DNA of 64,000 nt from an uncultured Nitrososphaerota archaeon (GTDB lineage Archaea; Thermoproteota; Nitrososphaeria; Nitrososphaerales; Gagatemarchaeaceae): contig CAWISW010000002.1 of the NCBI GenBank assembly GCA_963838925.1, forward strand, positions 384,001 through 448,000, written 5' to 3'. A program made the translations under genes and the position numbers. The notes under the pieces were generated by a model. It was not told where the DNA came from, searched no databases, and saw nothing but the letters and a program-made list of their open reading frames with translations. Below are positions 1-64,000 of this stretch, in pieces; position 1 is the first letter of the stretch; each line of letters starts with the position of its first letter.

Positions 1-519
1 AATCCTGTTGAGCATCATGTAGCGCAGGGAGTCCGAGAGAGGCTGCTCTTCAGAGGTGACCTTCAGCCGTGACGCGACATCCCTCACCTTCAGGGGCACC
101 GTCATGTTTCTGAGCACCAGGCAGGGGATGATCTGGCTCAGAGAGAGGACCGCGATGGGCTCTCCGTCATCGTCGGTGATGGTCACGTCTCCGTACCTGT
201 TTGCTGCTATCTTCTTCAGGACCGACTGGAAATCGTCTCTGTGGCTCAGATACGAGATTTCAGACACGCCCAATCCTTCGATGACTTGCCCAATGGATTG
301 ACTCAGTCGGCTCAAGATCTCGGCGCTCGGCAAGTTCATGAGATGCGCCACCAGCTGATATCCGTAGAGCGCGCCGAGCACTTCGCTCCCGTCGGTGACG
401 AAGACCGAGGAGACGTCCCACGACGACAACATGGTGCCCAGCTGCAGCACGCTGTCTTCCTTCGAGACAGCCACGGGCGGCCTGACCGTGGTGCCCTGGA
501 GCAGCTCAGAGACGTTCAT
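1..519 (-). CDS. CBS-domain protein (runs off window edge)
   Basis: Own translation from ATG 519: MNVSELLQGTTVRPPVAVSKEDSVLQLGTMLSSWDVSSVFV...EEQPLSDSLRYMMLNRI; repeated CBS-like pattern; open to position 1. Confidence 0.65.
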   Translation of the reverse strand, partial: MNVSELLQGTTVRPPVAVSKEDSVLQLGTMLSSWDVSSVFVTDGSEVLGALYGYQLVAHLMNLPSAEILSRLSQSIGQVIEGLGVSEISYLSHRDDFQSVLKKIAANRYGDVTITDDDGEPIAVLSLSQIIPCLVLRNMTVPLKVRDVASRLKVTSEEQPLSDSLRYMMLNRI

Positions 520-768
520 TCCAAGGCCTGTGCTCGAAATCGTGTTTGAACCGTCTAAAAGCCATATTGTGCGCTTTCCCAATATCTTCGAGAGACTTTT
601 GGGGAACTACCGGGCCGCGAGGCGCAGGATGAGACGCGCTTGGCTTCGACCTTCGAGCAAGCAAAGTCGACCCGTGGCGACAGGCTCTGCGCGACAATCA
701 AGGCTCCAAACAATGTAAATATCTGCGGCGGGCTTCCGGGGAGGACATGGAAGGAAAGTTCGAGCGCC

Positions 769-1320
769 ATGGAGACACAATCTGACGACGCAACTTTGGT
801 CGTGAGCAGGCGGATAAGGCCGGGGCAGGAGCAGGCCTACGAGGGCTGGCTCCGGCGAGTCATCCAAGCAGCGAGGGCGTTCCCAGGATACATGGGTGTG
901 ACGACCCTTTCGCCCGAAGGGGTGGATTCCGACCTCAGGTATCTCATCTGGCGGTTCGACAACGCCGCGACGCTCGAGGCCTGGGAGAAGTCTGACGTGA
1001 GGAACAAGCTAGTGCAGGAAGTCCAGAACTACTCGACCCAGCACTACGAGAAGGCGACGGGGATGGAGACCTGGTTCTTGCTCCCGAGCATGAAGAAGAT
1101 CCAGGCGCCGCCCAAGTGGAAGATGTTCGCGGTGACCCTCCTCGCGGCGTACGTTGTCAGCTTCCTCGCCCGTTTCATCCTCGGCTCCTATCTGGGGTCT
1201 TGGCCGCTCTTCGCGAGCAACCTCGTCTTCTCCGGCATCCTTGTGGGGACCCTGACCTACTTCGCCATGCCGAGGCTCAGCTCTCTGCTCCGCAGCTGGC
1301 TCTACCCCAAGGACGGCTGA
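769..1320 (+). CDS. Antibiotic biosynthesis monooxygenase (ABM)-like protein with C-terminal membrane helices
   Basis: IRPGQEQAYEGW...FPGYMG...WRFD...LEAWEKS, then GMETWF, PPKWK and two hydrophobic helices; start ATG 769 preferred over 640. Confidence 0.8.
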   Translation: METQSDDATLVVSRRIRPGQEQAYEGWLRRVIQAARAFPGYMGVTTLSPEGVDSDLRYLIWRFDNAATLEAWEKSDVRNKLVQEVQNYSTQHYEKATGMETWFLLPSMKKIQAPPKWKMFAVTLLAAYVVSFLARFILGSYLGSWPLFASNLVFSGILVGTLTYFAMPRLSSLLRSWLYPKDG

Positions 1321-1328
1321 GGTCGGCA

Positions 1329-3341
1329 CTATTTCGGAGGCAGCCTGTCCGCGACGATCTCGGCGATGTCGCGCACCTCGAGGCCTCCCTTCGGTCCTTT
1401 CGCCGCGTCCTCGAGCATCGTGATGCAAAAGGGGCACGCCACTGCGAGCGTCTTCGCGCCGGTCTTCACCGCCTCCTCCATGCGTATCGCGCTGATCTTC
1501 GTCTTCTCAGGAACCTGATACCAGACGTTCGCCCCGCCCCCGCCGCAGCAGAAGCTCTTCTCGCGGCTCCGCGGCATCTCGACAACCTCGAAGCCTTCCG
1601 CCGCCTTGATGACGTCCCTCGGCGCGTCGTAGACCCCGTTCACCCTCCCGAGGTTGCACGGGTCGTGGAATGTCACCGCCCCTTCGCGCTTCTCCATCTT
1701 GAGCCTCCCCTGCCCGACCAATTCGCCGATGAGCTGCGAGTGGTGGATGACCTGGAAGTCCGCACCGAACTCGGGGTACTCGTTGAGGAAGGTGTTGAAG
1801 CAGTGCGGGCAGTGGACGACCACCTTCTTCGCCCCCGAGCGCGCGATGCTCTCGATGTTCCTGAGCGCGAGCTCCTGGAAGCGCGCCTCCTCCCCCATCC
1901 TCCTGACCGGCTCTCCCGTGCACGCCTCCTCGTTCCCGAGCACTGCGTAGTTCACCTTCGCCGCGTCCAGGATCTTGACCACCGCCTGCGTGAGCCTCTT
2001 TCCCCTGGGGTCGTAGCTCCCCTGGCACCCGACCCAGTAGAGGTACTCCGGGTTGGGGTTCGTCTTGAGCGTCGGGGCCCCGGCCTCCACGAGCCAGTTC
2101 TGCCTCTCTTGCTGGGGGAGCCCGAAGGGATTGTTCGCGCGCGCGACGTTCTCGAGGAACGCGCGCTTCATCGGGTCGAGCCTGTTCTCTGCTACCAGCG
2201 TCCGCCGAAAGTCCACGATGTAGTCGACTTGGTTGATGAAGACCGGGCATGCCTCCACGCAGGCGCTGCAGGTCGTGCAAGCCCACAGCTCGCTCTCGCG
2301 TATCACGCCCCTCGCGAAGACGTCCTCCTTCGGGGCTGCCTTCGACTGCTTCCCGAGGTCCTGGATGACGTCCCGTGGCGATAGGTCCCTTCCCGCGGCA
2401 TTCGCCGGGCAGACCTCCACGCATCTCCCGCAGTTGGTGCAAGCGTCGAGGGCAAGAAGCCTCAGGGGCGGGAAGTAGTCCGCAGTGCGAGCGTTGGGCG
2501 GCGCTTCCACCTCCCCCGTCTTGAGCATCGCCGCGAGGCTGAACGGGGTGCTCAGTTGCCCGCGGGGCTTCTCGGGCGCGAGGACGATGTTCGAGGCTGA
2601 GGTGAAGACGTGGATCAGCTTCGTGTACGGAGTCGCGGCAATCAGGGCCATGACCGAGAACATGTGCGCCCACCAGAAGCCCTGGTAGACGACCTGCGCC
2701 TGCGCGACCGAGAGCGACAGAGTCCCCCCGATGAGCGCCGAGAGCGCGTCCCCCACGGGCGAGAAGATCGCCCACTGTGATGGAACGGCGACGAACCTCA
2801 GCGCCTCGATGACGAACCCGGAGACGCCTATCCAGATGAGCATGCCCAGCACTACGCGGTCGTCCCAGCCCGTCCTCAGCTTGTCCAGCCGCTGGACGTA
2901 GCGCCGGTAGACCGCTATCGCGAGCCCGATTATGAAGAGGAGGCCGAGGGTATCCCCGAGGAACTCCAACGCTAGGTAAAAGTCCCCCTTGATGAAAATC
3001 CCCCCGCCGAAGATGGGCAGTATGTCGGACTGGACGAAGATCAGGAAGGTGTAGGCGAAGAGCATTAGGAACCCGTAGAAGACGGCCCCGTGCATCACAC
3101 CGCCGGAACCACCCTCCAGGACCTTCCTCTGGCCCAGGGCGTACTTGCCGAACCTCCCGAGCTTCGTCTTGAGGTCCTCGGACGAGAGCGAGAGGAACTC
3201 CCCGAGGCCCATCCCGTAGCTCCTCAGGTGTCTGTAGAGGCCGAGGAGCATGATGAGGCCGGCGGCGAAGAAGGTGATGTAGACCAGTGCGGGCGCGTAA
3301 GAGGGGAGAAAGAGGTAGCTCTGGCGCACCGGCTCCGACAT
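1329..3341 (-). CDS. Membrane-bound Fe-S oxidoreductase (HdrD/GlpC/FadF-like; NarI-like membrane domain, 2x[4Fe-4S], CCG domains)
   Basis: CTNCGRCVEVCP and CTTCSACVEACP ferredoxin motifs, YWVGC, CPHC, FHDPC, CCGGGG, CPFC; N-terminal TM helices with His. Confidence 0.9.
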   Translation of the reverse strand: MSEPVRQSYLFLPSYAPALVYITFFAAGLIMLLGLYRHLRSYGMGLGEFLSLSSEDLKTKLGRFGKYALGQRKVLEGGSGGVMHGAVFYGFLMLFAYTFLIFVQSDILPIFGGGIFIKGDFYLALEFLGDTLGLLFIIGLAIAVYRRYVQRLDKLRTGWDDRVVLGMLIWIGVSGFVIEALRFVAVPSQWAIFSPVGDALSALIGGTLSLSVAQAQVVYQGFWWAHMFSVMALIAATPYTKLIHVFTSASNIVLAPEKPRGQLSTPFSLAAMLKTGEVEAPPNARTADYFPPLRLLALDACTNCGRCVEVCPANAAGRDLSPRDVIQDLGKQSKAAPKEDVFARGVIRESELWACTTCSACVEACPVFINQVDYIVDFRRTLVAENRLDPMKRAFLENVARANNPFGLPQQERQNWLVEAGAPTLKTNPNPEYLYWVGCQGSYDPRGKRLTQAVVKILDAAKVNYAVLGNEEACTGEPVRRMGEEARFQELALRNIESIARSGAKKVVVHCPHCFNTFLNEYPEFGADFQVIHHSQLIGELVGQGRLKMEKREGAVTFHDPCNLGRVNGVYDAPRDVIKAAEGFEVVEMPRSREKSFCCGGGGANVWYQVPEKTKISAIRMEEAVKTGAKTLAVACPFCITMLEDAAKGPKGGLEVRDIAEIVADRLPPK

Positions 3342-3541
3342 TAGATGGCTGCGTTCACCCTGATTTGGTTAATACAGCTTGCGACCCTCGGCGCCGCTAG
3401 AGCCTTCGGTGAAGACCAATCCCCTAGGTTTATCTATCGTCGCAGCGGTGGAACAGACTGAGACGGCGCAATCTCGGAGAGAAAGGCGAAGTGATGCACA
3501 TGAAGCTTACAGCGTCGATGCCCTCGGCAGAGTGACCTCGG

Positions 3542-3970
3542 ATGAGCAATCCAGACGACGAAATGAACCCGTATGAAACATTGGGACTTCCTCCAGATGC
3601 CACTTTGGAGCAGGTGAAATCAAGGTTCAGGCAAGTCAACGACGCATATCTCAAGATACTCCAGTCGTCAAAGACCGGCGTGAGGGCCGGTGCGCCCAGT
3701 CGACCTAGTCCAACAGAAGACAGCACTGTCCAACCCAAGCCACAGCCAGATGCAAGTCCAAAGCAGGGGGCCTCGCCTCCGCAACAGACTCACACGGAGC
3801 CGATAGCCAAGATCAAGGCAAGGCTCGCAAAAGGGGAAATAAAGAAAGCCCAATTTGAGAAGCTGGCAAGAGAGCGGTACAATTACCTCAAGAACAAGCC
3901 CTTCAGCGAGTTGACGGACTCTGAGTTTGAAGAGAGAACCAAGGGGTTTGAAGGATTGAAGTTTCTATGA
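3542..3970 (+). CDS. J-domain-like protein lacking the HPD motif
   Basis: NPYETLGLPPDATLEQVKSR directly followed by FRQVNDAY; Pro/Gln linker; SHOCT-like RLAKGEIKKAQFEK. Confidence 0.6.
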   Translation: MSNPDDEMNPYETLGLPPDATLEQVKSRFRQVNDAYLKILQSSKTGVRAGAPSRPSPTEDSTVQPKPQPDASPKQGASPPQQTHTEPIAKIKARLAKGEIKKAQFEKLARERYNYLKNKPFSELTDSEFEERTKGFEGLKFL

Positions 3971-4028
3971 CCCAGTCGCACGACTAGGATAGGAGTCTAC
4001 CAAGTCGAGTCCTTCGCCTGAGACAGAC

Positions 4029-5957
4029 TCAGGCTGCCTTTCTGTCAACCCGCCTCCTGATTATCTTTCCACCACCCGCAGGGAGCATGCGCAGCACGTC
4101 ATCCACGCCGATGCTGACGCGCGCGTCGGCATACGGCGTCAACTCATGGAGAACTCGCTTTGCCGTGTCGGACGGCTTCTCCCTGCTCGGAACAAGGGTG
4201 ACGTGCCCCTTGGCCACCTTGATGATCGCCTCCTCGGGCCCTGAGATTATTCGTCCACCATCATCGATTCCCACTGCGACCTCCACCGTGTTCCTACTGA
4301 CGAAGTTCTTTTTCCCATTTATCGCGAACGAGCCGTGGGCGAGGAACTCCCCGCTCGGCCCCGCCGTGCCCACCTGCTCCGGGTTCACCCAGTAAGCGTC
4401 CGCCGCTCCCAGCCCGGTCTTCCACGCGCTGCTGAACGTCGCGGTCGCCTTCGCCACCTCCCTGACCTCCTCCTCCGTCTGCTCCTTCCCCCCCTTGAGC
4501 ACGAAGAACGGCGAGCCGAACAGGTCTGCGTGGTAGACCGTGTCGCCCTCCTGCAAGTGCCTCCGAATCAGGGTCGAGTTTGTCTGAGCGTCGCGCCCCC
4601 CGATGGCGAGCTTCCCCCCAGTCGTGAAGAACCACCTGAACTTCTCATACCACTCCTTCTTCGCCCTGGACAGGGGAATCGCCTTCACCCGGGCGGTCTC
4701 TTCCTTCCCGCTCTCCTTCTTGAGCTTGGGCTGGAGCTTCTTGATCGCGTCATCTATGTCCTGGATGTCGCGCTCAGTCCTCTTCGCCCGGTCGAAGATG
4801 GCCGAAGAGATGGACGCCTGCCCCTTCTCCGCTGATTTGTCGAGCGAGGATTGCAGGTCGCCGGGCAGGACCTTCGCGGCCTTCGCAATCTCCACGGCCT
4901 GCTCCGTGTCCGGAGCGGCCCTCACCAGCGGCGCCAGCTTCCTAAGCTCGGCGGAGAGCTTCGCGAGCCCGGTCTTCTTCTGCTCCAGGTCGGCGATGGT
5001 GGCCTGGAGCTCAAGGGCCCGTCGTTTGTGCGCCCCGCCTTTGGACTCCTCCTCTTCCGCGCGCGAGGCGCCCTCCTCCTCCGCCGTAAGCAGCCCTGAG
5101 AAGAGCAGCTTGTCGAGCAGCGGGCTCAGCGTGGGCGAGGCCTCGACGACCTGCCACCCCTTCGGATAGATGACCATGACCTCGACCGTCCCCTCGCCGG
5201 CACCCACCAGGCAAGGCCAAGGGTGGTTCTCGATGCCGTCCAGGATCTCCTTGACCGTCGCCATGATGTCGCCCACCTCCTTGTCGGGGATGTCCGTCGG
5301 GTCTTCCTGGACGTGGGAGAGGCGGGCCAGTATCTCGTCGACGTACCTCCTGGGGATGGATAGCCCCCTCCCGAGGGCTCGGCCGAGCGTGTTCTCCTTC
5401 GCCAGGGCCTTGGTCAGGTCCTCCCGCGTGACCGTGTCGAGCGAAGCCCGTGTCTGGGCGGGCGGGACGTAGGGAAGGCCCTTCGAGATCCTCCTCGACT
5501 CGCTCCGGACTTCGCGGAGGGCGAGGGTTATCTTGCCGTCAGGGCCGGTCAGCACGAGGTTGCCGGGAGGCATCAGCTCGAGGACGAGCTTGAAGCGGTC
5601 GTCCCCCTTCCCCTCGAACCCCAGCATGAGCACCCTGTCCAGGTCGAACTGCGTGACCGACTCGAGCTTGGCCCTGAGCAGGTGAGACCGCAGCGCCGTC
5701 GTGAACTCCGTCGTCTCCACACGGGCGGGCTTCTCGGTTATCCACGCGCCGAGCTTCGGGGAGAGAACAAGGGACACTTCGACAGACTCGCCGCCCTCGG
5801 CCCCTCCTGACTTTCTCATCCTGAGAAGCTGGCTCTCTCCAATCGAATAGATGTTCGAGACGTAGGTCCCCGCGAGCGCGGCGGAGATCTCCTTGGAGAG
5901 GACCCTGAACTCGAGCCCTGAAAGCGAACCCTTCGACTTGTCCGAGACCGACGACAT
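4029..5957 (-). CDS. rqcH: NFACT / Rqc2 (RqcH) ribosome quality-control protein
   Basis: Q-x-x-LDR, LELMPPGN, WYEKFRWF, GGRDAQTN, YHADLFGSPF, SSAWK, GEFLAHGSF motifs. Confidence 0.9.
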   Translation of the reverse strand: MSSVSDKSKGSLSGLEFRVLSKEISAALAGTYVSNIYSIGESQLLRMRKSGGAEGGESVEVSLVLSPKLGAWITEKPARVETTEFTTALRSHLLRAKLESVTQFDLDRVLMLGFEGKGDDRFKLVLELMPPGNLVLTGPDGKITLALREVRSESRRISKGLPYVPPAQTRASLDTVTREDLTKALAKENTLGRALGRGLSIPRRYVDEILARLSHVQEDPTDIPDKEVGDIMATVKEILDGIENHPWPCLVGAGEGTVEVMVIYPKGWQVVEASPTLSPLLDKLLFSGLLTAEEEGASRAEEEESKGGAHKRRALELQATIADLEQKKTGLAKLSAELRKLAPLVRAAPDTEQAVEIAKAAKVLPGDLQSSLDKSAEKGQASISSAIFDRAKRTERDIQDIDDAIKKLQPKLKKESGKEETARVKAIPLSRAKKEWYEKFRWFFTTGGKLAIGGRDAQTNSTLIRRHLQEGDTVYHADLFGSPFFVLKGGKEQTEEEVREVAKATATFSSAWKTGLGAADAYWVNPEQVGTAGPSGEFLAHGSFAINGKKNFVSRNTVEVAVGIDDGGRIISGPEEAIIKVAKGHVTLVPSREKPSDTAKRVLHELTPYADARVSIGVDDVLRMLPAGGGKIIRRRVDRKAA

Positions 5958-6059
5958 CTCCTCTCAACTCGCGCCTTGGTGGCCGACTTCGTGCAAGTTT
6001 TATTAACCTACTGCGGGCTCGGGTGAATTTGCTGACCTTTCAGACACAAGTGATTATCA

Positions 6060-6404
6060 TTGCCCTTTACTGACCTCGACAAGATCTTCTGGTTCAGGGC
6101 GGGTCTGGGGGTCGTCGGTGGGGTAGGGGCGGAGCTGCTCACAGGCTGCAAGGTAGTCATCCCGGCCGTCAAGGGTGGCGGGGCCTGCGTCGGGGGGCTT
6201 ACTCCTGACTATTCGACGGGCTTGCTCCTGGGCATGTTCCTCTTCCTTCTCTCCTACTACTTCCTCAAGGTGACCATAGGCAAGAGGTTCCCGAAGGACG
6301 AGCAGAGGAAGATCTACACCACAGGAGTGGGAGCGTTCGCGCTTCTCTTTGTCTTCTGCTGGATTCTGCTCTTCACTCTGGGCGTTTCTGACTTGAATCT
6401 TTAA
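6060..6404 (+). CDS. Small 3-TM membrane protein, EMC6-like
   Basis: Three hydrophobic helices; C-terminal TGVGAFALLFVFCWILLFTL resembles the EMC6/Rab5ip C-terminal helix. Confidence 0.55.
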   Translation: MPFTDLDKIFWFRAGLGVVGGVGAELLTGCKVVIPAVKGGGACVGGLTPDYSTGLLLGMFLFLLSYYFLKVTIGKRFPKDEQRKIYTTGVGAFALLFVFCWILLFTLGVSDLNL

Positions 6405-6720
6405 CGCGTTTCGCCCACTTGCCGAGCGTCTGGAGATATCCCTTGTCCAGGTCGTCCATCATCTGTATCTTTGGCAGCCTCTCCACCGCGCGCAGAATCT
6501 TGTCGGCGTCCGCCATCTTGTCGGGCGTCCTGTTCTCCATCACGTTGACTATCCCGTTGAGCGCAAGTAAGGCTCCCCTGCCGTACTCCGATGAGACCTG
6601 GGGCGACATGTGCGTCAGCCTCTGCCTCGCGTCCTCTAGCTTGGTGTGAACGAGCGACTCGATAATCACATCGACCTCTTCTTTGATCATGCTGCTTGAA
6701 AGCATAAGACGCATACGCAT
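6373..6720 (-). CDS. Hypothetical protein
   Basis: Plausible helical ORF with host-like codon use; start could be ATG 6690. Confidence 0.55.
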   Translation of the reverse strand: MRMRLMLSSSMIKEEVDVIIESLVHTKLEDARQRLTHMSPQVSSEYGRGALLALNGIVNVMENRTPDKMADADKILRAVERLPKIQMMDDLDKGYLQTLGKWAKRVKDSSQKRPE

Positions 6721-6790
6721 CGCTAATGTTTGTTTAAATGCTTATGCCATGAGATTGGACCGATTTCCGGCCCTCGACGGGCCTGTCCGT

Positions 6791-7540
6791 CTACTCGAAA
6801 CCTTTCTCGGTGAGCCTGAATTTCACGGGTTGTGCGGCATTCCGGGGCGACTCGACGTTGGCGTAGACGAAACTGCCCTGCCTTCTGAGCCGGATCGACT
6901 TGCTGACGAACCTCCCGAGGGTGAGGCCGCCCAGGTTGATGTCCTGGGTGACGCCGTTCCGGGTCACGGAGGCCACCCTGTTCGTGAGCAAGACGACCCT
7001 GCGGTGAAAGTAGGCGTCCAGCGCGATGCGGTTGAGGTACACGCCAAGAGCCCCCTGCCGCCTCCCCACCCTCTCCCTGTCGGGGAACTCGAGGGAGAAG
7101 TTCTTCGTGACCGTGTCTATGACGACAAGCTTCGCCGAGCTGACACGTGGGTCGTCGGCCATCCGCTTCAGGACGTGGGACTGCGCCTCGACGTCGCGGG
7201 CCCGAACGGAGAACACGCCCTCCAGCGTCGCCTTCGGCTCGAGCCCCCTCGCCTCCGCCATCTGGACGACCCTCTCCGGCCGGAAGGTCGACTCCGTGTC
7301 CACGTAGACCGACTTCCACCCGTTGGCCGCCGCGATGACCGTGGCCTGCATGGCGAGCTGGGTCTTGCCAGAGTTGCTCGGCCCGAAGACCTCGGTTATC
7401 TTTCCCTCCTCGTACCCGCCGCCTATCAGCCCGTCCATCCCGTCGGATCCGGTGCTCAGCTTCCCTAGAGAACGGGCGGCACCAAGCGCCTGGGCGAACG
7501 TTAGCGACCTCAGCTCGTTGCTGGGCGTCGGATCGGGCAA
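6791..7540 (-). CDS. RadA paralog / RadB-like RecA-family ATPase (no N-terminal HhH domain)
   Basis: ITEVFGPSNSGKTQL Walker A, YVDTESTFRPER, LVVIDT Walker B, LLTNRV. Confidence 0.85.
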   Translation of the reverse strand: MPDPTPSNELRSLTFAQALGAARSLGKLSTGSDGMDGLIGGGYEEGKITEVFGPSNSGKTQLAMQATVIAAANGWKSVYVDTESTFRPERVVQMAEARGLEPKATLEGVFSVRARDVEAQSHVLKRMADDPRVSSAKLVVIDTVTKNFSLEFPDRERVGRRQGALGVYLNRIALDAYFHRRVVLLTNRVASVTRNGVTQDINLGGLTLGRFVSKSIRLRRQGSFVYANVESPRNAAQPVKFRLTEKGFE

Positions 7541-7544
7541 GGGG

Positions 7545-7706
7545 TCAGGCCTCTTCTCTCTCGACCGCGCGGACCATTTCTGTTATCGTCTTCGCTTCTG
7601 GGTCCATCCGTGTTAGCTTCATCACGTCGCCCGCATCGACCGAGCACTCCCGAAGCATCTTGAGGTAGAACCACGTGCGCAGCCGAACGGCCTTCAAACC
7701 CGGCAC
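7545..7706 (-). CDS. Small hypothetical protein
   Basis: About 53-codon ORF filling the gap and ending 4 nt before the RadA paralog start; start uncertain. Confidence 0.35.
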   Translation of the reverse strand: MPGLKAVRLRTWFYLKMLRECSVDAGDVMKLTRMDPEAKTITEMVRAVEREEA

Positions 7707-7780
7707 CTTTCGGAATCCGGCTCGTGAGTTACTAAGCATATCTGTATCCTCTTCGTAGAAGGACGAGGGCGCCAGGAACC

Positions 7781-8224
7781 TTGACGCTGAGAACAAAGAG
7801 CATCTACGAGCCGGCGCAGCCCAGGGATGGGCTGAGGGTGCTGATAACGCGATATTATCCGCGCGGCGTGAAGAAGGACCGTTTCGACCGGTGGGCAAAG
7901 GAGCTCTCGCCCAGCCGCGAGCTGCTTGCCGAGTACAGGGGCGGCCAGAAGGACTGGGACCAATTCAGAGCGTCGTTCATTGAAGAGCTGAGGGCGAGTC
8001 CAGAATCCCTCCAAGCCCTCCGGTCGCTCTTCTCCCTCAGCAACGACCACGACGTCACGCTCCTGTGCTACGAAAAGGAAGGGCAGCCCTGCCATCGGCT
8101 TGTCGTCCGAGACATCCTGGCCTCCCAAGAAAGCCTCTCCAAGTTTCTCGTAGCGGGTTCGCGCGGTCACAGGAGGGAATCGACGGGGCGTAGACCTTCT
8201 CCCAAAGGCGCAAAACATTCGTGA
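7781..8224 (+). CDS. DUF488 (YeaO-like) family protein
   Basis: KSIYEP...DGLRVLITRYYPRGVKK...W.KELSPS.ELL, VTLLCYE...CHR. Confidence 0.85.
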   Translation: MTLRTKSIYEPAQPRDGLRVLITRYYPRGVKKDRFDRWAKELSPSRELLAEYRGGQKDWDQFRASFIEELRASPESLQALRSLFSLSNDHDVTLLCYEKEGQPCHRLVVRDILASQESLSKFLVAGSRGHRRESTGRRPSPKGAKHS

Positions 8225-8332
8225 AGCAGCGAAGTTATTCGCGCAGGAATTTTCCCGTTCTTCAAGGCGGGCCGGCTCATAATACGGATATCTTTTTATT
8301 AGCGACGAAAGGTCGGTCGAAACAGCTCCAAA

Positions 8333-8584
8333 GTGAACTCTTCTCCCCCACAGATGCCGAAGAGGCCTCTTGCTGTCCTGCAGAAAGCGATAAACAAGAA
8401 AGCGACCATCCGCCTCAAGACCGACGTCGAATACAAGGGAAAGGTCTCAAACGTTGACGCGTTCATGAACGTGATACTCGTCGACGCGGAGGAGTTCGAG
8501 GGCGGAGTAAAGTCAGCGAACTACGGCAAGGTAATCGTGAGAGGCGACAACGTCCTCTACGTCAAGCTCGAAAGCAACCTCTGA
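8333..8584 (+). CDS. Sm-like (Lsm/SmAP) RNA-binding protein
   Basis: Sm1 G...D.FMNVIL.DAEE and Sm2 IVRGDNV. Confidence 0.92.
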   Translation: MNSSPPQMPKRPLAVLQKAINKKATIRLKTDVEYKGKVSNVDAFMNVILVDAEEFEGGVKSANYGKVIVRGDNVLYVKLESNL

Positions 8585-8624
8585 GGCTATTGGCTTGGCA
8601 GACGCAATCCTAGGTGGCTCATAG

Positions 8625-9833
8625 GTGAACAGGTCAATCCACTCAGAGCAGCTCCCCGACTGCGTCTCCGACCTTCAGGTCGAGATCGTAGAGAGGAAGG
8701 GCATCGGGCACCCCGACAGCATAATCGACGGCGCCTGCGAAGCGGTCTCGATCGCGCTATCAAAGTACTACCTGGACAACTTTGACGTCATCTTCCACCA
8801 CAACGTCGACAAGGGCCTCTTGGTCGGCGGCAAGTCGACCGCGGTGTGGGGAGGAGGGAAGGTCACCGACCCGATCTACATCTTGGTGGCGGGCAGGGCG
8901 ACGGACTCCGTCCCCGTCGGAAACAAGATGGAGAAGGTTCCCGTGGAAGAGATCGCAAAGGAGGCCGTCGCCAACTACATCCGCGGGACCATGCGCTTCC
9001 TCGACCCCAAGAAGCACACGAAGGTAGAGACGATGATCAGGGCAGGCTCACGCGACCTCGTCGCGGTCTTCATGAGGAAGCAGGTGATGCCGGTCGCCAA
9101 CGACACCTCGATAGGCGTGGGCTTCGCGCCGCTCTCCGAGACTGAGAGGGTCGTCTTCGAGATCGAGCAGCTGCTCAACTCTTCGAAGTTCAAGACGAAG
9201 TACCCGTCTGTGGGCGAGGACGTCAAGGTCATGGGAATGAGGGTGGGCAAGAAGCTCAACGTCACGGTCGCGGCCGCCATGGTCAGCGGGCAGCTCAAGA
9301 ACGCCGGCGAGTACTCCAGCGTGATAAAGGACGTCAGGGAGGAGGTCGACGACTTCGTCGCCAAGTCCCCCCTCGACGTCCACGTCAGGCTCAACCAGGG
9401 GGACGACCCCAAGAGAGGCTCCTACTACCTCACTGTCACCGGCACGTCGGCGGAGCAGGGCGACGACGGGAACACCGGGAGGGGCAACAGGGTCAACGGC
9501 CTCATCTCGCCCATGCGCCAGTACTCGATGGAGGCGACGGCGGGGAAGAACCCGGTCAACCACACGGGCAAGCTCTACAACGCCGTGGCCGTGCACGCCG
9601 CGGAGCAGATCGCAGACGAGGTCAAGGGGGTGAGGGAGTGCTACGTCAGGATACTCAGCAGGATAGGCAGCCCAATCGACCAGCCGCAGATAGCCAGCGC
9701 GGCGGTCATCCTCGAGAAGGGGACGAAGATGAGCAGCGTGAGGGCGGAGGTCGAAGGGATACTCGACGACCAGCTGCGGGACATCCGCAACATCACGAAC
9801 CTCATCCTAGAGAAGCGCGTCATTCTGTTCTGA
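8625..9833 (+). CDS. mat: Archaeal S-adenosylmethionine synthetase
   Basis: VERKGIGHPD, HHNVDK, ANDTS, GEDVKVMG, GDDGNTGRGNR, EATAGKNPVNHTGK. Confidence 0.96.
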   Translation: MNRSIHSEQLPDCVSDLQVEIVERKGIGHPDSIIDGACEAVSIALSKYYLDNFDVIFHHNVDKGLLVGGKSTAVWGGGKVTDPIYILVAGRATDSVPVGNKMEKVPVEEIAKEAVANYIRGTMRFLDPKKHTKVETMIRAGSRDLVAVFMRKQVMPVANDTSIGVGFAPLSETERVVFEIEQLLNSSKFKTKYPSVGEDVKVMGMRVGKKLNVTVAAAMVSGQLKNAGEYSSVIKDVREEVDDFVAKSPLDVHVRLNQGDDPKRGSYYLTVTGTSAEQGDDGNTGRGNRVNGLISPMRQYSMEATAGKNPVNHTGKLYNAVAVHAAEQIADEVKGVRECYVRILSRIGSPIDQPQIASAAVILEKGTKMSSVRAEVEGILDDQLRDIRNITNLILEKRVILF

Positions 9834-10683
9834 CGGCGGGGAAGAGGCTCCCGCCTGTCACATAGTCGACCAGGGCGTCGATGTCGGCCGAAAGCCCATA
9901 GCTCCTCTCGAAGAACTTCTCGACCGCCCCCACGTCCCGCTTCATCAGCTCCTTCGCGTTGGGGTGGTCCCTTCCCACCCACTGGGGCCAGTCGATCAGC
10001 CAAACTGACGCGCCGTCCGTCAGGATGTTGTACTCGCTGAGGTCCCCGTTGATCATGCCCGCCTTCACGTAGGCGTCGCGCACCGTATCCATTATCTGCC
10101 TGAAGACCTTCCTCGCGTCGACAAGCTCCGGGCGGTTGGTCAGCCTCACGCCGGGCAGCTCCTTGAGGAGCACCGTGTGCCTGTTCGTGGCCACCGCGAC
10201 GGGGACGTTCTTGGTGAACTCCGAGAGCTTCTCGAGGGCGTTGAACTCCCTGCGAGCCGCCTGGTAGTTGACGTCGAGCCACGTGTTGAACTGGCGGGAG
10301 GACGCGTACCTCTTGCGGGTGACGTCGCGGAAGCTCGTCCTCCCCAGCCTGAACAGCTTGAGCGCGTAGAGCTCGCCTTTCTCGGAGAGCACCTCGTAGA
10401 CGTCCGACTCCTTCCCCTTCGCTATGAGCTTCCCGAGGGCGTTCGCGTAGTCCTTGTCGGCATAGAACTTCAGCGCGAGGAGGTCGACGGCAGGGATGTA
10501 GAGCTCGTAGGTCCTCCCCGACCCGATGAGCTTCCTCTTGTTCAGCTCGTTCAGGCCGAAGTTCACGCGGTCCATAGGCTGCCCCGACACCTTCGCTATC
10601 GACTCCGCAGAGGTCGTCGCCTTACCCAGCGTGCACTTCTCCAGCGCGCGGAGGGCCTGCCACTCCTCGGGCCTGAGCTGCAT
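9820..10683 (-). CDS. rio2: RIO2 atypical kinase
   Basis: N-terminal wHTH, GKESDVY, KLFRLGRTSF, GDLSEYNI, IDWPQW. Confidence 0.92.
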   Translation of the reverse strand: MQLRPEEWQALRALEKCTLGKATTSAESIAKVSGQPMDRVNFGLNELNKRKLIGSGRTYELYIPAVDLLALKFYADKDYANALGKLIAKGKESDVYEVLSEKGELYALKLFRLGRTSFRDVTRKRYASSRQFNTWLDVNYQAARREFNALEKLSEFTKNVPVAVATNRHTVLLKELPGVRLTNRPELVDARKVFRQIMDTVRDAYVKAGMINGDLSEYNILTDGASVWLIDWPQWVGRDHPNAKELMKRDVGAVEKFFERSYGLSADIDALVDYVTGGSLFPAVRTE

Positions 10684-10829
10684 GATGAGAGAGGCCGCGA
10701 TGTCGGTTGCTGACGTGGTCGGTTCGCCTGTTCGAGGTCACGCCGCGTCTGCGCTTCTTGAACCTTTCAAGGGGAACGCAGCCGCGGCTTTCGCAAGGCT
10801 GATATAACGACGCGAAGCCTCGGCAACCA

Positions 10830-11042
10830 ATGCCGCAGAAAAGGGGAGAGAAGGTGCTGAAGCCTGAAGCTAATCAGGTCATGCCTGACATCTACGAGAA
10901 GTGGTTGAACACCAGGGTCGAGGCTAGGACCGCGTCGCTGGGAGACCAGGAAGAGGACGACGTTGACAAGGCGGAGGACGTCCACGAGAAGGCCCACCTC
11001 CGCAAGAGAGGAAGGGGCACGGCAGCCAGCAGCTCCAAGTGA
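10830..11042 (+). CDS. Small hypothetical protein
   Basis: 70-aa ORF preceded by TATA-like GATATAA at about 10801. Confidence 0.4.
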   Translation: MPQKRGEKVLKPEANQVMPDIYEKWLNTRVEARTASLGDQEEDDVDKAEDVHEKAHLRKRGRGTAASSSK

Positions 11043-11044
11043 GC

Positions 11045-12112
11045 CTAACCCAGCCCTCTAGCAACCGCTTCAGAGTACGCCTTCCAGTAGCCGTCCTGTC
11101 CCGGCGTGTGAGGCTCTGCTTTCGAGCCTCCCGAGGCCACCCATAGGCCCTTCCGCTTCCCCTTCGGGCCGATCCGTCCGATCTCGTAGCTCGCTATCCC
11201 CTCCTCGCGGAGGGCCGCAACGGCGTCTTCGACGGCCCAGGGCCTGCAGGTGATTATCAAGGTCCCCTCGCTGAGCGTGGTGAGAGGGTCCAGCCCGAAC
11301 GACTCGCAAACGGCCGCCGTCTCGTCCGAGACGTTCACCTTGTCGCGGTCCACTATCACGGAAAGCCCGCACGCGCTTGAGAGCTCGAAGAGGCCGCCTA
11401 GCACCCCGCCCTCCGTCGCGTCGTGCATCGACGTGACACTCTCGCGCAGCCCTACCGATGCCGCAGTGAGCGCGTCCTTCACGGTCGAGCAGTCGCGGAG
11501 GCGAGCCTTTGCCCTCCTTAGCAGCGCGGCTCCGGCTTTCTCCCTTACCGTCTCGGGGAAGCAGTGCGAAAGGACGGCGGTCGCCCCTATCGCGGCGCCC
11601 TTCGTGATGACAACGGCGTCTCCTGGCTTCGCCATCGCAGGGGTCACGTACGAGGCTCTGTCCGCCACGCTGAACATGGTGCCCCCGCCGACCACCGTGT
11701 AGCCAGAACCGGGGTACCTGCCCGTGTGCCCGCCCGCTATCGCGATCCCGAGCGCTCTGCACTCGTCGCCGACGGCCTTGAGATACGCCTCCACCACAGG
11801 CAGCTCCATCGCAGGCGGGAGGTTCAGGTCCAGCATCGCGAACTGCGGGCCCACGCCGCTCGTCGCCAGGTCGGAGGCGATCAGGTGGACACTGAGCCAG
11901 GCCGACTCCCTCATCCCTATGGCGGGGATGACCGAGAGCGGGTCGCTGGTGACGATGAGCACCTTCTTCCCTCCTAGCGCGATGACCGCGTTGTCCAGCC
12001 CGTGCCCCGGCTTCACGATGAGCTCGCTCCGCTTCGCGCCAAGGTTGGAGAAGACCGCGCTCTCGAGGAACTCTCGCGGGACCTTCCCCTGCTGCGTCAT
12101 CTCGCCGCTCAA
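11045..12112 (-). CDS. AIR synthase-related protein (PurM/HypE/ThiL superfamily)
   Basis: GLDNAV, SDP, SDLATSG, GGHTG, MHDATEGG, DPL...SEGTL. Confidence 0.88.
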   Translation of the reverse strand: MSGEMTQQGKVPREFLESAVFSNLGAKRSELIVKPGHGLDNAVIALGGKKVLIVTSDPLSVIPAIGMRESAWLSVHLIASDLATSGVGPQFAMLDLNLPPAMELPVVEAYLKAVGDECRALGIAIAGGHTGRYPGSGYTVVGGGTMFSVADRASYVTPAMAKPGDAVVITKGAAIGATAVLSHCFPETVREKAGAALLRRAKARLRDCSTVKDALTAASVGLRESVTSMHDATEGGVLGGLFELSSACGLSVIVDRDKVNVSDETAAVCESFGLDPLTTLSEGTLIITCRPWAVEDAVAALREEGIASYEIGRIGPKGKRKGLWVASGGSKAEPHTPGQDGYWKAYSEAVARGLG

Positions 12113-12711
12113 CTTCTGTAGCCGAGTCGCCTGAACGTCGGGCCTGCGCCCGCGATTATCGCGAAAGCGATCGGGATGAAGGCGAGGTCAGCGAAGGTCG
12201 CGAGGTCGGGGAGCGCCAAGACCAGCCCGGAATAGAGGTCGGTGGGGCTCCCGTACCCGAAGAGGCCGTAGGTGTAAAAGAGCCAGTCTGGCACTAGGAA
12301 CGCGAAGGTCTCGTAGACCGTCGCGACCACCATTGCGAACGCGAGCGTCCTCCTGCCCTTGTTGGCTGCCCACGCGATGATGAGCACCTCCGGAGCCCTC
12401 GCCCAGACCATCCCGAATGGGTAGATGGGGGAGCCGCCCGCCTTGGTCGTGATGTTGAAGAGCTCGCCCACGAACCCGCCGACGGCGGTCGCCGCGAAGG
12501 CGTCCCACTTGTCCGCCAGCGCCGCTAGCGCGAAGTAGATCGCCGGGGCGAGCGTGATCTCGAAGACCGGCGGCGGGAGGGGTATCGAGATGATCGTGCA
12601 GACGGCGATGAGGGCGGAGAAGACGGCGACCAGCGCCAGCCTCATGTTCGTCGTGGGCGTCGACTTGCCTGAAGTCGTCTCGTGGAACGCCGACTCCGCG
12701 TAGGTTCCCAT
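12109..12711 (-). CDS. ECF transporter S component (possibly thiamine or precursor)
   Basis: LALVAVFSALIAVCT.ISIP N-terminal pattern, about 6 TM; divergent from ThiN-HTH regulator. Confidence 0.7.
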   Translation of the reverse strand: MGTYAESAFHETTSGKSTPTTNMRLALVAVFSALIAVCTIISIPLPPPVFEITLAPAIYFALAALADKWDAFAATAVGGFVGELFNITTKAGGSPIYPFGMVWARAPEVLIIAWAANKGRRTLAFAMVVATVYETFAFLVPDWLFYTYGLFGYGSPTDLYSGLVLALPDLATFADLAFIPIAFAIIAGAGPTFRRLGYRS

Positions 12712-12753
12712 TGGACTTGTTACGCCCTTTCTCAGGAATCTTATAAATCACCT

Positions 12754-12768
12754 CATAAGTGACTTATG
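12754..12768. promoter_or_regulatory. Palindromic operator candidate CATAAGT-G-ACTTATG
   Basis: Perfect 7-1-7 inverted repeat between TATA box TTATAAA (12741) and ATG 12771. Confidence 0.55.
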
Positions 12769-12770
12769 CC

Positions 12771-13712
12771 ATGCATCCCCCCTGTGAGATAATGGTCGAC
12801 TCCTTCCTGCCCTCCATGCGAGCGCTGGTCGCCAAGAGGCTGAAGGAGGACGGGCTCTCCCAGGGCAAGATCGCGAGCCTCCTCGGGATGACGCAGGCCT
12901 CGGTGAGCTCCTACCTCTCCACCTCCTCGCAGAAGCCGACGAGCGCGCTCTCGAGCCTCGGGGTCACGTCAGAGGAGGCGGAGACCTACGCCGCGCTCCT
13001 CGCCGAGGACCTGAAGAACAACCCCACTTACGCCGTCGCCACCCTCTACTCGATTTGGAGCAGGCTCATCGGAGGCGGGGACGCTTGCGCGGTTCACAGG
13101 AGCGAGCATCCCTTCCTCGCGACATGCGACGTCTGCATGAAGGTGTTCGGCCCTGAGAGGGGGCACTCGGAGGGGGCGGTCGAGCACGTGGAGGGCGCCC
13201 TCCGGTCGATAGAGGGCTCTTCGCTCTTCGTGCGCGTCATGCCCGAGGTCTCAGTGAACGTGGCCTACGCCCCGGAAGGTGCCAAGTCAGCCGAGGACGT
13301 TGTCGCGATCCCGGGAAGGATCGTGAGGGTGAGGGGGCAGGCGCGCTCCTTCATGAGGCCCGAGTACGGGGCTTCCACCCACCTGGCCGCGATACTCCTG
13401 GAGGTGGAGCGAAAGCACCGCGCCCTCAGGGCCGCGATGAACCTCAGGTACGACGAGAGGATGGCTAAGGTCCTCGCCAAGCTCGGGGTCGAGACGCTCA
13501 CCATCGGGCGCTCCTATCCGTCGGGGGGCCAGGACAAGGTCCTCGGCGCGCTCCACGCCCGCCTCTCCGCACCAGCCGGCGCAGAAGAGTTCGAGGCGGT
13601 CGTCGACGTAGGAGGCGAGGGCGTCGAGCCAAGCCTCTACCTCTTCGCCGAGGACGCGACCAGGGTCGTGAAGAGGGCGATAGAGATAGCCAGGGCCTAC
13701 GCTTCAGGCTGA
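12771..13712 (+). CDS. HTH + ThiN-like domain protein (ThiR-type thiamine regulator)
   Basis: PPCE...LPSMRALVA...GLSQGKIASLLGMTQASVSSY HTH; MPEVSVN, VVAIPGRI, PEYGASTHLA, AAMNLRY, GGEGVEP ThiN motifs. Confidence 0.85.
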   Translation: MHPPCEIMVDSFLPSMRALVAKRLKEDGLSQGKIASLLGMTQASVSSYLSTSSQKPTSALSSLGVTSEEAETYAALLAEDLKNNPTYAVATLYSIWSRLIGGGDACAVHRSEHPFLATCDVCMKVFGPERGHSEGAVEHVEGALRSIEGSSLFVRVMPEVSVNVAYAPEGAKSAEDVVAIPGRIVRVRGQARSFMRPEYGASTHLAAILLEVERKHRALRAAMNLRYDERMAKVLAKLGVETLTIGRSYPSGGQDKVLGALHARLSAPAGAEEFEAVVDVGGEGVEPSLYLFAEDATRVVKRAIEIARAYASG

Positions 13713-15356
13713 GCGCGCGGCGACCTGGACCTTCTTCCCCTTCGTCTCGTGGGCGACCATCGCGGCCTTGAGGAAGGCCAGGAACATCGGCTCGGGGTAC
13801 TCTGGCCTGCTGCAGTACTCAGGGTGGTACTGGGTGCCCATGAAGAACGGGTGGTCCTTCAACTCTAGGATCTCGGCGCGCCTCCCCCCGTCGCTGAACG
13901 CTGAGAAGTGCATCCCCGCGTCCTCGAGCTTCTGCATGTAGGCCTGGTTGAGCTCGAACCTGTGCCTGTGCCTGCCTCTCACGCTCTTGCTCTGGTAGAT
14001 GTCAAAGGCCTTGCTCGGCTTCTCCACCGAGATGTCGTGGCCTCCCAGCCTCATCGTCCCTCCCATGTTCGAGATGCCCTTCTGCTCTGGGAGCAGGTCG
14101 ATGACAGGGTCTGGGGTGTTCTGGTTTATCTCGACGGAGTTGGCCTCCTTCAGGCCCAGCACGTTCCTAGCGAACGACACAATCGAGAGCTGGAACCCGA
14201 AGCACAGGCCGAGCAACGGCTTCTGCGTCCGTCTGGCGTAGTCGGCCGCCCACATCTTGCCCTCGGTCCCCCTCTTCCCATAGCCCTGGGGCAGGACGAC
14301 TCCATCCGCCGCGTCGATTGTCTTGCGGGCCGCGTCCACGCGGCTCGTACCCTCGAAGTCCTCGGACTCTATCCACTTGATGTCCACGCCGACGCCGTTC
14401 GCCGCGGCCGCGTGCTTCAGGGCAAGGTTGACGCTCACGTAGCTGTCCATCAGCGTCACGTACTTCCCGACCATCGCGACGGTCACCGACCGCTTCTGCC
14501 GGACGAACCTCGAGGCGACCTCGTTCCAGTCGAGGAGGTCGGTCCTCCTAACCTTGAGGCGAAGGTGCCCCACCAGGGGCTTCATGACCCCTTCCTTGAA
14601 CAGCGCTTCCGGTACCTGGTAGATGGTCTCGACGTCAGGGTTAGAGATGACGCTGTCCACCGGGACGCTCGTGAACAAGGCCAGCTTCTCCTTCGCATCA
14701 GCTGGGAGGGACCTCGTCCCCCTCACGACGATGAGGTCGGGCTGTATCCCTATGCGCCTTAGCTCCTGGACGCTGTGCTGTGTGGGCTTCGTCTTCATCT
14801 CCCCAACCGCTCCCATCTCGGGCGCGAGCGTGACGTGGACGAAGAGCGTGTTCTCCATCCCGTCCTCGAGCCGCATCTGCCTGAACGCCTCGAGGAATGG
14901 CAGGCTCTCGATGTCCCCCACCGTCCCCCCGCACTCTATCACCGCGACGCTCGAGCCGCTCTTGGTCGTCCGCTCCCTGATCCTTCGCTTGATCTCGTCG
15001 GTCACGTGCGGGATTATCTGGACGCACTTTCCGAGGTACTTGCCCTTCCGCTCGTCCTCGATCACCGCGTTGTACACCTGCCCGGTAGTGATGTTGTCCT
15101 CCTTGCTTAGGTCCTTGTTGAGGAACCTCTCGTAGTTCCCCAGGTCCATGTCGCACTCGCCGCCGTCGTCCGTGACGAAGACCTCGCCGTGGGCGATCGG
15201 GTTCATCGTCCCCGCGTCGAAGTTGATGTACGGGTCTACCTTCATGCAGGTCACCGTGAGACCGGAGCGTTGGAGGATTTTCGCGAGAGAAGAGGTCGTG
15301 ATGCCCTTCCCGAGCCCGGACATCACCCCTCCAGTTACAAAGATGTACTTCGGCAC
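13704..15356 (-). CDS. pyrG: CTP synthase
   Basis: KYIFVTGGVMSGLGKG, GEVFVTDDGGECDMDLGNYER, KTKPTQHSV, GLCFGFQ, QYHPE; GTG start 15356. Confidence 0.97.
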   Translation of the reverse strand: MPKYIFVTGGVMSGLGKGITTSSLAKILQRSGLTVTCMKVDPYINFDAGTMNPIAHGEVFVTDDGGECDMDLGNYERFLNKDLSKEDNITTGQVYNAVIEDERKGKYLGKCVQIIPHVTDEIKRRIRERTTKSGSSVAVIECGGTVGDIESLPFLEAFRQMRLEDGMENTLFVHVTLAPEMGAVGEMKTKPTQHSVQELRRIGIQPDLIVVRGTRSLPADAKEKLALFTSVPVDSVISNPDVETIYQVPEALFKEGVMKPLVGHLRLKVRRTDLLDWNEVASRFVRQKRSVTVAMVGKYVTLMDSYVSVNLALKHAAAANGVGVDIKWIESEDFEGTSRVDAARKTIDAADGVVLPQGYGKRGTEGKMWAADYARRTQKPLLGLCFGFQLSIVSFARNVLGLKEANSVEINQNTPDPVIDLLPEQKGISNMGGTMRLGGHDISVEKPSKAFDIYQSKSVRGRHRHRFELNQAYMQKLEDAGMHFSAFSDGGRRAEILELKDHPFFMGTQYHPEYCSRPEYPEPMFLAFLKAAMVAHETKGKKVQVAARSA

Positions 15357-15497
15357 ATTGGACCTACTTCGAAGATGTATATTGGCTTTTTTGTTGTCGC
15401 GGGGGCTTGGGGCTCTTTGCGCCAGAGCTGTTCTCAAGACTGAGAAACATTGCTTAGGTTTATTAGACCAATCCGGTCTTCAAGGGATTAGAGGAAA

Positions 15498-15920
15498 TTG
15501 ACAGTGTCTGCAGAAGAAAGGAACATCGTCCTGACGGACAGGGTCTTCCAAAGGCTGCTGAGGGCCAAGGGAGAGGACGAGAGCATCTCCGACGTGATCA
15601 TGCGCCTGACATCGACGAAGCTCTTCGGCCTCCAAAGGAGAGGGGAGGAGGAGATCCAGACTTCTGACGACGTGACGCTCTCGGTGAGCGTCGATCAGGA
15701 CCTATGCATGGGCGCAGAGAGCTGCGTGTCGCTCGCCCCCGAGGTGTTCTCACTGGACGAGAGTCAGCTGGGTCGGAGGACCGGCACCGAGCCGCTGGGG
15801 ATGATCGACGTCGAGCCGATGACAGTGGACAGCGAGAGGATCATCAGGGCAGCGAAGTCTTGCCCCTACAAGGCAATCCGCGTCCGCAACACAAAGTCAG
15901 GCGACCAGCTCGTCCCATAG
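15498..15920 (+). CDS. Fusion of a VapB/DUF217-like RHH domain and a [3Fe-4S]-type ferredoxin
   Basis: RNIVLTDRVFQRLLRAKGEDESISDVIMRL followed by VDQDLCMGAESCVSLAPEVF...AAKSCPYKAI. Confidence 0.75.
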   Translation: MTVSAEERNIVLTDRVFQRLLRAKGEDESISDVIMRLTSTKLFGLQRRGEEEIQTSDDVTLSVSVDQDLCMGAESCVSLAPEVFSLDESQLGRRTGTEPLGMIDVEPMTVDSERIIRAAKSCPYKAIRVRNTKSGDQLVP

Positions 15921-16086
15921 CCGGCGAGGACGGGCCGCACCGCGCATATGGGAGTTGTCTGACGCATTCCAATCCGCGCCGACCGGGCTCATTTTCATTA
16001 TTGAAAATCGCCTCCGCCCATTAAATACCACTCGAGCGCAATTCCAGAAGAAGTAGAGTTGCACTGGCACTGGCAGGTCTATCGGT

Positions 16087-17127
16087 GTGAGTGGCCCGAT
16101 AGACTCTGACAGTGCAGAATTCAAAGAGTGGGCAGCGAAGAGGCTGGCAGAAATCCGCCTTCTTGAGGAAGACGAAAAGCGCGCGGTAGAATCGCCCCCG
16201 GATGAGCTGAAGGAGATATTTCGAGTCGTCGACTACGAGGTGGCGCCCATTCTGGACGCCGGAGGCGTCCCCATCACGAGGGAAGAGCTCGACGCGATGT
16301 TTGCCGAGTGGTTCGTCCGCAGAAGGGCCACGCAGGCACAGTCCACCCAAAACTCAGCGTCGACTGCCCAGCCAACGGAGGCCAGCGTGGCGAGCCAGGT
16401 CTCGGCCTTCTTCTCTGACCTGAGGGCGAGAAGGTTCGGGCGCCCCCTCAGGAGGGCCATGAGGTTCGTCGGCATCCTCGTCATGCTTGTCCCGCTCGTC
16501 TTCGTGCCTGTTTACTTCTTCCTGTCCGTTCAGATCCCCCCTCCAGTGGCGAGCGGAGCTGTGACCATCTCGCCTGCTAACCCGCTCATCGCGCCTGGCC
16601 AGACGCAGAACTACACGGTGCTTACTCTGAGCGAGCCTGCCTCCAAAGCCCCGGTCGCCGCGACGCTCTCGGCCTTCACGCCTCAGGGACTTTCGTTCGA
16701 CATCTCACAGTCCTATGGCGCGCCGCAGGTGACGACGCTGGTCCCGGTGGTCATCCACGCTTCGCTTTCGCTCGCCGCCGGCCCCTACCAGGTGACCGTG
16801 AGAGTGCAGGAGGGGGCCGCGGTGAGGAACCAGACCTTCACGGTGACGGTCGTGCCGGCGCTGGTGGTGATGGAGCACCTCGCGTTCGTGCCCCAGTTCC
16901 TGAACGTCACGAAGGGGACGACCGTCTACTGGATGAACCTCGACTCTACAATCGGCTGCTGCGACCCAGGATACCACGACGTCGCGTTCCGCGCCGGGAT
17001 GAACATGACGTCTCCGATACTAGAAAGGCTGGACACGTGGAGCTTTACGTTCGACACGCCTGGCCAGTTCTTCTATTACTGCACGATCCACCCGTTCATG
17101 GCCGCGGAAGTAAGCGTCACCGACTAG
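16087..17127 (+). CDS. Membrane-anchored blue copper (cupredoxin) protein with Ig-like domain
   Basis: Single TM at about aa 127-148; AFVP..LNV.KGTTVYW.N; type-1 Cu ligands H (YHDV) and YYCTIHPFM. Confidence 0.85.
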   Translation: MSGPIDSDSAEFKEWAAKRLAEIRLLEEDEKRAVESPPDELKEIFRVVDYEVAPILDAGGVPITREELDAMFAEWFVRRRATQAQSTQNSASTAQPTEASVASQVSAFFSDLRARRFGRPLRRAMRFVGILVMLVPLVFVPVYFFLSVQIPPPVASGAVTISPANPLIAPGQTQNYTVLTLSEPASKAPVAATLSAFTPQGLSFDISQSYGAPQVTTLVPVVIHASLSLAAGPYQVTVRVQEGAAVRNQTFTVTVVPALVVMEHLAFVPQFLNVTKGTTVYWMNLDSTIGCCDPGYHDVAFRAGMNMTSPILERLDTWSFTFDTPGQFFYYCTIHPFMAAEVSVTD

Positions 17128-17258
17128 GGGCAGAATCCACGTTCGCACTTGTTAATATTCCGGCCTGCACGCGCTGACTTTTGAGCCCAGAACCGTCATT
17201 CTCAATCGTGAGAATCGTCTCCCCCCTATAAATGCCCCACGAAGGAAACTTCACGGTA

Positions 17259-18821
17259 ATGTTCACGCTTGAAAGAAGTTCAAAGGCTGCAAGGATCGGG
17301 CAGCTAGCGCTTGGCGCGCTGCTCGGCATCTCGGCGCTGGCGCTGATGTCGCCATTCTCGCCAGTCTACGGTCAGACGCAGATCGTCACGGTCACGCCTG
17401 GATCGGTCAACTTGGGACTGACGACATCGATTGCGGTAGCCGGTCCCGCTGCGGGAAGCTACACTCTAGAGGTCGTCTCGCCTAGCGGTGTGACATACTC
17501 GCAGCCCGTAACCTTTTCAGCAGTAGGGCAGACGCAGACTCTCGTCTTCGGGAACGCCACTTCGGGCTTCAACGTCGCAGTGAAGGAGGTCGGGACATAC
17601 AACGTGTTCCTGATGCAAGGCTCGACTGTGGTGGGCACGAGTTCCTTCTACTCGACCAACAAGCTCTTCATCACCATGGACATGGTGACCGGAGGAACCT
17701 GCTATTTCATCAACAACGAGCCGAGGGGATGGAAGTGGATCCCTAGGTTCTACGTGTACTATGCATCAAACCCCACTCTTCCCCTGGCAGCAATTCCGGT
17801 TGGCGCTCCGGCAGCTGGAGCAAAGGACCTCCGCACTCTCTTGATTCATGACGCGAACATCACCGTGACTTTCACGCAGCCTGACAACAAGACGGTCACG
17901 ACTGCCTCTTGGGACTCCGGGGCGCTCCTATGGAGAGGGATAGTCAATCCGGCTTGGAACTACACCTACGTCGGGTCATGGAACCCTACCGTGACGGCCA
18001 AGGACGCCGCCGGTAACTCGGGCACCTACCAGTACACGGGGTACCCCTTCGACATCACCCCAGCCACGCTCACGGCGGGCATAACCCTGATTGACTCCAA
18101 GACGGCAGCGCCGGTCGCCTCGATCTACGCTGGAGAGTCCATCACCATCAGCGCCATTGTCAAGTATCCAACCAACCCTGAGCCGACGACAGGGTTCGTG
18201 ACCGGCCTCGACTCAGTCAACCGCGGAGGCGTGGTGACTGCCATCGTGGGATGGGGCACATGGAACGCCACGACAAACACCTTCGGCGGTGGCGCCGCCA
18301 ACCCTGGCGGAGTCTTGGGCACCGTAAAGCTGACAAACACTAACGGCATCAACGGCACATGGACTGGGCCGTTCACTGTAGCCTCCACACTACCAACACT
18401 TCCAACTGGCGTGAGCTTCGCCGTGGCCATACAATCATCTGACAAGGCCAATCCACCGAATACGGGTCTTCAAGTAATGAGCTTGGGACTTGCGCCTACA
18501 CCCGCAGCAGGCGGAGGCACAGTCTCCACCACGACAGTCACAGCACCCGCCGCAACGACCACGGTCACAGGACCCGGAGCGACGACTACGGTGGTAGTAT
18601 CGGGCTCCCAGACCCTCACTCAGGCAACTAGCACAACCACCGCAACGACAACCGTAACCGCGGCCGTCAGCACCGCTGTAAGCACTGCATTCAGCACAAT
18701 GACATCGACCATCTCGCAAGTGACCCAGTCGATACCGACGATCGCATACGCCGGGATGATAGCCCTCCTAGTGGTCGGACTCGTCATCGGGCTAGTAGTG
18801 AAGATGCCAAGATCGAAGTAG
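17259..18821 (+). CDS. Secreted surface protein with Ser/Thr-rich stalk and C-terminal membrane anchor
   Basis: Signal-peptide-like N-terminus, beta-rich body, many NxS/T sequons, Thr-rich linker, TM helix + KMPRSK. Confidence 0.75.
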   Translation: MFTLERSSKAARIGQLALGALLGISALALMSPFSPVYGQTQIVTVTPGSVNLGLTTSIAVAGPAAGSYTLEVVSPSGVTYSQPVTFSAVGQTQTLVFGNATSGFNVAVKEVGTYNVFLMQGSTVVGTSSFYSTNKLFITMDMVTGGTCYFINNEPRGWKWIPRFYVYYASNPTLPLAAIPVGAPAAGAKDLRTLLIHDANITVTFTQPDNKTVTTASWDSGALLWRGIVNPAWNYTYVGSWNPTVTAKDAAGNSGTYQYTGYPFDITPATLTAGITLIDSKTAAPVASIYAGESITISAIVKYPTNPEPTTGFVTGLDSVNRGGVVTAIVGWGTWNATTNTFGGGAANPGGVLGTVKLTNTNGINGTWTGPFTVASTLPTLPTGVSFAVAIQSSDKANPPNTGLQVMSLGLAPTPAAGGGTVSTTTVTAPAATTTVTGPGATTTVVVSGSQTLTQATSTTTATTTVTAAVSTAVSTAFSTMTSTISQVTQSIPTIAYAGMIALLVVGLVIGLVVKMPRSK

Positions 18822-18829
18822 GTGCTAGC

Positions 18830-20626
18830 ATGGTCACAACCATGAGGCTAGCGCTGAGCATATCGCTCCTTGGCATTTGCTTCATCCTGCTGTCAGCGGG
18901 AACCGTCCATGCGGCGACAACATCGCCCTCCATCGCGATTTCGTCTTCCGCGGGGTACGTGGGGAGCAAGGTCACAGTCACGGGTGCGGGTTATCCCCCA
19001 AGCGCTACCCTCAACATCGAATGGAACTCGGCGAACGCAAACTGGAACGTCGGGAGCTCTCCTCCTCAGGTTACGGGCACCACGGTAACGCCCGACGAGA
19101 AGGTGCTCGGGTCGACGCAGACCAACTCCTCAGGCGGGTTCAGCGCCCAGATTACGCTGCCGCCTGACTTCGGCATGCAGCACTTCATACAGGCTTATGC
19201 GGCAAACGGCACCGCTTACGCCCCGAAGGCCACGTACACGCTCGAGCCCCAGTTCAGCTTCTCTCCCACGAGCGGACCGGCGGGGACCCCAATCACGGTG
19301 ACCGGGACAGGAATGGGAGACGGGCTCTACTCCACTAACTACCATGTCTCTTGGGATAACAACTACGTTGGTTACGCCACCGCCATCACCACGGGGGGAT
19401 CGACCACCTTCACCATCTACGCGTCCGGCGTGCCAGGCACGCACTATGTCGCCGTCTATCAGGGCTATCCAGGCCCGGGCTACCTGAACGCTGAGCAGAT
19501 CCCGGTTGCGAGCCAGAGCCAGTCGTACTTCCCTCCGGGATGCGTCGTGCTAGTTTCATGCACGATGCCCTACTACGCGAACTTCACCGTGACGGCACCA
19601 GACCCTCCGACTGCAGGAAGCAGTAGTGGGATGGCCATCTCTGGCGCGATAGTCTCGGTCCCTCTTCTGATCACAGCGGCCGCCATTGCGGGGAGCGCCG
19701 TCTTCGTGTCCAGGCAGGACCCTGAGCGCCGAAGGGCTATCTCCAGAAGCATGGCGGCGATCGTGGTGATAGTAGTTCTGGCTGTGGCCGGAGTAGCGTT
19801 GTTCGCCACGGCCTCGCAGGGCGCTTCGACGGTCACCTCTACAGTGACTTCAACGGTTTCGGCTGCGCCCCCGACTACATCAAGCACGTCATCGTCCTCC
19901 TCGCAGATCAGCTTCACGCCGGTCGCCACGACCGACAGGCCGAACATAGTGGTGCCGGTCTACAGCAACGCCACGACGGGCCCTCGCATCAGCGTTACGC
20001 CCACGATTGTCTCGGTGGGCGGCACGATAACCGTGACCGGCGCAGGCTTCACCCCCAACACCCAGCTGCCCCTAACGTGGTCGACTAGACAGGGGAGCAA
20101 CCTGCTTGGCTACAAGCTCGTTGCCCTGCCCCTGAAGAACGTGACCACGGACGGCAATGGGGCGTTCACCTTGACCCAGAAGGTGCACTCGGACGTCGGC
20201 GGGGTGCACTTCATTGCGGCAGGCAACCTGACCGAGAGGTCAAACGGGACAGTCTTCCTCCAGAGGTCGGGGTCCATCAGCGCGACCCAGGGTCCGGCCG
20301 GAACGAAGATAGTGATCTCGTTCGTGGGTGTGGGCTGGGACTACAACACCAACCTCATCAGCGTCGACTATGACAACTCGTATGTAGGATACGGGTGCGG
20401 GTTCAACACAGGTGGCAACACGACTATCACAATATTCGCGGCGGGCGCGCCGGGAGTGCACGACATCGACATCTACCCGTCGATCTGGTGGGGCGCTTCA
20501 GGTCCCACCGCCCAGCAGGTGACGATCTACAGGTACCCGCTCCTGACTCCGCAGGACCATCCAGAGTTGATGCCTTCGTTCCACTTCACGTTCCTTATAA
20601 CGGGCGGGAGCGCGGCGAGCGGTTAG
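18830..20626 (+). CDS. Secreted Ig-like (IPT/TIG-like) repeat protein with central TM hairpin; paralog of 23358..25166
   Basis: Repeated G..ITVTG.GF.P units, SPTSGPAGTPITV, central two hydrophobic helices. Confidence 0.75.
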   Translation: MVTTMRLALSISLLGICFILLSAGTVHAATTSPSIAISSSAGYVGSKVTVTGAGYPPSATLNIEWNSANANWNVGSSPPQVTGTTVTPDEKVLGSTQTNSSGGFSAQITLPPDFGMQHFIQAYAANGTAYAPKATYTLEPQFSFSPTSGPAGTPITVTGTGMGDGLYSTNYHVSWDNNYVGYATAITTGGSTTFTIYASGVPGTHYVAVYQGYPGPGYLNAEQIPVASQSQSYFPPGCVVLVSCTMPYYANFTVTAPDPPTAGSSSGMAISGAIVSVPLLITAAAIAGSAVFVSRQDPERRRAISRSMAAIVVIVVLAVAGVALFATASQGASTVTSTVTSTVSAAPPTTSSTSSSSSQISFTPVATTDRPNIVVPVYSNATTGPRISVTPTIVSVGGTITVTGAGFTPNTQLPLTWSTRQGSNLLGYKLVALPLKNVTTDGNGAFTLTQKVHSDVGGVHFIAAGNLTERSNGTVFLQRSGSISATQGPAGTKIVISFVGVGWDYNTNLISVDYDNSYVGYGCGFNTGGNTTITIFAAGAPGVHDIDIYPSIWWGASGPTAQQVTIYRYPLLTPQDHPELMPSFHFTFLITGGSAASG

Positions 20627-20633
20627 GGGACTG

Positions 20634-21461
20634 GTGACGTCTTTGACTCCAGAGAACGACAAGGACGAAAAGAAGGAGGCCGCCCAGCCGCAGGGGGCGT
20701 CTCCCAACGACCAGAGCATCACCCGCAGGAACCTGCTGAGGGCGGGGCTCACTTTGGGCCTGATCACCATGGTCGCAGGCATCGCCTCCGTGGCGAAGTC
20801 GCTCTTCTCCCCGGCAAACCCGCCCTCGCCGCTGGAGGCGCAGACCACCACTCCCACGGTCACCAAGACCAAGACGGTCACCTCCACGATCACACAGCAA
20901 GGAGGCAACCAGACCGGAACAGCCTCTGCGAGCGCTACCACATCAGAGGAGAGCACCTCGACGTCGACCACGTCGACCACCTCTTCTCCTTTCCCGCAGC
21001 TGATGATAGCCAACATCAGTGACCTCGTCGTGTCCACTCCGATATCGTTCAACTACCCTCTTGAGGAGACACCGAACATCCTGGTGAAGCTCGGGGTGAA
21101 GGCTGAAGGGGGCGTCGGGCCGGACGGAGACATCGTCGCGTACAGCGTGGTGTGTCAGCACCTGGGCTGCATCATGGGCTTCGTCGCGAAAGGAGATGCA
21201 CCCGCTTGCGAGTCTGACTATACGGCAGCCGGACCGATAGGGTACTGCTGCTGCCACGGGAGCGTCTACGACCTCGTAAATGGCGCGAAGGTGACGGACG
21301 GGCCGGCGCCGAGGGCTGTGCCTCAGGTGACCCTCTCAATCGACGACTCTGGGGACATATACGCGGTGGGCATGGGCCCGCCCACGATCTTCGGGCACAC
21401 CAGCGGCTCAAACAACGTCTTGCTTGACCTTCAAGGCGGCACGCTCGTGAGTGGACAATAG
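20634..21461 (+). CDS. Tat-exported Rieske [2Fe-2S] protein (SoxL/AioB-like)
   Basis: ITRRNLL twin-arginine; GGVGPDGDIVAYS; CQHLGC and CCCHGSVYD boxes; GPAPR. Confidence 0.92.
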   Translation: MTSLTPENDKDEKKEAAQPQGASPNDQSITRRNLLRAGLTLGLITMVAGIASVAKSLFSPANPPSPLEAQTTTPTVTKTKTVTSTITQQGGNQTGTASASATTSEESTSTSTTSTTSSPFPQLMIANISDLVVSTPISFNYPLEETPNILVKLGVKAEGGVGPDGDIVAYSVVCQHLGCIMGFVAKGDAPACESDYTAAGPIGYCCCHGSVYDLVNGAKVTDGPAPRAVPQVTLSIDDSGDIYAVGMGPPTIFGHTSGSNNVLLDLQGGTLVSGQ

Positions 21462-21462
21462 A

Positions 21463-23052
21463 ATGACAGAGCAAGAAGCAGAGTCAAGTCAGCAGGAAGA
21501 AGAGAAGAAGAGCTCGAGTCGCTTCCATCCTTCCGAGGAGGCGGCCCCTCACGAACGTCTGCTCGCCAGGACAGTCCACTGGTTCGACGACAGGCTCGGG
21601 CTGTCGTACCAGATGTTCCGGCCCGCGCCGGCTTACTCTGTCAACCCTTTCTACTGGCTAGGCGCCTTGGCGGTGGTCGCCTTCGGAATCCAGGCCGTCA
21701 CCGGGATGATGATGATGATCTACTACATCCCCACTCCCGCGCAGGCATACTCCTCCACCCTCTTCATCTTCGAGAACGTGAGCTACGGCAGGTTCCTCGA
21801 GACGGTCCACCTCTATACCGCTTACGCAATGATAATGCTCGCCTTCATGCACATGATGAGGGGCTACTTCGTCTCGGTCCACAAGAAGCCGCACGAGCTG
21901 ATGTGGATAACCGGAATGATAATGGGATTCGTCACGCTGGGCTTCGGCTTCACCGGATACCTTCTCCCCTGGACGGTCGTCTCCAAGTCCGCCACGGACG
22001 TCGGGATCGGGATGATGGCCGCCCTTCCCCAGCCTCTATCGAACTTCATACAGTTCCTGATCGTAGGCGGGGGGACGGACTCCGGGACGATGCTGAGGTT
22101 CTTCGACCTGCATGTCGTGGTCCTCCCCGCCGTCCTCGTGATCCTTCTCGCCGGGAAGATGTACATGCTCGAGGCGCACGGCGTGTCCGAGCCCGTCACG
22201 GGGCCGGTCCCCGTACCTGAGAAGAAGAGGAGGCTAATCCCGATCTTCCCAGACCTGACGTTCTACCTGCTGGAGCTAGCTGCGCTGTTCGGAGTGGCGA
22301 TCTTCCTCATCTCCGTCGCCTTCCCGCTCAACCTTCCGCCCCAATACACCCCGACACTTGCAGCCCAGTCTACGCCGCAGCCTGACTGGTACTTCCTGTG
22401 GGTCTACCAGGTGCTGAAGATCGCGATCTTCGAGGGCCCCGGGCTCACCGTAGCGCTCACCCTCATATCCCTGGTCTTCATCGGGCTCATCGTACTCCCC
22501 TTCGTGGACAGGGGCACCAACCGCAGGATAGCGTCGAGGAGGAACTTCGTCACGCTCGGGCTGATCTTCGTGGCTGAGGTCGCAGTCCTGACCCTCTGGG
22601 GATACGAGACCCCCGGGAAGATCATCCCCAACGAGCAGGCCGTGCTATACCTCGGCGGGACTGCCCTTCTGGTGGCCCTGGTCTCGGCGGGCATGTACAG
22701 AGTGATCTTCAGAGGGCTGCCAAAGGGGACGACCCAGGCTGGGGGCACGACGACGACCCCCACCGGCGCCCCGTACGCGACGAGAGCGTTCAACAGCGCC
22801 GCGCTGTGGACCGCCTCCAGCTTCGTGGTGCTTCTGACGCTCGGGACGTTCGGCATCGGCGGCGCGCTATCCTCGTCGGTGCAGCTGATAGTGCAGGGCG
22901 CCAGCTTCTCAATCCTCTCGTCACTAGCGGTGTCGCTCGCAGAGCTCTCGATAGCGGTCGCGGGGACTGTCTACCTTCTCTATCGGCTTGACCTGGGCAC
23001 GGGATCGATCAGGCGCAGGGTGAAGGCGTTCGAGGTGGGGTGGAAGTCGTGA
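21463..23052 (+). CDS. Cytochrome b of a Rieske/cyt b complex (SoxN/SoxC-like)
   Basis: H-x13-H in helix B, GFTGYLLPW, RFFDLH, QPDWYF, extra C-terminal TM helices. Confidence 0.92.
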   Translation: MTEQEAESSQQEEEKKSSSRFHPSEEAAPHERLLARTVHWFDDRLGLSYQMFRPAPAYSVNPFYWLGALAVVAFGIQAVTGMMMMIYYIPTPAQAYSSTLFIFENVSYGRFLETVHLYTAYAMIMLAFMHMMRGYFVSVHKKPHELMWITGMIMGFVTLGFGFTGYLLPWTVVSKSATDVGIGMMAALPQPLSNFIQFLIVGGGTDSGTMLRFFDLHVVVLPAVLVILLAGKMYMLEAHGVSEPVTGPVPVPEKKRRLIPIFPDLTFYLLELAALFGVAIFLISVAFPLNLPPQYTPTLAAQSTPQPDWYFLWVYQVLKIAIFEGPGLTVALTLISLVFIGLIVLPFVDRGTNRRIASRRNFVTLGLIFVAEVAVLTLWGYETPGKIIPNEQAVLYLGGTALLVALVSAGMYRVIFRGLPKGTTQAGGTTTTPTGAPYATRAFNSAALWTASSFVVLLTLGTFGIGGALSSSVQLIVQGASFSILSSLAVSLAELSIAVAGTVYLLYRLDLGTGSIRRRVKAFEVGWKS

Positions 23053-23324
23053 CAGAATTGGACGAGCGGATAGGGGTCAGAATCGTGGGGCTGCTCCTCG
23101 TCGTCGCCGCTGCCGCGGTCGTCGGGCTGTGGACCCTCGACACATCGGTCGTGTCGGGCGAGTCCCTCTACGCGATCTACGTCTCGATAGACCTCATCTG
23201 CTTCTCCATGATTGCCTACATCTACAGGAAGACCAAGGTGGGCGACAGCTTCGGCCGCATCCCGATGCTCGCGGGGTGTTTCATGCTTGCCCTTCTTGTG
23301 GTCGCAGGCCTCGCAGTAATCTAG
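23049..23324 (+). CDS. Small 3-TM membrane protein, probable complex subunit
   Basis: GTGA overlap with the cyt b stop; three hydrophobic helices. Confidence 0.7.
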   Translation: MTELDERIGVRIVGLLLVVAAAAVVGLWTLDTSVVSGESLYAIYVSIDLICFSMIAYIYRKTKVGDSFGRIPMLAGCFMLALLVVAGLAVI

Positions 23325-23357
23325 AATCGCTCGCTTAAATCGAGCTCGAGTCGTTGA

Positions 23358-25166
23358 ATGAGCATGGGCATCCCGAGCCGACCTCTCGCAAGAGTAGGCG
23401 TACTGAACATCTCCTTGGTGGCGGCAGCGTCCTTAGCGTGCCTCCTCATGCTTGCAGCCTCGGCGAATGCCGCGAATGCCGCGACCGCCGCTCCCGCGAT
23501 CACCGTCTCGCCTACGGCGGCGATCGTCGGGGCGAGCATCACCGTCAGCGGGACCGGCTTCACGCCCAGCACCAGCCTCACCCTTCAGTGGGCCTCGGTG
23601 AACGCCTCCTGGGTGGTCTCCGGAAACCCGCCTCAAGTCACGGGAATCAAGACCGTACCGATCCAAAGGATGCTGGGCTCCGCGCAGACCAACGCCACGG
23701 GCGCCTTCACGGCTCAGATAACCGTCCCCACCGACTACGGGGCCTCCCACTTCATAGAGGCCTTCCTCACCAACGGGACCGCGCTGCCGCCGAGGGCGAC
23801 CTTCATAGTCGAGCCCTCGTTCACGTTCTCGCCCAAGAGCGGCCCCGCCGGGACGCCCATCAACGTTGTTGCGACCGGACTCGCAGACGGGCTGTATTCG
23901 ACCAGCTACCACCTCTCTTGGGACAACACGTACGTGGGCTACATGACGGCGATGGACTCTTGGGGGGCGACCAACTTCACCTTCTACGCTTCGGGGACTC
24001 CAGGGACCCACTTCATAGACATCTACCAGGGTTACCCCGGGCCGGGTTACCTCAACCCGCAGCAGGGTCCGCCGTCCTCGGAGACGCAGTCTGTCTTCGG
24101 GAGTTACATCCCGTTCCATGCTAACTTCACGATAACGCCGCTTCAGGTCAACCCGATGTCGACCTCGCAGACGAATACATCCACCATGCGCTACAGCGCG
24201 CCCGGCTCCGCAGAGTCCGGGTCCCTCGCCCTTCTTGCGGTGCTCGCAGGAGGCGCGCTCTTCGTCTCGAGGAAGGACCGCGAGCAAAGAGAGGCCATCT
24301 CACGGGTGCTTGTAGCGGTCGTGATCATCGTGCTCGTGGCAGTCGCCGGCGCAGGGCTCTACCTGACCACGGGCTCCGGCTCGACAACTACTAACACCTC
24401 GACATCGTCTTCGACCTCGAGCAGCTCGACCTCGACCTCCGTTACCTCCACCATACCTCAGGTCGGCTTCGTTCCTGTCGCTACGGCTGTGAGGCCGCAG
24501 ATCACGGTCCCGGCGCTGAACGTCGCCACCACAGGCCCGCGCATCACAATATCTCCCACGATAGCCAGCGTGGGGGACAACATCACCGTCAAGGGAGCTG
24601 GCTTCGCGCCGAACGCGTCGCTCCCTCTGACCTGGGCCACCAGGCAGGGCAGCAACCTTCTCGGTTATCAGCTCGTCAACAAGCCTCTGAGGACCGTCAC
24701 CGCGAGCAGCGGCGGCTCGTTCTCGTTCACGATGAAGGTCCCGCCAGACCTGGGAGGGCTCCACTTCATCGCCGCGAGCAACCTCACAGAGCACTCCAAC
24801 GGCACGCTCTTCATCCAGAGGAGCGCCACAATCAGTGCGACCCAAGGACCGCAGGGAACCACCATCCAAGTGATAATGCACGGGGTCGGCTGGGACTTTA
24901 ACACGAACATCGTCGCCGTGGACTATGACAACTCGTACATCGGTTACGCGTGCGGATTCAACAGCGGAGGAAACGTCACAGTCTCGATAGTCGCCAGCGG
25001 AGCGCCGGGGATCCACACGATCGACGTCTATCCGTCGATATGGTGGGGGCCGTCCGTCTTCGCCAACCAGCAGGTCGTCGAGTACAGGTACCCGCTCCTG
25101 ACTCCGCAGGACCATCCAGAGCTGATGCCGTCGTTCCACTTCACGTTCCTGATGACTCCCGGCTAG
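23358..25166 (+). CDS. Secreted Ig-like repeat protein with central TM hairpin; paralog of 18830..20626
   Basis: Colinear similarity including YQGYPGPGYLN, TRQGSNLLGY and YRYPLLTPQDHPELMPSFHFTF. Confidence 0.75.
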   Translation: MSMGIPSRPLARVGVLNISLVAAASLACLLMLAASANAANAATAAPAITVSPTAAIVGASITVSGTGFTPSTSLTLQWASVNASWVVSGNPPQVTGIKTVPIQRMLGSAQTNATGAFTAQITVPTDYGASHFIEAFLTNGTALPPRATFIVEPSFTFSPKSGPAGTPINVVATGLADGLYSTSYHLSWDNTYVGYMTAMDSWGATNFTFYASGTPGTHFIDIYQGYPGPGYLNPQQGPPSSETQSVFGSYIPFHANFTITPLQVNPMSTSQTNTSTMRYSAPGSAESGSLALLAVLAGGALFVSRKDREQREAISRVLVAVVIIVLVAVAGAGLYLTTGSGSTTTNTSTSSSTSSSSTSTSVTSTIPQVGFVPVATAVRPQITVPALNVATTGPRITISPTIASVGDNITVKGAGFAPNASLPLTWATRQGSNLLGYQLVNKPLRTVTASSGGSFSFTMKVPPDLGGLHFIAASNLTEHSNGTLFIQRSATISATQGPQGTTIQVIMHGVGWDFNTNIVAVDYDNSYIGYACGFNSGGNVTVSIVASGAPGIHTIDVYPSIWWGPSVFANQQVVEYRYPLLTPQDHPELMPSFHFTFLMTPG

Positions 25167-25295
25167 GCTCAACAGCGGTCTGCCGGTTGGGAGCCCTGCC
25201 AAGGCGGGGCGCCATGGGGCTGCTCTCCCCGGCCGAACGCGAGACTCAGTCCCTGTCTCGATTTGACTTGGGACCGGTCACTGCCAGAGCTGTAA

Positions 25296-26282
25296 TCAGG
25301 CCGTGACGATTATCGTCGCGTTACCGGCTGACGTGTGAAGGGTGTCCATGTAGGTGTAGGTTCCTGGCGTGGTGAGTGTGATGCTCCAGATGCTGTAGGA
25401 GTTGATTGCGGGGGACGTCGTGCTAATTACCGAAGTGAACATTAAGGTCTTTGCCCCGCTGTCGTACACTCCGCACCAAGTGTGCGGAGGGTCAGCGTTG
25501 TAGAAGTACACGGTCGAGCCCGACTTCACGGTCAGACTGGTGGGGCTGAACTCGAAGCTCTGCAGGTACACGAGGTTCTGGACGACGCGGACCGGAAGGG
25601 GCACCGACGCCGAGAACGTTCCAGAGGTGGCCGCGACCGAGACCGTGAAGTTGCCGGGAGTCGCGGAGGCGCTCGCGAACACAGTGACCGCCTCTGCTGC
25701 AGGGAAGCCCGCCGAAAGCTTCACCGAGCTCGGGGAGATCTTCACAGTGAGGCCGTTGGACGCCGTGGCGTTGAATGTGACCGTTTCGCTCCCCGTCGCA
25801 CTTGAGGACGGGTTGAGCGTGAGCGAGATGTAGCTTGCATTGTTGCCTGGCGAGACGACCACAGAGGGCGCGTTGGCGACCATGGAGAACACGAAGGCTG
25901 GCGCGGTCGCCGTCGAGGAGGCTGACGACGTGCTGCTCGAGGTGCTGGTCGAACTACTGCTCGAGCTGCTGCTCGAGGACGTCGTGGTCGTGGTCGACGA
26001 GGTCGTAGAAGTGCTGCTTGTCGTGCTAGACGTCGAGGAAGTCGCTGAGGTTGTGCTTGGACTAGTGCTCGTCGTCGTGCTAGTGGTCGTAGTGGAGCTC
26101 GAGCTGGGCGTGGTGGTGCTCGATGTCGACGTCGTCGTCTGGGTGGTCGACGGGCTCGTCGAGCTCGTGCTGGAGCTGGACGACAGAGCCAGGTAGGCTC
26201 CCGCCCCAACCACGATCACTATCACGACTACCGCAATTGCAATGACAGAAGTGCTGACGCCCCGTCTGGCCCTAAAATTCAT
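25296..26282 (-). CDS. Surface protein: class III-like signal peptide, Ser/Thr stalk, Ig-like + degenerate cupredoxin domain
   Basis: MNFRARRG|VS + hydrophobic run; FSPTSLTVKSGSTVYFYN; C-terminal half aligns with 16087..17127; TATA-like TTTAAG about 25 nt upstream of ATG 26282. Confidence 0.75.
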   Translation of the reverse strand: MNFRARRGVSTSVIAIAVVVIVIVVGAGAYLALSSSSSTSSTSPSTTQTTTSTSSTTTPSSSSTTTTSTTTSTSPSTTSATSSTSSTTSSTSTTSSTTTTTSSSSSSSSSSTSTSSSTSSASSTATAPAFVFSMVANAPSVVVSPGNNASYISLTLNPSSSATGSETVTFNATASNGLTVKISPSSVKLSAGFPAAEAVTVFASASATPGNFTVSVAATSGTFSASVPLPVRVVQNLVYLQSFEFSPTSLTVKSGSTVYFYNADPPHTWCGVYDSGAKTLMFTSVISTTSPAINSYSIWSITLTTPGTYTYMDTLHTSAGNATIIVTA

Positions 26283-26370
26283 CAAAAACATTCCATTTTC
26301 CTCCATCTTAAACGTTCTTCACTAAGGATTCTGTTAACTGATTTGCACGGTAAGGTTCGGAATTTCTTCA

Positions 26371-27323
26371 ATGACTATTCTGACTATAAGGCCTTCAATC
26401 TCAGTCACCCAATCGATAAATATGAAGGTCACCAAACGATGCCTGTTGGTCGCGCCTTTCAGCAGGAGGGCTCAATGGTGGCCCCTGATTGTAATGGGGC
26501 TCTTTTCTCTGATACTCTATTGGGGTCAGTTTCGGACGTTTCTGGGTCTCAACGCGCCGACGCTGAGCGAATTGGCCAACCTTGCGAATTTGCTTATCGT
26601 AGGGTTGATTTTTGTGGAGGCTTGGCCTTTTTTAGGCATCCACGGCTCCATCTCCGTAAGAGACAACTAGAGTATCATCGTCATCCGATTATCTACAAGC
26701 TTCCATTCATGACTCAGGAAGCTTATGATAACCCCGTTCTAGAGATATTCGCGGAAGTTCTCAATTTCAGCGGGTTTCTGCCAATAGTGCGAGCCACCGA
26801 CTGTCATGCACAAGTCATGTTCTTGGGGACGCAGAAGAACAAAGTCATAACCGCCCTTGACGACCGAATATGGGACAACGGGAAATCTTCGTTAACAATG
26901 CACACTGGCTTGCACCCAAGGTCAGTGAGGCTTTTCGCTTTGGACACCATGAGCCACATCATTGTCGAGAAGCGAGACGATGAAGATGGCGAGATTACTC
27001 CGGCGATCTTGCCAAACGGGGAATATCGGATGATTATTGTGCTTGATGCAGAGGACACTATGTCTACTGAGCAAGAGCTGGGAACCTTCAATTTTCCCGA
27101 CTCGTTCCTTGCTGAGGCTCAAGCTGAGACTTCATCTTACGATGTGTGGAAAGGAAGAGTGAGTGACACTGGCTATGCCATCTTCATAGAGAGAACTAGG
27201 GAAGGAAAGAACATAGCAAACGTGGTTGGTAAAGTTCCGGACAAGCGGTTAGCCGAACTGAAGTCAAAGGAATTGAAGGGTTTCGAGGTTAGGACATTGT
27301 GGCCCGCGCCTCCGTCATCGTAA
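26371..27323 (+). CDS. Passenger hypothetical membrane protein split across two frames (-1 shift at about 26628-26634)
   Basis: Frame of 26371 gives two TM helices ending WPF; the -1 frame continues FRHPRLHLRK... to 27323; T TTT TTA at the junction; start uncertain. Confidence 0.5.
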
Positions 27324-27370
27324 TATCCATATGGATATAGACTTAAGTAGTGGCATATCCATAGGGATAT
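27323..27370 (+). promoter_or_regulatory. Transposase promoter with two 16-bp palindromic operators
   Basis: ATATCCATATGGATAT (27323-27338) and ATATCCATAGGGATAT (27355-27370) flank TATA-like CTTAAGTA (27342-27349). Confidence 0.65.
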
Positions 27371-28277
27371 GCGTCGAATCATGCCTTGCAAATACTGCCT
27401 CTCGCAATGCGTCAAGCCTAACGGCTCGATGAAGGGAAAGAAGACGCTAAAGTGCATGGATTGCGGTAAGAGATTCACGGAGAGCGAAAGCCTTCCGAAA
27501 ATGAGGGTGAACAAGCACGCCATAGTCACGGCCCTCTCGATGTATTTCGAAGGCCTCTCTACGCGCAAGGTCTCTCGCCAGCTAGAGTCGATATTCGGAG
27601 AGAAGGTTTCGCAGGTCACGATTTGGAAATGGGTGAGGAAGTATTCGGTTCTAGTCAGCGCCTACACGAAGACGCTCTCGCCCCAAATCGGCGGAAGGTG
27701 GCACCACGACGAGACCGTGATACGATGCGAGGCTCAGAACCAATGGTTCTGGGAGATGCTAGACGAAGACACGCGCTTTATAGTCGCGTCGCACCTTTCA
27801 GAGACTAGGACGCTCAAGGACACAATCACCCAATTCAGGAAGGGGCTTGAGACGGCCAAACACAAGCCGACCGTCCTGTATGTCGATGGCTCGAACCAAT
27901 ACGACCAAGCCTTCAACACGGTCTTCTATTCGAGATACAAGGTAGCAAGGCCTGAACTAGTGAAGAACATCGGCATACGCTCCCGCGAGACAAACAACAT
28001 CATAGAGCGACTGCATGAGACCGTGAAGGAGCGCACCCGACCGATGCGCGGGTTCAAGAACCAAGACTCGGCCCGAGCGATCTTGGAGGGATATGTGGTG
28101 AATTACAATTTCGCAAGGCCTCACCTGTCCTTGAAGGGGAAGACTCCCGCACAACAGGCGGGAATCGAGGTGAAGGGATGGAAGCAATTGGTAGAAAACG
28201 CCATAAAGAAGGAGGCCTTGAACCCACAAAGTCAGGAGGGAGAGCGAATCACAATCGCTCCTTTGCAGGTGGTATGA
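27369..28277 (+). CDS. IS6-family DDE transposase with N-terminal Zn finger
   Basis: CKYC...CMDC; YFEGLSTRKV HTH; WHHDET, VDGS, NNIIERLH catalytic D-D-E; RPMRGFKN; YNFARPH. Confidence 0.92.
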   Translation: MRRIMPCKYCLSQCVKPNGSMKGKKTLKCMDCGKRFTESESLPKMRVNKHAIVTALSMYFEGLSTRKVSRQLESIFGEKVSQVTIWKWVRKYSVLVSAYTKTLSPQIGGRWHHDETVIRCEAQNQWFWEMLDEDTRFIVASHLSETRTLKDTITQFRKGLETAKHKPTVLYVDGSNQYDQAFNTVFYSRYKVARPELVKNIGIRSRETNNIIERLHETVKERTRPMRGFKNQDSARAILEGYVVNYNFARPHLSLKGKTPAQQAGIEVKGWKQLVENAIKKEALNPQSQEGERITIAPLQVV

Positions 28278-28456
28278 GCGACATGAGAAAGGCGCTGGTT
28301 GCACTACCGGAGGAAGTGTGGGCCATTATCGACCGAGACCTAGGCGACACTATGGGCCACGGCTACTCGGACACGATAAGGAGCATCGTTTTAGCATGGC
28401 TCTCGGAGAACGGATACCTAGTGAAAGGAGGAAAAGGCCACGGCAAAGAAAAGTAA
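28274..28456 (+). CDS. Ribbon-helix-helix (CopG-like) protein
   Basis: ATGA overlap with the transposase stop; MRKALVALPEEVWAIID...YSDTIRSIVLAWL. Confidence 0.7.
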   Translation: MSDMRKALVALPEEVWAIIDRDLGDTMGHGYSDTIRSIVLAWLSENGYLVKGGKGHGKEK

Positions 28457-28577
28457 GGACGAGGAAATCGACATACTCGACGATATGCTGACCTCCCTAG
28501 TTGACCTCTTGGAAGAGAAGGGCGTTATTACCCAAGAGGAATGGGAACAGCGCATCAAGAAGAAACTCAAAACATAG
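28440..28577 (+). CDS. Small helical protein with apparent ACG start
   Basis: AGGAGG at 28426-28431, 8 nt before ACG; (M)AKKSKDEEIDILDDMLTSLVDLLEEKGVITQEEWEQRIKKKLKT. Confidence 0.6.
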   Translation, partial: TAKKSKDEEIDILDDMLTSLVDLLEEKGVITQEEWEQRIKKKLKT

Positions 28578-28616
28578 ATTCATATAAGAAGCGCCTTGGA
28601 GAATCAACCGACTAGA

Positions 28617-28727
28617 ATGTCCGGCTCCTTCGACAGCGTCGTTGAGCTGTTCGCCGCAGCGATAGCAGCGATTATTGGCCTCTATGTAATCTACATCTTG
28701 GTCAAGACACTTTTCTTCGGCGGATAG
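28617..28727 (+). CDS. 36-aa single-TM peptide (passenger)
   Basis: MSGSFDSVVELFAAAIAAIIGLYVIYILVKTLFFGG; TATA-like CATATAA upstream. Confidence 0.5.
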   Translation: MSGSFDSVVELFAAAIAAIIGLYVIYILVKTLFFGG

Positions 28728-28728
28728 C

Positions 28729-28869
28729 ATGAACCCATCCCTTGTCCTAGCAGGTGGAATCATGATGCTGATTGGCGTGTTCGAATTCTCGAACAATCAG
28801 CCATTGGAATTCCTGACTGTTTTGTTAGGAGGGTTTACCATGTATCAAGGGTCGAGAAGTGGTAGATAA
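28729..28869 (+). CDS. 46-aa hydrophobic peptide (passenger)
   Basis: MNPSLVLAGGIMMLIGVFEFSNNQPLEFLTVLLGGFTMYQGSRSGR; starts 1 nt after the previous stop. Confidence 0.45.
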   Translation: MNPSLVLAGGIMMLIGVFEFSNNQPLEFLTVLLGGFTMYQGSRSGR

Positions 28870-29099
28870 CGAAGGATGAGAAAACTGGAAGGCCAACCCC
28901 TTCTAAGTATGACCGCCTTTTCGGGATGTCATTTTTTCTCGTCGCGGGCTATCTGATTTACTACTTGGTCTCTCAGCAATCGAATCTGAGTGAAGCATCA
29001 GAGGGAGTTATAGGCGCGATAACTGTGGTCTGCCTTGTACTCGCCGGAATAGTGTTCACAGGTAGAGATTTTCCCGATATCAAGGTCTTATCGGCATAG
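28866..29099 (+). CDS. Small 2-TM protein (passenger); ATA start or internal ATG 28926
   Basis: ..YDRLFGMSFFLVAGYLIYYLVS...GVIGAITVVCLVLAGIVFTG..; ends 11 nt before the right IR. Confidence 0.45.
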   Translation: MTKDEKTGRPTPSKYDRLFGMSFFLVAGYLIYYLVSQQSNLSEASEGVIGAITVVCLVLAGIVFTGRDFPDIKVLSA

Positions 29100-29241
29100 A
29101 TTTTAGCCGTGTGCAAATCAGTTAACAGAATCTTCACTAAGAGACGACAATCTGCGATTTTGAGGGGAAAATCGGGTGCTCAGGGAGCCGCGGGGAGTCC
29201 AGCGGTTTAATATGAGCAGTAGGGCCCTCGAACCCCTGGAA

Positions 29242-29766
29242 ATGACAACTCCATTGATGGACTTGTACACGCTCGTCGGCATCGCAACCGTGGCCGTCGG
29301 GATACTGGTGGCAGAGGAGGCCCTGAGCTTCGTGGTTCGGAGGGCGGCAAGGAGGGCGAGGGCTGGCCCGACCGTCCTGCGAGACCTCGGGACTGGCATG
29401 AGGCTCATCGCGCTGGTGCTGATCCTCTCGGACGTCCTGAGCGCCTCCGGCCTCTCGTCCCTCTTCACGACCCTTACCATCTCAGGGATCCTGGCCGTCG
29501 CGGTCTCGCTCGCGCTTCAGACGACGCTCTCGAACGTGATCTCCGGGCTCCTCCTCTTCAGCGACGGGGTGCTGCGCCTGGGCGACACGGTAGAGTACAG
29601 CAGCGCGAAGGGCAAGGTGGTACGCGTCGGCCTGAGGAACACGTGGATCAAGACCGAGCACGGCCACCTGGTGGTGGTAAGCAACTCCTCGCTTTCGGGA
29701 GGCCCTCTCGTGAACCACACGGCGACAGAGCGGCTCTCGAAGAAGTACGCCTTCGAAGCGGATTGA
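29242..29766 (+). CDS. MscS-family small-conductance mechanosensitive channel (short form)
   Basis: AVSLALQTTLSNVISG, LRLGDTV, G.V..VGLRNT.I, VSNS. Confidence 0.85.
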   Translation: MTTPLMDLYTLVGIATVAVGILVAEEALSFVVRRAARRARAGPTVLRDLGTGMRLIALVLILSDVLSASGLSSLFTTLTISGILAVAVSLALQTTLSNVISGLLLFSDGVLRLGDTVEYSSAKGKVVRVGLRNTWIKTEHGHLVVVSNSSLSGGPLVNHTATERLSKKYAFEAD

Positions 29767-29778
29767 ATGAGGCGGCCT

Positions 29779-30780
29779 TCACTCGGGCCTGAACTGGTAG
29801 GTGGGCAGCGCGAGGTCCGATATGTCGACGAAGATGCTCGCCACCCTCTCCAGGAGCGCGAGGAGGTCGACCATCATTCCGGTGGACGTCCCCTTCATCC
29901 CGACCATCCCCTTCGAAAGCTCGCCGAGCTTCTCTCGCATCGCGGCCACCTCGGTGTGGGTGCGCCTCGGCTGTACGCGCCTCCTCGCCAGGAACGACGA
30001 TATCGCGACGTCGCCCATCTTCTCCAGCGTGCCGAGGAACTGGACCAGCTGCGCGGCCACCTCCTTGCCCAAGTCCTCGCCGGCAGCGCGCTTTGAAAAG
30101 TCGGCGACTGCGTCCCCGAGGCTCTCTAGGTAGCTCGCGAGAACGCGGTAGTCGAGGCACTCGATGGGGGCAAGCTTGTACCTCTCCGCGACCTCAGGAT
30201 CGATGGTCGCCGTCCGGATGGTCCTGACCAGGAGGAAGTAGAGCCTGTCCACCTCGTCGTCCCTCTCGCCCACCAGCGCCAGAAGGGCGCGGTCGTGCCT
30301 CGCGCCCTCCGCGGAGTCCCGAAGCATCCCGCTGATGAGGCTCGCCATCCTCCTCACTATCCTCTCCGGGTCGAGCACCGCCGGGTCGGGGAGGAACTGG
30401 AGGGTCATGCTCTTCGCGTCCTCGTCCACGATCTCGAGGCCCACCAGCCTCGTCACGGCGGCCTTGAGCCTCCCCCTGTCCTCCCTGGATATCACCGTCT
30501 TACCCTCGACCCGTATCGCGTTGCTCCCCATGAGGTAGGCGCCGGTGACGTCGTTTGTCACGTAGCTCAGGCTCTCCCTCGGGTACTCGATGACGACCTC
30601 TTGGTCCTCCTGCTTTACGCCCTTCTCGCCTATCGGCTTCACCATTAGCCTCCTCGCCGAGATCTCTTCCACGGCCACGCTCGAGCCACGCACGATGCCG
30701 TTCTTCTTTGCCCAGCTCTTCGGAAGGGAGATCAGGACGGTCCCCCCGCCCATCTCAAGGACCTTGCGGGTATCCATCAA
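29779..30780 (-). CDS. AbrB-PhoU family regulator
   Basis: RKVLEMGGGTVLISLPKSWA AbrB domain; DDEVDRLYF and LESLGD PhoU motifs. Confidence 0.9.
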   Translation of the reverse strand: MMDTRKVLEMGGGTVLISLPKSWAKKNGIVRGSSVAVEEISARRLMVKPIGEKGVKQEDQEVVIEYPRESLSYVTNDVTGAYLMGSNAIRVEGKTVISREDRGRLKAAVTRLVGLEIVDEDAKSMTLQFLPDPAVLDPERIVRRMASLISGMLRDSAEGARHDRALLALVGERDDEVDRLYFLLVRTIRTATIDPEVAERYKLAPIECLDYRVLASYLESLGDAVADFSKRAAGEDLGKEVAAQLVQFLGTLEKMGDVAISSFLARRRVQPRRTHTEVAAMREKLGELSKGMVGMKGTSTGMMVDLLALLERVASIFVDISDLALPTYQFRPE

Positions 30781-30813
30781 AATCTATAGAGTTCTATAGA
30801 TTATTTATAGATT
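30781..30813. promoter_or_regulatory. Inverted/direct repeat operator candidate
   Basis: AATCTATAGA-GT-TCTATAGATT perfect 10-2-10 palindrome (30781-30802) plus a third TATAGATT copy. Confidence 0.6.
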
Positions 30814-30850
30814 ATCTTGATAAATTGTGAGGCCCGCACGGGCTTCAAGC

Positions 30851-31669
30851 ATGTTCTACGGGACCGTGCGGCCGACTGCCGCAGGCAAGGTCACTCTGAT
30901 CGCCATGACGGCCGCCCTCTACGCCGTGGCCAAGGGGCTGACCGCTTTCATCCCGACGCCCTTCGGCGTGGGCCAGTTCCTCCTCTTCATTTTCGTCCCC
31001 GCGTTCTTCGCGATAGTCGGGGACACGCTCTCTGCCGCGGTGGGAGCAGCAATAGGGACGTTCCTCGGCGACGTGATCTTCCTCACGCCCTTGGGCCAGA
31101 CCAACCCCGCGCTCTCGCTCGTCTCGGGAGTGCCCGCGAACTTCGTCGCATTCCTCCTCTTCGGCTACCTCGTGAAGAGGTACAAGTCGTGGCCGGCGTT
31201 CATCTCTAGCACCGTCCTATGCATCACCCTCGGGAACCTCATCGCCGGGGCGCTCGTCGTCGGTTTCGCCGCCCAGGTCTTCCTTCCCGCCTTCGCCAGC
31301 GTCACCGCAAAGTACGGCGTGGTCACCCTGGTGCTCGGGTACACGCTCTTCTGGACGGGGACGATGGTCCCCGCGGTGGTCATCGCCGTCCCGCTCCTGC
31401 TCAGGGCCCTCAGGCCGCTGGTGGGGCGCTCGAGCATCCTCGCCTACTATCCGGAGTGGTCAGACTACGAGGTGGGCCGCCTGCTTCCCGCCTCGCTGGC
31501 CTACGCCGTCGGGTTCATCGTGATTGGTGTCGGGTTCTTCGTGCTCCAGTTCAACGTCCTGCAGGGCTGGTCGGTGATAGGAAGCTGGATCCTGGTCGCC
31601 GGAGTCGTCCTTGCTATAGTCGGTCCGGCCGTGGGCCTGTTAGCCGGGACAAAGCGGTCGAGCTACTAG
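30851..31669 (+). CDS. ECF S-component-like membrane transporter (possibly pantoate/pantothenate)
   Basis: LIAMTAALYAV...IPTP.G N-terminus, about 8 TM; abuts pantoate kinase. Confidence 0.7.
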   Translation: MFYGTVRPTAAGKVTLIAMTAALYAVAKGLTAFIPTPFGVGQFLLFIFVPAFFAIVGDTLSAAVGAAIGTFLGDVIFLTPLGQTNPALSLVSGVPANFVAFLLFGYLVKRYKSWPAFISSTVLCITLGNLIAGALVVGFAAQVFLPAFASVTAKYGVVTLVLGYTLFWTGTMVPAVVIAVPLLLRALRPLVGRSSILAYYPEWSDYEVGRLLPASLAYAVGFIVIGVGFFVLQFNVLQGWSVIGSWILVAGVVLAIVGPAVGLLAGTKRSSY

Positions 31670-32608
31670 ATGCAGCCCCGGACCGCACTCGCGTTCGCCC
31701 CGGCTGTCATCTCGAACTTCTTCGTGGTCCACAACGAGGGGCTCTCGCTGAACCCCCCAGACCTCTCCAAGGTGGGCGCGACGGGCGGGGGGTTCACGCT
31801 ATCGAAGGGGGTGTACACCAACGCCTGGGTCGTCCCCAGCGCCTTTCGAGCGGTTTCAGTGGCCGTCAACGGCGACGCGAGCTACCCCGCAGAGACGACG
31901 ACCAAGGCCGTCGAGCTCCTCCTCGAGAGCGTCAGACACCCGCCGGTGCTGGTGGAGCTCGTCCAGACCGTCGAGGTCCCCATAGGCGCCGGATTCGGGA
32001 GCAGCTCCGCCTCCGCGCTCTCCGCGGTCATGGCGGTCGCTGCTGCCCTCAAGCTCCCCCTAAGCAAGGAGCGGGTCGCGACCTTCGCGCACGAGGCCGA
32101 CATCGTGCGGCACACCGGGCTGGGGACGGTCTCCTCAACGTACAACCACTCGGGCGCAGCAATCATAGTCCACCCCGGCGGGCCCGGGGTCGCGAGGCTG
32201 AAGGCCATCAAGGTCCCGACTGGTGTCAGGGTCGTGACCGCGTGCCTATCGAGGAAGCCGAAGGCCACCCTGCTCACGTCCACGAGAAAGCGCGACAAGA
32301 TCAACAGGCTGGGCGAGGTGGCGCTGGCTCAGGCCTCCGACCTCAAGCTGGAGAGCCTCCTGGAGGCCGGACACGCCTTCGCCGAAGGGCTGGGCCTGAT
32401 GACCCGGGCCGTGGAGCACCTGGTCGCGGCCGCGCTCGAGAGCGGCGCCATAGGGGCGAGCCAGAACATGGTGGGCAACTCGATGCACGCCGTCGTCCAT
32501 GACGAGGACCTCGAGGCGGTTACCTTGGCCCTCCGCTCGGCCTCGAGGGCCGCCACGCTCGACTCCTTCCGGATCGGGGGAAGGATGGCAAGGATTCTGA
32601 CGGAATAG
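31670..32608 (+). CDS. pok: Pantoate kinase (GHMP superfamily)
   Basis: AFAP..ISNFF, GATGGG, VPIGAGFGSS, AHEADI...TGLGTV, ASQNMVGNS. Confidence 0.88.
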   Translation: MQPRTALAFAPAVISNFFVVHNEGLSLNPPDLSKVGATGGGFTLSKGVYTNAWVVPSAFRAVSVAVNGDASYPAETTTKAVELLLESVRHPPVLVELVQTVEVPIGAGFGSSSASALSAVMAVAAALKLPLSKERVATFAHEADIVRHTGLGTVSSTYNHSGAAIIVHPGGPGVARLKAIKVPTGVRVVTACLSRKPKATLLTSTRKRDKINRLGEVALAQASDLKLESLLEAGHAFAEGLGLMTRAVEHLVAAALESGAIGASQNMVGNSMHAVVHDEDLEAVTLALRSASRAATLDSFRIGGRMARILTE

Positions 32609-32681
32609 TTTGCGCGACTTTGCGCATGCTTAGGCTTATATCGCCACTTCTCCACAGCTAAAGCTAGCCGGAGTTCACAGA

Positions 32682-35600
32682 ATGGGGTATATTCGAAGGC
32701 TCGAAGTAAAGGGTTTCAAGTCCTTCGGCCCTCGCGCGCTCACCATCACGTTCGAACAGGGGCTGAACGTAGTCACCGGTCCCAACGGCAGCGGCAAGTC
32801 CAACATCGCAGACGCCATCCTCTTCGCCCTGGGCGAGAACTCGCCGAGGATCCTCAGGGCTGCGCAGGGGCGCCTGACCGGCCTGATCTACGACCCCAAG
32901 AGGGAGGCCATCGAGGCCCGACAGCAGGGGGCGGAAGGTGAGACCGCCGAGGCAGCGGCGGGGCGCGCGTTCCCAACCGAGGAGCGCCCCTCAAGCTGCA
33001 AGGTGAGCCTACAGATCGACAACACGGACAGGAAGATCCCGGTCGACGCCGACCTCGTCACTCTGACGAGGGAGCTCAAGAACAACGGCGAGAACTCATA
33101 CTACCTCAACGGCAAAAAGTCCACCAAGAGCATGATCGCCGACTTCCTCGAGGTCTCGGGCCTCTCGCCCAGCGGGCTCAACGTGATCCCTCAGGGCGCC
33201 GCGACGAGGGTGGCCGACCTCACCCCCGACGAGAAGAGGAAGATGATAGAGGACGTCGTCGGCATCTCGAAGTTCGACGACAAGAAGGCCGAGGCCCAGA
33301 AGCAGCTGTCGCAGGCCGACACCAAGCTACAGATAGAGCTCGCGAGGACCGGGGAGATGAAGTCGCAGCTCGAGCGCCTCGAGGAGCAGAGGAACGACCT
33401 CGTTAGGTTCAACCAGCTCGAGGGGCAGCTGAGCTGGCTCAAGGCCGTCCAGACATCCAGGAGGGTGACCGAGCTCCGCGAGAAGCTGAGCTCCAACAAG
33501 CGGATGGAGGAGGAGCTCACGCTCAAGCTAGACGAGGTGCGCAAGAGGAAGGAGGAGTTCGAGTCTCGAGTAACCGGTCAGACCGCAGAGAAGGAGAAGT
33601 TCATCATCGAGATAGTCCAGGGAGGGGGCGAGGGCCCCACCAAGCTCCGCGACGAGCTCGAGTCGGTCAGGCTCCGCCGCGACCAGCTGACAGGAGAGGT
33701 CTCGAGGCGCGAGGAGAACATCAGGAGGCTCGAGATGGAGTCGATGCCCACCCTGCGCTCCATAGTCGCAGAGCGAAAGAAGCAGGTCACGGCTGTCAAC
33801 TCGACCGTCGAGTCGCTACAGACCACGAACGAGAAGCTCGACGCAAAGAGGAAGGACCTGAGCGCGCAGCTCCAGGACATCCTCGACGCCGAGGAGACGC
33901 TCCGCGCGACCATAGAGCGCAACAGGAAGCAGGGCGACAGGATCAGGGCGAAGCTCGTCGACCTCTCCGAGGAGGTCTCCCCCATCGGGCTGGAGATCAA
34001 CGCCGTGCAGGCCGGCCTGGGCGCCGAGAAGAAGCGGGCGGAGGAGCTGGAGGCGAGGGTCAAGAACTTCACGGAGCTCCTCGACAGGCTGGACAACAAC
34101 TCGAAGCAGCTCCTGGAGCTACAGACAAAGGAGACGGAGCAGCTGGCCGAGATAGACCAGGAGCTTTCCGGGCTCGAGAAGGAGAGGAACCTCATCGAGC
34201 AGAGCATCGGCGCGGCGAGCAAGGTGCTCGACAAGGCCTCGGGCGAGGTCGCCACGCAGACGGCCAAGGCCGATTTCTCCGAGGAGCTCAACTCGGACCG
34301 CGTGGGGCACGGGAGGCTCAGGGAGCTTTGCGAGGGCGGCGGGATCCCCGGATACATCGGGATGGTGAACGAGCTCGTGACCTACCCAGCCCAGTACACC
34401 AGGGCGTGCTCCGCCGTCATGGACATGTGGAGCAGCGCGTTCGTCGTCTCCGACGTCAGGTCGATGACCGCGCTGATCAAGGCCGGCAAGAGGCTCAACA
34501 TCAAGTCGTTCGCGATAATCCCGCTCTCCGAGGTGAGCGAAGTGAGGCCCGTCTCGGTCGGAAAGTCGGCGGGGGTGATAGGTCCTCTCTCGACCGTGCT
34601 GAAGGCCGACAAGCAGTACAGGGGCCTCATGAACTTCATCGCCGGGGACACAGTCCTCGTCGAGTCAGAAGGGATCGCGTACATCCTCGCCTCCGAGGGG
34701 TTCAAGACGGTGACCCCAGATGGGGAGATCTTCGAGCTGGGCGGGAGGGCCTTCGCGTACGGCCTCAGGGACGCGCTCTCGAAGGTGCTGGAGGCCCTCG
34801 AGGACATCGAGAACGTGGGCGAGGTCCAGGGGGCGGTCAAGGCACTCAGGGCCGCCATCGACAAGCGGAAGCAGCAGATGGGCTCTCTCGAGAGCGAGGA
34901 CAAGTCGCTCACAAAGGACCGCGTCAAGAAGATAGCCTCTGTGGCGGCCCTCAGGGCTGAGGCCGAGACCGTCGTCAGGCTCTCCAAGCGCTACAGAGCG
35001 ATGCACCGCTCCATCAACCAGGACTACGAGGCCCAGATGAGGTCGGTGGAGAGGCTCCAGAGGCGCGAGGCATCGCTCCAACTGAAGAGGGACGCCATAA
35101 CCACCGAGATGAAGCTGCTCAAGGACGGCCTCTCGGAGCAAGAGTCCCTCGGGCTCGACGGGTTCATCGCGGAGATCGAGAACGCCAGGAATGACCTCAG
35201 CCTCCAGCTCAGCGAGCTGTCGTCCAAGATATCGGAGTTCCACCTGTCCTACACGCGTGAGAAGGCAAACCTGGAGCAGATGGTGGTGCCCAACCTCGAG
35301 CGCGTGAGGCAGGACCTCGAGGCGAGCGAGATGCAGTACGAGGCCGACAGGCAGTTCGTGATAGCCTCCAGGAAGGAGCTCACCGAGCTGAACCACAGGT
35401 TCGCCGACCTCGACTCCCAGCTCCTGAAGGTGCTCGACTCCTCCACAAACAGCAGGCCCGTCCTGGAGGAGTTCGACAACAAGATCCGCAGGCTAAGGGA
35501 GGAGGCCGCCGCAGCGGAGCGCTCGGCCTTCAACACGGAGAAGGAGATCTTCGCGCTCCAGCAGAGCGCGATCTCGCTCCAGGACAAGGTCGCCGAGCAA

Positions 35601-36305
35601 CTCAGCAGCCTGAGGTTCTATGGCTACGACGAGGTCCTCGAGCTCTTCGAGGGGAGCGACCAGCTCCTCTCGCAGGTGGAGTTCGAGCACGAAGGCCTCG
35701 CGAGGACCGTCAACAAGAGCTCGGAGAGGGACTACGGCGTCGTCTACGACAGCTACAGGAACCTCTCCCAGAGGATCAACGAGCTCGAGCAGGAGAGGAA
35801 CTCCATCGTGAGGTTCATAGAGAGCGTGGACTCTGAGAAGAGGAAGGTCTTCGCCACCGCCTTCGAGACAATCAACAAGGAGTTCGCCGTCACCTTCAAG
35901 ACCCTGACGCAGGGCGAGGCGTGGCTCGAGCTGGAGAACAAGGAGGAGGTGTTCACCGGCGGGATCTACATGATGGCGAGCTTCAGGGGAAAGCCCGCCT
36001 GGGAGTCCTCGTCCATGTCGGGAGGGGAAAAGTCGGTGACAGCCGTCGCGCTCATACTCGCCATACAGAGGGTCAACCCGCACCCGTTCTACCTCTTCGA
36101 CGAGATCGACCAGAACCTCGACCAGGCCAACTCGCAGAGCCTCGCCAGCTTCTTCAAGGAAAGGTCGCAGCAGTCCCAGATCATCGTGGTCTCCCTCAAG
36201 GACACCATGGTCGCGGGGAGCGGCGTCGCCTACGGGGTCTACAACGTCGCCGGCATCTCGAGGATAGTGCGCGCAAAGATGGAGGTCCAGGTCAAGAGTG
36301 GTTGA
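32682..36305 (+). CDS. smc: Chromosome segregation protein SMC
   Basis: GFKSF, GPNGSGKSN, long coiled coils with hinge, MSGGEKS, YLFDEID. Confidence 0.96.
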   Translation: MGYIRRLEVKGFKSFGPRALTITFEQGLNVVTGPNGSGKSNIADAILFALGENSPRILRAAQGRLTGLIYDPKREAIEARQQGAEGETAEAAAGRAFPTEERPSSCKVSLQIDNTDRKIPVDADLVTLTRELKNNGENSYYLNGKKSTKSMIADFLEVSGLSPSGLNVIPQGAATRVADLTPDEKRKMIEDVVGISKFDDKKAEAQKQLSQADTKLQIELARTGEMKSQLERLEEQRNDLVRFNQLEGQLSWLKAVQTSRRVTELREKLSSNKRMEEELTLKLDEVRKRKEEFESRVTGQTAEKEKFIIEIVQGGGEGPTKLRDELESVRLRRDQLTGEVSRREENIRRLEMESMPTLRSIVAERKKQVTAVNSTVESLQTTNEKLDAKRKDLSAQLQDILDAEETLRATIERNRKQGDRIRAKLVDLSEEVSPIGLEINAVQAGLGAEKKRAEELEARVKNFTELLDRLDNNSKQLLELQTKETEQLAEIDQELSGLEKERNLIEQSIGAASKVLDKASGEVATQTAKADFSEELNSDRVGHGRLRELCEGGGIPGYIGMVNELVTYPAQYTRACSAVMDMWSSAFVVSDVRSMTALIKAGKRLNIKSFAIIPLSEVSEVRPVSVGKSAGVIGPLSTVLKADKQYRGLMNFIAGDTVLVESEGIAYILASEGFKTVTPDGEIFELGGRAFAYGLRDALSKVLEALEDIENVGEVQGAVKALRAAIDKRKQQMGSLESEDKSLTKDRVKKIASVAALRAEAETVVRLSKRYRAMHRSINQDYEAQMRSVERLQRREASLQLKRDAITTEMKLLKDGLSEQESLGLDGFIAEIENARNDLSLQLSELSSKISEFHLSYTREKANLEQMVVPNLERVRQDLEASEMQYEADRQFVIASRKELTELNHRFADLDSQLLKVLDSSTNSRPVLEEFDNKIRRLREEAAAAERSAFNTEKEIFALQQSAISLQDKVAEQLSSLRFYGYDEVLELFEGSDQLLSQVEFEHEGLARTVNKSSERDYGVVYDSYRNLSQRINELEQERNSIVRFIESVDSEKRKVFATAFETINKEFAVTFKTLTQGEAWLELENKEEVFTGGIYMMASFRGKPAWESSSMSGGEKSVTAVALILAIQRVNPHPFYLFDEIDQNLDQANSQSLASFFKERSQQSQIIVVSLKDTMVAGSGVAYGVYNVAGISRIVRAKMEVQVKSG

Positions 36306-36951
36306 AGGCGGCATCCTGGCCAGGCCACCGCTGAACCTCCTCATCGACCCCAACGCAGCGAAGAGGAAGAGCCCGTGGGAGATCCACATCTCGGAGCTCC
36401 TGGACATGTTCCTCGACGCGATACTAAAGTCGGAGTTCCTCGACCTCAGGGCCGCTGGGACCGCGGCGCTTACCTCAGCCACAATATACCGGTTCAAGGT
36501 AGAGTCGCTCTTCCTGTTCGAGAAGCTCCAGCGCGAGAGGAGGGTCCTCGACTCAGTCGAGCCACCGCAGATCGTCGTCATGCCGTTCAGGTACGAGGTG
36601 TACTCCACCACCGTCGACGAGCTCTTCGACGCGCTCACGCGCATCCTCGAGGAGATAGTCCACAACGACAGAGAGGAGAGCACTGTCTCGCCCTCCCTCC
36701 TCGAAGAGGGCCCGCCGCCCAACCCAGAGGACTACCTCATCACCATACTCTCGAACCTCCAGGCCTTCCAGCGGGTCCTGAGAGAGCGGATAGGAGCGCT
36801 CGGGAGGATAAAGTTCTCCGACCTCATCGCCGGGATGCCCCTCATAGAGGCGGCACGCACGTTCATCCTCCTCCTCTTCGCCGCGAGCAACGGGACGGTC
36901 GTGCTGGACCAGGAAGGCGAGTACGACCTCCAAGTGATACTGGTGGGCTGA
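36298..36951 (+). CDS. scpA: Kleisin ScpA
   Basis: PWEIHI..L, DLRAAG.A, RFKVESL, RTFILLLF, LDQE; directly follows smc. Confidence 0.88.
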   Translation: MVEGGILARPPLNLLIDPNAAKRKSPWEIHISELLDMFLDAILKSEFLDLRAAGTAALTSATIYRFKVESLFLFEKLQRERRVLDSVEPPQIVVMPFRYEVYSTTVDELFDALTRILEEIVHNDREESTVSPSLLEEGPPPNPEDYLITILSNLQAFQRVLRERIGALGRIKFSDLIAGMPLIEAARTFILLLFAASNGTVVLDQEGEYDLQVILVG

Positions 36952-36958
36952 CCGCGAG

Positions 36959-37546
36959 ATGAGCGAGCCTCAGCAGCAGGAACAGACAGAAAGGGTCGAG
37001 CAAGCCGAACAGACTGCGCGCCCCAAGGTCAGCGACGAGGAGATCAGGGCTAGGATCGAGGCGGCCCTCTACTCCTCAGGGAGGGCGCTCGACGCCGAGC
37101 AGCTTGCGAAGGCCGCCGGGATCTCCTCCAAGAAGAGGGCGATGGACGAGGCCAAGGCGATCCAGCAGAGGATGAAGTCCATGGTCTCCGCGATCGAGGT
37201 GGTTGAGTACCCAGGCCAGAGATACGCCATGCAGCTCAAGGCCGAGTACACCAGCGTCGCGAGGAAGTTCGCGACCAAGCCTCTGCTGTCCAAGGCCGCG
37301 CTCCGTACCCTCTCGTTCATCGCATACTTCCAGCCCATCTCGAGCGCCGACCTAGCGCTCAGGAGGGGCTCACAGGCCTACGACCACGTGAAGGACCTCG
37401 AGGAGGTTGGGTTCCTCGCCTGGGAGAGGAAGGGAAGGTCGAAGCTCTACAGGACCACCACGGAGTTCTCAGAGTACTTCGGGCTGAGCGTCGACCCACA
37501 GACCCTGAAGCACCAGCTCGAGAGGCGCGCCCTCATACTCCGATAG
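36959..37546 (+). CDS. scpB: ScpB
   Basis: IEAALY, LSKAALRTLSFIAYFQPI, RG, GR...Y.TT.EF..YFG. Confidence 0.92.
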   Translation: MSEPQQQEQTERVEQAEQTARPKVSDEEIRARIEAALYSSGRALDAEQLAKAAGISSKKRAMDEAKAIQQRMKSMVSAIEVVEYPGQRYAMQLKAEYTSVARKFATKPLLSKAALRTLSFIAYFQPISSADLALRRGSQAYDHVKDLEEVGFLAWERKGRSKLYRTTTEFSEYFGLSVDPQTLKHQLERRALILR

Positions 37547-37611
37547 CCGGATCCCCAAAAGGATCAAGAGAAAGTTCGGGCGCTCGCTTCGACGCGGAGG
37601 GCGACGGCATT

Positions 37612-37863
37612 TTGGGTGCCCCTTCGCGGGAAGACACTCCGACCACAAGGCGCAACTTTAGCAGAGGCTCCGTTGCCGCGCTGTCATTCGTCGTGCTGAT
37701 GGAGTTCGGCTTTGGCTTCACTTTCAGGTACCTCGTCCCGAACCTCGCCGTCGCGACGCTCGACGAGCTGTATTTCCTCACCTTTGCAATCGCTACGGCT
37801 GGGACCTTGCTAATCTACCGATATCTTCCAGATTCGAAGAAGCCCGCGTTCGACCTCTCGTAG
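37612..37863 (+). CDS. Small 2-TM hypothetical protein
   Basis: Two hydrophobic segments; fills the intergenic gap. Confidence 0.5.
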   Translation: MGAPSREDTPTTRRNFSRGSVAALSFVVLMEFGFGFTFRYLVPNLAVATLDELYFLTFAIATAGTLLIYRYLPDSKKPAFDLS

Positions 37864-37928
37864 CTTGACGCGGTCTTCCGGAAGAAAGGCTTAACACCCT
37901 CCCTTGGCGGGAGTCGCCAGAACGCGAC

Positions 37929-38312
37929 TTGGTAAAGGCAGTAGAGAACCTGAGGAAGAAGAAGCTCACCGGCGGGAAGAGGCGCCCGTTCCGTGGACGC
38001 AAGGCGTGCGAGGCAGACGACTACGCTTTCGAGACGGCGGTGGGCGAGCCTGTCAGCTCTCCCAAGCGCACGAGGGGAGGTAGCTGGAACTTCGGCCTGC
38101 GCTACGCTAACAAGGCCAACGTCTTCGACCCTTCCACAAGCAAGACCGTCAAGACCGACATCCTCAGGGTGACGGCGAACCCGGCCAACAGGGAATACGA
38201 GAGGAGAGGCGTCATCACGCGGGGGGCCACGATCGAGACCAAGCTCGGCAAGGCGAGGGTCACCTCGAAGCCCAGCGACGACGGCGTCGTCAACGGCGTC
38301 CTCATCAAGTAA
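37929..38312 (+). CDS. rps8e: 30S ribosomal protein eS8
   Basis: KKLTGGK, RTRGG, NPANREYERRGVITRGATIET.LG.ARVTS.P..DGVVNGVL. Confidence 0.96.
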   Translation: MVKAVENLRKKKLTGGKRRPFRGRKACEADDYAFETAVGEPVSSPKRTRGGSWNFGLRYANKANVFDPSTSKTVKTDILRVTANPANREYERRGVITRGATIETKLGKARVTSKPSDDGVVNGVLIK

Positions 38313-38520
38313 GAAGGGGTTCCGCTAACTCTTCGGCTCAAGCCGTTGTCGAGTCAACTTGCTGGCATCGACTCGGAGGATTAGGGTAGTCGTCCCGTTC
38401 CACGTCACCGCTTCACTTGCCAGCCCTTTTTCCTTCTCAATCGGACTGCAGGAGGTAGTAGCTTGTTGCGAGCGACATTCACCCTGCGTCTCCGACCGGG
38501 AGAGAAGGGAACGGTCGAAC
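38300..38520 (-). ncRNA. Putative TnpB omega/reRNA overlapping the tnpB 3' end (boundaries approximate)
   Basis: Inference from the TnpB family rule; the ORF has a long non-globular tail after RuvC-III running into the element end. Confidence 0.45.
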
Positions 38521-39654
38521 CTCGACCGCCCCCTTGCGGACAGGTTCATGGCTGCGTGCACGTCCCTGTCTGTCCACCTGCTACACGCCTGACACCACAG
38601 CATCCTCGCATGCGCGACATCGTCCCTTGCGGGACTGCGGAGCTTCTCCCCACACGTCGAGCACCTCGACGAGGAACCAGAGGTGTCAGACCTCGTGAGC
38701 TGGATTGTGGTCACGCCCCTCCACGCGGCCTTGTATTCGAGCATCTTCTTGGCCTTCCAGTGGGGCCACGAGTTGAGCCTGAACCTATACTCCGCTCCCT
38801 TGCGGTTCCCCCTGTGATACAACTTACTGATGCCCGTCAGGTCCTCGATGGCGAGAGCGGCCCCGTCCTTCGCGGCGACGTCGACGACGTAGTTCGTGGC
38901 CGCGTGGATGAGCTGGTCGCCCCTGTGATTCGCCCTCTCCCAGTACTTGCGGGCGAGCCTCCTTCGCATCCTGACGTCGTTCCTCTTGAACGAGCCGACT
39001 ATCTCCCTTGTAGTCTGCCTGACCCTGACCAGCTTTGACATCCCAACTACCGTGACCTTCTCTCTGTCCCCGAACGCTATGTTCTTCTCGTTCCTGTCCA
39101 CGCCGTAGACCCTCCTGATCTGGGCAGGCTCGATGTCCTCGCTGTAGCAGAGTGAGAGCGAATCGCGCGTTAGGGTAAGGCTCCTCACCTCCCTGTCGGC
39201 GAGCTTCTTCAGCGTGTATGGTTCGAGTTGGATGTCGAAATATTTGTCGCGCCTCAGTGGGATGAAGAGCCGCCCCTTCATCGTGATGAAGAACCCGGAG
39301 ATGATGCACACGACGGGTCTCAGAGGTCTTGCATGGCTGACCCTGACGCCTCGCCTCTCGCCCTTTTCACGGCTTCGGACGACGGCACAGGCCCGCGTCA
39401 TCGATGCGAGCTTGTAACACGAAGGCAGTTTGATGTCCTTGAGCGTGCGGTAGAACCCCTTCATCCCTCTGCGGCTCTCGATCTTGTTTTCTTCGGCGTA
39501 CTGGATGGCGTTGTATGTGAGGGTCAAACACTCGGAGAGCAGGTCGCCGAGCTGCAGGCTGGAATAAGATTGAGTGACGGACTTTGTGGCTCGCAACCAT
39601 AAGCTACACTGGAATCGTATAAATGCGCACATGCGCCGAAGAGTTAACAGAGCC
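38318..39654 (-). mobile_element. Non-autonomous tnpB-only element with IS6-like terminal inverted repeats (1337 bp)
   Basis: IRs GGTTCCGCTAACTCTTCGGC (38318-38337) and GGCTCTGTTAACTCTTCGGC (reverse complement of 39635-39654), 17/20 identical; direct repeat TAAGAAGG at 38310-38317 and 39655-39662. Confidence 0.9.
38325..39596 (-). CDS. tnpB: TnpB RNA-guided endonuclease
   Basis: RuvC-I YGVDRN, RuvC-II AIEDL, Zn finger CSTC...CQAC, RuvC-III DRDVHAAMNL; TTG start 39596 with TTTATA about 22 nt upstream. Confidence 0.93.
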   Translation of the reverse strand: MRATKSVTQSYSSLQLGDLLSECLTLTYNAIQYAEENKIESRRGMKGFYRTLKDIKLPSCYKLASMTRACAVVRSREKGERRGVRVSHARPLRPVVCIISGFFITMKGRLFIPLRRDKYFDIQLEPYTLKKLADREVRSLTLTRDSLSLCYSEDIEPAQIRRVYGVDRNEKNIAFGDREKVTVVGMSKLVRVRQTTREIVGSFKRNDVRMRRRLARKYWERANHRGDQLIHAATNYVVDVAAKDGAALAIEDLTGISKLYHRGNRKGAEYRFRLNSWPHWKAKKMLEYKAAWRGVTTIQLTRSDTSGSSSRCSTCGEKLRSPARDDVAHARMLWCQACSRWTDRDVHAAMNLSARGRSRFDRSLLSRSETQGECRSQQATTSCSPIEKEKGLASEAVTWNGTTTLILRVDASKLTRQRLEPKS

Positions 39655-39724
39655 TAAGAAGGAAACTACTATAACACTCGCGACACGCGGCGGTCGCAGT
39701 CGAGCACGGGTTGAGCGCCTCTAG

Positions 39725-40024
39725 TTGAAGGAATACGAGCGTTTCGTCGTCTGGCTCGACTATATCGACTCAGAAAGGAAGCGGAGCGAGGGGCGCAGGG
39801 TCCCTCTGAACTCGTGCGTGCGAGCGCCGAACCTGGAGGAGATGGTCCAGGCGTGCAGGAAGCTCAACCTCGACGCCCAGCCCGAAAAGGCATTCTACCC
39901 CCGGGCCTCGCGCCGACAGTCAGGATACGTCTCGATAAAGAAACAGGGGCAAAAACAGCAGGTTATCATGGCAATTGCCCGAGAATTGTCAAGAATCAGG
40001 GGTTCGCAGCCAAAGAAAGTTTAA
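39725..40024 (+). CDS. srp19: Signal recognition particle protein SRP19
   Basis: VVWLDYIDS..KRSEGRRVP, P.LEEM..A, K.YPR, GYV. Confidence 0.93.
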   Translation: MKEYERFVVWLDYIDSERKRSEGRRVPLNSCVRAPNLEEMVQACRKLNLDAQPEKAFYPRASRRQSGYVSIKKQGQKQQVIMAIARELSRIRGSQPKKV

Positions 40025-40054
40025 AGGCAACCTTTGGGCTTCTAAGGAAGCCAT

Positions 40055-40279
40055 ATGCAGGAAGTTGGCGAGGTCCTCCATCAGGCGAAGAGCGGAAGGC
40101 TGATCATACGTTTGTCAGGCAAAGTCTACGCTGGCCAGGTGCTCCTGGACTCGAAGGGGAGGAACGCCGCGAAGATCATAGAGCTCATCGGCCCCGTCTC
40201 GAGGCCTTACGCATCTGCGGCTCCAGCGTCCGACCGCGCGGCCACTGGGAAGGAAGGCCGGAAGCTCTTCGTGGGGTGA
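40055..40279 (+). CDS. gar1: H/ACA RNP protein Gar1
   Basis: VGEVLH, KIIELIGPVSRPYA; conserved rps8e-srp19-gar1-tfb context. Confidence 0.85.
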   Translation: MQEVGEVLHQAKSGRLIIRLSGKVYAGQVLLDSKGRNAAKIIELIGPVSRPYASAAPASDRAATGKEGRKLFVG

Positions 40280-40288
40280 CCGGGGCAA

Positions 40289-41233
40289 GTGTGGGACCCC
40301 AAGGCAGACAGCGAAGTCTATAGGACGGACTGCCCCAACTGCGGGAACAGGCTCTTCGGCGACTCTGAGAAGGGCGAGCAGGTCTGCCAGTCCTGCGGCT
40401 ACGTCGCCCAGGCGGGCGCGGACGAGGGGCCCGAATGGAAGGCGATCGACCTCGAAGAGAAGACGAAGAGGGTCAGGGTCGGGTCCCCGACGACGCTAAC
40501 TCTGCACGACCTGGGGCTCTCTACTGACATCGGAAGGGACATGCGCGACTCGCACGGGAAGTACCTCGACCCCACGATGCGCGCCACGGTCGAGAAGATG
40601 CGCAAGTGGCAGAGCCGCGTGAGGACGATCAACAGCCAGGAGAGGGGACTCGCCATCGTGCTAGCGAAGATAACCGAGGTGTGCGACAACCTGAACCTCC
40701 CTCGCAACGTCGCAGAGACGGCGGCGCACATATACCGCACATCGGTCAAGCTCAAGGTAGCGAAGTCAAAGTCGATAATGGGGATGACCGCGGCGACCGT
40801 CTACCTGGCGTGCAGAAAGTGCGGAGTGAGCAGGACCCTCAAGGAGGTCGCGAGGGCGGCCGGGATAGACAAGGGATCCGTCGCCAAATACTTCAGGCTG
40901 ATACTCAAGGACGTCGAGAAGGAGTACGTCCCCCCCGCCTCTGTGGAGAAGCACATCTCGAAGCTCGTCAACCTCGCGAAGATCGACCCGCGCGTCGAGC
41001 ACCTCGCGCTCCAGCTCTCGCGCCTGACCAACGACTCGAAGATCTCGAGCGGCAAGGCACCGGCGGGGCTCGCGGCGGCGTACGTCTACATGTCCTCCGT
41101 CATGAGGGGGGAGCACCTCCCACAGCGCGAGGTCGCCGAGTTCGCGGAGGTCACGGAGGTCACCGTGAGGAACAGATGCAGAGAGCTGCTCGACAATTAC
41201 ATTATAAGGCAGAAGATAGGGTCAACCGAATAG
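40289..41233 (+). CDS. tfb: Transcription initiation factor TFB
   Basis: CPNC...CQSCG Zn ribbon, GPEWKA, RVGSP, HDLGLST, cyclin repeats, VTEVTVRNR. Confidence 0.95.
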   Translation: MWDPKADSEVYRTDCPNCGNRLFGDSEKGEQVCQSCGYVAQAGADEGPEWKAIDLEEKTKRVRVGSPTTLTLHDLGLSTDIGRDMRDSHGKYLDPTMRATVEKMRKWQSRVRTINSQERGLAIVLAKITEVCDNLNLPRNVAETAAHIYRTSVKLKVAKSKSIMGMTAATVYLACRKCGVSRTLKEVARAAGIDKGSVAKYFRLILKDVEKEYVPPASVEKHISKLVNLAKIDPRVEHLALQLSRLTNDSKISSGKAPAGLAAAYVYMSSVMRGEHLPQREVAEFAEVTEVTVRNRCRELLDNYIIRQKIGSTE

Positions 41234-41752
41234 TTGGCAAAGGGCGCGAAGGGCAAGAGCGTAAAGGCCGCGAAGAAGGCACCGGCCAAGGCTAAGCCCG
41301 TCCAGAAGGAACCGGAGAAACCGGTAGAGAAGAAGCCCAAGCCTCTTCCTAGGACCGAGAAGACCGAGGAGGAGCTGGTCGACCTCACCTCCCGGGTGTA
41401 CAAGCTCGTGGTCGAGAGGGGGAAGGACGGGGTCCTCCAGAGCGAGATCTGGAAGGAGCTGGGGCTCACCAGCAGGGACGGCTCACGTCTCGCCATCAGG
41501 CTCGAGAAGCGCGGCATGATACGGCGAGTGAAGGTCTTGGATGACGGCAGGTGGACCTACAAGCTCACGCCCCTGCGCCTCCCCGCTAACATTTCATCCA
41601 TGGAGTCGGCGCCGTGCATCGTCTGCCCGGTCGAGTCGAAGTGCTCGGTGACGACGGACATCAACCCGCTGACCTGTCCGCTCATCGGCCCCTGGGTGAT
41701 GAAGGAGTTCGCGGCCTCCAAGACGATGGAAGTCGCGCCACCGGTAGTCTAG
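41234..41752 (+). CDS. TFE-beta / RPC34-like wHTH + Fe-S protein
   Basis: GVLQSEIWKELGL..RDGSR...RLEKRG wHTH; PCIVCP...C...NP.TCP...W Cys cluster. Confidence 0.8.
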   Translation: MAKGAKGKSVKAAKKAPAKAKPVQKEPEKPVEKKPKPLPRTEKTEEELVDLTSRVYKLVVERGKDGVLQSEIWKELGLTSRDGSRLAIRLEKRGMIRRVKVLDDGRWTYKLTPLRLPANISSMESAPCIVCPVESKCSVTTDINPLTCPLIGPWVMKEFAASKTMEVAPPVV

Positions 41753-41758
41753 TCCAAG

Positions 41759-42352
41759 ATGAGACTCGAGGACGCGAAGCGAGACCAGTACAGGAAGCTC
41801 GCCAGGGAAGAGGGCTACAAGAGCAGGGCGGCCTACAAGCTCCTAGAGAACGTCAGGAAGTACCGCCTGATCAAGCCAGGCGACTACGTCCTCGACTTCG
41901 GCGCTGCACCAGGGGGCTGGCTGCAGGTAGCCTCCGCGGCCGCAGGAGAGACTGGGCTCGTCGTCGGAGTAGACCTCGAGCCGGTCGACCTCAATGAGCC
42001 CAACATGGTGACGATCCAGTCAGACATAAAGTCGCCCGAGCTCTCCGTGAAGCTCGAGAGGGCCCTCTCAAGGAAGGCCGACGTGGTGCTCTCTGACCTC
42101 TCGCCGCAGGTCATGGGGACGTGGGACCTCGACCACTACAGGCAGATCGAGCTAACCATGGCGGCCGCCTCCCTGATGGGCGGGTTCCTTCGCAAGGGCG
42201 GGAGCGCCATGTTCAAGGTCTTCGATGGCGAGAGGTTCGGGGAGATGAGGGCCCTCCTCTCGAAGCAGTTCGAGAAGGTCCAGATAACGAAACCAAAGGC
42301 GAGCCGCAAGGGGAGCGCCGAGCTCTACCTCGTGTGCTTCGGCTTTCGCTGA
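41759..42352 (+). CDS. rlmE: 23S rRNA 2'-O-methyltransferase RlmE/FtsJ
   Basis: YKSRAAYKL, DFGAAPGGWLQ, VLSDLSP, KVF, KPKASR..S.E.Y. Confidence 0.93.
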   Translation: MRLEDAKRDQYRKLAREEGYKSRAAYKLLENVRKYRLIKPGDYVLDFGAAPGGWLQVASAAAGETGLVVGVDLEPVDLNEPNMVTIQSDIKSPELSVKLERALSRKADVVLSDLSPQVMGTWDLDHYRQIELTMAAASLMGGFLRKGGSAMFKVFDGERFGEMRALLSKQFEKVQITKPKASRKGSAELYLVCFGFR

Positions 42353-42411
42353 AGGCGAAGTGCGACCTTTCTTCCACATCCTTCTTAAGGGAAAAGCGCG
42401 CTCGGGCGTGC

Positions 42412-43983
42412 ATGAAGAGGACACTGCCCCTAGCGGCCGCGTCTTTGGCGCTCCTCGTGCTGTCGCTAGCGAGCGGGATGGCCGCGGTCTCAGCCGCCGG
42501 AGCCGCGGTCAGCTTGTCCACGGTCGGCGTGGGGAACGCGCCCACCGCGCTCGCCTACGACCAGGGAAACGGCTACGTGTACGCCGCGAACTCCAACTCC
42601 TCCAGCGTCTCAGTGATCAACGGGACCTCGGTCGTCGCGACTGTCGCGGTGGGCTCTGACCCCACCGCGCTCGTGTACGACCCTGCAAACGGGTTCGTCT
42701 ACGTTAGCAACACCAATTCGAGCACCGTCACGGTGATCTCAGGGACACTCGCCGTCGGCACGGTGAACGTCGGCGCGGGTCCGACGTCCCTGGTCTACGA
42801 CCCGGTCAACGACTACGTCTACGTTTCTGACACCAATGTGAGGGGAGAGGGGAACCTGCGGGACAACGTGACGGTACTTGAAGGGACGGGCGTCGTGTCC
42901 ACCATTGGCGTCGGCTCCCTCCCAGCGTCTCTCGTATTCGACCCCGACAACGAGTACGTCTACGTGGCAGTCAAGGGCTCGGGAACGGTCGTCGAGCTGT
43001 CGGGGACGACCGTCGCGGCGACCACGAAAGGGTTCTCCACGCCTAACGCGCTCCTCTACGACCCCGTGAACGGCGCGGTGTACGTGTCGAACCTCGGCTC
43101 AAGCGTCGTCTCGGAGGTCTTCGGGTCCGCGCTCACCGCCAACATAACGGTCGGGGTTGACCCCGTCGCGCTCGCCTTCGACCCGACCAACGACTACGTC
43201 TACGTCGCGAACTTCGACAGCTCGAGCCTCTCAGTCATCTCTGGATCTGCGGTCACCGCAAACGTAACTCTAGGGCTCTTCCCGTCGGCGCTCGTCTACG
43301 GCGCCTCTGACCACCGACTCTATGTCGCCAACGCGAACTTTGCCGCCACCGTTGGAACGGTCTGGGAGGTGGCTGGCACCGCCGTGGCCGGGAACCTCAC
43401 GGCGGGCGTGGAGCCAAGGCCTCTGGGCCAGCAGCACATGATTTACGACCCCTCAAATGGCGACGTCTACGTCGCGAACGTCCTCTCAGGGAGCGTCTTG
43501 GCGATACAGACAGGCCCCGCCACCTCCTCGACCTCGACCACCACGACTGCGACTTCCAGCTCCTCATTGACGTCCACGGTGACCACTACAAGCGCGACCA
43601 GCAGCACCACAACGAGCACTCAGACGACGACATCGTCGACCTCGAAAGCCTCCTCATCCACCACGCTGACGAGCACATCTAGCGCTTCAAGCACGACAAG
43701 CACGAGCCCAACGACCAGCACGACTGCCTCAAGCTCCAGTGCCTCGGCTTCGGCGTCATCTAGCGCCTCGTCGTCGAGCAGCCCGTCATCCACGAGCATC
43801 ACGACCACAACGACGACCACGAGCACTTCGTCTTCGATCCAGTCCACGGCAGCGAGCACGACGGTTCAAAATCCCACCACACCCGCGGCGCCCAACAACA
43901 CCGGCTTCGTCATCGTCGGCGCGCTCGCAGTGGCTGGGCTCCTGCTAGTCGTAGGGGCGGTCGTCGTCCGCAGAGGCAAGTGA
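42412..43983 (+). CDS. YVTN/YncE beta-propeller surface protein with Ser/Thr stalk and C-terminal anchor
   Basis: Eight VG..P..L.YDP.N..VYV.N repeats, signal peptide, TM + RRGK. Confidence 0.88.
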   Translation: MKRTLPLAAASLALLVLSLASGMAAVSAAGAAVSLSTVGVGNAPTALAYDQGNGYVYAANSNSSSVSVINGTSVVATVAVGSDPTALVYDPANGFVYVSNTNSSTVTVISGTLAVGTVNVGAGPTSLVYDPVNDYVYVSDTNVRGEGNLRDNVTVLEGTGVVSTIGVGSLPASLVFDPDNEYVYVAVKGSGTVVELSGTTVAATTKGFSTPNALLYDPVNGAVYVSNLGSSVVSEVFGSALTANITVGVDPVALAFDPTNDYVYVANFDSSSLSVISGSAVTANVTLGLFPSALVYGASDHRLYVANANFAATVGTVWEVAGTAVAGNLTAGVEPRPLGQQHMIYDPSNGDVYVANVLSGSVLAIQTGPATSSTSTTTTATSSSSLTSTVTTTSATSSTTTSTQTTTSSTSKASSSTTLTSTSSASSTTSTSPTTSTTASSSSASASASSSASSSSSPSSTSITTTTTTTSTSSSIQSTAASTTVQNPTTPAAPNNTGFVIVGALAVAGLLLVVGAVVVRRGK

Positions 43984-43993
43984 CGCAGAAGGT

Positions 43994-45136
43994 CTAGCTG
44001 GACGAACCCTTGACCGCGGCGACGACCTCTTCGTACGAAGCGGTCGTCTTCAATCCTTGCGACCCGAAGGGCTGCCGTATCGCCGACCTGCCAGAGGCCT
44101 TCAACGCGTCCACCACCGTCTGGAACTTCACGGACGAGATCTTCTCCCTGGAAGTGATCCCTTCCATGGAATATCCGAACGGCGGGAACCCGTCGACCCC
44201 CTCCAGCGCGTTAAGAGCCTCCGCGGCGCCCCTCCATCCGAGGGCCGCGCAGTCCTTCGCGGCCTCCATCGCTAGGCGCTCGTCGACCAGCTTTCCCACC
44301 CACTGAGGCCCGATGGACTTCGCCTTCCCTCCGCACCTCGGGCAGACTGTGCTGTAGCTGGCCGTCATGGAGGCCTCGTGACAGGTCCCGCAAGCCGCGA
44401 CGTAGCCCAGCTCCTTGAGGCACCGGTCGGACATCGCCGCACCCCTGGCGACCCTGAAGTAGACCCGCAAGTAGTGCAGGGTGCTGTGCGCGGCCAGAGG
44501 CTGTATCGCAGTGTCGACGATCCCGCCGATTCGTGCGCAGAACCCGAGGAGAACTCGTATGGCAGCCTCGTGCGCGAACTCGCTCTTGACGATCTGCGCG
44601 CCGTACCTCCTCAGGGCGGCTGTTGGGTACACCCCGCAGAGCGTGGCGGTGTCTGTCGCAGTCATCGAGACTATCGCACCGTCGTCGGCGGCGGTAAGCG
44701 CCCCCTGGACGTATGGCGCAGGCGTCCCGAAAGGGTCGACGTCGACCGCGTCGAACCTCTCAAGCCTCCCGAACCGGGAGTGGAGGTACGCGTTCGACTC
44801 CTCGTGGACAAACTCGCACCGCGCGCCGACACGGCTCTTCCTTGCGTTCTTCTTCGCTATCGCGAGCGAGGTCGCGTTGAACTCGACGAGGGTCACCTCC
44901 ACGGTCTTCGAGGCCTCGTTCGCGACCCGGACTCCCCTCGCACCGACCCCTGCGAGGGCGTCGAGGAAGCTTGATGGCCCGGTGGCCCTCGCTATCGCGA
45001 CCGAGACGTCGCGGTTGACCCTCGCGGCTGGGTTGAAGAACGCGGGGAAGGTCTTGGGCTCCTTCGCCTTCAGGCTCTCCGCCGGGACGTACAGGTCGGT
45101 CGAGCCCTCGCGCGAGAGGGCCAGCTTGGGGAGCAA
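43994..45136 (-). CDS. trm1: tRNA (guanine-26-N2)-dimethyltransferase
   Basis: FFNP...NRD, DALAGVGARGVR, DVDPFGTP, TATD, HYLRVY, Zn ribbon. Confidence 0.93.
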   Translation of the reverse strand: MLPKLALSREGSTDLYVPAESLKAKEPKTFPAFFNPAARVNRDVSVAIARATGPSSFLDALAGVGARGVRVANEASKTVEVTLVEFNATSLAIAKKNARKSRVGARCEFVHEESNAYLHSRFGRLERFDAVDVDPFGTPAPYVQGALTAADDGAIVSMTATDTATLCGVYPTAALRRYGAQIVKSEFAHEAAIRVLLGFCARIGGIVDTAIQPLAAHSTLHYLRVYFRVARGAAMSDRCLKELGYVAACGTCHEASMTASYSTVCPRCGGKAKSIGPQWVGKLVDERLAMEAAKDCAALGWRGAAEALNALEGVDGFPPFGYSMEGITSREKISSVKFQTVVDALKASGRSAIRQPFGSQGLKTTASYEEVVAAVKGSSS

Positions 45137-45193
45137 GAACCTTGGCGCCGCCGACGAAGCATTTAAGCCGAGTCTGAAGGGTTCGGCTAGAAC

Positions 45194-45742
45194 TTGTCGT
45201 CCCCGAAAACAAAGATCTGGCTCGTCACGGGCCCCCCGGGCATCGGCAAGTCCTCGCTGGTCTCAAAGGTCGTCTTCTCGGTGAGGTCCAGGGGACACGG
45301 GGTCGGCGGCTGCCTTACCAAGGAGGTAAGGAAGGGGAGAGAGCGCACCGGGTTCAGGATTATCGACCTCCTGAGCGGGAACGAGGCCGAGCTTGCGTCA
45401 GTGAGCGGGCTGGGCCCCCGGGTGGGCAAGTATCGCGTGAACATCACGAACCTCTCCTCTCTAGGGGCAGGCTCGCTGCTCCGCGCGGCCGAGGTCGCGG
45501 ACTTCATCGTGATCGACGAGGTGGGCCCTATGGAGCTCACGAGCCCCGAGTTCAGGAGGGGCGTCAAGGCGTGCCTCGCCTCCGGGAAGCCGATGCTGAT
45601 AGTGCTGCACGAGAGCATGAAGGACCCCCTCATGACCGAGATCTCGGAGCAGCCGAACAGTACCCTGGTCGAGCTGACCCTCCACAACAGGGAGGGGGTG
45701 GCGCAGCAGCTCCCCTCGGAGATTGCCTTAAGTCTGGGCTGA
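45194..45742 (+). CDS. THEP1-family nucleoside triphosphatase
   Basis: TGPPGIGKS, EVR.G..RTGF, RVGKY.V, IDEVGPMEL. Confidence 0.9.
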   Translation: MSSPKTKIWLVTGPPGIGKSSLVSKVVFSVRSRGHGVGGCLTKEVRKGRERTGFRIIDLLSGNEAELASVSGLGPRVGKYRVNITNLSSLGAGSLLRAAEVADFIVIDEVGPMELTSPEFRRGVKACLASGKPMLIVLHESMKDPLMTEISEQPNSTLVELTLHNREGVAQQLPSEIALSLG

Positions 45743-45757
45743 GGAGAGCAGACTGGC

Positions 45758-46405
45758 GTGCTAGTCGGCGGCTGTGACGAAGCCGGGCGTGGGTGTGTGT
45801 TGGGCCCGCTCGCAGTCGCCGGTGTCTCGGTAGACTCGAGAAGGCTCAATGAGTTGGCCGAGCTGGGGGTCAAGGACTCGAAGATGCTCACGGCGAACCA
45901 GCGCGACTCGCTCTACGTCGAGATCATGAGGGTCTGCAGCGGGGTCGGCGTGTCGCGGATACCGCCTAACGAGATAGACCGGTACGTGAGGAGGGGCAAG
46001 AAGCACCGGCGCCTAAACTACCTCGAGACGATCCACATGGCGAAGGTCATCGACGGGCTCGGGGTCGACGAGGTCTTCATCGACGCCCCAGACATCAACC
46101 CCGCGAGGTTCACCGCCGAGCTCGTCGAGCTGATGACCTCAAAGCCGAGGATAGTCGCTGAGCACAAGGCGGACGTAAACTACGCAATAGTCTCCGCGGC
46201 CTCGATAGTGGCGAAGGTCGAAAGGGACCGCGACATCGCGGACCTCAGGGCGCTCCACGGCGACTTTGGGTCGGGCTACCCCTCAGACCCGGACACCATC
46301 GCGTTCCTGAAATCGTGGGTGAAGCGGGAGAGCTCGCAGCCCGAGTTCGCGAGGAAGAGCTGGAAGACGTGGGACAGGATCGCCGTCTTCCCCACGCTGG
46401 ACTAG
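45758..46405 (+). CDS. rnhB: Ribonuclease HII
   Basis: GCDEAGRG.VLGPL, VKDSK, EHKAD, SAASIVAKV.RD, GSGYPSDP. Confidence 0.96.
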   Translation: MLVGGCDEAGRGCVLGPLAVAGVSVDSRRLNELAELGVKDSKMLTANQRDSLYVEIMRVCSGVGVSRIPPNEIDRYVRRGKKHRRLNYLETIHMAKVIDGLGVDEVFIDAPDINPARFTAELVELMTSKPRIVAEHKADVNYAIVSAASIVAKVERDRDIADLRALHGDFGSGYPSDPDTIAFLKSWVKRESSQPEFARKSWKTWDRIAVFPTLD

Positions 46406-47094
46406 AGCTGCCGCATCGTCGCCCAGATCAGCGCGTGGTCCTTGTCGTACGGGCGGAGGTCGATCACCCTCTCCACGGCGAAGCCGGCGTCCCTGAGCTT
46501 CTGCGCCTCCTCCTTGAAGACCAGCGAGGGCTCCTTGAGCTGGTCTATGCTCCTCGCCTTGACGATGAGCAGGAGCATACCGTCCTTCTTCAGGTGCGCC
46601 CTCGCGTTTGTAATCGCGATCTCAGTCTGGTCCCTCTGCGCGATGTCGCAGTAGACCACGTCCATCTTCCCGAACCCGCCGAACCTCTCGGTCTCCCTCG
46701 CGTCGGAGATGAACGGGATGACGTTGGGCCTCGCCTTCGCGACCTTCTCGAGGAACTCCCTCCCCACGCGCGCCGAGAGCTCCACGCCCACAAGGAGCCC
46801 CTCGCTCCCCACGATGTCAGAGACGTGGGAGGCAGTGGTCCCGGTCGATGCGCCGAGGTAGAGCACCTTGTCGCCGCTCCTTATGATGTCGGCTGGAAGC
46901 TCGCCCTTCAGGATCGCCCCGGCGAGCTTGCTCCTGTACGGGTCCCAGCTTCGGTATTCGCTGCCGTGTATCTTCAGGAGGTCCTCGTCATACACCCTGC
47001 TGCCCGGGACGAGGTTTCTTGTAAAAGCGCCTCTCCTTCCCTCCCGGCCGCCTTCCCGCCCCCGGCCTTCCATAACGAGGACGTTGCTGGTCAT
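46402..47094 (-). CDS. flpA: Fibrillarin
   Basis: YRSWDPYRSKLA, VLYLGASTGTTASHVSDI, YCDIAQ, KARSID, PYDKDH. Confidence 0.96.
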   Translation of the reverse strand: MTSNVLVMEGRGREGGREGRRGAFTRNLVPGSRVYDEDLLKIHGSEYRSWDPYRSKLAGAILKGELPADIIRSGDKVLYLGASTGTTASHVSDIVGSEGLLVGVELSARVGREFLEKVAKARPNVIPFISDARETERFGGFGKMDVVYCDIAQRDQTEIAITNARAHLKKDGMLLLIVKARSIDQLKEPSLVFKEEAQKLRDAGFAVERVIDLRPYDKDHALIWATMRQL

Positions 47095-48238
47095 TTCGCC
47101 GGAACTCTCTTCGCTGTTCCGGACGCATCGGCGGTGGCTCCTTATACTTTATCTTGATCTCGGCGAGCCTCTTCTCAAAGAGCCCGGTCAGCTCGCCCGC
47201 CTTCTCGCCCCGGTAGTAGTCGATGCGGGCCGCGATCGCAATCTTGTTCGCCAGCGTCCTTGCGATCTTCCCCCTCTGCCACTTGGGCGCCATGTGCACC
47301 GCCTCGTGCTGGAAGAGTATGCCGTGCTTGGGGGGCCTCGACCCCGTCCTGATCGCCCTGAAGAGGGCCTTCTCAGCCCCCAGGACCTGTATCGTGCTCG
47401 CGGGAAGCCTAGCCATCCTCTCGAGCCCCCCCGCCCTCGCTATGAGCCGCGCCCCGATAGTCGCGCCCGCGACTGCCGTGATGTTGGGCGCGATCTTGTT
47501 CATCGTCGACTCCACCGTCTCGGCCATCTTCTCCCTCTCTGCGGCGGTCTTGACCGCCAGCTCGGCGAGGCCGATGATGCGGCGGATGTCCCTCTCCGAA
47601 ATGGTGCCCCCCTTCGACTTCTCGGCGGCGAGGACTATCGCCTCCGCCTTCTTGTCGCCGAACCCCTGCTTCTCCAGGGACTCTACGTCGAAGGTCCCCC
47701 GCCTCCCTATCTCGATGATCAGCTTCGCAAGCGCGAGGTTGTCCTTGAGGATGTCCTGGAGCTCTGGGAAGTGGAGGCTGTACCACTCCATCGTCCTCTC
47801 GGTCATGATGTTGAGGAATCGGTCGAGCTCGTCGAGAGCCATTATAGCGTTGACGAGGTGGAGGTCCTCCTTCGAGGACGCCTCGCTGACCTCGTGCTCC
47901 GCGGCCGCGATGGCGCTCGCCCTCGCGCTCTCCAGCGCGGTCCCGGCGTCGCTCGCGAACCCGGCCTTGGCGATGAGCTTGAACTTCCTCGCGTCGAGGT
48001 CGTCGCGCTCGTCGTCTGTAGTTATCATCGTCTCGATGCCGAACTCCTCCATCTTCTCCTTAGCGGGGATGCTCGAGACCTTCAGGCGCGAGATGCCCTT
48101 CCTCTTGACCCCTTCCGCGACCCTCTTGAGCCTCTCGTCGCGCGCCTGCCCCTTCTCCGCCCTCTCTGAGACCAGGACGTCGTCACCTTGGACGACTATG
48201 AAACCAGCGTCTGTCTCGTAGAGAATCGGCTCCGGCAA
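46988..48238 (-). CDS. nop5: Nop5 (Nop56/58) C/D RNP protein
   Basis: EWYSLHFPEL, IAPN, GARLIA.AG, PASTIQVLGAEKALF, PKHG, RGKIAR. Confidence 0.95.
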   Translation of the reverse strand: MPEPILYETDAGFIVVQGDDVLVSERAEKGQARDERLKRVAEGVKRKGISRLKVSSIPAKEKMEEFGIETMITTDDERDDLDARKFKLIAKAGFASDAGTALESARASAIAAAEHEVSEASSKEDLHLVNAIMALDELDRFLNIMTERTMEWYSLHFPELQDILKDNLALAKLIIEIGRRGTFDVESLEKQGFGDKKAEAIVLAAEKSKGGTISERDIRRIIGLAELAVKTAAEREKMAETVESTMNKIAPNITAVAGATIGARLIARAGGLERMARLPASTIQVLGAEKALFRAIRTGSRPPKHGILFQHEAVHMAPKWQRGKIARTLANKIAIAARIDYYRGEKAGELTGLFEKRLAEIKIKYKEPPPMRPEQRREFRRNDQQRPRYGRPGAGRRPGGKERRFYKKPRPGQQGV

Positions 48239-48289
48239 GAAAAGTTCGCTTGCTGCGTCGGCGGGGCACGGATAAAGGTTACCGCGTCA

Positions 48290-48751
48290 CTAGTTCGTCA
48301 CGGTCATCGTCACGTTGTTGGAGCGGGCCGTGCTCCCGTCGGCGAAGGTCACCACCGCGTAGACCTGGTTGACGCCCACGTCCGAGGGGTCGGCGGGGCC
48401 GGAGTCGATGACGTACGTGTAGTGCGTTGAGGTCACGTTCCACGCGAGGTCTCCGTAGACGTGGTTCCTGAACACCTGGTGCAGGGAGACGGGGGCGGTA
48501 GAGTTGGGCACGGAGATGGAAAGCAGCAGCTCCTGTCCGAGCGCGTAGGTCGCGTTCGTGACCGGGTTCCCGCTCGGGTCGATCGCCCTCGCCACCACCT
48601 GGACTGAGGAGGCGGTCGACGTGGAATGGTCGGTCGCCTCGACATACATTCCCAGGACCATCGCGCCCCCGATGACGAGGATGAGGATGGCTGCCACCGA
48701 GGACTGTCCGATAGCGCCCCTTGAGTCGAAGAGTTTCAGACTGCCGCTCAA
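48290..48751 (-). CDS. Secreted/pilin-like protein with class III-like signal peptide
   Basis: SRGA|IGQSSVAAILILVIGG; beta-rich C-terminus; TTG start 48751, TATA-like TTTAAG near 48779-48784. Confidence 0.55.
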   Translation of the reverse strand: MSGSLKLFDSRGAIGQSSVAAILILVIGGAMVLGMYVEATDHSTSTASSVQVVARAIDPSGNPVTNATYALGQELLLSISVPNSTAPVSLHQVFRNHVYGDLAWNVTSTHYTYVIDSGPADPSDVGVNQVYAVVTFADGSTARSNNVTMTVTN

Positions 48752-48905
48752 CTCCGGCGTGCCTCCAGCCTGCCCAGCCTTAAATAGCCGCCCTGAGCCC
48801 CTCATCAATACAGGAGTGTAAGGGTACGCCAACACACGGTTGGCCTCGAGGCGATTAACCTCGGCAAAGCCGATGGGCGGCTAAATAGTCTGACTCCCTG
48901 AGCAG

Positions 48906-49544
48906 ATGATGACTCTGAAGAACTGCAGAACTTGCGGTAAGGCTCTCCCCAAGCGCGACTCCCAATTCTGCGACAGAGCATGCTACTCCCAAGCCTACAG
49001 GAATGGGATTATCACGAACCGGGGCTGGTTCAGGAAAGGAATACCCTCTCTCAACAAGGGGAAGACGCTCGAGTCTTGGGTCGGCAAGGAGAGAGCCCGA
49101 GAAATTAGGCACAGGATGTCGGAGAACTCGAAGGGGAAGGCCGGTCAACTCAGGAGGTTGAACGAGGATCCGCGGGTCTTGGGCAAGAGAAGGCTTTCTC
49201 GCAGGTTCCACGAGGCAGTCGTGCAGACCCTCGTCAAGGAGTTTAGAACCTTGGGTTGGAGGTGCTACACTTTGTCAGAGTACGTCAAGGAAGAGAGGAC
49301 ACCGGACGCGATTTTGTTTGACGGAAGGGAGTTAGTAGCTTTGGAGGTCGAAGTGAAGAAGAAGTGGAAGCCCACCGAAGCTTCGATGACTCGGCGGCTA
49401 ACTGATTTGAATGGTTCGTCAAGATTCTTCGATAGGACCAGCGTCGTATTTCCAGATGAGGGACTCGATATGGCCGAGCAGGTCCCCATGCTTGTTGGCG
49501 AGATATTGAATCGCAAAAGATTATATGAGGACTCCCCGAGCTAG
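48906..49544 (+). CDS. Homing-endonuclease-like protein (Zn finger + NUMOD-like motifs + PD-(D/E)xK-type domain)
   Basis: CRTC...FCDRAC; GWFRKG...NKGK and EIRHRMSENSKGK NUMOD3-like motifs; TPDAIL...ALEVE; more AT-rich than flanks. Confidence 0.7.
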   Translation: MMTLKNCRTCGKALPKRDSQFCDRACYSQAYRNGIITNRGWFRKGIPSLNKGKTLESWVGKERAREIRHRMSENSKGKAGQLRRLNEDPRVLGKRRLSRRFHEAVVQTLVKEFRTLGWRCYTLSEYVKEERTPDAILFDGRELVALEVEVKKKWKPTEASMTRRLTDLNGSSRFFDRTSVVFPDEGLDMAEQVPMLVGEILNRKRLYEDSPS

Positions 49545-49568
49545 AAATCGGAGGATTGAAAATACAAC

Positions 49569-49764
49569 ATGCCGACCCACGGGAGTCAGCAGCTAAGAGC
49601 AACTCTTACTGCCTCCAATCACTAAGGCCGGGAAAGTCCGATCGCAAACTCCGAAGATCGAGGGGAAGGTCCACAGAAGCAAGATCCCTAAGGTAAGGAA
49701 CACCCGGACCTACATCAAGAGATTTACTCTAAAGAGAAAACCTGGACAGAATTGGAGACTTTAG
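49569..49764 (+). CDS. rps30e: 30S ribosomal protein eS30, split: join(49569..49587,49619..49764)
   Basis: Spliced product [54 protein letters not shown] (54 aa); absent from the ORF track. Confidence 0.9.
49588..49618 (+). other. 31-nt bulge-helix-bulge pre-mRNA intron
   Basis: Helix GGAG:CTCC, 3-nt bulges TCA and AAT, internal hairpin GCAG-C-TAAGAG-CAA-CTCTTA-CTGC. Confidence 0.82.
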
Positions 49765-51377
49765 ACTCCGATTCTCAAGACGGCAGAGAGGCGGCGGCTA
49801 TCTCCTCGATAGTCGTCTCCATTCTCTCTGGCCAGATTGCCTCACGCCACCAGCTCGAGCAGGCCAAGAAGGAGGCCGCCAAGCGTCACCGCCTCGACAA
49901 GTTCCTCACAAACTCTCAGATCTACCTCGCGCTCACACCGGAAGAGAGGAACGGGAGGAAGGAGATCTTCAGGGTCCACCCGCGAAGGAGCGCATCGGGC
50001 ATAGTGATCGTCACGGTCTTCACCTCTCCCGCGAGCTGCCCGCACGGGACCTGCGTCTATTGCCCGGGAGGGCCCTCCATGGGCACGCCCCAGAGCTACG
50101 TCCCCGACGGCCCGAGCATGCGGGGTGCCAAGGCGGTGGGCTTCGACCCGTTCCTTCAGGCCCAGAAAATGCTGAAGAAGTACCTCGACAGGGGGCACGA
50201 GGCGTCCAAGGTCGAGTTGATGGTCGAGGGCGGGACGTTCCTCGCGATGCCCCGCGACTACCAGAAGTGGTTCATCAAGGGCGCCTTCGACGGGCTGAAC
50301 TGCGCCCCCACCCCGACAGCCTCGCTGGAGCAGGCGCATGCCGCCAACGAGTCCGCCGAGTACAGGTCGGTCGGGCTGACGATCGAGACCAAGCCAGACT
50401 GGTGCCGCCCCGAGCACGTTGACATGCTTCTCTCGTACGGCGTCACAAAGGTGGAGATAGGCGTCCAGGCGCTGAGGGACGAGATACTCGCCAGGAGCAA
50501 CCGGGGCCACACGGTGCAGGACACGGTCGACGCCTTCCAGGCCGCGCGGGACTCCGGCCTGAAGATAGCGGCCCACATGATGCCCGGGCTTCCGGGGTCT
50601 AACCCGGGGGACGACCTAGCCGACCTCCTAAGGCTCTTCGAGGACGAGTCGCTCAGGCCGGACATGATGAAGCTGTACCCGACGACGGTGGTCAGGGGGA
50701 CCGCCCTGGCGAAGATGTGCGAGGCGGGCCTCTACAGGCCCTACGACCTCGAGACCGTCGTGAGACTCATCGCCGAGATGAAGGTCCACGTCCCGAGCTG
50801 GCACAGGATCATGAGAATCCAGCGCGAGATCCCAGAGGCGGACATCACCGCCGGGAGCAGGGCGGGAAACCTCCGGGAGCTGGTCCTGGCGAAGGTGAAG
50901 GAGGACGGGAACTCGTGCGGCTGCATACGGTGCCGGGAGGTGGCCATGGACTCGCCATCAGCGCTCGGGGAGAGCGAGCAGGGAGACCTGGTCATGCGAA
51001 AGCAAGACTACGGGGCCTCAGGGGGGACAGAGGTCTTCGGGACATACGAGTACGAGAAGACGGGGAAGCTCGCCGGGTTCGTCAGGATGAGGTCCCCATC
51101 CGACGTGGCGCACCGGCGTGAGCTGCAGGGCGGAGCGTGCATCGTCAGGGAGCTCAAGGTCTACGGGAGGGTGGTGTCCGTCGGCTCCCACGACGAACAG
51201 GCTTTCCAGCATCGCGGCCTTGGCCACTCCCTCTTGGAGGCGATGGAGCAGGAGGCGCGAGAGGCCTTCGACGCCCGCACCCTCCTCGTGATGAGCGCGG
51301 TCGGGACTAGGAACTATTACCGCAAGTTCGGGTACGAGCGGCTCGGCCCGTACATGGCGAAGCAGCTGCCAGCATAG
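49752..51377 (+). CDS. elp3: Elp3 tRNA U34 carboxymethyltransferase (radical SAM + acetyltransferase)
   Basis: CPHGTCVYCPGG, GGTF, IETKPD, VEIGVQ, HMMPGLPG, RIQREIP, CIRCRE, RELKVYG, QHRGLG; true start may be slightly downstream. Confidence 0.95.
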   Translation: METLDSDSQDGREAAAISSIVVSILSGQIASRHQLEQAKKEAAKRHRLDKFLTNSQIYLALTPEERNGRKEIFRVHPRRSASGIVIVTVFTSPASCPHGTCVYCPGGPSMGTPQSYVPDGPSMRGAKAVGFDPFLQAQKMLKKYLDRGHEASKVELMVEGGTFLAMPRDYQKWFIKGAFDGLNCAPTPTASLEQAHAANESAEYRSVGLTIETKPDWCRPEHVDMLLSYGVTKVEIGVQALRDEILARSNRGHTVQDTVDAFQAARDSGLKIAAHMMPGLPGSNPGDDLADLLRLFEDESLRPDMMKLYPTTVVRGTALAKMCEAGLYRPYDLETVVRLIAEMKVHVPSWHRIMRIQREIPEADITAGSRAGNLRELVLAKVKEDGNSCGCIRCREVAMDSPSALGESEQGDLVMRKQDYGASGGTEVFGTYEYEKTGKLAGFVRMRSPSDVAHRRELQGGACIVRELKVYGRVVSVGSHDEQAFQHRGLGHSLLEAMEQEAREAFDARTLLVMSAVGTRNYYRKFGYERLGPYMAKQLPA

Positions 51378-51413
51378 AGGGGCTAAAAGCGGCGGGCCCC
51401 GACCTCGTGCGCC

Positions 51414-52073
51414 GTGATCATCGGGAACTGCGGCTTCGCCGACGACGCCCTCTACGACCTCGACTCAAACACTTGGGTCCGGCTCAAGGAAGGCGAGCCT
51501 GCCACCGTGGGAATCACCTCGATCTTTGCCTGGCTGGCGGGTTCCGTCACGTCGGTGTCGTTCAAGCCGCCTGGGACGGTGGTGGCGCGGGGCAACGGGC
51601 TCGGATCGGTCGAAGGCCCGAAGCGCTTCGACATCGTCCGGAGTCCCCTCACCTGCAGGGTGGTGAGCGTGAACGAGTCGTTGGTCGGGAGCCCGAGGCC
51701 GCTCAACCACGACCCGTACTCCGCAGGTTGGTTCGCCACGCTCGAGCCTCTCAAGCCGGACGAGCTCTCCCTGCTCGAGCCGCCCGGGGACGCCAAAGAG
51801 GCGCTCCAGAGGAAGATCGCCGAGCTCAGGGTCAGGTGCTTCGCCGAGTTCCCCGACGACGAGATGGTCGAGATCGGGACGGAGTGCTCCGCTGTCCTGG
51901 CGCGCCTCGACGAGCTGCTCTCGCGCTCGCCCAAGGGGTTAGTCGTCCACCTGGTCTCGGACGACCTCTCTTCGGAGGTTGAGATGATGGGGTGGAGCGA
52001 GAGGACCGGGAACCTCCTCCTAGAGAAGAGGAGAGAAGGGAACCTTATCCACTATATCGTGAAGAAGGCCTAG
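51414..52073 (+). CDS. GcvH-like lipoyl-carrier domain fused to a TusA-like domain
   Basis: TWVR...VGIT, GSVEGPK, RSPL, LNHDPY..GW; C-terminal IGTECS...VSDD....E...W...TGN...Y.VKK. Confidence 0.8.
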   Translation: MIIGNCGFADDALYDLDSNTWVRLKEGEPATVGITSIFAWLAGSVTSVSFKPPGTVVARGNGLGSVEGPKRFDIVRSPLTCRVVSVNESLVGSPRPLNHDPYSAGWFATLEPLKPDELSLLEPPGDAKEALQRKIAELRVRCFAEFPDDEMVEIGTECSAVLARLDELLSRSPKGLVVHLVSDDLSSEVEMMGWSERTGNLLLEKRREGNLIHYIVKKA

Positions 52074-52094
52074 CTGCCTAAAGTGAGGGGCTCC

Positions 52095-52949
52095 CTACCT
52101 CTCGACCGGGGTGCCCACGGAGTTGCCCCACTCGGTCCAAGAGCCGTCGTAGTTCTTCACGTTGGGGAACCCTAGCAGGTACTTCAGGACGAACCACGAG
52201 TGCGAGGACCTCTCGCCTATCCTGCAGTAGGTGATCACCTCCTTGTCCGGGGTGACGCCCTTGGGCGCGTAGAGCGCCTCGATGTCCTTCCTCGACTTGA
52301 ACGTCCCGTCCGCGTCGTTGACCGTCTGCGCCCACGGGATGTTCTTCGCTCCGGGGATGTGCCCGCCCCTTTGGGCGTGCTCCGTCGGATACTCGGGGGG
52401 AGCGAGGATCTCTCCGCTGAACTCCTTCGGTCCCCTCACGTCGACAAGAACCTTGTCCCCGAGTTGGAGCGCCTGGAGAACGTAGTCCCTGTAGACTCTC
52501 AGCGAAGGGTCCGGCTTTCCGGGCTTGTAGCTCGTCTTCCCGTATGCCGGGACGTCCTTCGTCACGGGCCTGTCTTCGAGGAGCCACTTCTTCCTTCCGC
52601 CGTTCAGTATCTTGACCTTCTCTACACCGTGGGACTTGAAGACCCAGAACGCGAACGCTGCGAACCAGTTGTTGAAGTCCCCGTAGAGGATGACCCAAGT
52701 GTCAGGGGTGATCCCTGCGTTGCTGAACAGGGCCTCCAGCTGCTCCCTGCTCAAGACGTCCCTCCTCAGGGGGTCGTTGATGTCCTTCTTCCAGTCGAAT
52801 AGGACGGCCCCGGGGATGTGGCCTGTCCCATAGTTCGCCGCCGGGTCGTAGTCTACCTCTGCGATTCTAACGTCGGCATCCTTGTGGTGCTGCAGGACCC
52901 AGTTGGTGTCCACCAGCACGTCGGGGTGCGCGTATTCAGTGACGCTCAT
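52095..52949 (-). CDS. Tandem-domain rhodanese / thiosulfate sulfurtransferase
   Basis: GHIPGA twice, YCRIGERS active-site loop, YDGSWTEWG. Confidence 0.93.
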   Translation of the reverse strand: MSVTEYAHPDVLVDTNWVLQHHKDADVRIAEVDYDPAANYGTGHIPGAVLFDWKKDINDPLRRDVLSREQLEALFSNAGITPDTWVILYGDFNNWFAAFAFWVFKSHGVEKVKILNGGRKKWLLEDRPVTKDVPAYGKTSYKPGKPDPSLRVYRDYVLQALQLGDKVLVDVRGPKEFSGEILAPPEYPTEHAQRGGHIPGAKNIPWAQTVNDADGTFKSRKDIEALYAPKGVTPDKEVITYCRIGERSSHSWFVLKYLLGFPNVKNYDGSWTEWGNSVGTPVER

Positions 52950-53137
52950 ATTATCACATGCGTTATTATTCCCTATATCAAGGGCACTGCCCAAGATATT
53001 CTATTGCGAATCCCACGCTATGGAGCGCCCGTACGACCACGCTCAAGGCCTGGACGAAGAAGGAGATGGCGCGCATCTTCTCGAGCCTGGAAGGCTAGGC
53101 CCTTCATCGAACCCGCTCCTGAAGACCTCAAAGCTTT

Positions 53138-54490
53138 ATGCGGTCTGAGGAGGAACCGGATGGCAGCGACATGCCAGGACTCTCGGGATACCGCGGCCCC
53201 TCCGCGAAGCTACTGGAAGGTGCTGGCGCCAACATAGGGGACGTCCTGGAGGTCAGCACGGGGGGCGAGAGAGTCAGGGGGACGCTCGTCCCGAGGTACG
53301 AGCACGACGACGAGAAGCACATCGTCATCAAGCTGAAGAACGGTTACAACGTCGGCATCTCCGTCGAGAAGATCTCCAAGGTCGAGCGGGTGGCGAAGGG
53401 CGAGGCACCGAAGTTCGTCGCCCCCGCGAAGCTCGCGAACAAGGGCCTACCAGTGGTCTCAATCCTGGGGACGGGCGGGACGATTGCTAGCCGCGTGGAC
53501 TACCGGACCGGAGCGGTCGCACCCGCGACGACGGCCGGAGAGCTCTACTCCCTCTTTCCCGAGCTATCTGAGATAGCCAACATCGCTCCCGAGATCGTCC
53601 TGAGCGTGTACAGCGAGAACCTCGAACCGGGCCACTGGGAGACGATAGCCAAGAAAGCCTCCGAGGTCGTCTCGAAGGGCGTCTCAGGGATAATCCTCAC
53701 GATGGGGACTGACACGATGGGCTACACGGCAGCCGCCCTGAGCTTCGCGCTAAAGGGCATCCCCGTCCCGCTCTTCATCGTGGGGTCGCAGCGCTCCTCC
53801 GACAGGCCTTCCTCCGACGCTTTCCTCAACCTGATCGGCGCGGCGACGATGGCGGTCCAGGCGGACTTCTCGGGGGTCTTCGTGGTCATGCACGCCGACT
53901 CTAGCGACGAAAGGCTCGCCGTCCACATGGGGACGCGCGTGAGGAAGAACCACACAAGCGCGAGGGACGCGTTCGAGTCGATGGGAGTCGAGCCTGTCGG
54001 ATACTGGTCGCGCGACGGGACTCAGGTCACCGCGCGCGAGGCGCCCCCGCCCCGTGGAAAGACAGCCGGGTTCTCAGCGAAGCCGAAGTTCGACCCCCGA
54101 GCGGCCCTCGTGAAGTTCTTCCCGTCGATGTCTAGCGAGTACCTAGGAGCCCTGCTGGGCTCGGGGCTCCGCGGTCTGGTCTTCGAGGGGACGGGACTCG
54201 GGCACATAAACAGCAAGAACCTCGAGGTGGTGGAGAAGTTTATCGCAGGCGGAGGGGTCGTCTGCATGACGTCTCAGTGCCTGTGGGGGAGGGTGGACAT
54301 GAACGTCTACGACACGGGGAGGGACCTTCTCAAGGCCGGCGTGGTCCCCCTCGAGGACATGCTCCCTGAGACGGCCATCGCGAAGCTCATGTGGGCGCTG
54401 GGCAACTTCAAGACCGCCGAGGAGGTCAAGGCCGTCATGCAGGAGAACCTCACCGGCGAGACGACAGGCAGGTCCACGCAGAGGAGGTAG
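53138..54490 (+). CDS. gatD: Glu-tRNA(Gln) amidotransferase subunit D
   Basis: KLKNGYNVG, TGGTIASRVDYRTG, GTDTM, GSQRSSDRPSSD, GTGLGH. Confidence 0.96.
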   Translation: MRSEEEPDGSDMPGLSGYRGPSAKLLEGAGANIGDVLEVSTGGERVRGTLVPRYEHDDEKHIVIKLKNGYNVGISVEKISKVERVAKGEAPKFVAPAKLANKGLPVVSILGTGGTIASRVDYRTGAVAPATTAGELYSLFPELSEIANIAPEIVLSVYSENLEPGHWETIAKKASEVVSKGVSGIILTMGTDTMGYTAAALSFALKGIPVPLFIVGSQRSSDRPSSDAFLNLIGAATMAVQADFSGVFVVMHADSSDERLAVHMGTRVRKNHTSARDAFESMGVEPVGYWSRDGTQVTAREAPPPRGKTAGFSAKPKFDPRAALVKFFPSMSSEYLGALLGSGLRGLVFEGTGLGHINSKNLEVVEKFIAGGGVVCMTSQCLWGRVDMNVYDTGRDLLKAGVVPLEDMLPETAIAKLMWALGNFKTAEEVKAVMQENLTGETTGRSTQRR

Positions 54491-54495
54491 GCGCC

Positions 54496-56412
54496 CTGGA
54501 GCGACGAGCCCCGGCCACGACCCTGCCCTTCGACCCCGAGTCCAGCCGGCTCAGGGTGGGCCTTGAGATCCACCAGCAGCTGGCCACCGACACCAAGCTC
54601 TTCTGCCCCTGCCCCATAGTGAAGTCTGAGGAGCTGCCGCTCTGCTTCGAGAGGAGGCTCCGCCCCACGCAGAGCGAGTTGGGTCAGATAGACCCGGCAG
54701 CGGTCTTCGAGTTCAACAAGGGGAGGGTCAACCTCTACAAGTGGAACCCCGAGTCCTCGTGCCTGGTCGAGGCGGACGAGGAGCCCCCACACCCTCCGAG
54801 CAGGGACGCCATCGAGACGGCCATCCTGGTCGGGGAGATGCTCGGCGCCAAGGCCGTGGACGAGGTCCACGTCATGCGCAAGATAGTGATAGACGGGTCG
54901 AACACCTCTGGCTTCCAGAGGACTGCCATCATCGCCCTGGGAGGGGCGCTGAGCGTCGACGGAACGAGCGTGGGGGTGCAGACGATTACCGTCGAGGAGG
55001 ACTCCTCGAGGGTGCTCAAGGAGGGGGCGCAGGCGAGGGAGTATGCGCTCGACAGGCTGGGGGTGCCCCTCGTCGAGATCGCCCTCGACCACGTCTTGGG
55101 GGTGCCCGAGTACGTCGAAGCCGTGGCCCTCTCTCTGGGAAGGTCTCTCCGCTCCACTGGAAGGGTCGCGAGGGGCCAGGGCACCATCAGGCAGGACCTG
55201 AACGTGTCGATACTCGACGGGCAGGCCGTGGAGGTGAAGGGAGTCCAGAAGCTCAGCCTCATCTCGAAGGTCGTCCGTTACGAGGCGACGCGACAGATGG
55301 GGCTGGTGAAGATCGCGAGGGAGATCAAGAGGAGGGGCCTGGCTGACGTCTCCTGCGCCATGAAGGACGCGACGGGGACCATGAAGGCCACCGCGTCCCC
55401 GGTTCTCAAGCGCATCATCCAGAAGGGAGGAGCGGTGACGTGCGTGGCCGCAAACGGGTTCGCAGGGCTCTTCGGGCTCGAACCGTTCCCCGGGATCCGC
55501 CTGGGGAAGGAGCTCGCGGAGATCGCAAGGACGAACGGCCTGGGCGGGGTGATCCACTCCGATGAGTTCGCGAAGCAGGGTGTGACAGAGGGCGAGGCTG
55601 CCGCCCTCCGTGCTCTCACAGGCTCCGGTCCCAGCGCGGGGCTCGTCCTTGTCGCCGGCGACTCGCCAGAGAGGGTGGGGACGGTCGCAGCGCTCGTCGT
55701 AGAGCGCATCAAGAAAGCCCACGTCGGTGTCCTCGGAGAGACGCGAGCAGCCACCTTCGAGGGCGAGACCAGGTACCAGAGGCCGCGCCCGGGCGCAGCG
55801 AGGATGTATCCCGAGACCGACATCCCGGAGATAGTCGTCTCAGAGGACTGGAAGCTCAGCCTCAGGAGGCACCTCCCCGTCCCGTGGAAGGAGAAGGTCG
55901 CTGGGTTCTCCAGGAAGCACTCTCTGAGCGAGGAGGCCGCCCTCCAGCTCTACGACTCGGACAACTCGAAGCTCTTCGAAGAGCTCGCGGCCAAGCTGAA
56001 GCTCGAGCCTTCGGTGATCGCCTCAATCCTCGTGGAGATACCGGTGCGCCTCTCGAGGGAGGGCATCGACGAGTCGAAGATCACCGAAGAGACGCTCTCC
56101 GACGTCCTGGGGGCGGTCGACGCGGAACGGTTCGCGAAGGAGGCTGCGATAGAGGTGCTCCGCTCGATCGGCAAGGGGGAGACGCGCGACGTCGACGAAG
56201 CGGTCTCGAAGCTGGGCCTGACCGGGATGAGCGACGCGGAGCTCGACAAGATAATCAGCGGCGTAATGCAGCGCAACAAGGCCCTCACGGAAGAGAAGGG
56301 GGAGCGGGCCTTCAGCGTCCTCATGGGCGAGGTGATGAAGCTCGCGAGAGGGAGAGTCGACGGACAGAAGGTGAGCAGGCTCTTGAAGAAGGCGATGGAG
56401 AAGGGCGCCTAG
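54496..56412 (+). CDS. gatE: Glu-tRNA(Gln) amidotransferase subunit E
   Basis: GLEIHQQL, CLVEADEEPP, MRKIVIDGSNTSGFQRT, GTIRQDLN, RMYPETDIP; probable CTG start after AGGAGGT. Confidence 0.95.
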   Translation: MERRAPATTLPFDPESSRLRVGLEIHQQLATDTKLFCPCPIVKSEELPLCFERRLRPTQSELGQIDPAAVFEFNKGRVNLYKWNPESSCLVEADEEPPHPPSRDAIETAILVGEMLGAKAVDEVHVMRKIVIDGSNTSGFQRTAIIALGGALSVDGTSVGVQTITVEEDSSRVLKEGAQAREYALDRLGVPLVEIALDHVLGVPEYVEAVALSLGRSLRSTGRVARGQGTIRQDLNVSILDGQAVEVKGVQKLSLISKVVRYEATRQMGLVKIAREIKRRGLADVSCAMKDATGTMKATASPVLKRIIQKGGAVTCVAANGFAGLFGLEPFPGIRLGKELAEIARTNGLGGVIHSDEFAKQGVTEGEAAALRALTGSGPSAGLVLVAGDSPERVGTVAALVVERIKKAHVGVLGETRAATFEGETRYQRPRPGAARMYPETDIPEIVVSEDWKLSLRRHLPVPWKEKVAGFSRKHSLSEEAALQLYDSDNSKLFEELAAKLKLEPSVIASILVEIPVRLSREGIDESKITEETLSDVLGAVDAERFAKEAAIEVLRSIGKGETRDVDEAVSKLGLTGMSDAELDKIISGVMQRNKALTEEKGERAFSVLMGEVMKLARGRVDGQKVSRLLKKAMEKGA

Positions 56413-56483
56413 GGCCTCCTTCCACTATTCAAGATTTTTGCGAAGGACGCTTATATAACAACACCCCACTGTCATGCTCGTCG

Positions 56484-57089
56484 ATGCCAGAAGACAACAT
56501 CAAAATCAGAGTGAGGGCGGGCGACAGCGAGGCGGAGATAGAGGCGCCCCTCTCGAGCATCAGAGAGGCAATCGAGCTCATTCCTGACGTCATCGCGAAG
56601 CTCCCGAAGGCGGGAGCAGGCGCCAAGCCCCAGCCTGCCGGGACCCAAGGCGAGGCCGCGACGGTCCGGGCCCCGGAAGCAGCTTCCATGTCGATCCAGG
56701 ACGCATCTGCCGCCTCAACGATGCCGATGGTGACCGTCGAGAAGGGCGACTCTCTCAGCGACGTCATCTCCAAGTTCTTCTCCGACTCCTGGGGGAGGAG
56801 CCCGAGGAAGCTCATGGAGGTGAGGGACGCGCTCCAGTCGTACGGCCTGAACTACCCGAAGCAGTCCGTCGCAGTCGCCCTCTTGAGGCTGGCCAAGGGC
56901 TCCAAGCTCCGCAGGTTCAAGGGCGAGGGAGGCGAGTACGTCTACACCGCCTCCACTGGGGCGGCGCGCATCTCCGGGCCCACACAGCCAGCCGCGAGGC
57001 AGCTCATCGAGGAGGAGGCCGCGCCACCGCTCGAGACCGGGGAGGAGCAGGAAGAGCAACTCGACCTCGACGCGCCCGCGGCGAACTGA
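56484..57089 (+). CDS. Hypothetical protein with C-terminal winged helix
   Basis: IKIRVRAGDSEAEIEAP N-terminus; W...PRKL.EVRDAL...G...VAVALLRL...KLRR...YVY. Confidence 0.7.
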   Translation: MPEDNIKIRVRAGDSEAEIEAPLSSIREAIELIPDVIAKLPKAGAGAKPQPAGTQGEAATVRAPEAASMSIQDASAASTMPMVTVEKGDSLSDVISKFFSDSWGRSPRKLMEVRDALQSYGLNYPKQSVAVALLRLAKGSKLRRFKGEGGEYVYTASTGAARISGPTQPAARQLIEEEAAPPLETGEEQEEQLDLDAPAAN

Positions 57090-57146
57090 AATCCCTCTCG
57101 GTGAACAAATGTTTAATCGGGGAGAAATCTCTCCCGGAGTCCGCGT

Positions 57147-57680
57147 TTGTCCGTTACAACTGATAGGCAGCTAGCGGTGGTGGTCAGCTACGGCGAGGTG
57201 AAGGTCGAGTTCACGGGCTCTCCCGACGTCGTCTTCCGCTCGATCCACGAGTTCATATCGAAGGAGATCCCCAACATAGACCTCGCGAAGAGCATCTCGG
57301 TCAACTACTCGCTAAACGACCTGATACAGATGTTCAAGGACTACATCCGGTTCACCGAGGAGGGGCCGAGGGTCTGGGTGCAGGACAAGAAGCTGAGCGA
57401 CAAGGACGTCATCGCGCTGCAGCTCGTCGCAGCCAAGGCGGCGATGCTCTCCGGCAAGGCGAGGAGCGACGACATGAACGTCCTCGAGCTCCAGGCCGCC
57501 ACGAGCCTCCTCGCGAAGACGATAGGCTCGCGCCTATCTGAGCTGAACAAGTCGGGGGCGGTCGACAGGCTCGAGGGCGAGGGCACGGGGAGGTACCGGA
57601 TCACGACGACCGGGGTGCACTGGCTCCACGGCCAGCTCACGAAGAAGTTTCCCAGGTCGCCTCAGGCGCCCGCGCCCTGA
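57147..57680 (+). CDS. Hypothetical protein with C-terminal winged helix
   Basis: VSYGEVKVEFTG N-terminus; KTIGSRLSEL...G...YRITT.G. Confidence 0.75.
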   Translation: MSVTTDRQLAVVVSYGEVKVEFTGSPDVVFRSIHEFISKEIPNIDLAKSISVNYSLNDLIQMFKDYIRFTEEGPRVWVQDKKLSDKDVIALQLVAAKAAMLSGKARSDDMNVLELQAATSLLAKTIGSRLSELNKSGAVDRLEGEGTGRYRITTTGVHWLHGQLTKKFPRSPQAPAP

Positions 57681-58108
57681 GGCTCGAGCGGTCGCTTCTG
57701 CACGTACCGGTAGTTCCTCATCGTCCCGTCCCTGAAGAGCGTCCCCTCCCTCACGAGGTCGACCAACGAGTGCGAGACCGCGGTGCGGTCGTAGTGGTAT
57801 CCCCTCCTCGCGAGCTCCTCGTGCACCTCGCCCAGGTTCTTCTCGGTGGCGAACCACCCCTCCTTCCACATCCTCTCCAGGAGCCCCCTGCACGTGTCGA
57901 ACCTCTTCCCCTCCTCCCCAGGAGCGGGCTGGTCGAGCGACGCTTCTATCGAGACCTGCTCTTTCGATACCATCCCTGCCAGCACGCTCTCGACGGCCTG
58001 CTGCACCTTGTCCGGCACGCATGTTATCTCGATCTCCCAGGTCCCTCGCTTGAGCTTCACGGTCACGCTGGGAGGAGGGGCATCACCCGACAACGGGGTC
58101 AACCTCAT
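57662..58108 (-). CDS. Hypothetical protein with C-terminal winged helix
   Basis: VKLKRGTWEIEIT N-terminus; EGWF...KNLGEVHEEL..RGYHY...VS..L..LVR.G.L.R.G...YRY. Confidence 0.75.
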   Translation of the reverse strand: MRLTPLSGDAPPPSVTVKLKRGTWEIEITCVPDKVQQAVESVLAGMVSKEQVSIEASLDQPAPGEEGKRFDTCRGLLERMWKEGWFATEKNLGEVHEELARRGYHYDRTAVSHSLVDLVREGTLFRDGTMRNYRYVQKRPLEPQGAGA

Positions 58109-58217
58109 CGGTCATGGCAGGCGCCATCCGGTCGCCGCCCGGTCGATGTAAGAGTTCGGGAGTGCCGTGTATCTCGATGTTCGGGCGCCCGCGTGCGGTG
58201 CCCATGACGGACTCATC

Positions 58218-58282
58218 TTGCGCAATAGCATGTTGCGCAACACTTATTAATTAAGTTGCGGATAGGCATGTTGCGCAACATG
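58218..58282. promoter_or_regulatory. Array of TTGCGCAA palindromes around an AT-rich promoter
   Basis: TTGCGCAA at 58218, 58233 and 58271; the last extends to the perfect CATGTTGCGCAACATG (58267-58282); CTTATTAATTAAG at 58243-58255. Confidence 0.7.
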
Positions 58283-59272
58283 AACAATCAATTGAGCGTC
58301 GCAACTGTCGTGAACATGGACACACTACAATCTCTCGCGAAGGAGTTCAAGCAACGCTTCGAGCTCTCTTCTGACCTGATACACGAGAAGCTGGCGGGCA
58401 AGGAGTTCATCTTCAACCACGACGGGAAGGACACGTATCCCTTCGCTGGCTGGAGCGAGGCTTGCGACGGCGAGCTGCGGCCGATAATCCCCGTGCAAGA
58501 GCAGGTTACGATAGCTTCGACAGACTCCTCGTGCATCCTGCTCGGCGAGTCATTCGAGGGGGCGGTCTACGCAGTTAGGGCGGCAGTGGCATTCAGCTGC
58601 GGAGGCCTCGTCAGGGGGTACTTCAGGGTCGGGCCGACGATCGTCTACCTTTCCGCGAAGGGAGCCTACGGCCTGCCCTCCGACCTCGAGCCGTTCGAGC
58701 TGCGGGTGGCGCTCACAGACCACCAGATCGCAGAGCGGATAATCAGGAACGCCGTCGAGCAAAAGATCGTCTCGACGTTGGTCTGCTCGCCGCAGATTTC
58801 CATCGTGATGGCCGACGGGTCACTCAAGCACCCATTCGAGCTTTACCCGGCAAAGACCAGCCAGTCCGAATCCGACGCATGTCTCGTCGGCTTCTCAAAG
58901 TCGAGCTCCTTGGTCGCGTCGAGCAGGCTCACTGGGACGGTCTCGAAGGCGATCGGCCCAGCCTACTGCGCCGCACAGGAAGGCGCAATCCAGACGATAG
59001 TCGCCAAGTTCAGCAACGACGGTCTGGTCTTCAGGCTGGACGTCGCCAGGCCCATCGCGCAGCTCCAGCGCGTCCTCGGACTCGTCATCCACAACGACGG
59101 GTTCTCGGTCGGCTACCCGGAGTCTCTCCGGGTCGCCCACCACCTATCGGTCTTCTCACGGTCTGAGGACTGCGCGCTCAAGGCCTATCTGAGCAAGCGG
59201 TACCTCCTCAAGCACCTGCCAGCATTCGGGCTCCGCAGGATGACGCTCGGCGGGCTGAGCAACTCAGGGTGA
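58280..59272 (+). CDS. NurA-like nuclease domain protein
   Basis: ASTDSS, MADGSL, GFSKSS, FRLD, GYPESL..AH..S. Confidence 0.8.
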   Translation: MNNQLSVATVVNMDTLQSLAKEFKQRFELSSDLIHEKLAGKEFIFNHDGKDTYPFAGWSEACDGELRPIIPVQEQVTIASTDSSCILLGESFEGAVYAVRAAVAFSCGGLVRGYFRVGPTIVYLSAKGAYGLPSDLEPFELRVALTDHQIAERIIRNAVEQKIVSTLVCSPQISIVMADGSLKHPFELYPAKTSQSESDACLVGFSKSSSLVASSRLTGTVSKAIGPAYCAAQEGAIQTIVAKFSNDGLVFRLDVARPIAQLQRVLGLVIHNDGFSVGYPESLRVAHHLSVFSRSEDCALKAYLSKRYLLKHLPAFGLRRMTLGGLSNSG

Positions 59273-59281
59273 CCTTGGCAA

Positions 59282-60799
59282 ATGAGAATCCTGCGAAAGG
59301 AAGGCGCGAACATCCTGGTGGTGGCCTCCCCCAACGAGAACGTGAGGCTGGGGGACTATCTCATGGTCTCCGACAAGGACGAAAGGAGCCTGATCCTTCA
59401 GATCTACGACGAGAACTACCTCGACGTCAGCGGGATAGAGGAAGAGGTGGCCAGGGAGGAGGTGCTCTTCTCGTCAACGCAGGGGGTGACCGAGGACCCC
59501 GCGGACGTGGGGACGATCTCGAAGGAGATACGCGACATGAGGCTGCTCCAGTGCAAGGCGAGGGGCAGCATCGAGCACGGGCGCTACAGCTCCCGGAACG
59601 ACTGGATACCCTCGCGCACCGCCTCGAAGATCACGAAGCTGAGCGTGAACGAGCTTCTCGACATGGTCGGGAGGCCGGGCGAGAGGTTCATCAAGATCGG
59701 CCGGACGGGGAGCAGGAACCACCAGTTCAGCATCCCCGCGGAGGCGCTCGACGGGCGGGTCACCATAATCACCGGTAGGAAGGAGTCGGGCAAGTCACAC
59801 CTTGCCAAGATGATGGTCAGGGGCCTCGTCCAGCAGGGAGCCTACTGCATCGTCTTCGACCTCAACGACGAGTACGGCAGCATCGGGATGAAGGCGGACG
59901 GGAGCGGCACCGACGTCGCGAAGAAGGTCGAGGTCAAGAGGCCAGGGCGCAACCTGAAGTTCTCCCTCGCGGGCGCGGGGCTCCGCGCGATCACCTCCCT
60001 TCTACAGCACTCGCTTGACATGACGGGCACCTCCATCCGGGAGTTCATCCGGATATGGGAGGCCATGGAGGCGAAGCACGAGGTGGGCCTGACCTGCCTG
60101 GGGAACTACATCCAGCAGTGGCGGTGCAACGAGTTCGTCCGGGACGCCCTCTACTCCAGGTTCTACACCCTCTCGAACTCCGGCATCTTCTACGAGGGCA
60201 AGGCGGGCGACCCGGACTTCCGCGAGGAGGACGCCATCGAGAGCTTCTTCGCGGCGCACCCAGACGGCGGTGCGCTCGTAATCTCTCTCACCCGGACCTC
60301 CCCGCTCAACAGGAGGATGACGGTCGAGCTCATCCTCTCGAAGCTCGTCGAGCTGCTCGAGCACAGGAAGATCCCTCCGGTCTTCCTCCTCTCGGAGGAG
60401 GCGCACCTCTACCTGCGAGACACCTACTGGGAGGACCTCATCACGAGGATGAGGCACTTCGGGGTCTTCACCACCTTCGTGACGAACCAGCCCGACGCCA
60501 TCAAGCAGGAGATCTACAGGCAGGCGGACAACATCTTCCTCTACAACTTCTCCAACGACTCGGACCTCTCGCTCGTCTCCCAGGCCTCCATGGTGGACAC
60601 CGACACCGTGAGGTCGATAGTCCGCACCCTCCCGCCGAGGATGTGCCTCGCGCTTGGGCACGCGGTGAGCAACCTCCCCATCCTAGTGAACGTGGACGCC
60701 TTCGACTCCCCGCCCACCGGGCTCACGAGGCTCTTCTTCCAGAAGGAGGGGGACGCGGTCAGCGTCGCTGTCAGGGGGCGCAGGGGCCCCGAGCCATGA
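59282..60799 (+). CDS. HerA/FtsK-family ATPase (DUF87)
   Basis: HAS-barrel-like N-terminus, ITGRKESGKS, VFDLNDEY, LLSEEAH, RMRHFG, TNQP. Confidence 0.88.
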   Translation: MRILRKEGANILVVASPNENVRLGDYLMVSDKDERSLILQIYDENYLDVSGIEEEVAREEVLFSSTQGVTEDPADVGTISKEIRDMRLLQCKARGSIEHGRYSSRNDWIPSRTASKITKLSVNELLDMVGRPGERFIKIGRTGSRNHQFSIPAEALDGRVTIITGRKESGKSHLAKMMVRGLVQQGAYCIVFDLNDEYGSIGMKADGSGTDVAKKVEVKRPGRNLKFSLAGAGLRAITSLLQHSLDMTGTSIREFIRIWEAMEAKHEVGLTCLGNYIQQWRCNEFVRDALYSRFYTLSNSGIFYEGKAGDPDFREEDAIESFFAAHPDGGALVISLTRTSPLNRRMTVELILSKLVELLEHRKIPPVFLLSEEAHLYLRDTYWEDLITRMRHFGVFTTFVTNQPDAIKQEIYRQADNIFLYNFSNDSDLSLVSQASMVDTDTVRSIVRTLPPRMCLALGHAVSNLPILVNVDAFDSPPTGLTRLFFQKEGDAVSVAVRGRRGPEP

Positions 60800-61119
60800 C
60801 CCTGGTCGAGCCCGCGGTCTCCCCGGCGGAGCCCGCGGCCCAGTCCTCTGACAACAAGGCCGCGACGGCGTGCGCCTTCTGCAGGAGGAGGCTGGCCGAG
60901 GAGTTCTACTTCACCTGCAGGAGGTGCAACGCCTCCTACTGCTACATCCACATGTCGCGCCACCAGCCCGTCCCCTGCGCTAGGATGGAGGCGAGGCGCC
61001 GCCGAACCTCGAGAATGCCCGTCCCCGTCGCTGCGCCTCAAGCGGCGCGTGCTAGGCCGGGGGATCAATCCATCCTCCCCGGGGCTGAGTCGTTGGACCG
61101 CTGTTCGGCAAATGTTTAA
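60796..61119 (+). CDS. Small AN1-like zinc-finger protein
   Basis: CAFC...FTCRRC...YCYIH...H...C; ATGA overlap with the HerA-like gene. Confidence 0.65.
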   Translation: MTLVEPAVSPAEPAAQSSDNKAATACAFCRRRLAEEFYFTCRRCNASYCYIHMSRHQPVPCARMEARRRRTSRMPVPVAAPQAARARPGDQSILPGAESLDRCSANV

Positions 61120-61145
61120 TAGACATTCACCCCCTTTGGACTTGC

Positions 61146-61853
61146 ATGGAATCGTCCCGGCAGGAGTCGATAGCGAAGATTGCTGGCGAGGTTGTCGCCA
61201 GCGAGGAGCCGGGCAAGGCGCTAAAGTCCTGGCGCGAGAAGCTCGGGATACGCCAGATCAACCTGGCCAGGCAGCTGAAGCTGTCCCCGTCGGTCCTTAG
61301 CGATTACGAGAGCGGCAGGAGGCCGTCCCCGGGAGTCCTCTTCGTGAGGAAGTACGTCGAGGCCATGGTCACCCTCGACGAGTCGCAGGGGAGGGTCGCC
61401 TCGAGGCTGCTCTCGAGGGAGGACAGCTCCGCGATCCTCGCGATAAAGGAGTTCGTCGAGCCAATCAGCGCCACCGACCTCCTCCACAGGGTGAAGGGGA
61501 AGGTCCTCGCGGGAGACCCGAGCAAGCTGCACCTCTACGGCTACACGGTGGTCGACAGCATCAAGACGATCTACGCGCTCTCGGGATACGACTTTTACCG
61601 CATCTTCGGCGCCACGACGGAGAGGGCGATAATATTCACAAAGGTGGGCATGGGGAGGAGCCCGCTGGTGGCGATCAGGGTGTCCCAGCTCAAGCCCAGG
61701 GTGGTCGTCGTCCACGGCCCGGAGCACCTCGACCCGCTCGCGGTCGACCTGGCGAAGAAGGAGGGGCTAGTCCTCGCGCTCTCCCACAGCACCGACGAGG
61801 CCGACATCATCTCCTCGCTCGCCACTCTGGGGCGCGAGCGCGCCAAGCCCTGA
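61146..61853 (+). CDS. Archaeal XRE-HTH transcriptional regulator (COG1709-like)
   Basis: KIAGEVV.S..PG..LKSWRE, PSVLSDYESGRR, YGYTVVDS, G.TTERA.IFTKV..GRSP. Confidence 0.88.
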   Translation: MESSRQESIAKIAGEVVASEEPGKALKSWREKLGIRQINLARQLKLSPSVLSDYESGRRPSPGVLFVRKYVEAMVTLDESQGRVASRLLSREDSSAILAIKEFVEPISATDLLHRVKGKVLAGDPSKLHLYGYTVVDSIKTIYALSGYDFYRIFGATTERAIIFTKVGMGRSPLVAIRVSQLKPRVVVVHGPEHLDPLAVDLAKKEGLVLALSHSTDEADIISSLATLGRERAKP

Positions 61854-61914
61854 CGCGCGCTCCCTCGGGAAACCTTTTAGGTCGTAGTTCGGGCGCGTCG
61901 AAAAGCGGCTTTTC

Positions 61915-62733
61915 TTGCTTCAAGTCTCCCTACTCTCCGCCCTAGCCTACCTGGCCATCGTCGTCATCTTCGCCCTGGTCGCCATAGGGGCCAAGGCCAT
62001 CGACAGTCGGGGGTTCCTGGCCAGCCTAGCGGTGGGCTACCCCATCCTCCTGGGCGGGGGGTGGCAGTGGTTCGTCATCGTCGCCACCTTCTTCGTCCTG
62101 GGCGTCGCCTTCACTTGGTACCGCTACGAGTACAAGAAGAGCATCGGGAGCGCCCAGGAGAAGGGAGGGACCCGGAACTGGCCGAACATCCTCGCCAACG
62201 GGGGCGTCGCCGCGCTCCTCGGCCTCGGCGAGTTCCTGGGAGGGGGCCTGGGGTTCGCGGTCCTCTACGTGGGCGCGGTGTCGGCGGCGGCGAGCGACAC
62301 GGTCGCGACGGAGCTCGGCCTGCTCAACCGCTCCCCTCCGAGGCTCGTCACCGACCTGAGGAAGACAGTCTCGCCGGGCACGTCGGGGGGCGTGAGCCCG
62401 ATGGGCTTGGCTGGGACCGTCCTCGCATCCGCGCTGATAGGGGTGGTCGCTGCCCTATTAGGCGTCGCGAGCGGCCTCAAGGGGGCGGACGTCCTCGCTG
62501 TATCGGTCTTCGGCGGGGTCGTGGGCTCCCTGGCTGACAGCGTCGCGGGCGCCACGTTCCAGCGCAAGAGCTTCTGCGTCGTCTGCGGCAAGCCCTCGGA
62601 GAACCTCATGCACTGCGGCGAGCCGACGAGGTACTCCTCAGGGGTGAAGTTCGTGGACAACCACGTGGTCAACGTGCTCGCCACGCTCTTCGGGGCGCTG
62701 GGCGCGGTGGCGCTCTACCTGCTCGTTCGGTAG
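61915..62733 (+). CDS. DUF92 (TMEM19-like) membrane protein
   Basis: RNWPNILANG, DTVATELG, PGTSGGVS..G, DS.AGATFQ, DNHVVN. Confidence 0.9.
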   Translation: MLQVSLLSALAYLAIVVIFALVAIGAKAIDSRGFLASLAVGYPILLGGGWQWFVIVATFFVLGVAFTWYRYEYKKSIGSAQEKGGTRNWPNILANGGVAALLGLGEFLGGGLGFAVLYVGAVSAAASDTVATELGLLNRSPPRLVTDLRKTVSPGTSGGVSPMGLAGTVLASALIGVVAALLGVASGLKGADVLAVSVFGGVVGSLADSVAGATFQRKSFCVVCGKPSENLMHCGEPTRYSSGVKFVDNHVVNVLATLFGALGAVALYLLVR

Positions 62734-62749
62734 GTCTCTCAGCCTTGTC

Positions 62750-64000
62750 TCAGAGGTGGGCTTTCAGCCACTCGCCCAGCTTGTCCTTGCTTACCTTGTC
62801 CTGGGACCTGTCGTCCCTGTGCCTCACCGTCACCTCGCCCTTCTCCAGCGTGTCGTGGTCTATCGTCACGCAGAAGGGTATCCCCGCCTCGTCCGCCCTC
62901 GCGTACCTCCTGCCTATGGAGCCAGACTCGTCGTAGAAGAGGTCGTAGTCCACGCGCAGCGCGTTGTAGAGCCGCTCGGCCTCGACGTCGAGCCCGTCCT
63001 TGGACACCAGGGGGAATATCCCCGCCTGTATGGGGGCGATGTCCGGCCTCAGGGACAGGTACACCCTGTCCCCGCCCTTGCTGTCCTTCTCTGACCTGTA
63101 CGCCTTCTCTAGGATGACGTAGAGGCTCCTGTCGACCCCCATCGAGAGCTCGAAGATGTGCGGGAGCACCTTCTTCCCGTCCTCCTGGATGGTGTAGTCC
63201 GTCCCGCTAACCTCGGAGTGCCTCTTGAGGTCGTAGTCCGACCTGTAGTTGCAGGCGACCAGCTCCAGCCACCCCACCGAGGTCCTAACCTCGAGGTCGA
63301 AGGCGACCTTGGAGTAGAAAGCCTTCTCCACGTCCGAGAGAGTCCTGAGCCTGATGTCCGCCTTCGGGAGGCCGATCGCCTCCTCGTAGAAGCTCTGGAT
63401 GAGGTAGAGGTAGTAGCCGATGAGCTTGTTCGGGACGGTCCCGGCGGCGATGGCCTCGGAGACCTTCGTTGAGACCGGCTCGACGTCCCCCTTCGAGACG
63501 GAGAGCGCAAACTCGGAGGCCACGTCGAACTTGGGGAGCGACACGTTCTCCGGGTCGAAGCAGACCTCGATCTCGGCCTGGTAGATCTCCCTGACCCTCA
63601 AGACGCCCTGCCTCGGGGCTATCTCGTTCCTGAAGCTCTTCCCGAACTGCGCGAAGCCCTTCGGGAGCTTGATCCTCTGGGTCTTGAAGAGGTACGGTAT
63701 GTCCGCGAATATGCCCTGGCAGGTCTCCGGCCTGAGGTACGCCTCGTCCCCCTGGGGTCCTATCCCGAGCCTGAACATCATGTTGAACCTCTTCGTCCCG
63801 GTGAGCTCGGCCTTGCACTTTGTGCACCTGATGCCGTTCTCCTTGAGGAGCTCGTCGTACACTTCGTCCGGCAGGTTCTCGGGGGTCGCCTGGCCCAGCT
63901 TCTCCTCGATCAGCTTGTCCGGCCTGTAGAGCGAGCGGCAGTTGCCGCAGACGACTATGGGGTCGGTGAAGTTTGAAAGGTGGCCCGAGGCGACGAAGAC
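62750..64000 (-). CDS. glyS: Glycine--tRNA ligase, class II alpha2 type (5' end outside window)
   Basis: SGHLSNFTDP, YLRPETCQG, GKSFRNEI.PR, ELSMGVDR, SGSIGRRYARADEAG. Confidence 0.95.
   Translation of the reverse strand, partial: VFVASGHLSNFTDPIVVCGNCRSLYRPDKLIEEKLGQATPENLPDEVYDELLKENGIRCTKCKAELTGTKRFNMMFRLGIGPQGDEAYLRPETCQGIFADIPYLFKTQRIKLPKGFAQFGKSFRNEIAPRQGVLRVREIYQAEIEVCFDPENVSLPKFDVASEFALSVSKGDVEPVSTKVSEAIAAGTVPNKLIGYYLYLIQSFYEEAIGLPKADIRLRTLSDVEKAFYSKVAFDLEVRTSVGWLELVACNYRSDYDLKRHSEVSGTDYTIQEDGKKVLPHIFELSMGVDRSLYVILEKAYRSEKDSKGGDRVYLSLRPDIAPIQAGIFPLVSKDGLDVEAERLYNALRVDYDLFYDESGSIGRRYARADEAGIPFCVTIDHDTLEKGEVTVRHRDDRSQDKVSKDKLGEWLKAHL

Follow-up and report, generated by a model that had tools for sequence, protein, structure and literature searches.

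How does an archaeon produce ribosomal protein eS30 from a gene whose reading frame is broken a few codons after its start? The question is raised by rps30e in the 64,000-nucleotide stretch of DNA that was analyzed here (the window), the host of which is a soil-type archaeon. The frame of rps30e begins with the ATG at 49569 and opens as M-P-T-H-G-S, and when it is read on without interruption it ends after 18 codons (MPTHGSQQLRATLTASNH, followed by a stop). The conserved coding sequence resumes 31 nt beyond the break, as TC ACT AAG GCC GGG AAA. The gene can be divided into exon 1 (49569-49587, 19 nt), in which the ATG is followed by codons 2-6 and by the C that opens codon 7 (M P T H G S plus C), a 31-nt insert that we will call intron A (49588-49618), and exon 2 (49619-49764), which extends from the last two bases of codon 7 to the TAG stop at 49762-49764. 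These features, like all those given below unless otherwise noted, are on the plus strand. Translated from 49621, exon 2 reads TKAGKVRSQ...NWRL up to its stop, a product of 47 amino acids. An earlier note on this DNA had placed the gene at 49569-49764 and reported the separation of 31 nt and the unspliced frame of 18 codons, all of which proved to be exact to the base, and had proposed that the insert represents a bulge-helix-bulge (BHB) intron in an mRNA. The present analysis favors the same reading. With a probability that we place at about 0.86, 49588-49618 would be a 31-nt archaeal BHB intron of the relaxed HBh' type within the coding sequence of a single-copy rps30e, removed by the splicing endonuclease EndA and the ligase RtcB. 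The evidence that points in this direction consists of the conserved position of the insert, covariation, frozen codons, purifying selection, the single copy of the gene and the enzymes of the host.

Exon 2 by itself is recognizable as eS30. It matches the Pfam family PF04758 (Ribosomal_S30) with an E-value of 6.4e-8 and a score of 33.1 bits (cut-off 27) over profile positions 7-57 of 58, and the NCBIfam S30e model NF006817 over positions 8-46 of 52 with 49.8 bits. The cut-off of the latter model, 75 bits, was reached solely by the full-length intronless homologue P0002 (75.9 bits), which comes from the same genus, carries the conserved N-terminus and covers positions 2-56 of the Pfam and 1-46 of the NCBIfam profile. 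Since exon 2 is without the first 6-7 positions of the S30e profile and P0002 covers them, the missing part corresponds to exon 1 plus the junction codon. In a check for a second, intact rps30e, which the earlier note had also suggested, a single match to the gene was found in the host genome, a draft of 1.84 Mb in 3 contigs that is 87% complete. The combination of a single match and an intron is found also in closed or near-complete genomes of relatives, with intron A in G105, which consists of one contig, and in G085, which is 100% complete, and with intron B (described below) in G007, again one contig. A search of the host genome for a second copy of intron A with blastn-short returned the locus alone, and among the best 20 of 62 database matches there was no full-length protein identical to host exon 2 that might have hinted indirectly at a spliced transcript.

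Upstream of the gene, the A/T-rich box aaaagattatat at 49516-49527 is a putative BRE/TATA promoter element, and a similar box (aaagattaaat) is present at an equal upstream distance in the intron-A genes of relatives. A GGAGG at 49550-49554, 14 nt 5' of the ATG, resembles a Shine-Dalgarno sequence and may act as one; it is kept in intron-A genes. The downstream neighbor encodes an Elp3-like radical-SAM/GNAT protein (49752-51377), and this synteny of rps30e and Elp3 is held in 21 of the 30 loci of relatives that were tested. A terminator-like hairpin of the bacterial type on the minus strand (49591-49570) was dismissed, since no gene ends there.

In the minimum-free-energy fold, GGAG in exon 1 (49582-49585) pairs with CUCC in the intron (49613-49616) to form the central helix H, both strands of which are also predicted by RNAalifold and supported by covariation. 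The helix is flanked by the 5' bulge UCA (49586-49588) and the 3' bulge AAU (49617-49619), and on the intron side it leads to the inner helix h' and its hairpin (49589-49612), composed of GCAG/CUGC, one unpaired C, UAAGAG/CUCUUA and the loop CAA. The earlier note had described this helix and these bulges together with an intron hairpin of 10 bp, and the fold agrees, resolving the hairpin into 4+6 bp. In tRNA introns cleavage takes place after the second base of each bulge. When the same rule is applied here, as the note had done, the predicted cuts fall at 49587/49588 and 49618/49619, and excision in silico yields the junction AGU-CUC-ACU (S-L-T) and restores the conserved eS30 N-terminus. The note's reservation that the outer helix amounts to one G-C pair is borne out as well. 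G49581 forms with C49620, the third base of Leu7, the sole outer exon-exon pair that closes the 3' bulge, and this pair is G:C in all 39 distinct intron-A sequences of the family (pair 7:62 of the alignment). The 5' bulge is closed on both sides and the 3' bulge is flanked on its outside by this one pair; in the single-sequence fold the 3' splice site lies within a 9-nt internal-loop strand, and RNAalifold, run on the intron-A alignment, did not predict an outer pair at the 3' site. Because G49581:C49620 is the single outer pair, intron A is assigned to the relaxed HBh' form.

The energy of the fold is just modestly unusual when taken by itself, as the segment 49569-49640 folds at -21.8 kcal/mol with z = -1.99 and 4 of 200 shuffled sequences fold as well or better. 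In a scan of both strands of the 1.84-Mb genome, with inserts allowed to range from 14 to 120 nt, motifs of this quality or better occurred at a rate of 4.4e-5 per site and length, and at rps30e the motif coincides with the single junction by which both the frame and the conserved peptide are recovered.

The relatives of the host were surveyed at this codon, a step that the earlier note had proposed. A match to rps30e was found in 74 of 97 species genomes of the family, and the 5' part of the gene could be read in 73, the remaining match being a fragment at a contig end that was excluded. Intron A is present at the same position in 41 of the 73 loci. It measures 31 nt in 36 of them, 4 copies are 32 nt long, and a single copy of 46 nt reflects an expansion of a repeat in the hairpin loop. 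A second insert, intron B, is located inside Lys12, six codons 3' of A, in 32 of the 73 relatives and is absent from the window's gene; 12 of its copies are 19 nt long and the other 20 have a length of 20 nt. The lengths of the two inserts are never a multiple of three, and both sites lie within the first 36 nt of the open reading frame. Intron A occurs alone in 28 loci, B alone in 19, both together in 13 and neither in 13. Neither A nor B is present in nine further loci, each of which comes from a different family of the same order. An order-wide search with the intronless protein, which included the unpublished genomes G193, G296 and G303, matched 366 of 401 genomes, and among the matches listed (there are 219 further ones) the alignments from sister families start at residue 1 or 2, with the exception of G169. 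This negative rests in small part on G193, which appears among the matches listed with residues 1-52 and no intron. G169, whose match starts at residue 6, was rejected as an intron case, for it carries a 1-nt insertion instead. The family-wide occurrence of A, the existence of a second, canonical intron and the fact that relatives without intron A mostly do not have a canonical start codon all go beyond the earlier note.

The boundary between exon 1 and the intron was also found in at least 120 metagenome contigs. Eighty of these were examined. Sixty represent rps30e (59 complete and one truncated where its contig ends), and the other 20 are unrelated sequences that match by chance. In the 59 complete copies intron A is 31 nt long in 51, 32 nt in 7 and 46 nt in 1, and there are 47 distinct sequences. 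Helix H is fully paired in 59/59, as GAAG:CUUC in 30, GGAG:CUCC in 27 and GGAG:CUCU in 2, the 5' bulge is UCA in 59/59, and the 3' bulge is AAU in 31 and AGU in 28. A direct junction of exon 1 with exon 2, as a spliced cDNA or an intronless allele of this type of gene would show it, was also searched for in the metagenome contigs and gave 0 matches. Since no contig displays the direct junction and all the complete copies carry the intron, this type of gene has always been seen in its intron-bearing state.

If the insert is recognized through its RNA structure, pairing should survive sequence change, and the family alignments of intron A (41 sequences, 39 distinct) and intron B (32 sequences, 28 distinct) bear on this point. 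Helix H of intron A is paired in 100% of the alignment cells of the 39 distinct sequences, and its length between the cleavage sites is exactly 4 bp in 39/39 of these as well as in 59/59 metagenome copies. Pair 9:57 of this helix is G:C in 28 and A:U in 11 of the 39, and the exon side of the change is synonymous (GGG/GGA in Gly5). In the inner helix, pairs 17:52, 18:51 and 21:50 to 25:46 stay paired despite changes on both sides. Over the whole of intron A, 91.5% of the cells pair, as compared with 26-46% after displacement of the 3' partners by 1-3 columns. Intron A has a covariation score of 0.232, compared with 0.103 for shuffled alignments, and 0 of 500 shuffles reached 0.232. For intron B 99% of the cells pair, the score is 0.502 against 0.166 (0 of 500), and changes on both sides are seen in two pairs of the central helix and in all four inner-helix pairs tested. 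The shuffle control overstates the significance because the sequences are related, and the slid controls and both-side changes are the stronger points. From the alignments alone, RNAalifold predicted the central helix, a bulge and the inner helix for intron A, and for intron B the full canonical hBHBh' (3 bp, 3-nt bulge, 4 bp, 3-nt bulge, 3 bp). The BHB motif at the rps30e junction is not due to chance, and it is its position together with the covariation that provides the evidence.

The codons that contribute to the motif are frozen. Ser6 is AGT and Leu7 is CTC in 41/41 genes with intron A, as against six and five different codons, respectively, among the 32 genes without it. Similarly, Lys12 is AAA in 32/32 genes with intron B, and in genes without B it is AAA in 15 and AAG in 26. 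Excision by the BHB rule leads in 82/82 loci to the peptide xPTHGS(L/M/I)TKAGKV(R/K)(S/G). Decay of exon 2, which the earlier note had named as an outcome that would speak against splicing, was looked for in codons 14-51. After saturated pairs had been dropped, 1194 of the 1770 pairs of intron-bearing genes could be used and gave a dN/dS of 0.08, and 59 of 78 pairs of intronless genes gave 0.09, so that purifying selection acts alike on interrupted and uninterrupted genes.

Does the host possess the enzymes that such an intron would need? Both EndA domains are carried by two open reading frames of 190 aa (alpha) and 195 aa (beta-like). The 190-aa protein matches PDB entry 3p1z_B with an E-value of about 1e-41 and 2cv8_A, 3ajv_B and 2zyz_B with E-values of 8e-41 to 8e-39; we take these four to be crenarchaeal catalytic subunits. 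The 195-aa protein can be aligned with the structural half of two-unit enzymes, which is the N-terminal one, and it has weak matches to beta-subunit models. An intact RtcB ligase is present in the host genome. K45 and K47 of the alpha subunit align with K44 and R46 of the Aeropyrum enzyme, which are described in PMC3241643 as the two positive residues of a Crenarchaea-specific loop that confers broad substrate specificity. According to PMC5829648, (alpha-beta)2 EndAs are present in Thaumarchaeota, and HBh'/hBH introns are removed only by the types of EndA that bear the loop. By these homologies the host encodes an RNA ligase as well as an EndA of the kind that cuts relaxed motifs, and both would probably act on rps30e.

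Four other explanations were weighed. The ribosome might frameshift or hop past the 31 nt of an uncut RNA, and in support of such programmed recoding the insert is located in a coding sequence, has a hairpin and is followed soon after the gap by a TAA in frame (49623-49625). The bypass element of phage T4 gene 60 bears a superficial resemblance. However, the gap begins inside codon 7, after its first base and hence off the codon boundaries, and the matched take-off and landing codons of gene 60 are not found here; a Ser-tRNA landing on AAU/AGU would go on to read CAC-TAA rather than LTKAGK. Nor is frameshifting an attractive solution. The frame of exon 2 is closed within the insert by a TAA at 49594-49596, with no ATG, GTG or TTG thereafter, about 10 non-conserved residues would be added, and because the lengths are 31, 32 and 46 nt the shift would have to be +1 or -1/+2 depending on the species. 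The covariation between the 3' end of the intron and the exon at exact BHB geometry would also be left without an explanation, and we regard recoding as very improbable. Alternatively, the RNA may be cut as proposed here by an activity other than EndA and RtcB, such as another nuclease or a self-cleaving element. The 3' site is without a proper outer helix and the role of EndA is a prediction, which leaves room for this idea, but the 4-bp helix, the 3-nt bulges and the cuts after the second base of each bulge correspond to the geometry of EndA substrates, and intron B in the relatives is a textbook hBHBh'. Moreover, Rfam gave no family matching 49300-49900 at E up to 1 and no match to the window as a whole at gathering scores, and to our knowledge inserts of 19-31 nt are far below the size of known self-splicing introns. 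This possibility, too, seems to us quite improbable.

It might also be supposed that rps30e is a decaying pseudogene, or that eS30 is made from exon 2 alone and is devoid of its first seven residues. The unspliced frame does stop after 18 codons, and public gene callers emit eS30 proteins in the exon-2 frame with odd N-termini (P0006, P0012, P0013 and P0015). Against decay, the gene is single-copy, the same interruption is shared by 41 of 73 species and recurs in 59 metagenome contigs, exon 1 retains PTHGS with synonymous variation, and dN/dS is as low as given above. A truncated eS30 is disfavored by the lack of a canonical start in the frame of exon 2 and by the fact that the N-terminal residues are part of the family profile. 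Taken together these points make either version exceedingly doubtful. Finally, a draft assembly in 3 contigs that is 87% complete may contain errors, but the insert is found in the assemblies of 40 other species and in 59 independent metagenome contigs with their 47 distinct sequences, and about 100 independent copies exclude an assembly or sequencing artefact for all practical purposes.

If intron A is removed as a BHB intron, the following sequence of events may be envisaged. The pre-mRNA would fold so that GGAG of exon 1 pairs with CUCC, the last four paired bases of the intron, and this fold together with the inner hairpin would present UCA as a bulge on one side and AAU on the other. A two-subunit (alpha-beta)2 EndA would then cut after the second base of each bulge, at 49587/49588 and 49618/49619, RtcB would join the exons, and the intron would probably be circularized. 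The spliced mRNA would encode full-length eS30. We infer cleavage, ligation and their sites at rps30e from the sequence. A constraint on timing follows from the location of the motif. The 5' strand of helix H lies 14-17 nt after the AUG, and the distance up to the 5' splice site is 19 nt. An initiating ribosome is expected to cover the mRNA from 14 to 19 nt past the AUG, so that a ribosome on the start codon would block the fold. Splicing would therefore have to precede initiation, since otherwise an 18-residue peptide would be made, and this requirement would endow the intron with regulatory potential. It is conceivable, but in our estimation rather unlikely, that the rps30e introns are a control device and not passive passengers. 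If they were, a ribosome that bound first would melt the BHB and produce the 18-residue dead-end peptide, and the output of eS30 would depend on EndA acting before initiation. The synthesis of a ribosomal protein might then be coupled to the capacity for tRNA and rRNA processing, or eS30 might feed back on itself, which would liken these introns to those of eukaryotic ribosomal protein genes.

How does this relate to what is known? A crenarchaeal cbf5 pre-mRNA intron is reportedly the subject of Watanabe 2002. Yokobori 2009 (PMC2738675) states that splicing had been confirmed for no gene besides cbf5, and in 2020 PMC7714728 gave the cbf5 mRNA of crenarchaeota as the only additional archaeal BHB intron reported, to which it added its own case in a 5' UTR. 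The novelty suggested by the earlier note is upheld by our search, for the full-text literature yielded no account of an rps30e intron, nor of one in any protein gene of Thaumarchaeota, with subscription-only papers and supplements falling outside this search. According to PMC2738675, the cbf5 intron of the Desulfurococcales and Sulfolobales resembles intron A in being short, located in a coding sequence and bounded by a BHB, and both occur in lineages with a hetero-oligomeric EndA and in a patchy pattern of gain and loss. The two differ in that cbf5 encodes a pseudouridine synthase and rps30e a ribosomal protein, in that the one is crenarchaeal and the other belongs to Nitrososphaerales, with genomes of the Thaumarchaeota type, and in that rps30e, unlike cbf5, has two intron sites six codons apart. 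In addition, splicing of cbf5 is described there as experimentally demonstrated, whereas for rps30e it is deduced from sequence. What would be new is a second archaeal gene with a BHB intron in its coding sequence, in a different class, the kind being already known from cbf5.

Other known introns share some of these features. The BHB intron of Haloferax volcanii HVO_1309 is, like the one proposed here, a substrate for EndA in an mRNA, and its processing matters for expression according to PMC7714728. However, it resides in the untranslated leader of a euryarchaeal gene and leaves the frame uninterrupted, whereas the rps30e intron breaks the frame. The HBh'/hBH introns of tRNAs, as described in PMC5829648 and PMC3241643, share with intron A both a central and an inner helix along with a single well-formed bulge, and are cut by loop-bearing (alpha-beta)2 or epsilon2 EndA; the host EndA appears to be of the same type, with the loop lysine conserved. 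Intron A differs from these in residing in an mRNA, without a tRNA body to aid folding and recognition. In the HAC1/XBP1 mRNA splicing of eukaryotes an endonuclease cuts at two stem-loop sites, a tRNA-type ligase joins the ends and the frame is changed. Since Ire1 is unrelated to EndA, recognizes another motif and acts under regulation by stress, rps30e is not a member of this group.

The host genome was also inspected for other introns. ARAGORN with its intron search enabled reported 39 tRNA genes, 20 of them with introns; ten of these introns are 10-71 nt long, and the longer ones are doubtful. The host cbf5 has an uninterrupted TruB_N match in an open frame of 461 aa. A genome-wide screen for BHB introns in protein genes yielded 74,435 BHB-like candidates. 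With open-reading-frame filters only, 7421 of these passed at the true junction, compared with 7350-7639 at junctions shifted by 1-2 nt. The addition of a coding score based on codon usage reduced these numbers to 264 versus 241-268 (67 versus 53-65 at the strictest threshold), and when cases with a start codon near exon 2 were removed they became 30 versus 18-27. There is no convincing excess of other protein-gene introns in the host genome. The screen requires 50 open codons on each side and is therefore blind to short first exons like that of rps30e, which, within the reach of the screen, would be an isolated case in this genome. If the reading favored here is correct, EndA-dependent splicing of mRNA is not a crenarchaeal curiosity, and gene callers misannotate or miss a universal ribosomal protein, eS30, in these genomes. 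The sequence variants, at least 47 in number, together with the presence or absence of the introns among close species, would constitute a natural mutational series for the study of EndA recognition outside the tRNA body and of intron gain and loss.

The two introns appear to come and go on a short evolutionary scale, as A, B, both and neither are mixed among species whose Elp3 proteins are 81-90% identical. In a tree of Elp3 from 14 species of the host genus and one outgroup, a well-supported clade of seven (97/94) has A in two species, B in another two and no intron in the remaining three, and each intron state needs at least 2 changes even when starred branches only are counted; the tree represents one linked gene, and the seven-species clade is internally unresolved. 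If these patterns do reflect introns, this would be the most dynamic gain and loss of protein-gene introns known in archaea. The 5' regions differ along with the state of the intron. Intron-A genes have a box of the aaagattaaat type, GGAGG and the start codon ATG (34) or TTG (7), and in most genes that do not have A a ctatata box is found together with GGAGGTG. Because the 5' regions vary with intron state, an exchange of 5' cassettes is as possible as gain and loss of the introns themselves. In 29 of the 32 genes without intron A the start codon is replaced by ACG, which, were the introns indeed a control device, would act as a second throttle on rps30e.

The 73 rps30e loci of the family set comprise 41 that carry intron A, the 31-nt insert found in the window at 49588-49618, and 32 that do not, and the two groups start differently. 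Every one of the 41 intron-A genes has ATG or TTG as its start codon. In 31 of the 32 intron-A-less genes, the conserved exon-1 peptide PTHGS is preceded by something other than a start codon: ACG in 29 of these genes, TCG in one and GTT in one (loci L002, L007-L016, L018, L019, L021, L034, L036, L038, L048, L060, L061, L065-L069, L071-L073 and L077-L079). A GGAGGTG-like Shine-Dalgarno motif lies 7-9 nt 5' of the non-start codon, and in 29 of the 31 genes no in-frame ATG, GTG or TTG is present up to the next upstream stop. The pattern of sequences suggests that the same gene, where it lacks intron A, is subject to a conserved non-canonical initiation or to some other fix. A literature search on this point found nothing specific.

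A second insert, intron B, is 19-20 nt long, has a canonical hBHBh' motif and interrupts the Lys12 codon of rps30e in 32 of the 73 family species (L008-L011, L017-L019, L021, L023, L058, L061, L062 and L064-L083). Intron A is also present in 13 of these 32; the window's own rps30e does not contain intron B. Intron A itself varies in length, reaching 46 nt in one species (locus L081, genome G055), in which a GTC-type repeat expansion has lengthened the hairpin loop by 15 nt and left the boundary motif unchanged. In another family of the order (genome G169, locus L167, bases about 186-230) the rps30e frame is broken after the Leu7 codon. The cause is a single extra C and not an intron; the base reflects an error of assembly or else a true frameshift.

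Public gene calls of intron-A genes contain false N-termini translated from the intron (database proteins P0006, P0012, P0013 and P0015), for example LRWLPSI- or VPPF- ahead of TKAGK, and the product of exon 2 (49619-49764) by itself scores 49.8 bits, below the NCBI S30e cut-off of 75. In these genomes, therefore, annotation either misrepresents or overlooks eS30, a ribosomal protein that is universal.

ARAGORN found only 39 tRNA genes on all contigs of the window's own genome and predicted introns, at varied positions, in 20 of them; several isoacceptors, including Met, Ile, Lys, Phe, Tyr and Asn, were not found by this search. These results suggest that the tRNA genes are heavily interrupted or that the assembly, which is 87% complete, has gaps.

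Upstream of rps30e, a plus-strand ORF of 212 aa (48906-49544) has no Pfam match; it carries a CxxC...CxxxC cluster close to its N-terminus, and by eye a D...ExK-like stretch recalls PD-(D/E)XK nucleases. A terminator-like hairpin with a T-rich tail was called on the minus strand at 49570-49591, overlapping exon 1 and the intron start. No minus-strand gene ends there, and the call probably just reflects the same palindromic, G+C-rich bases.
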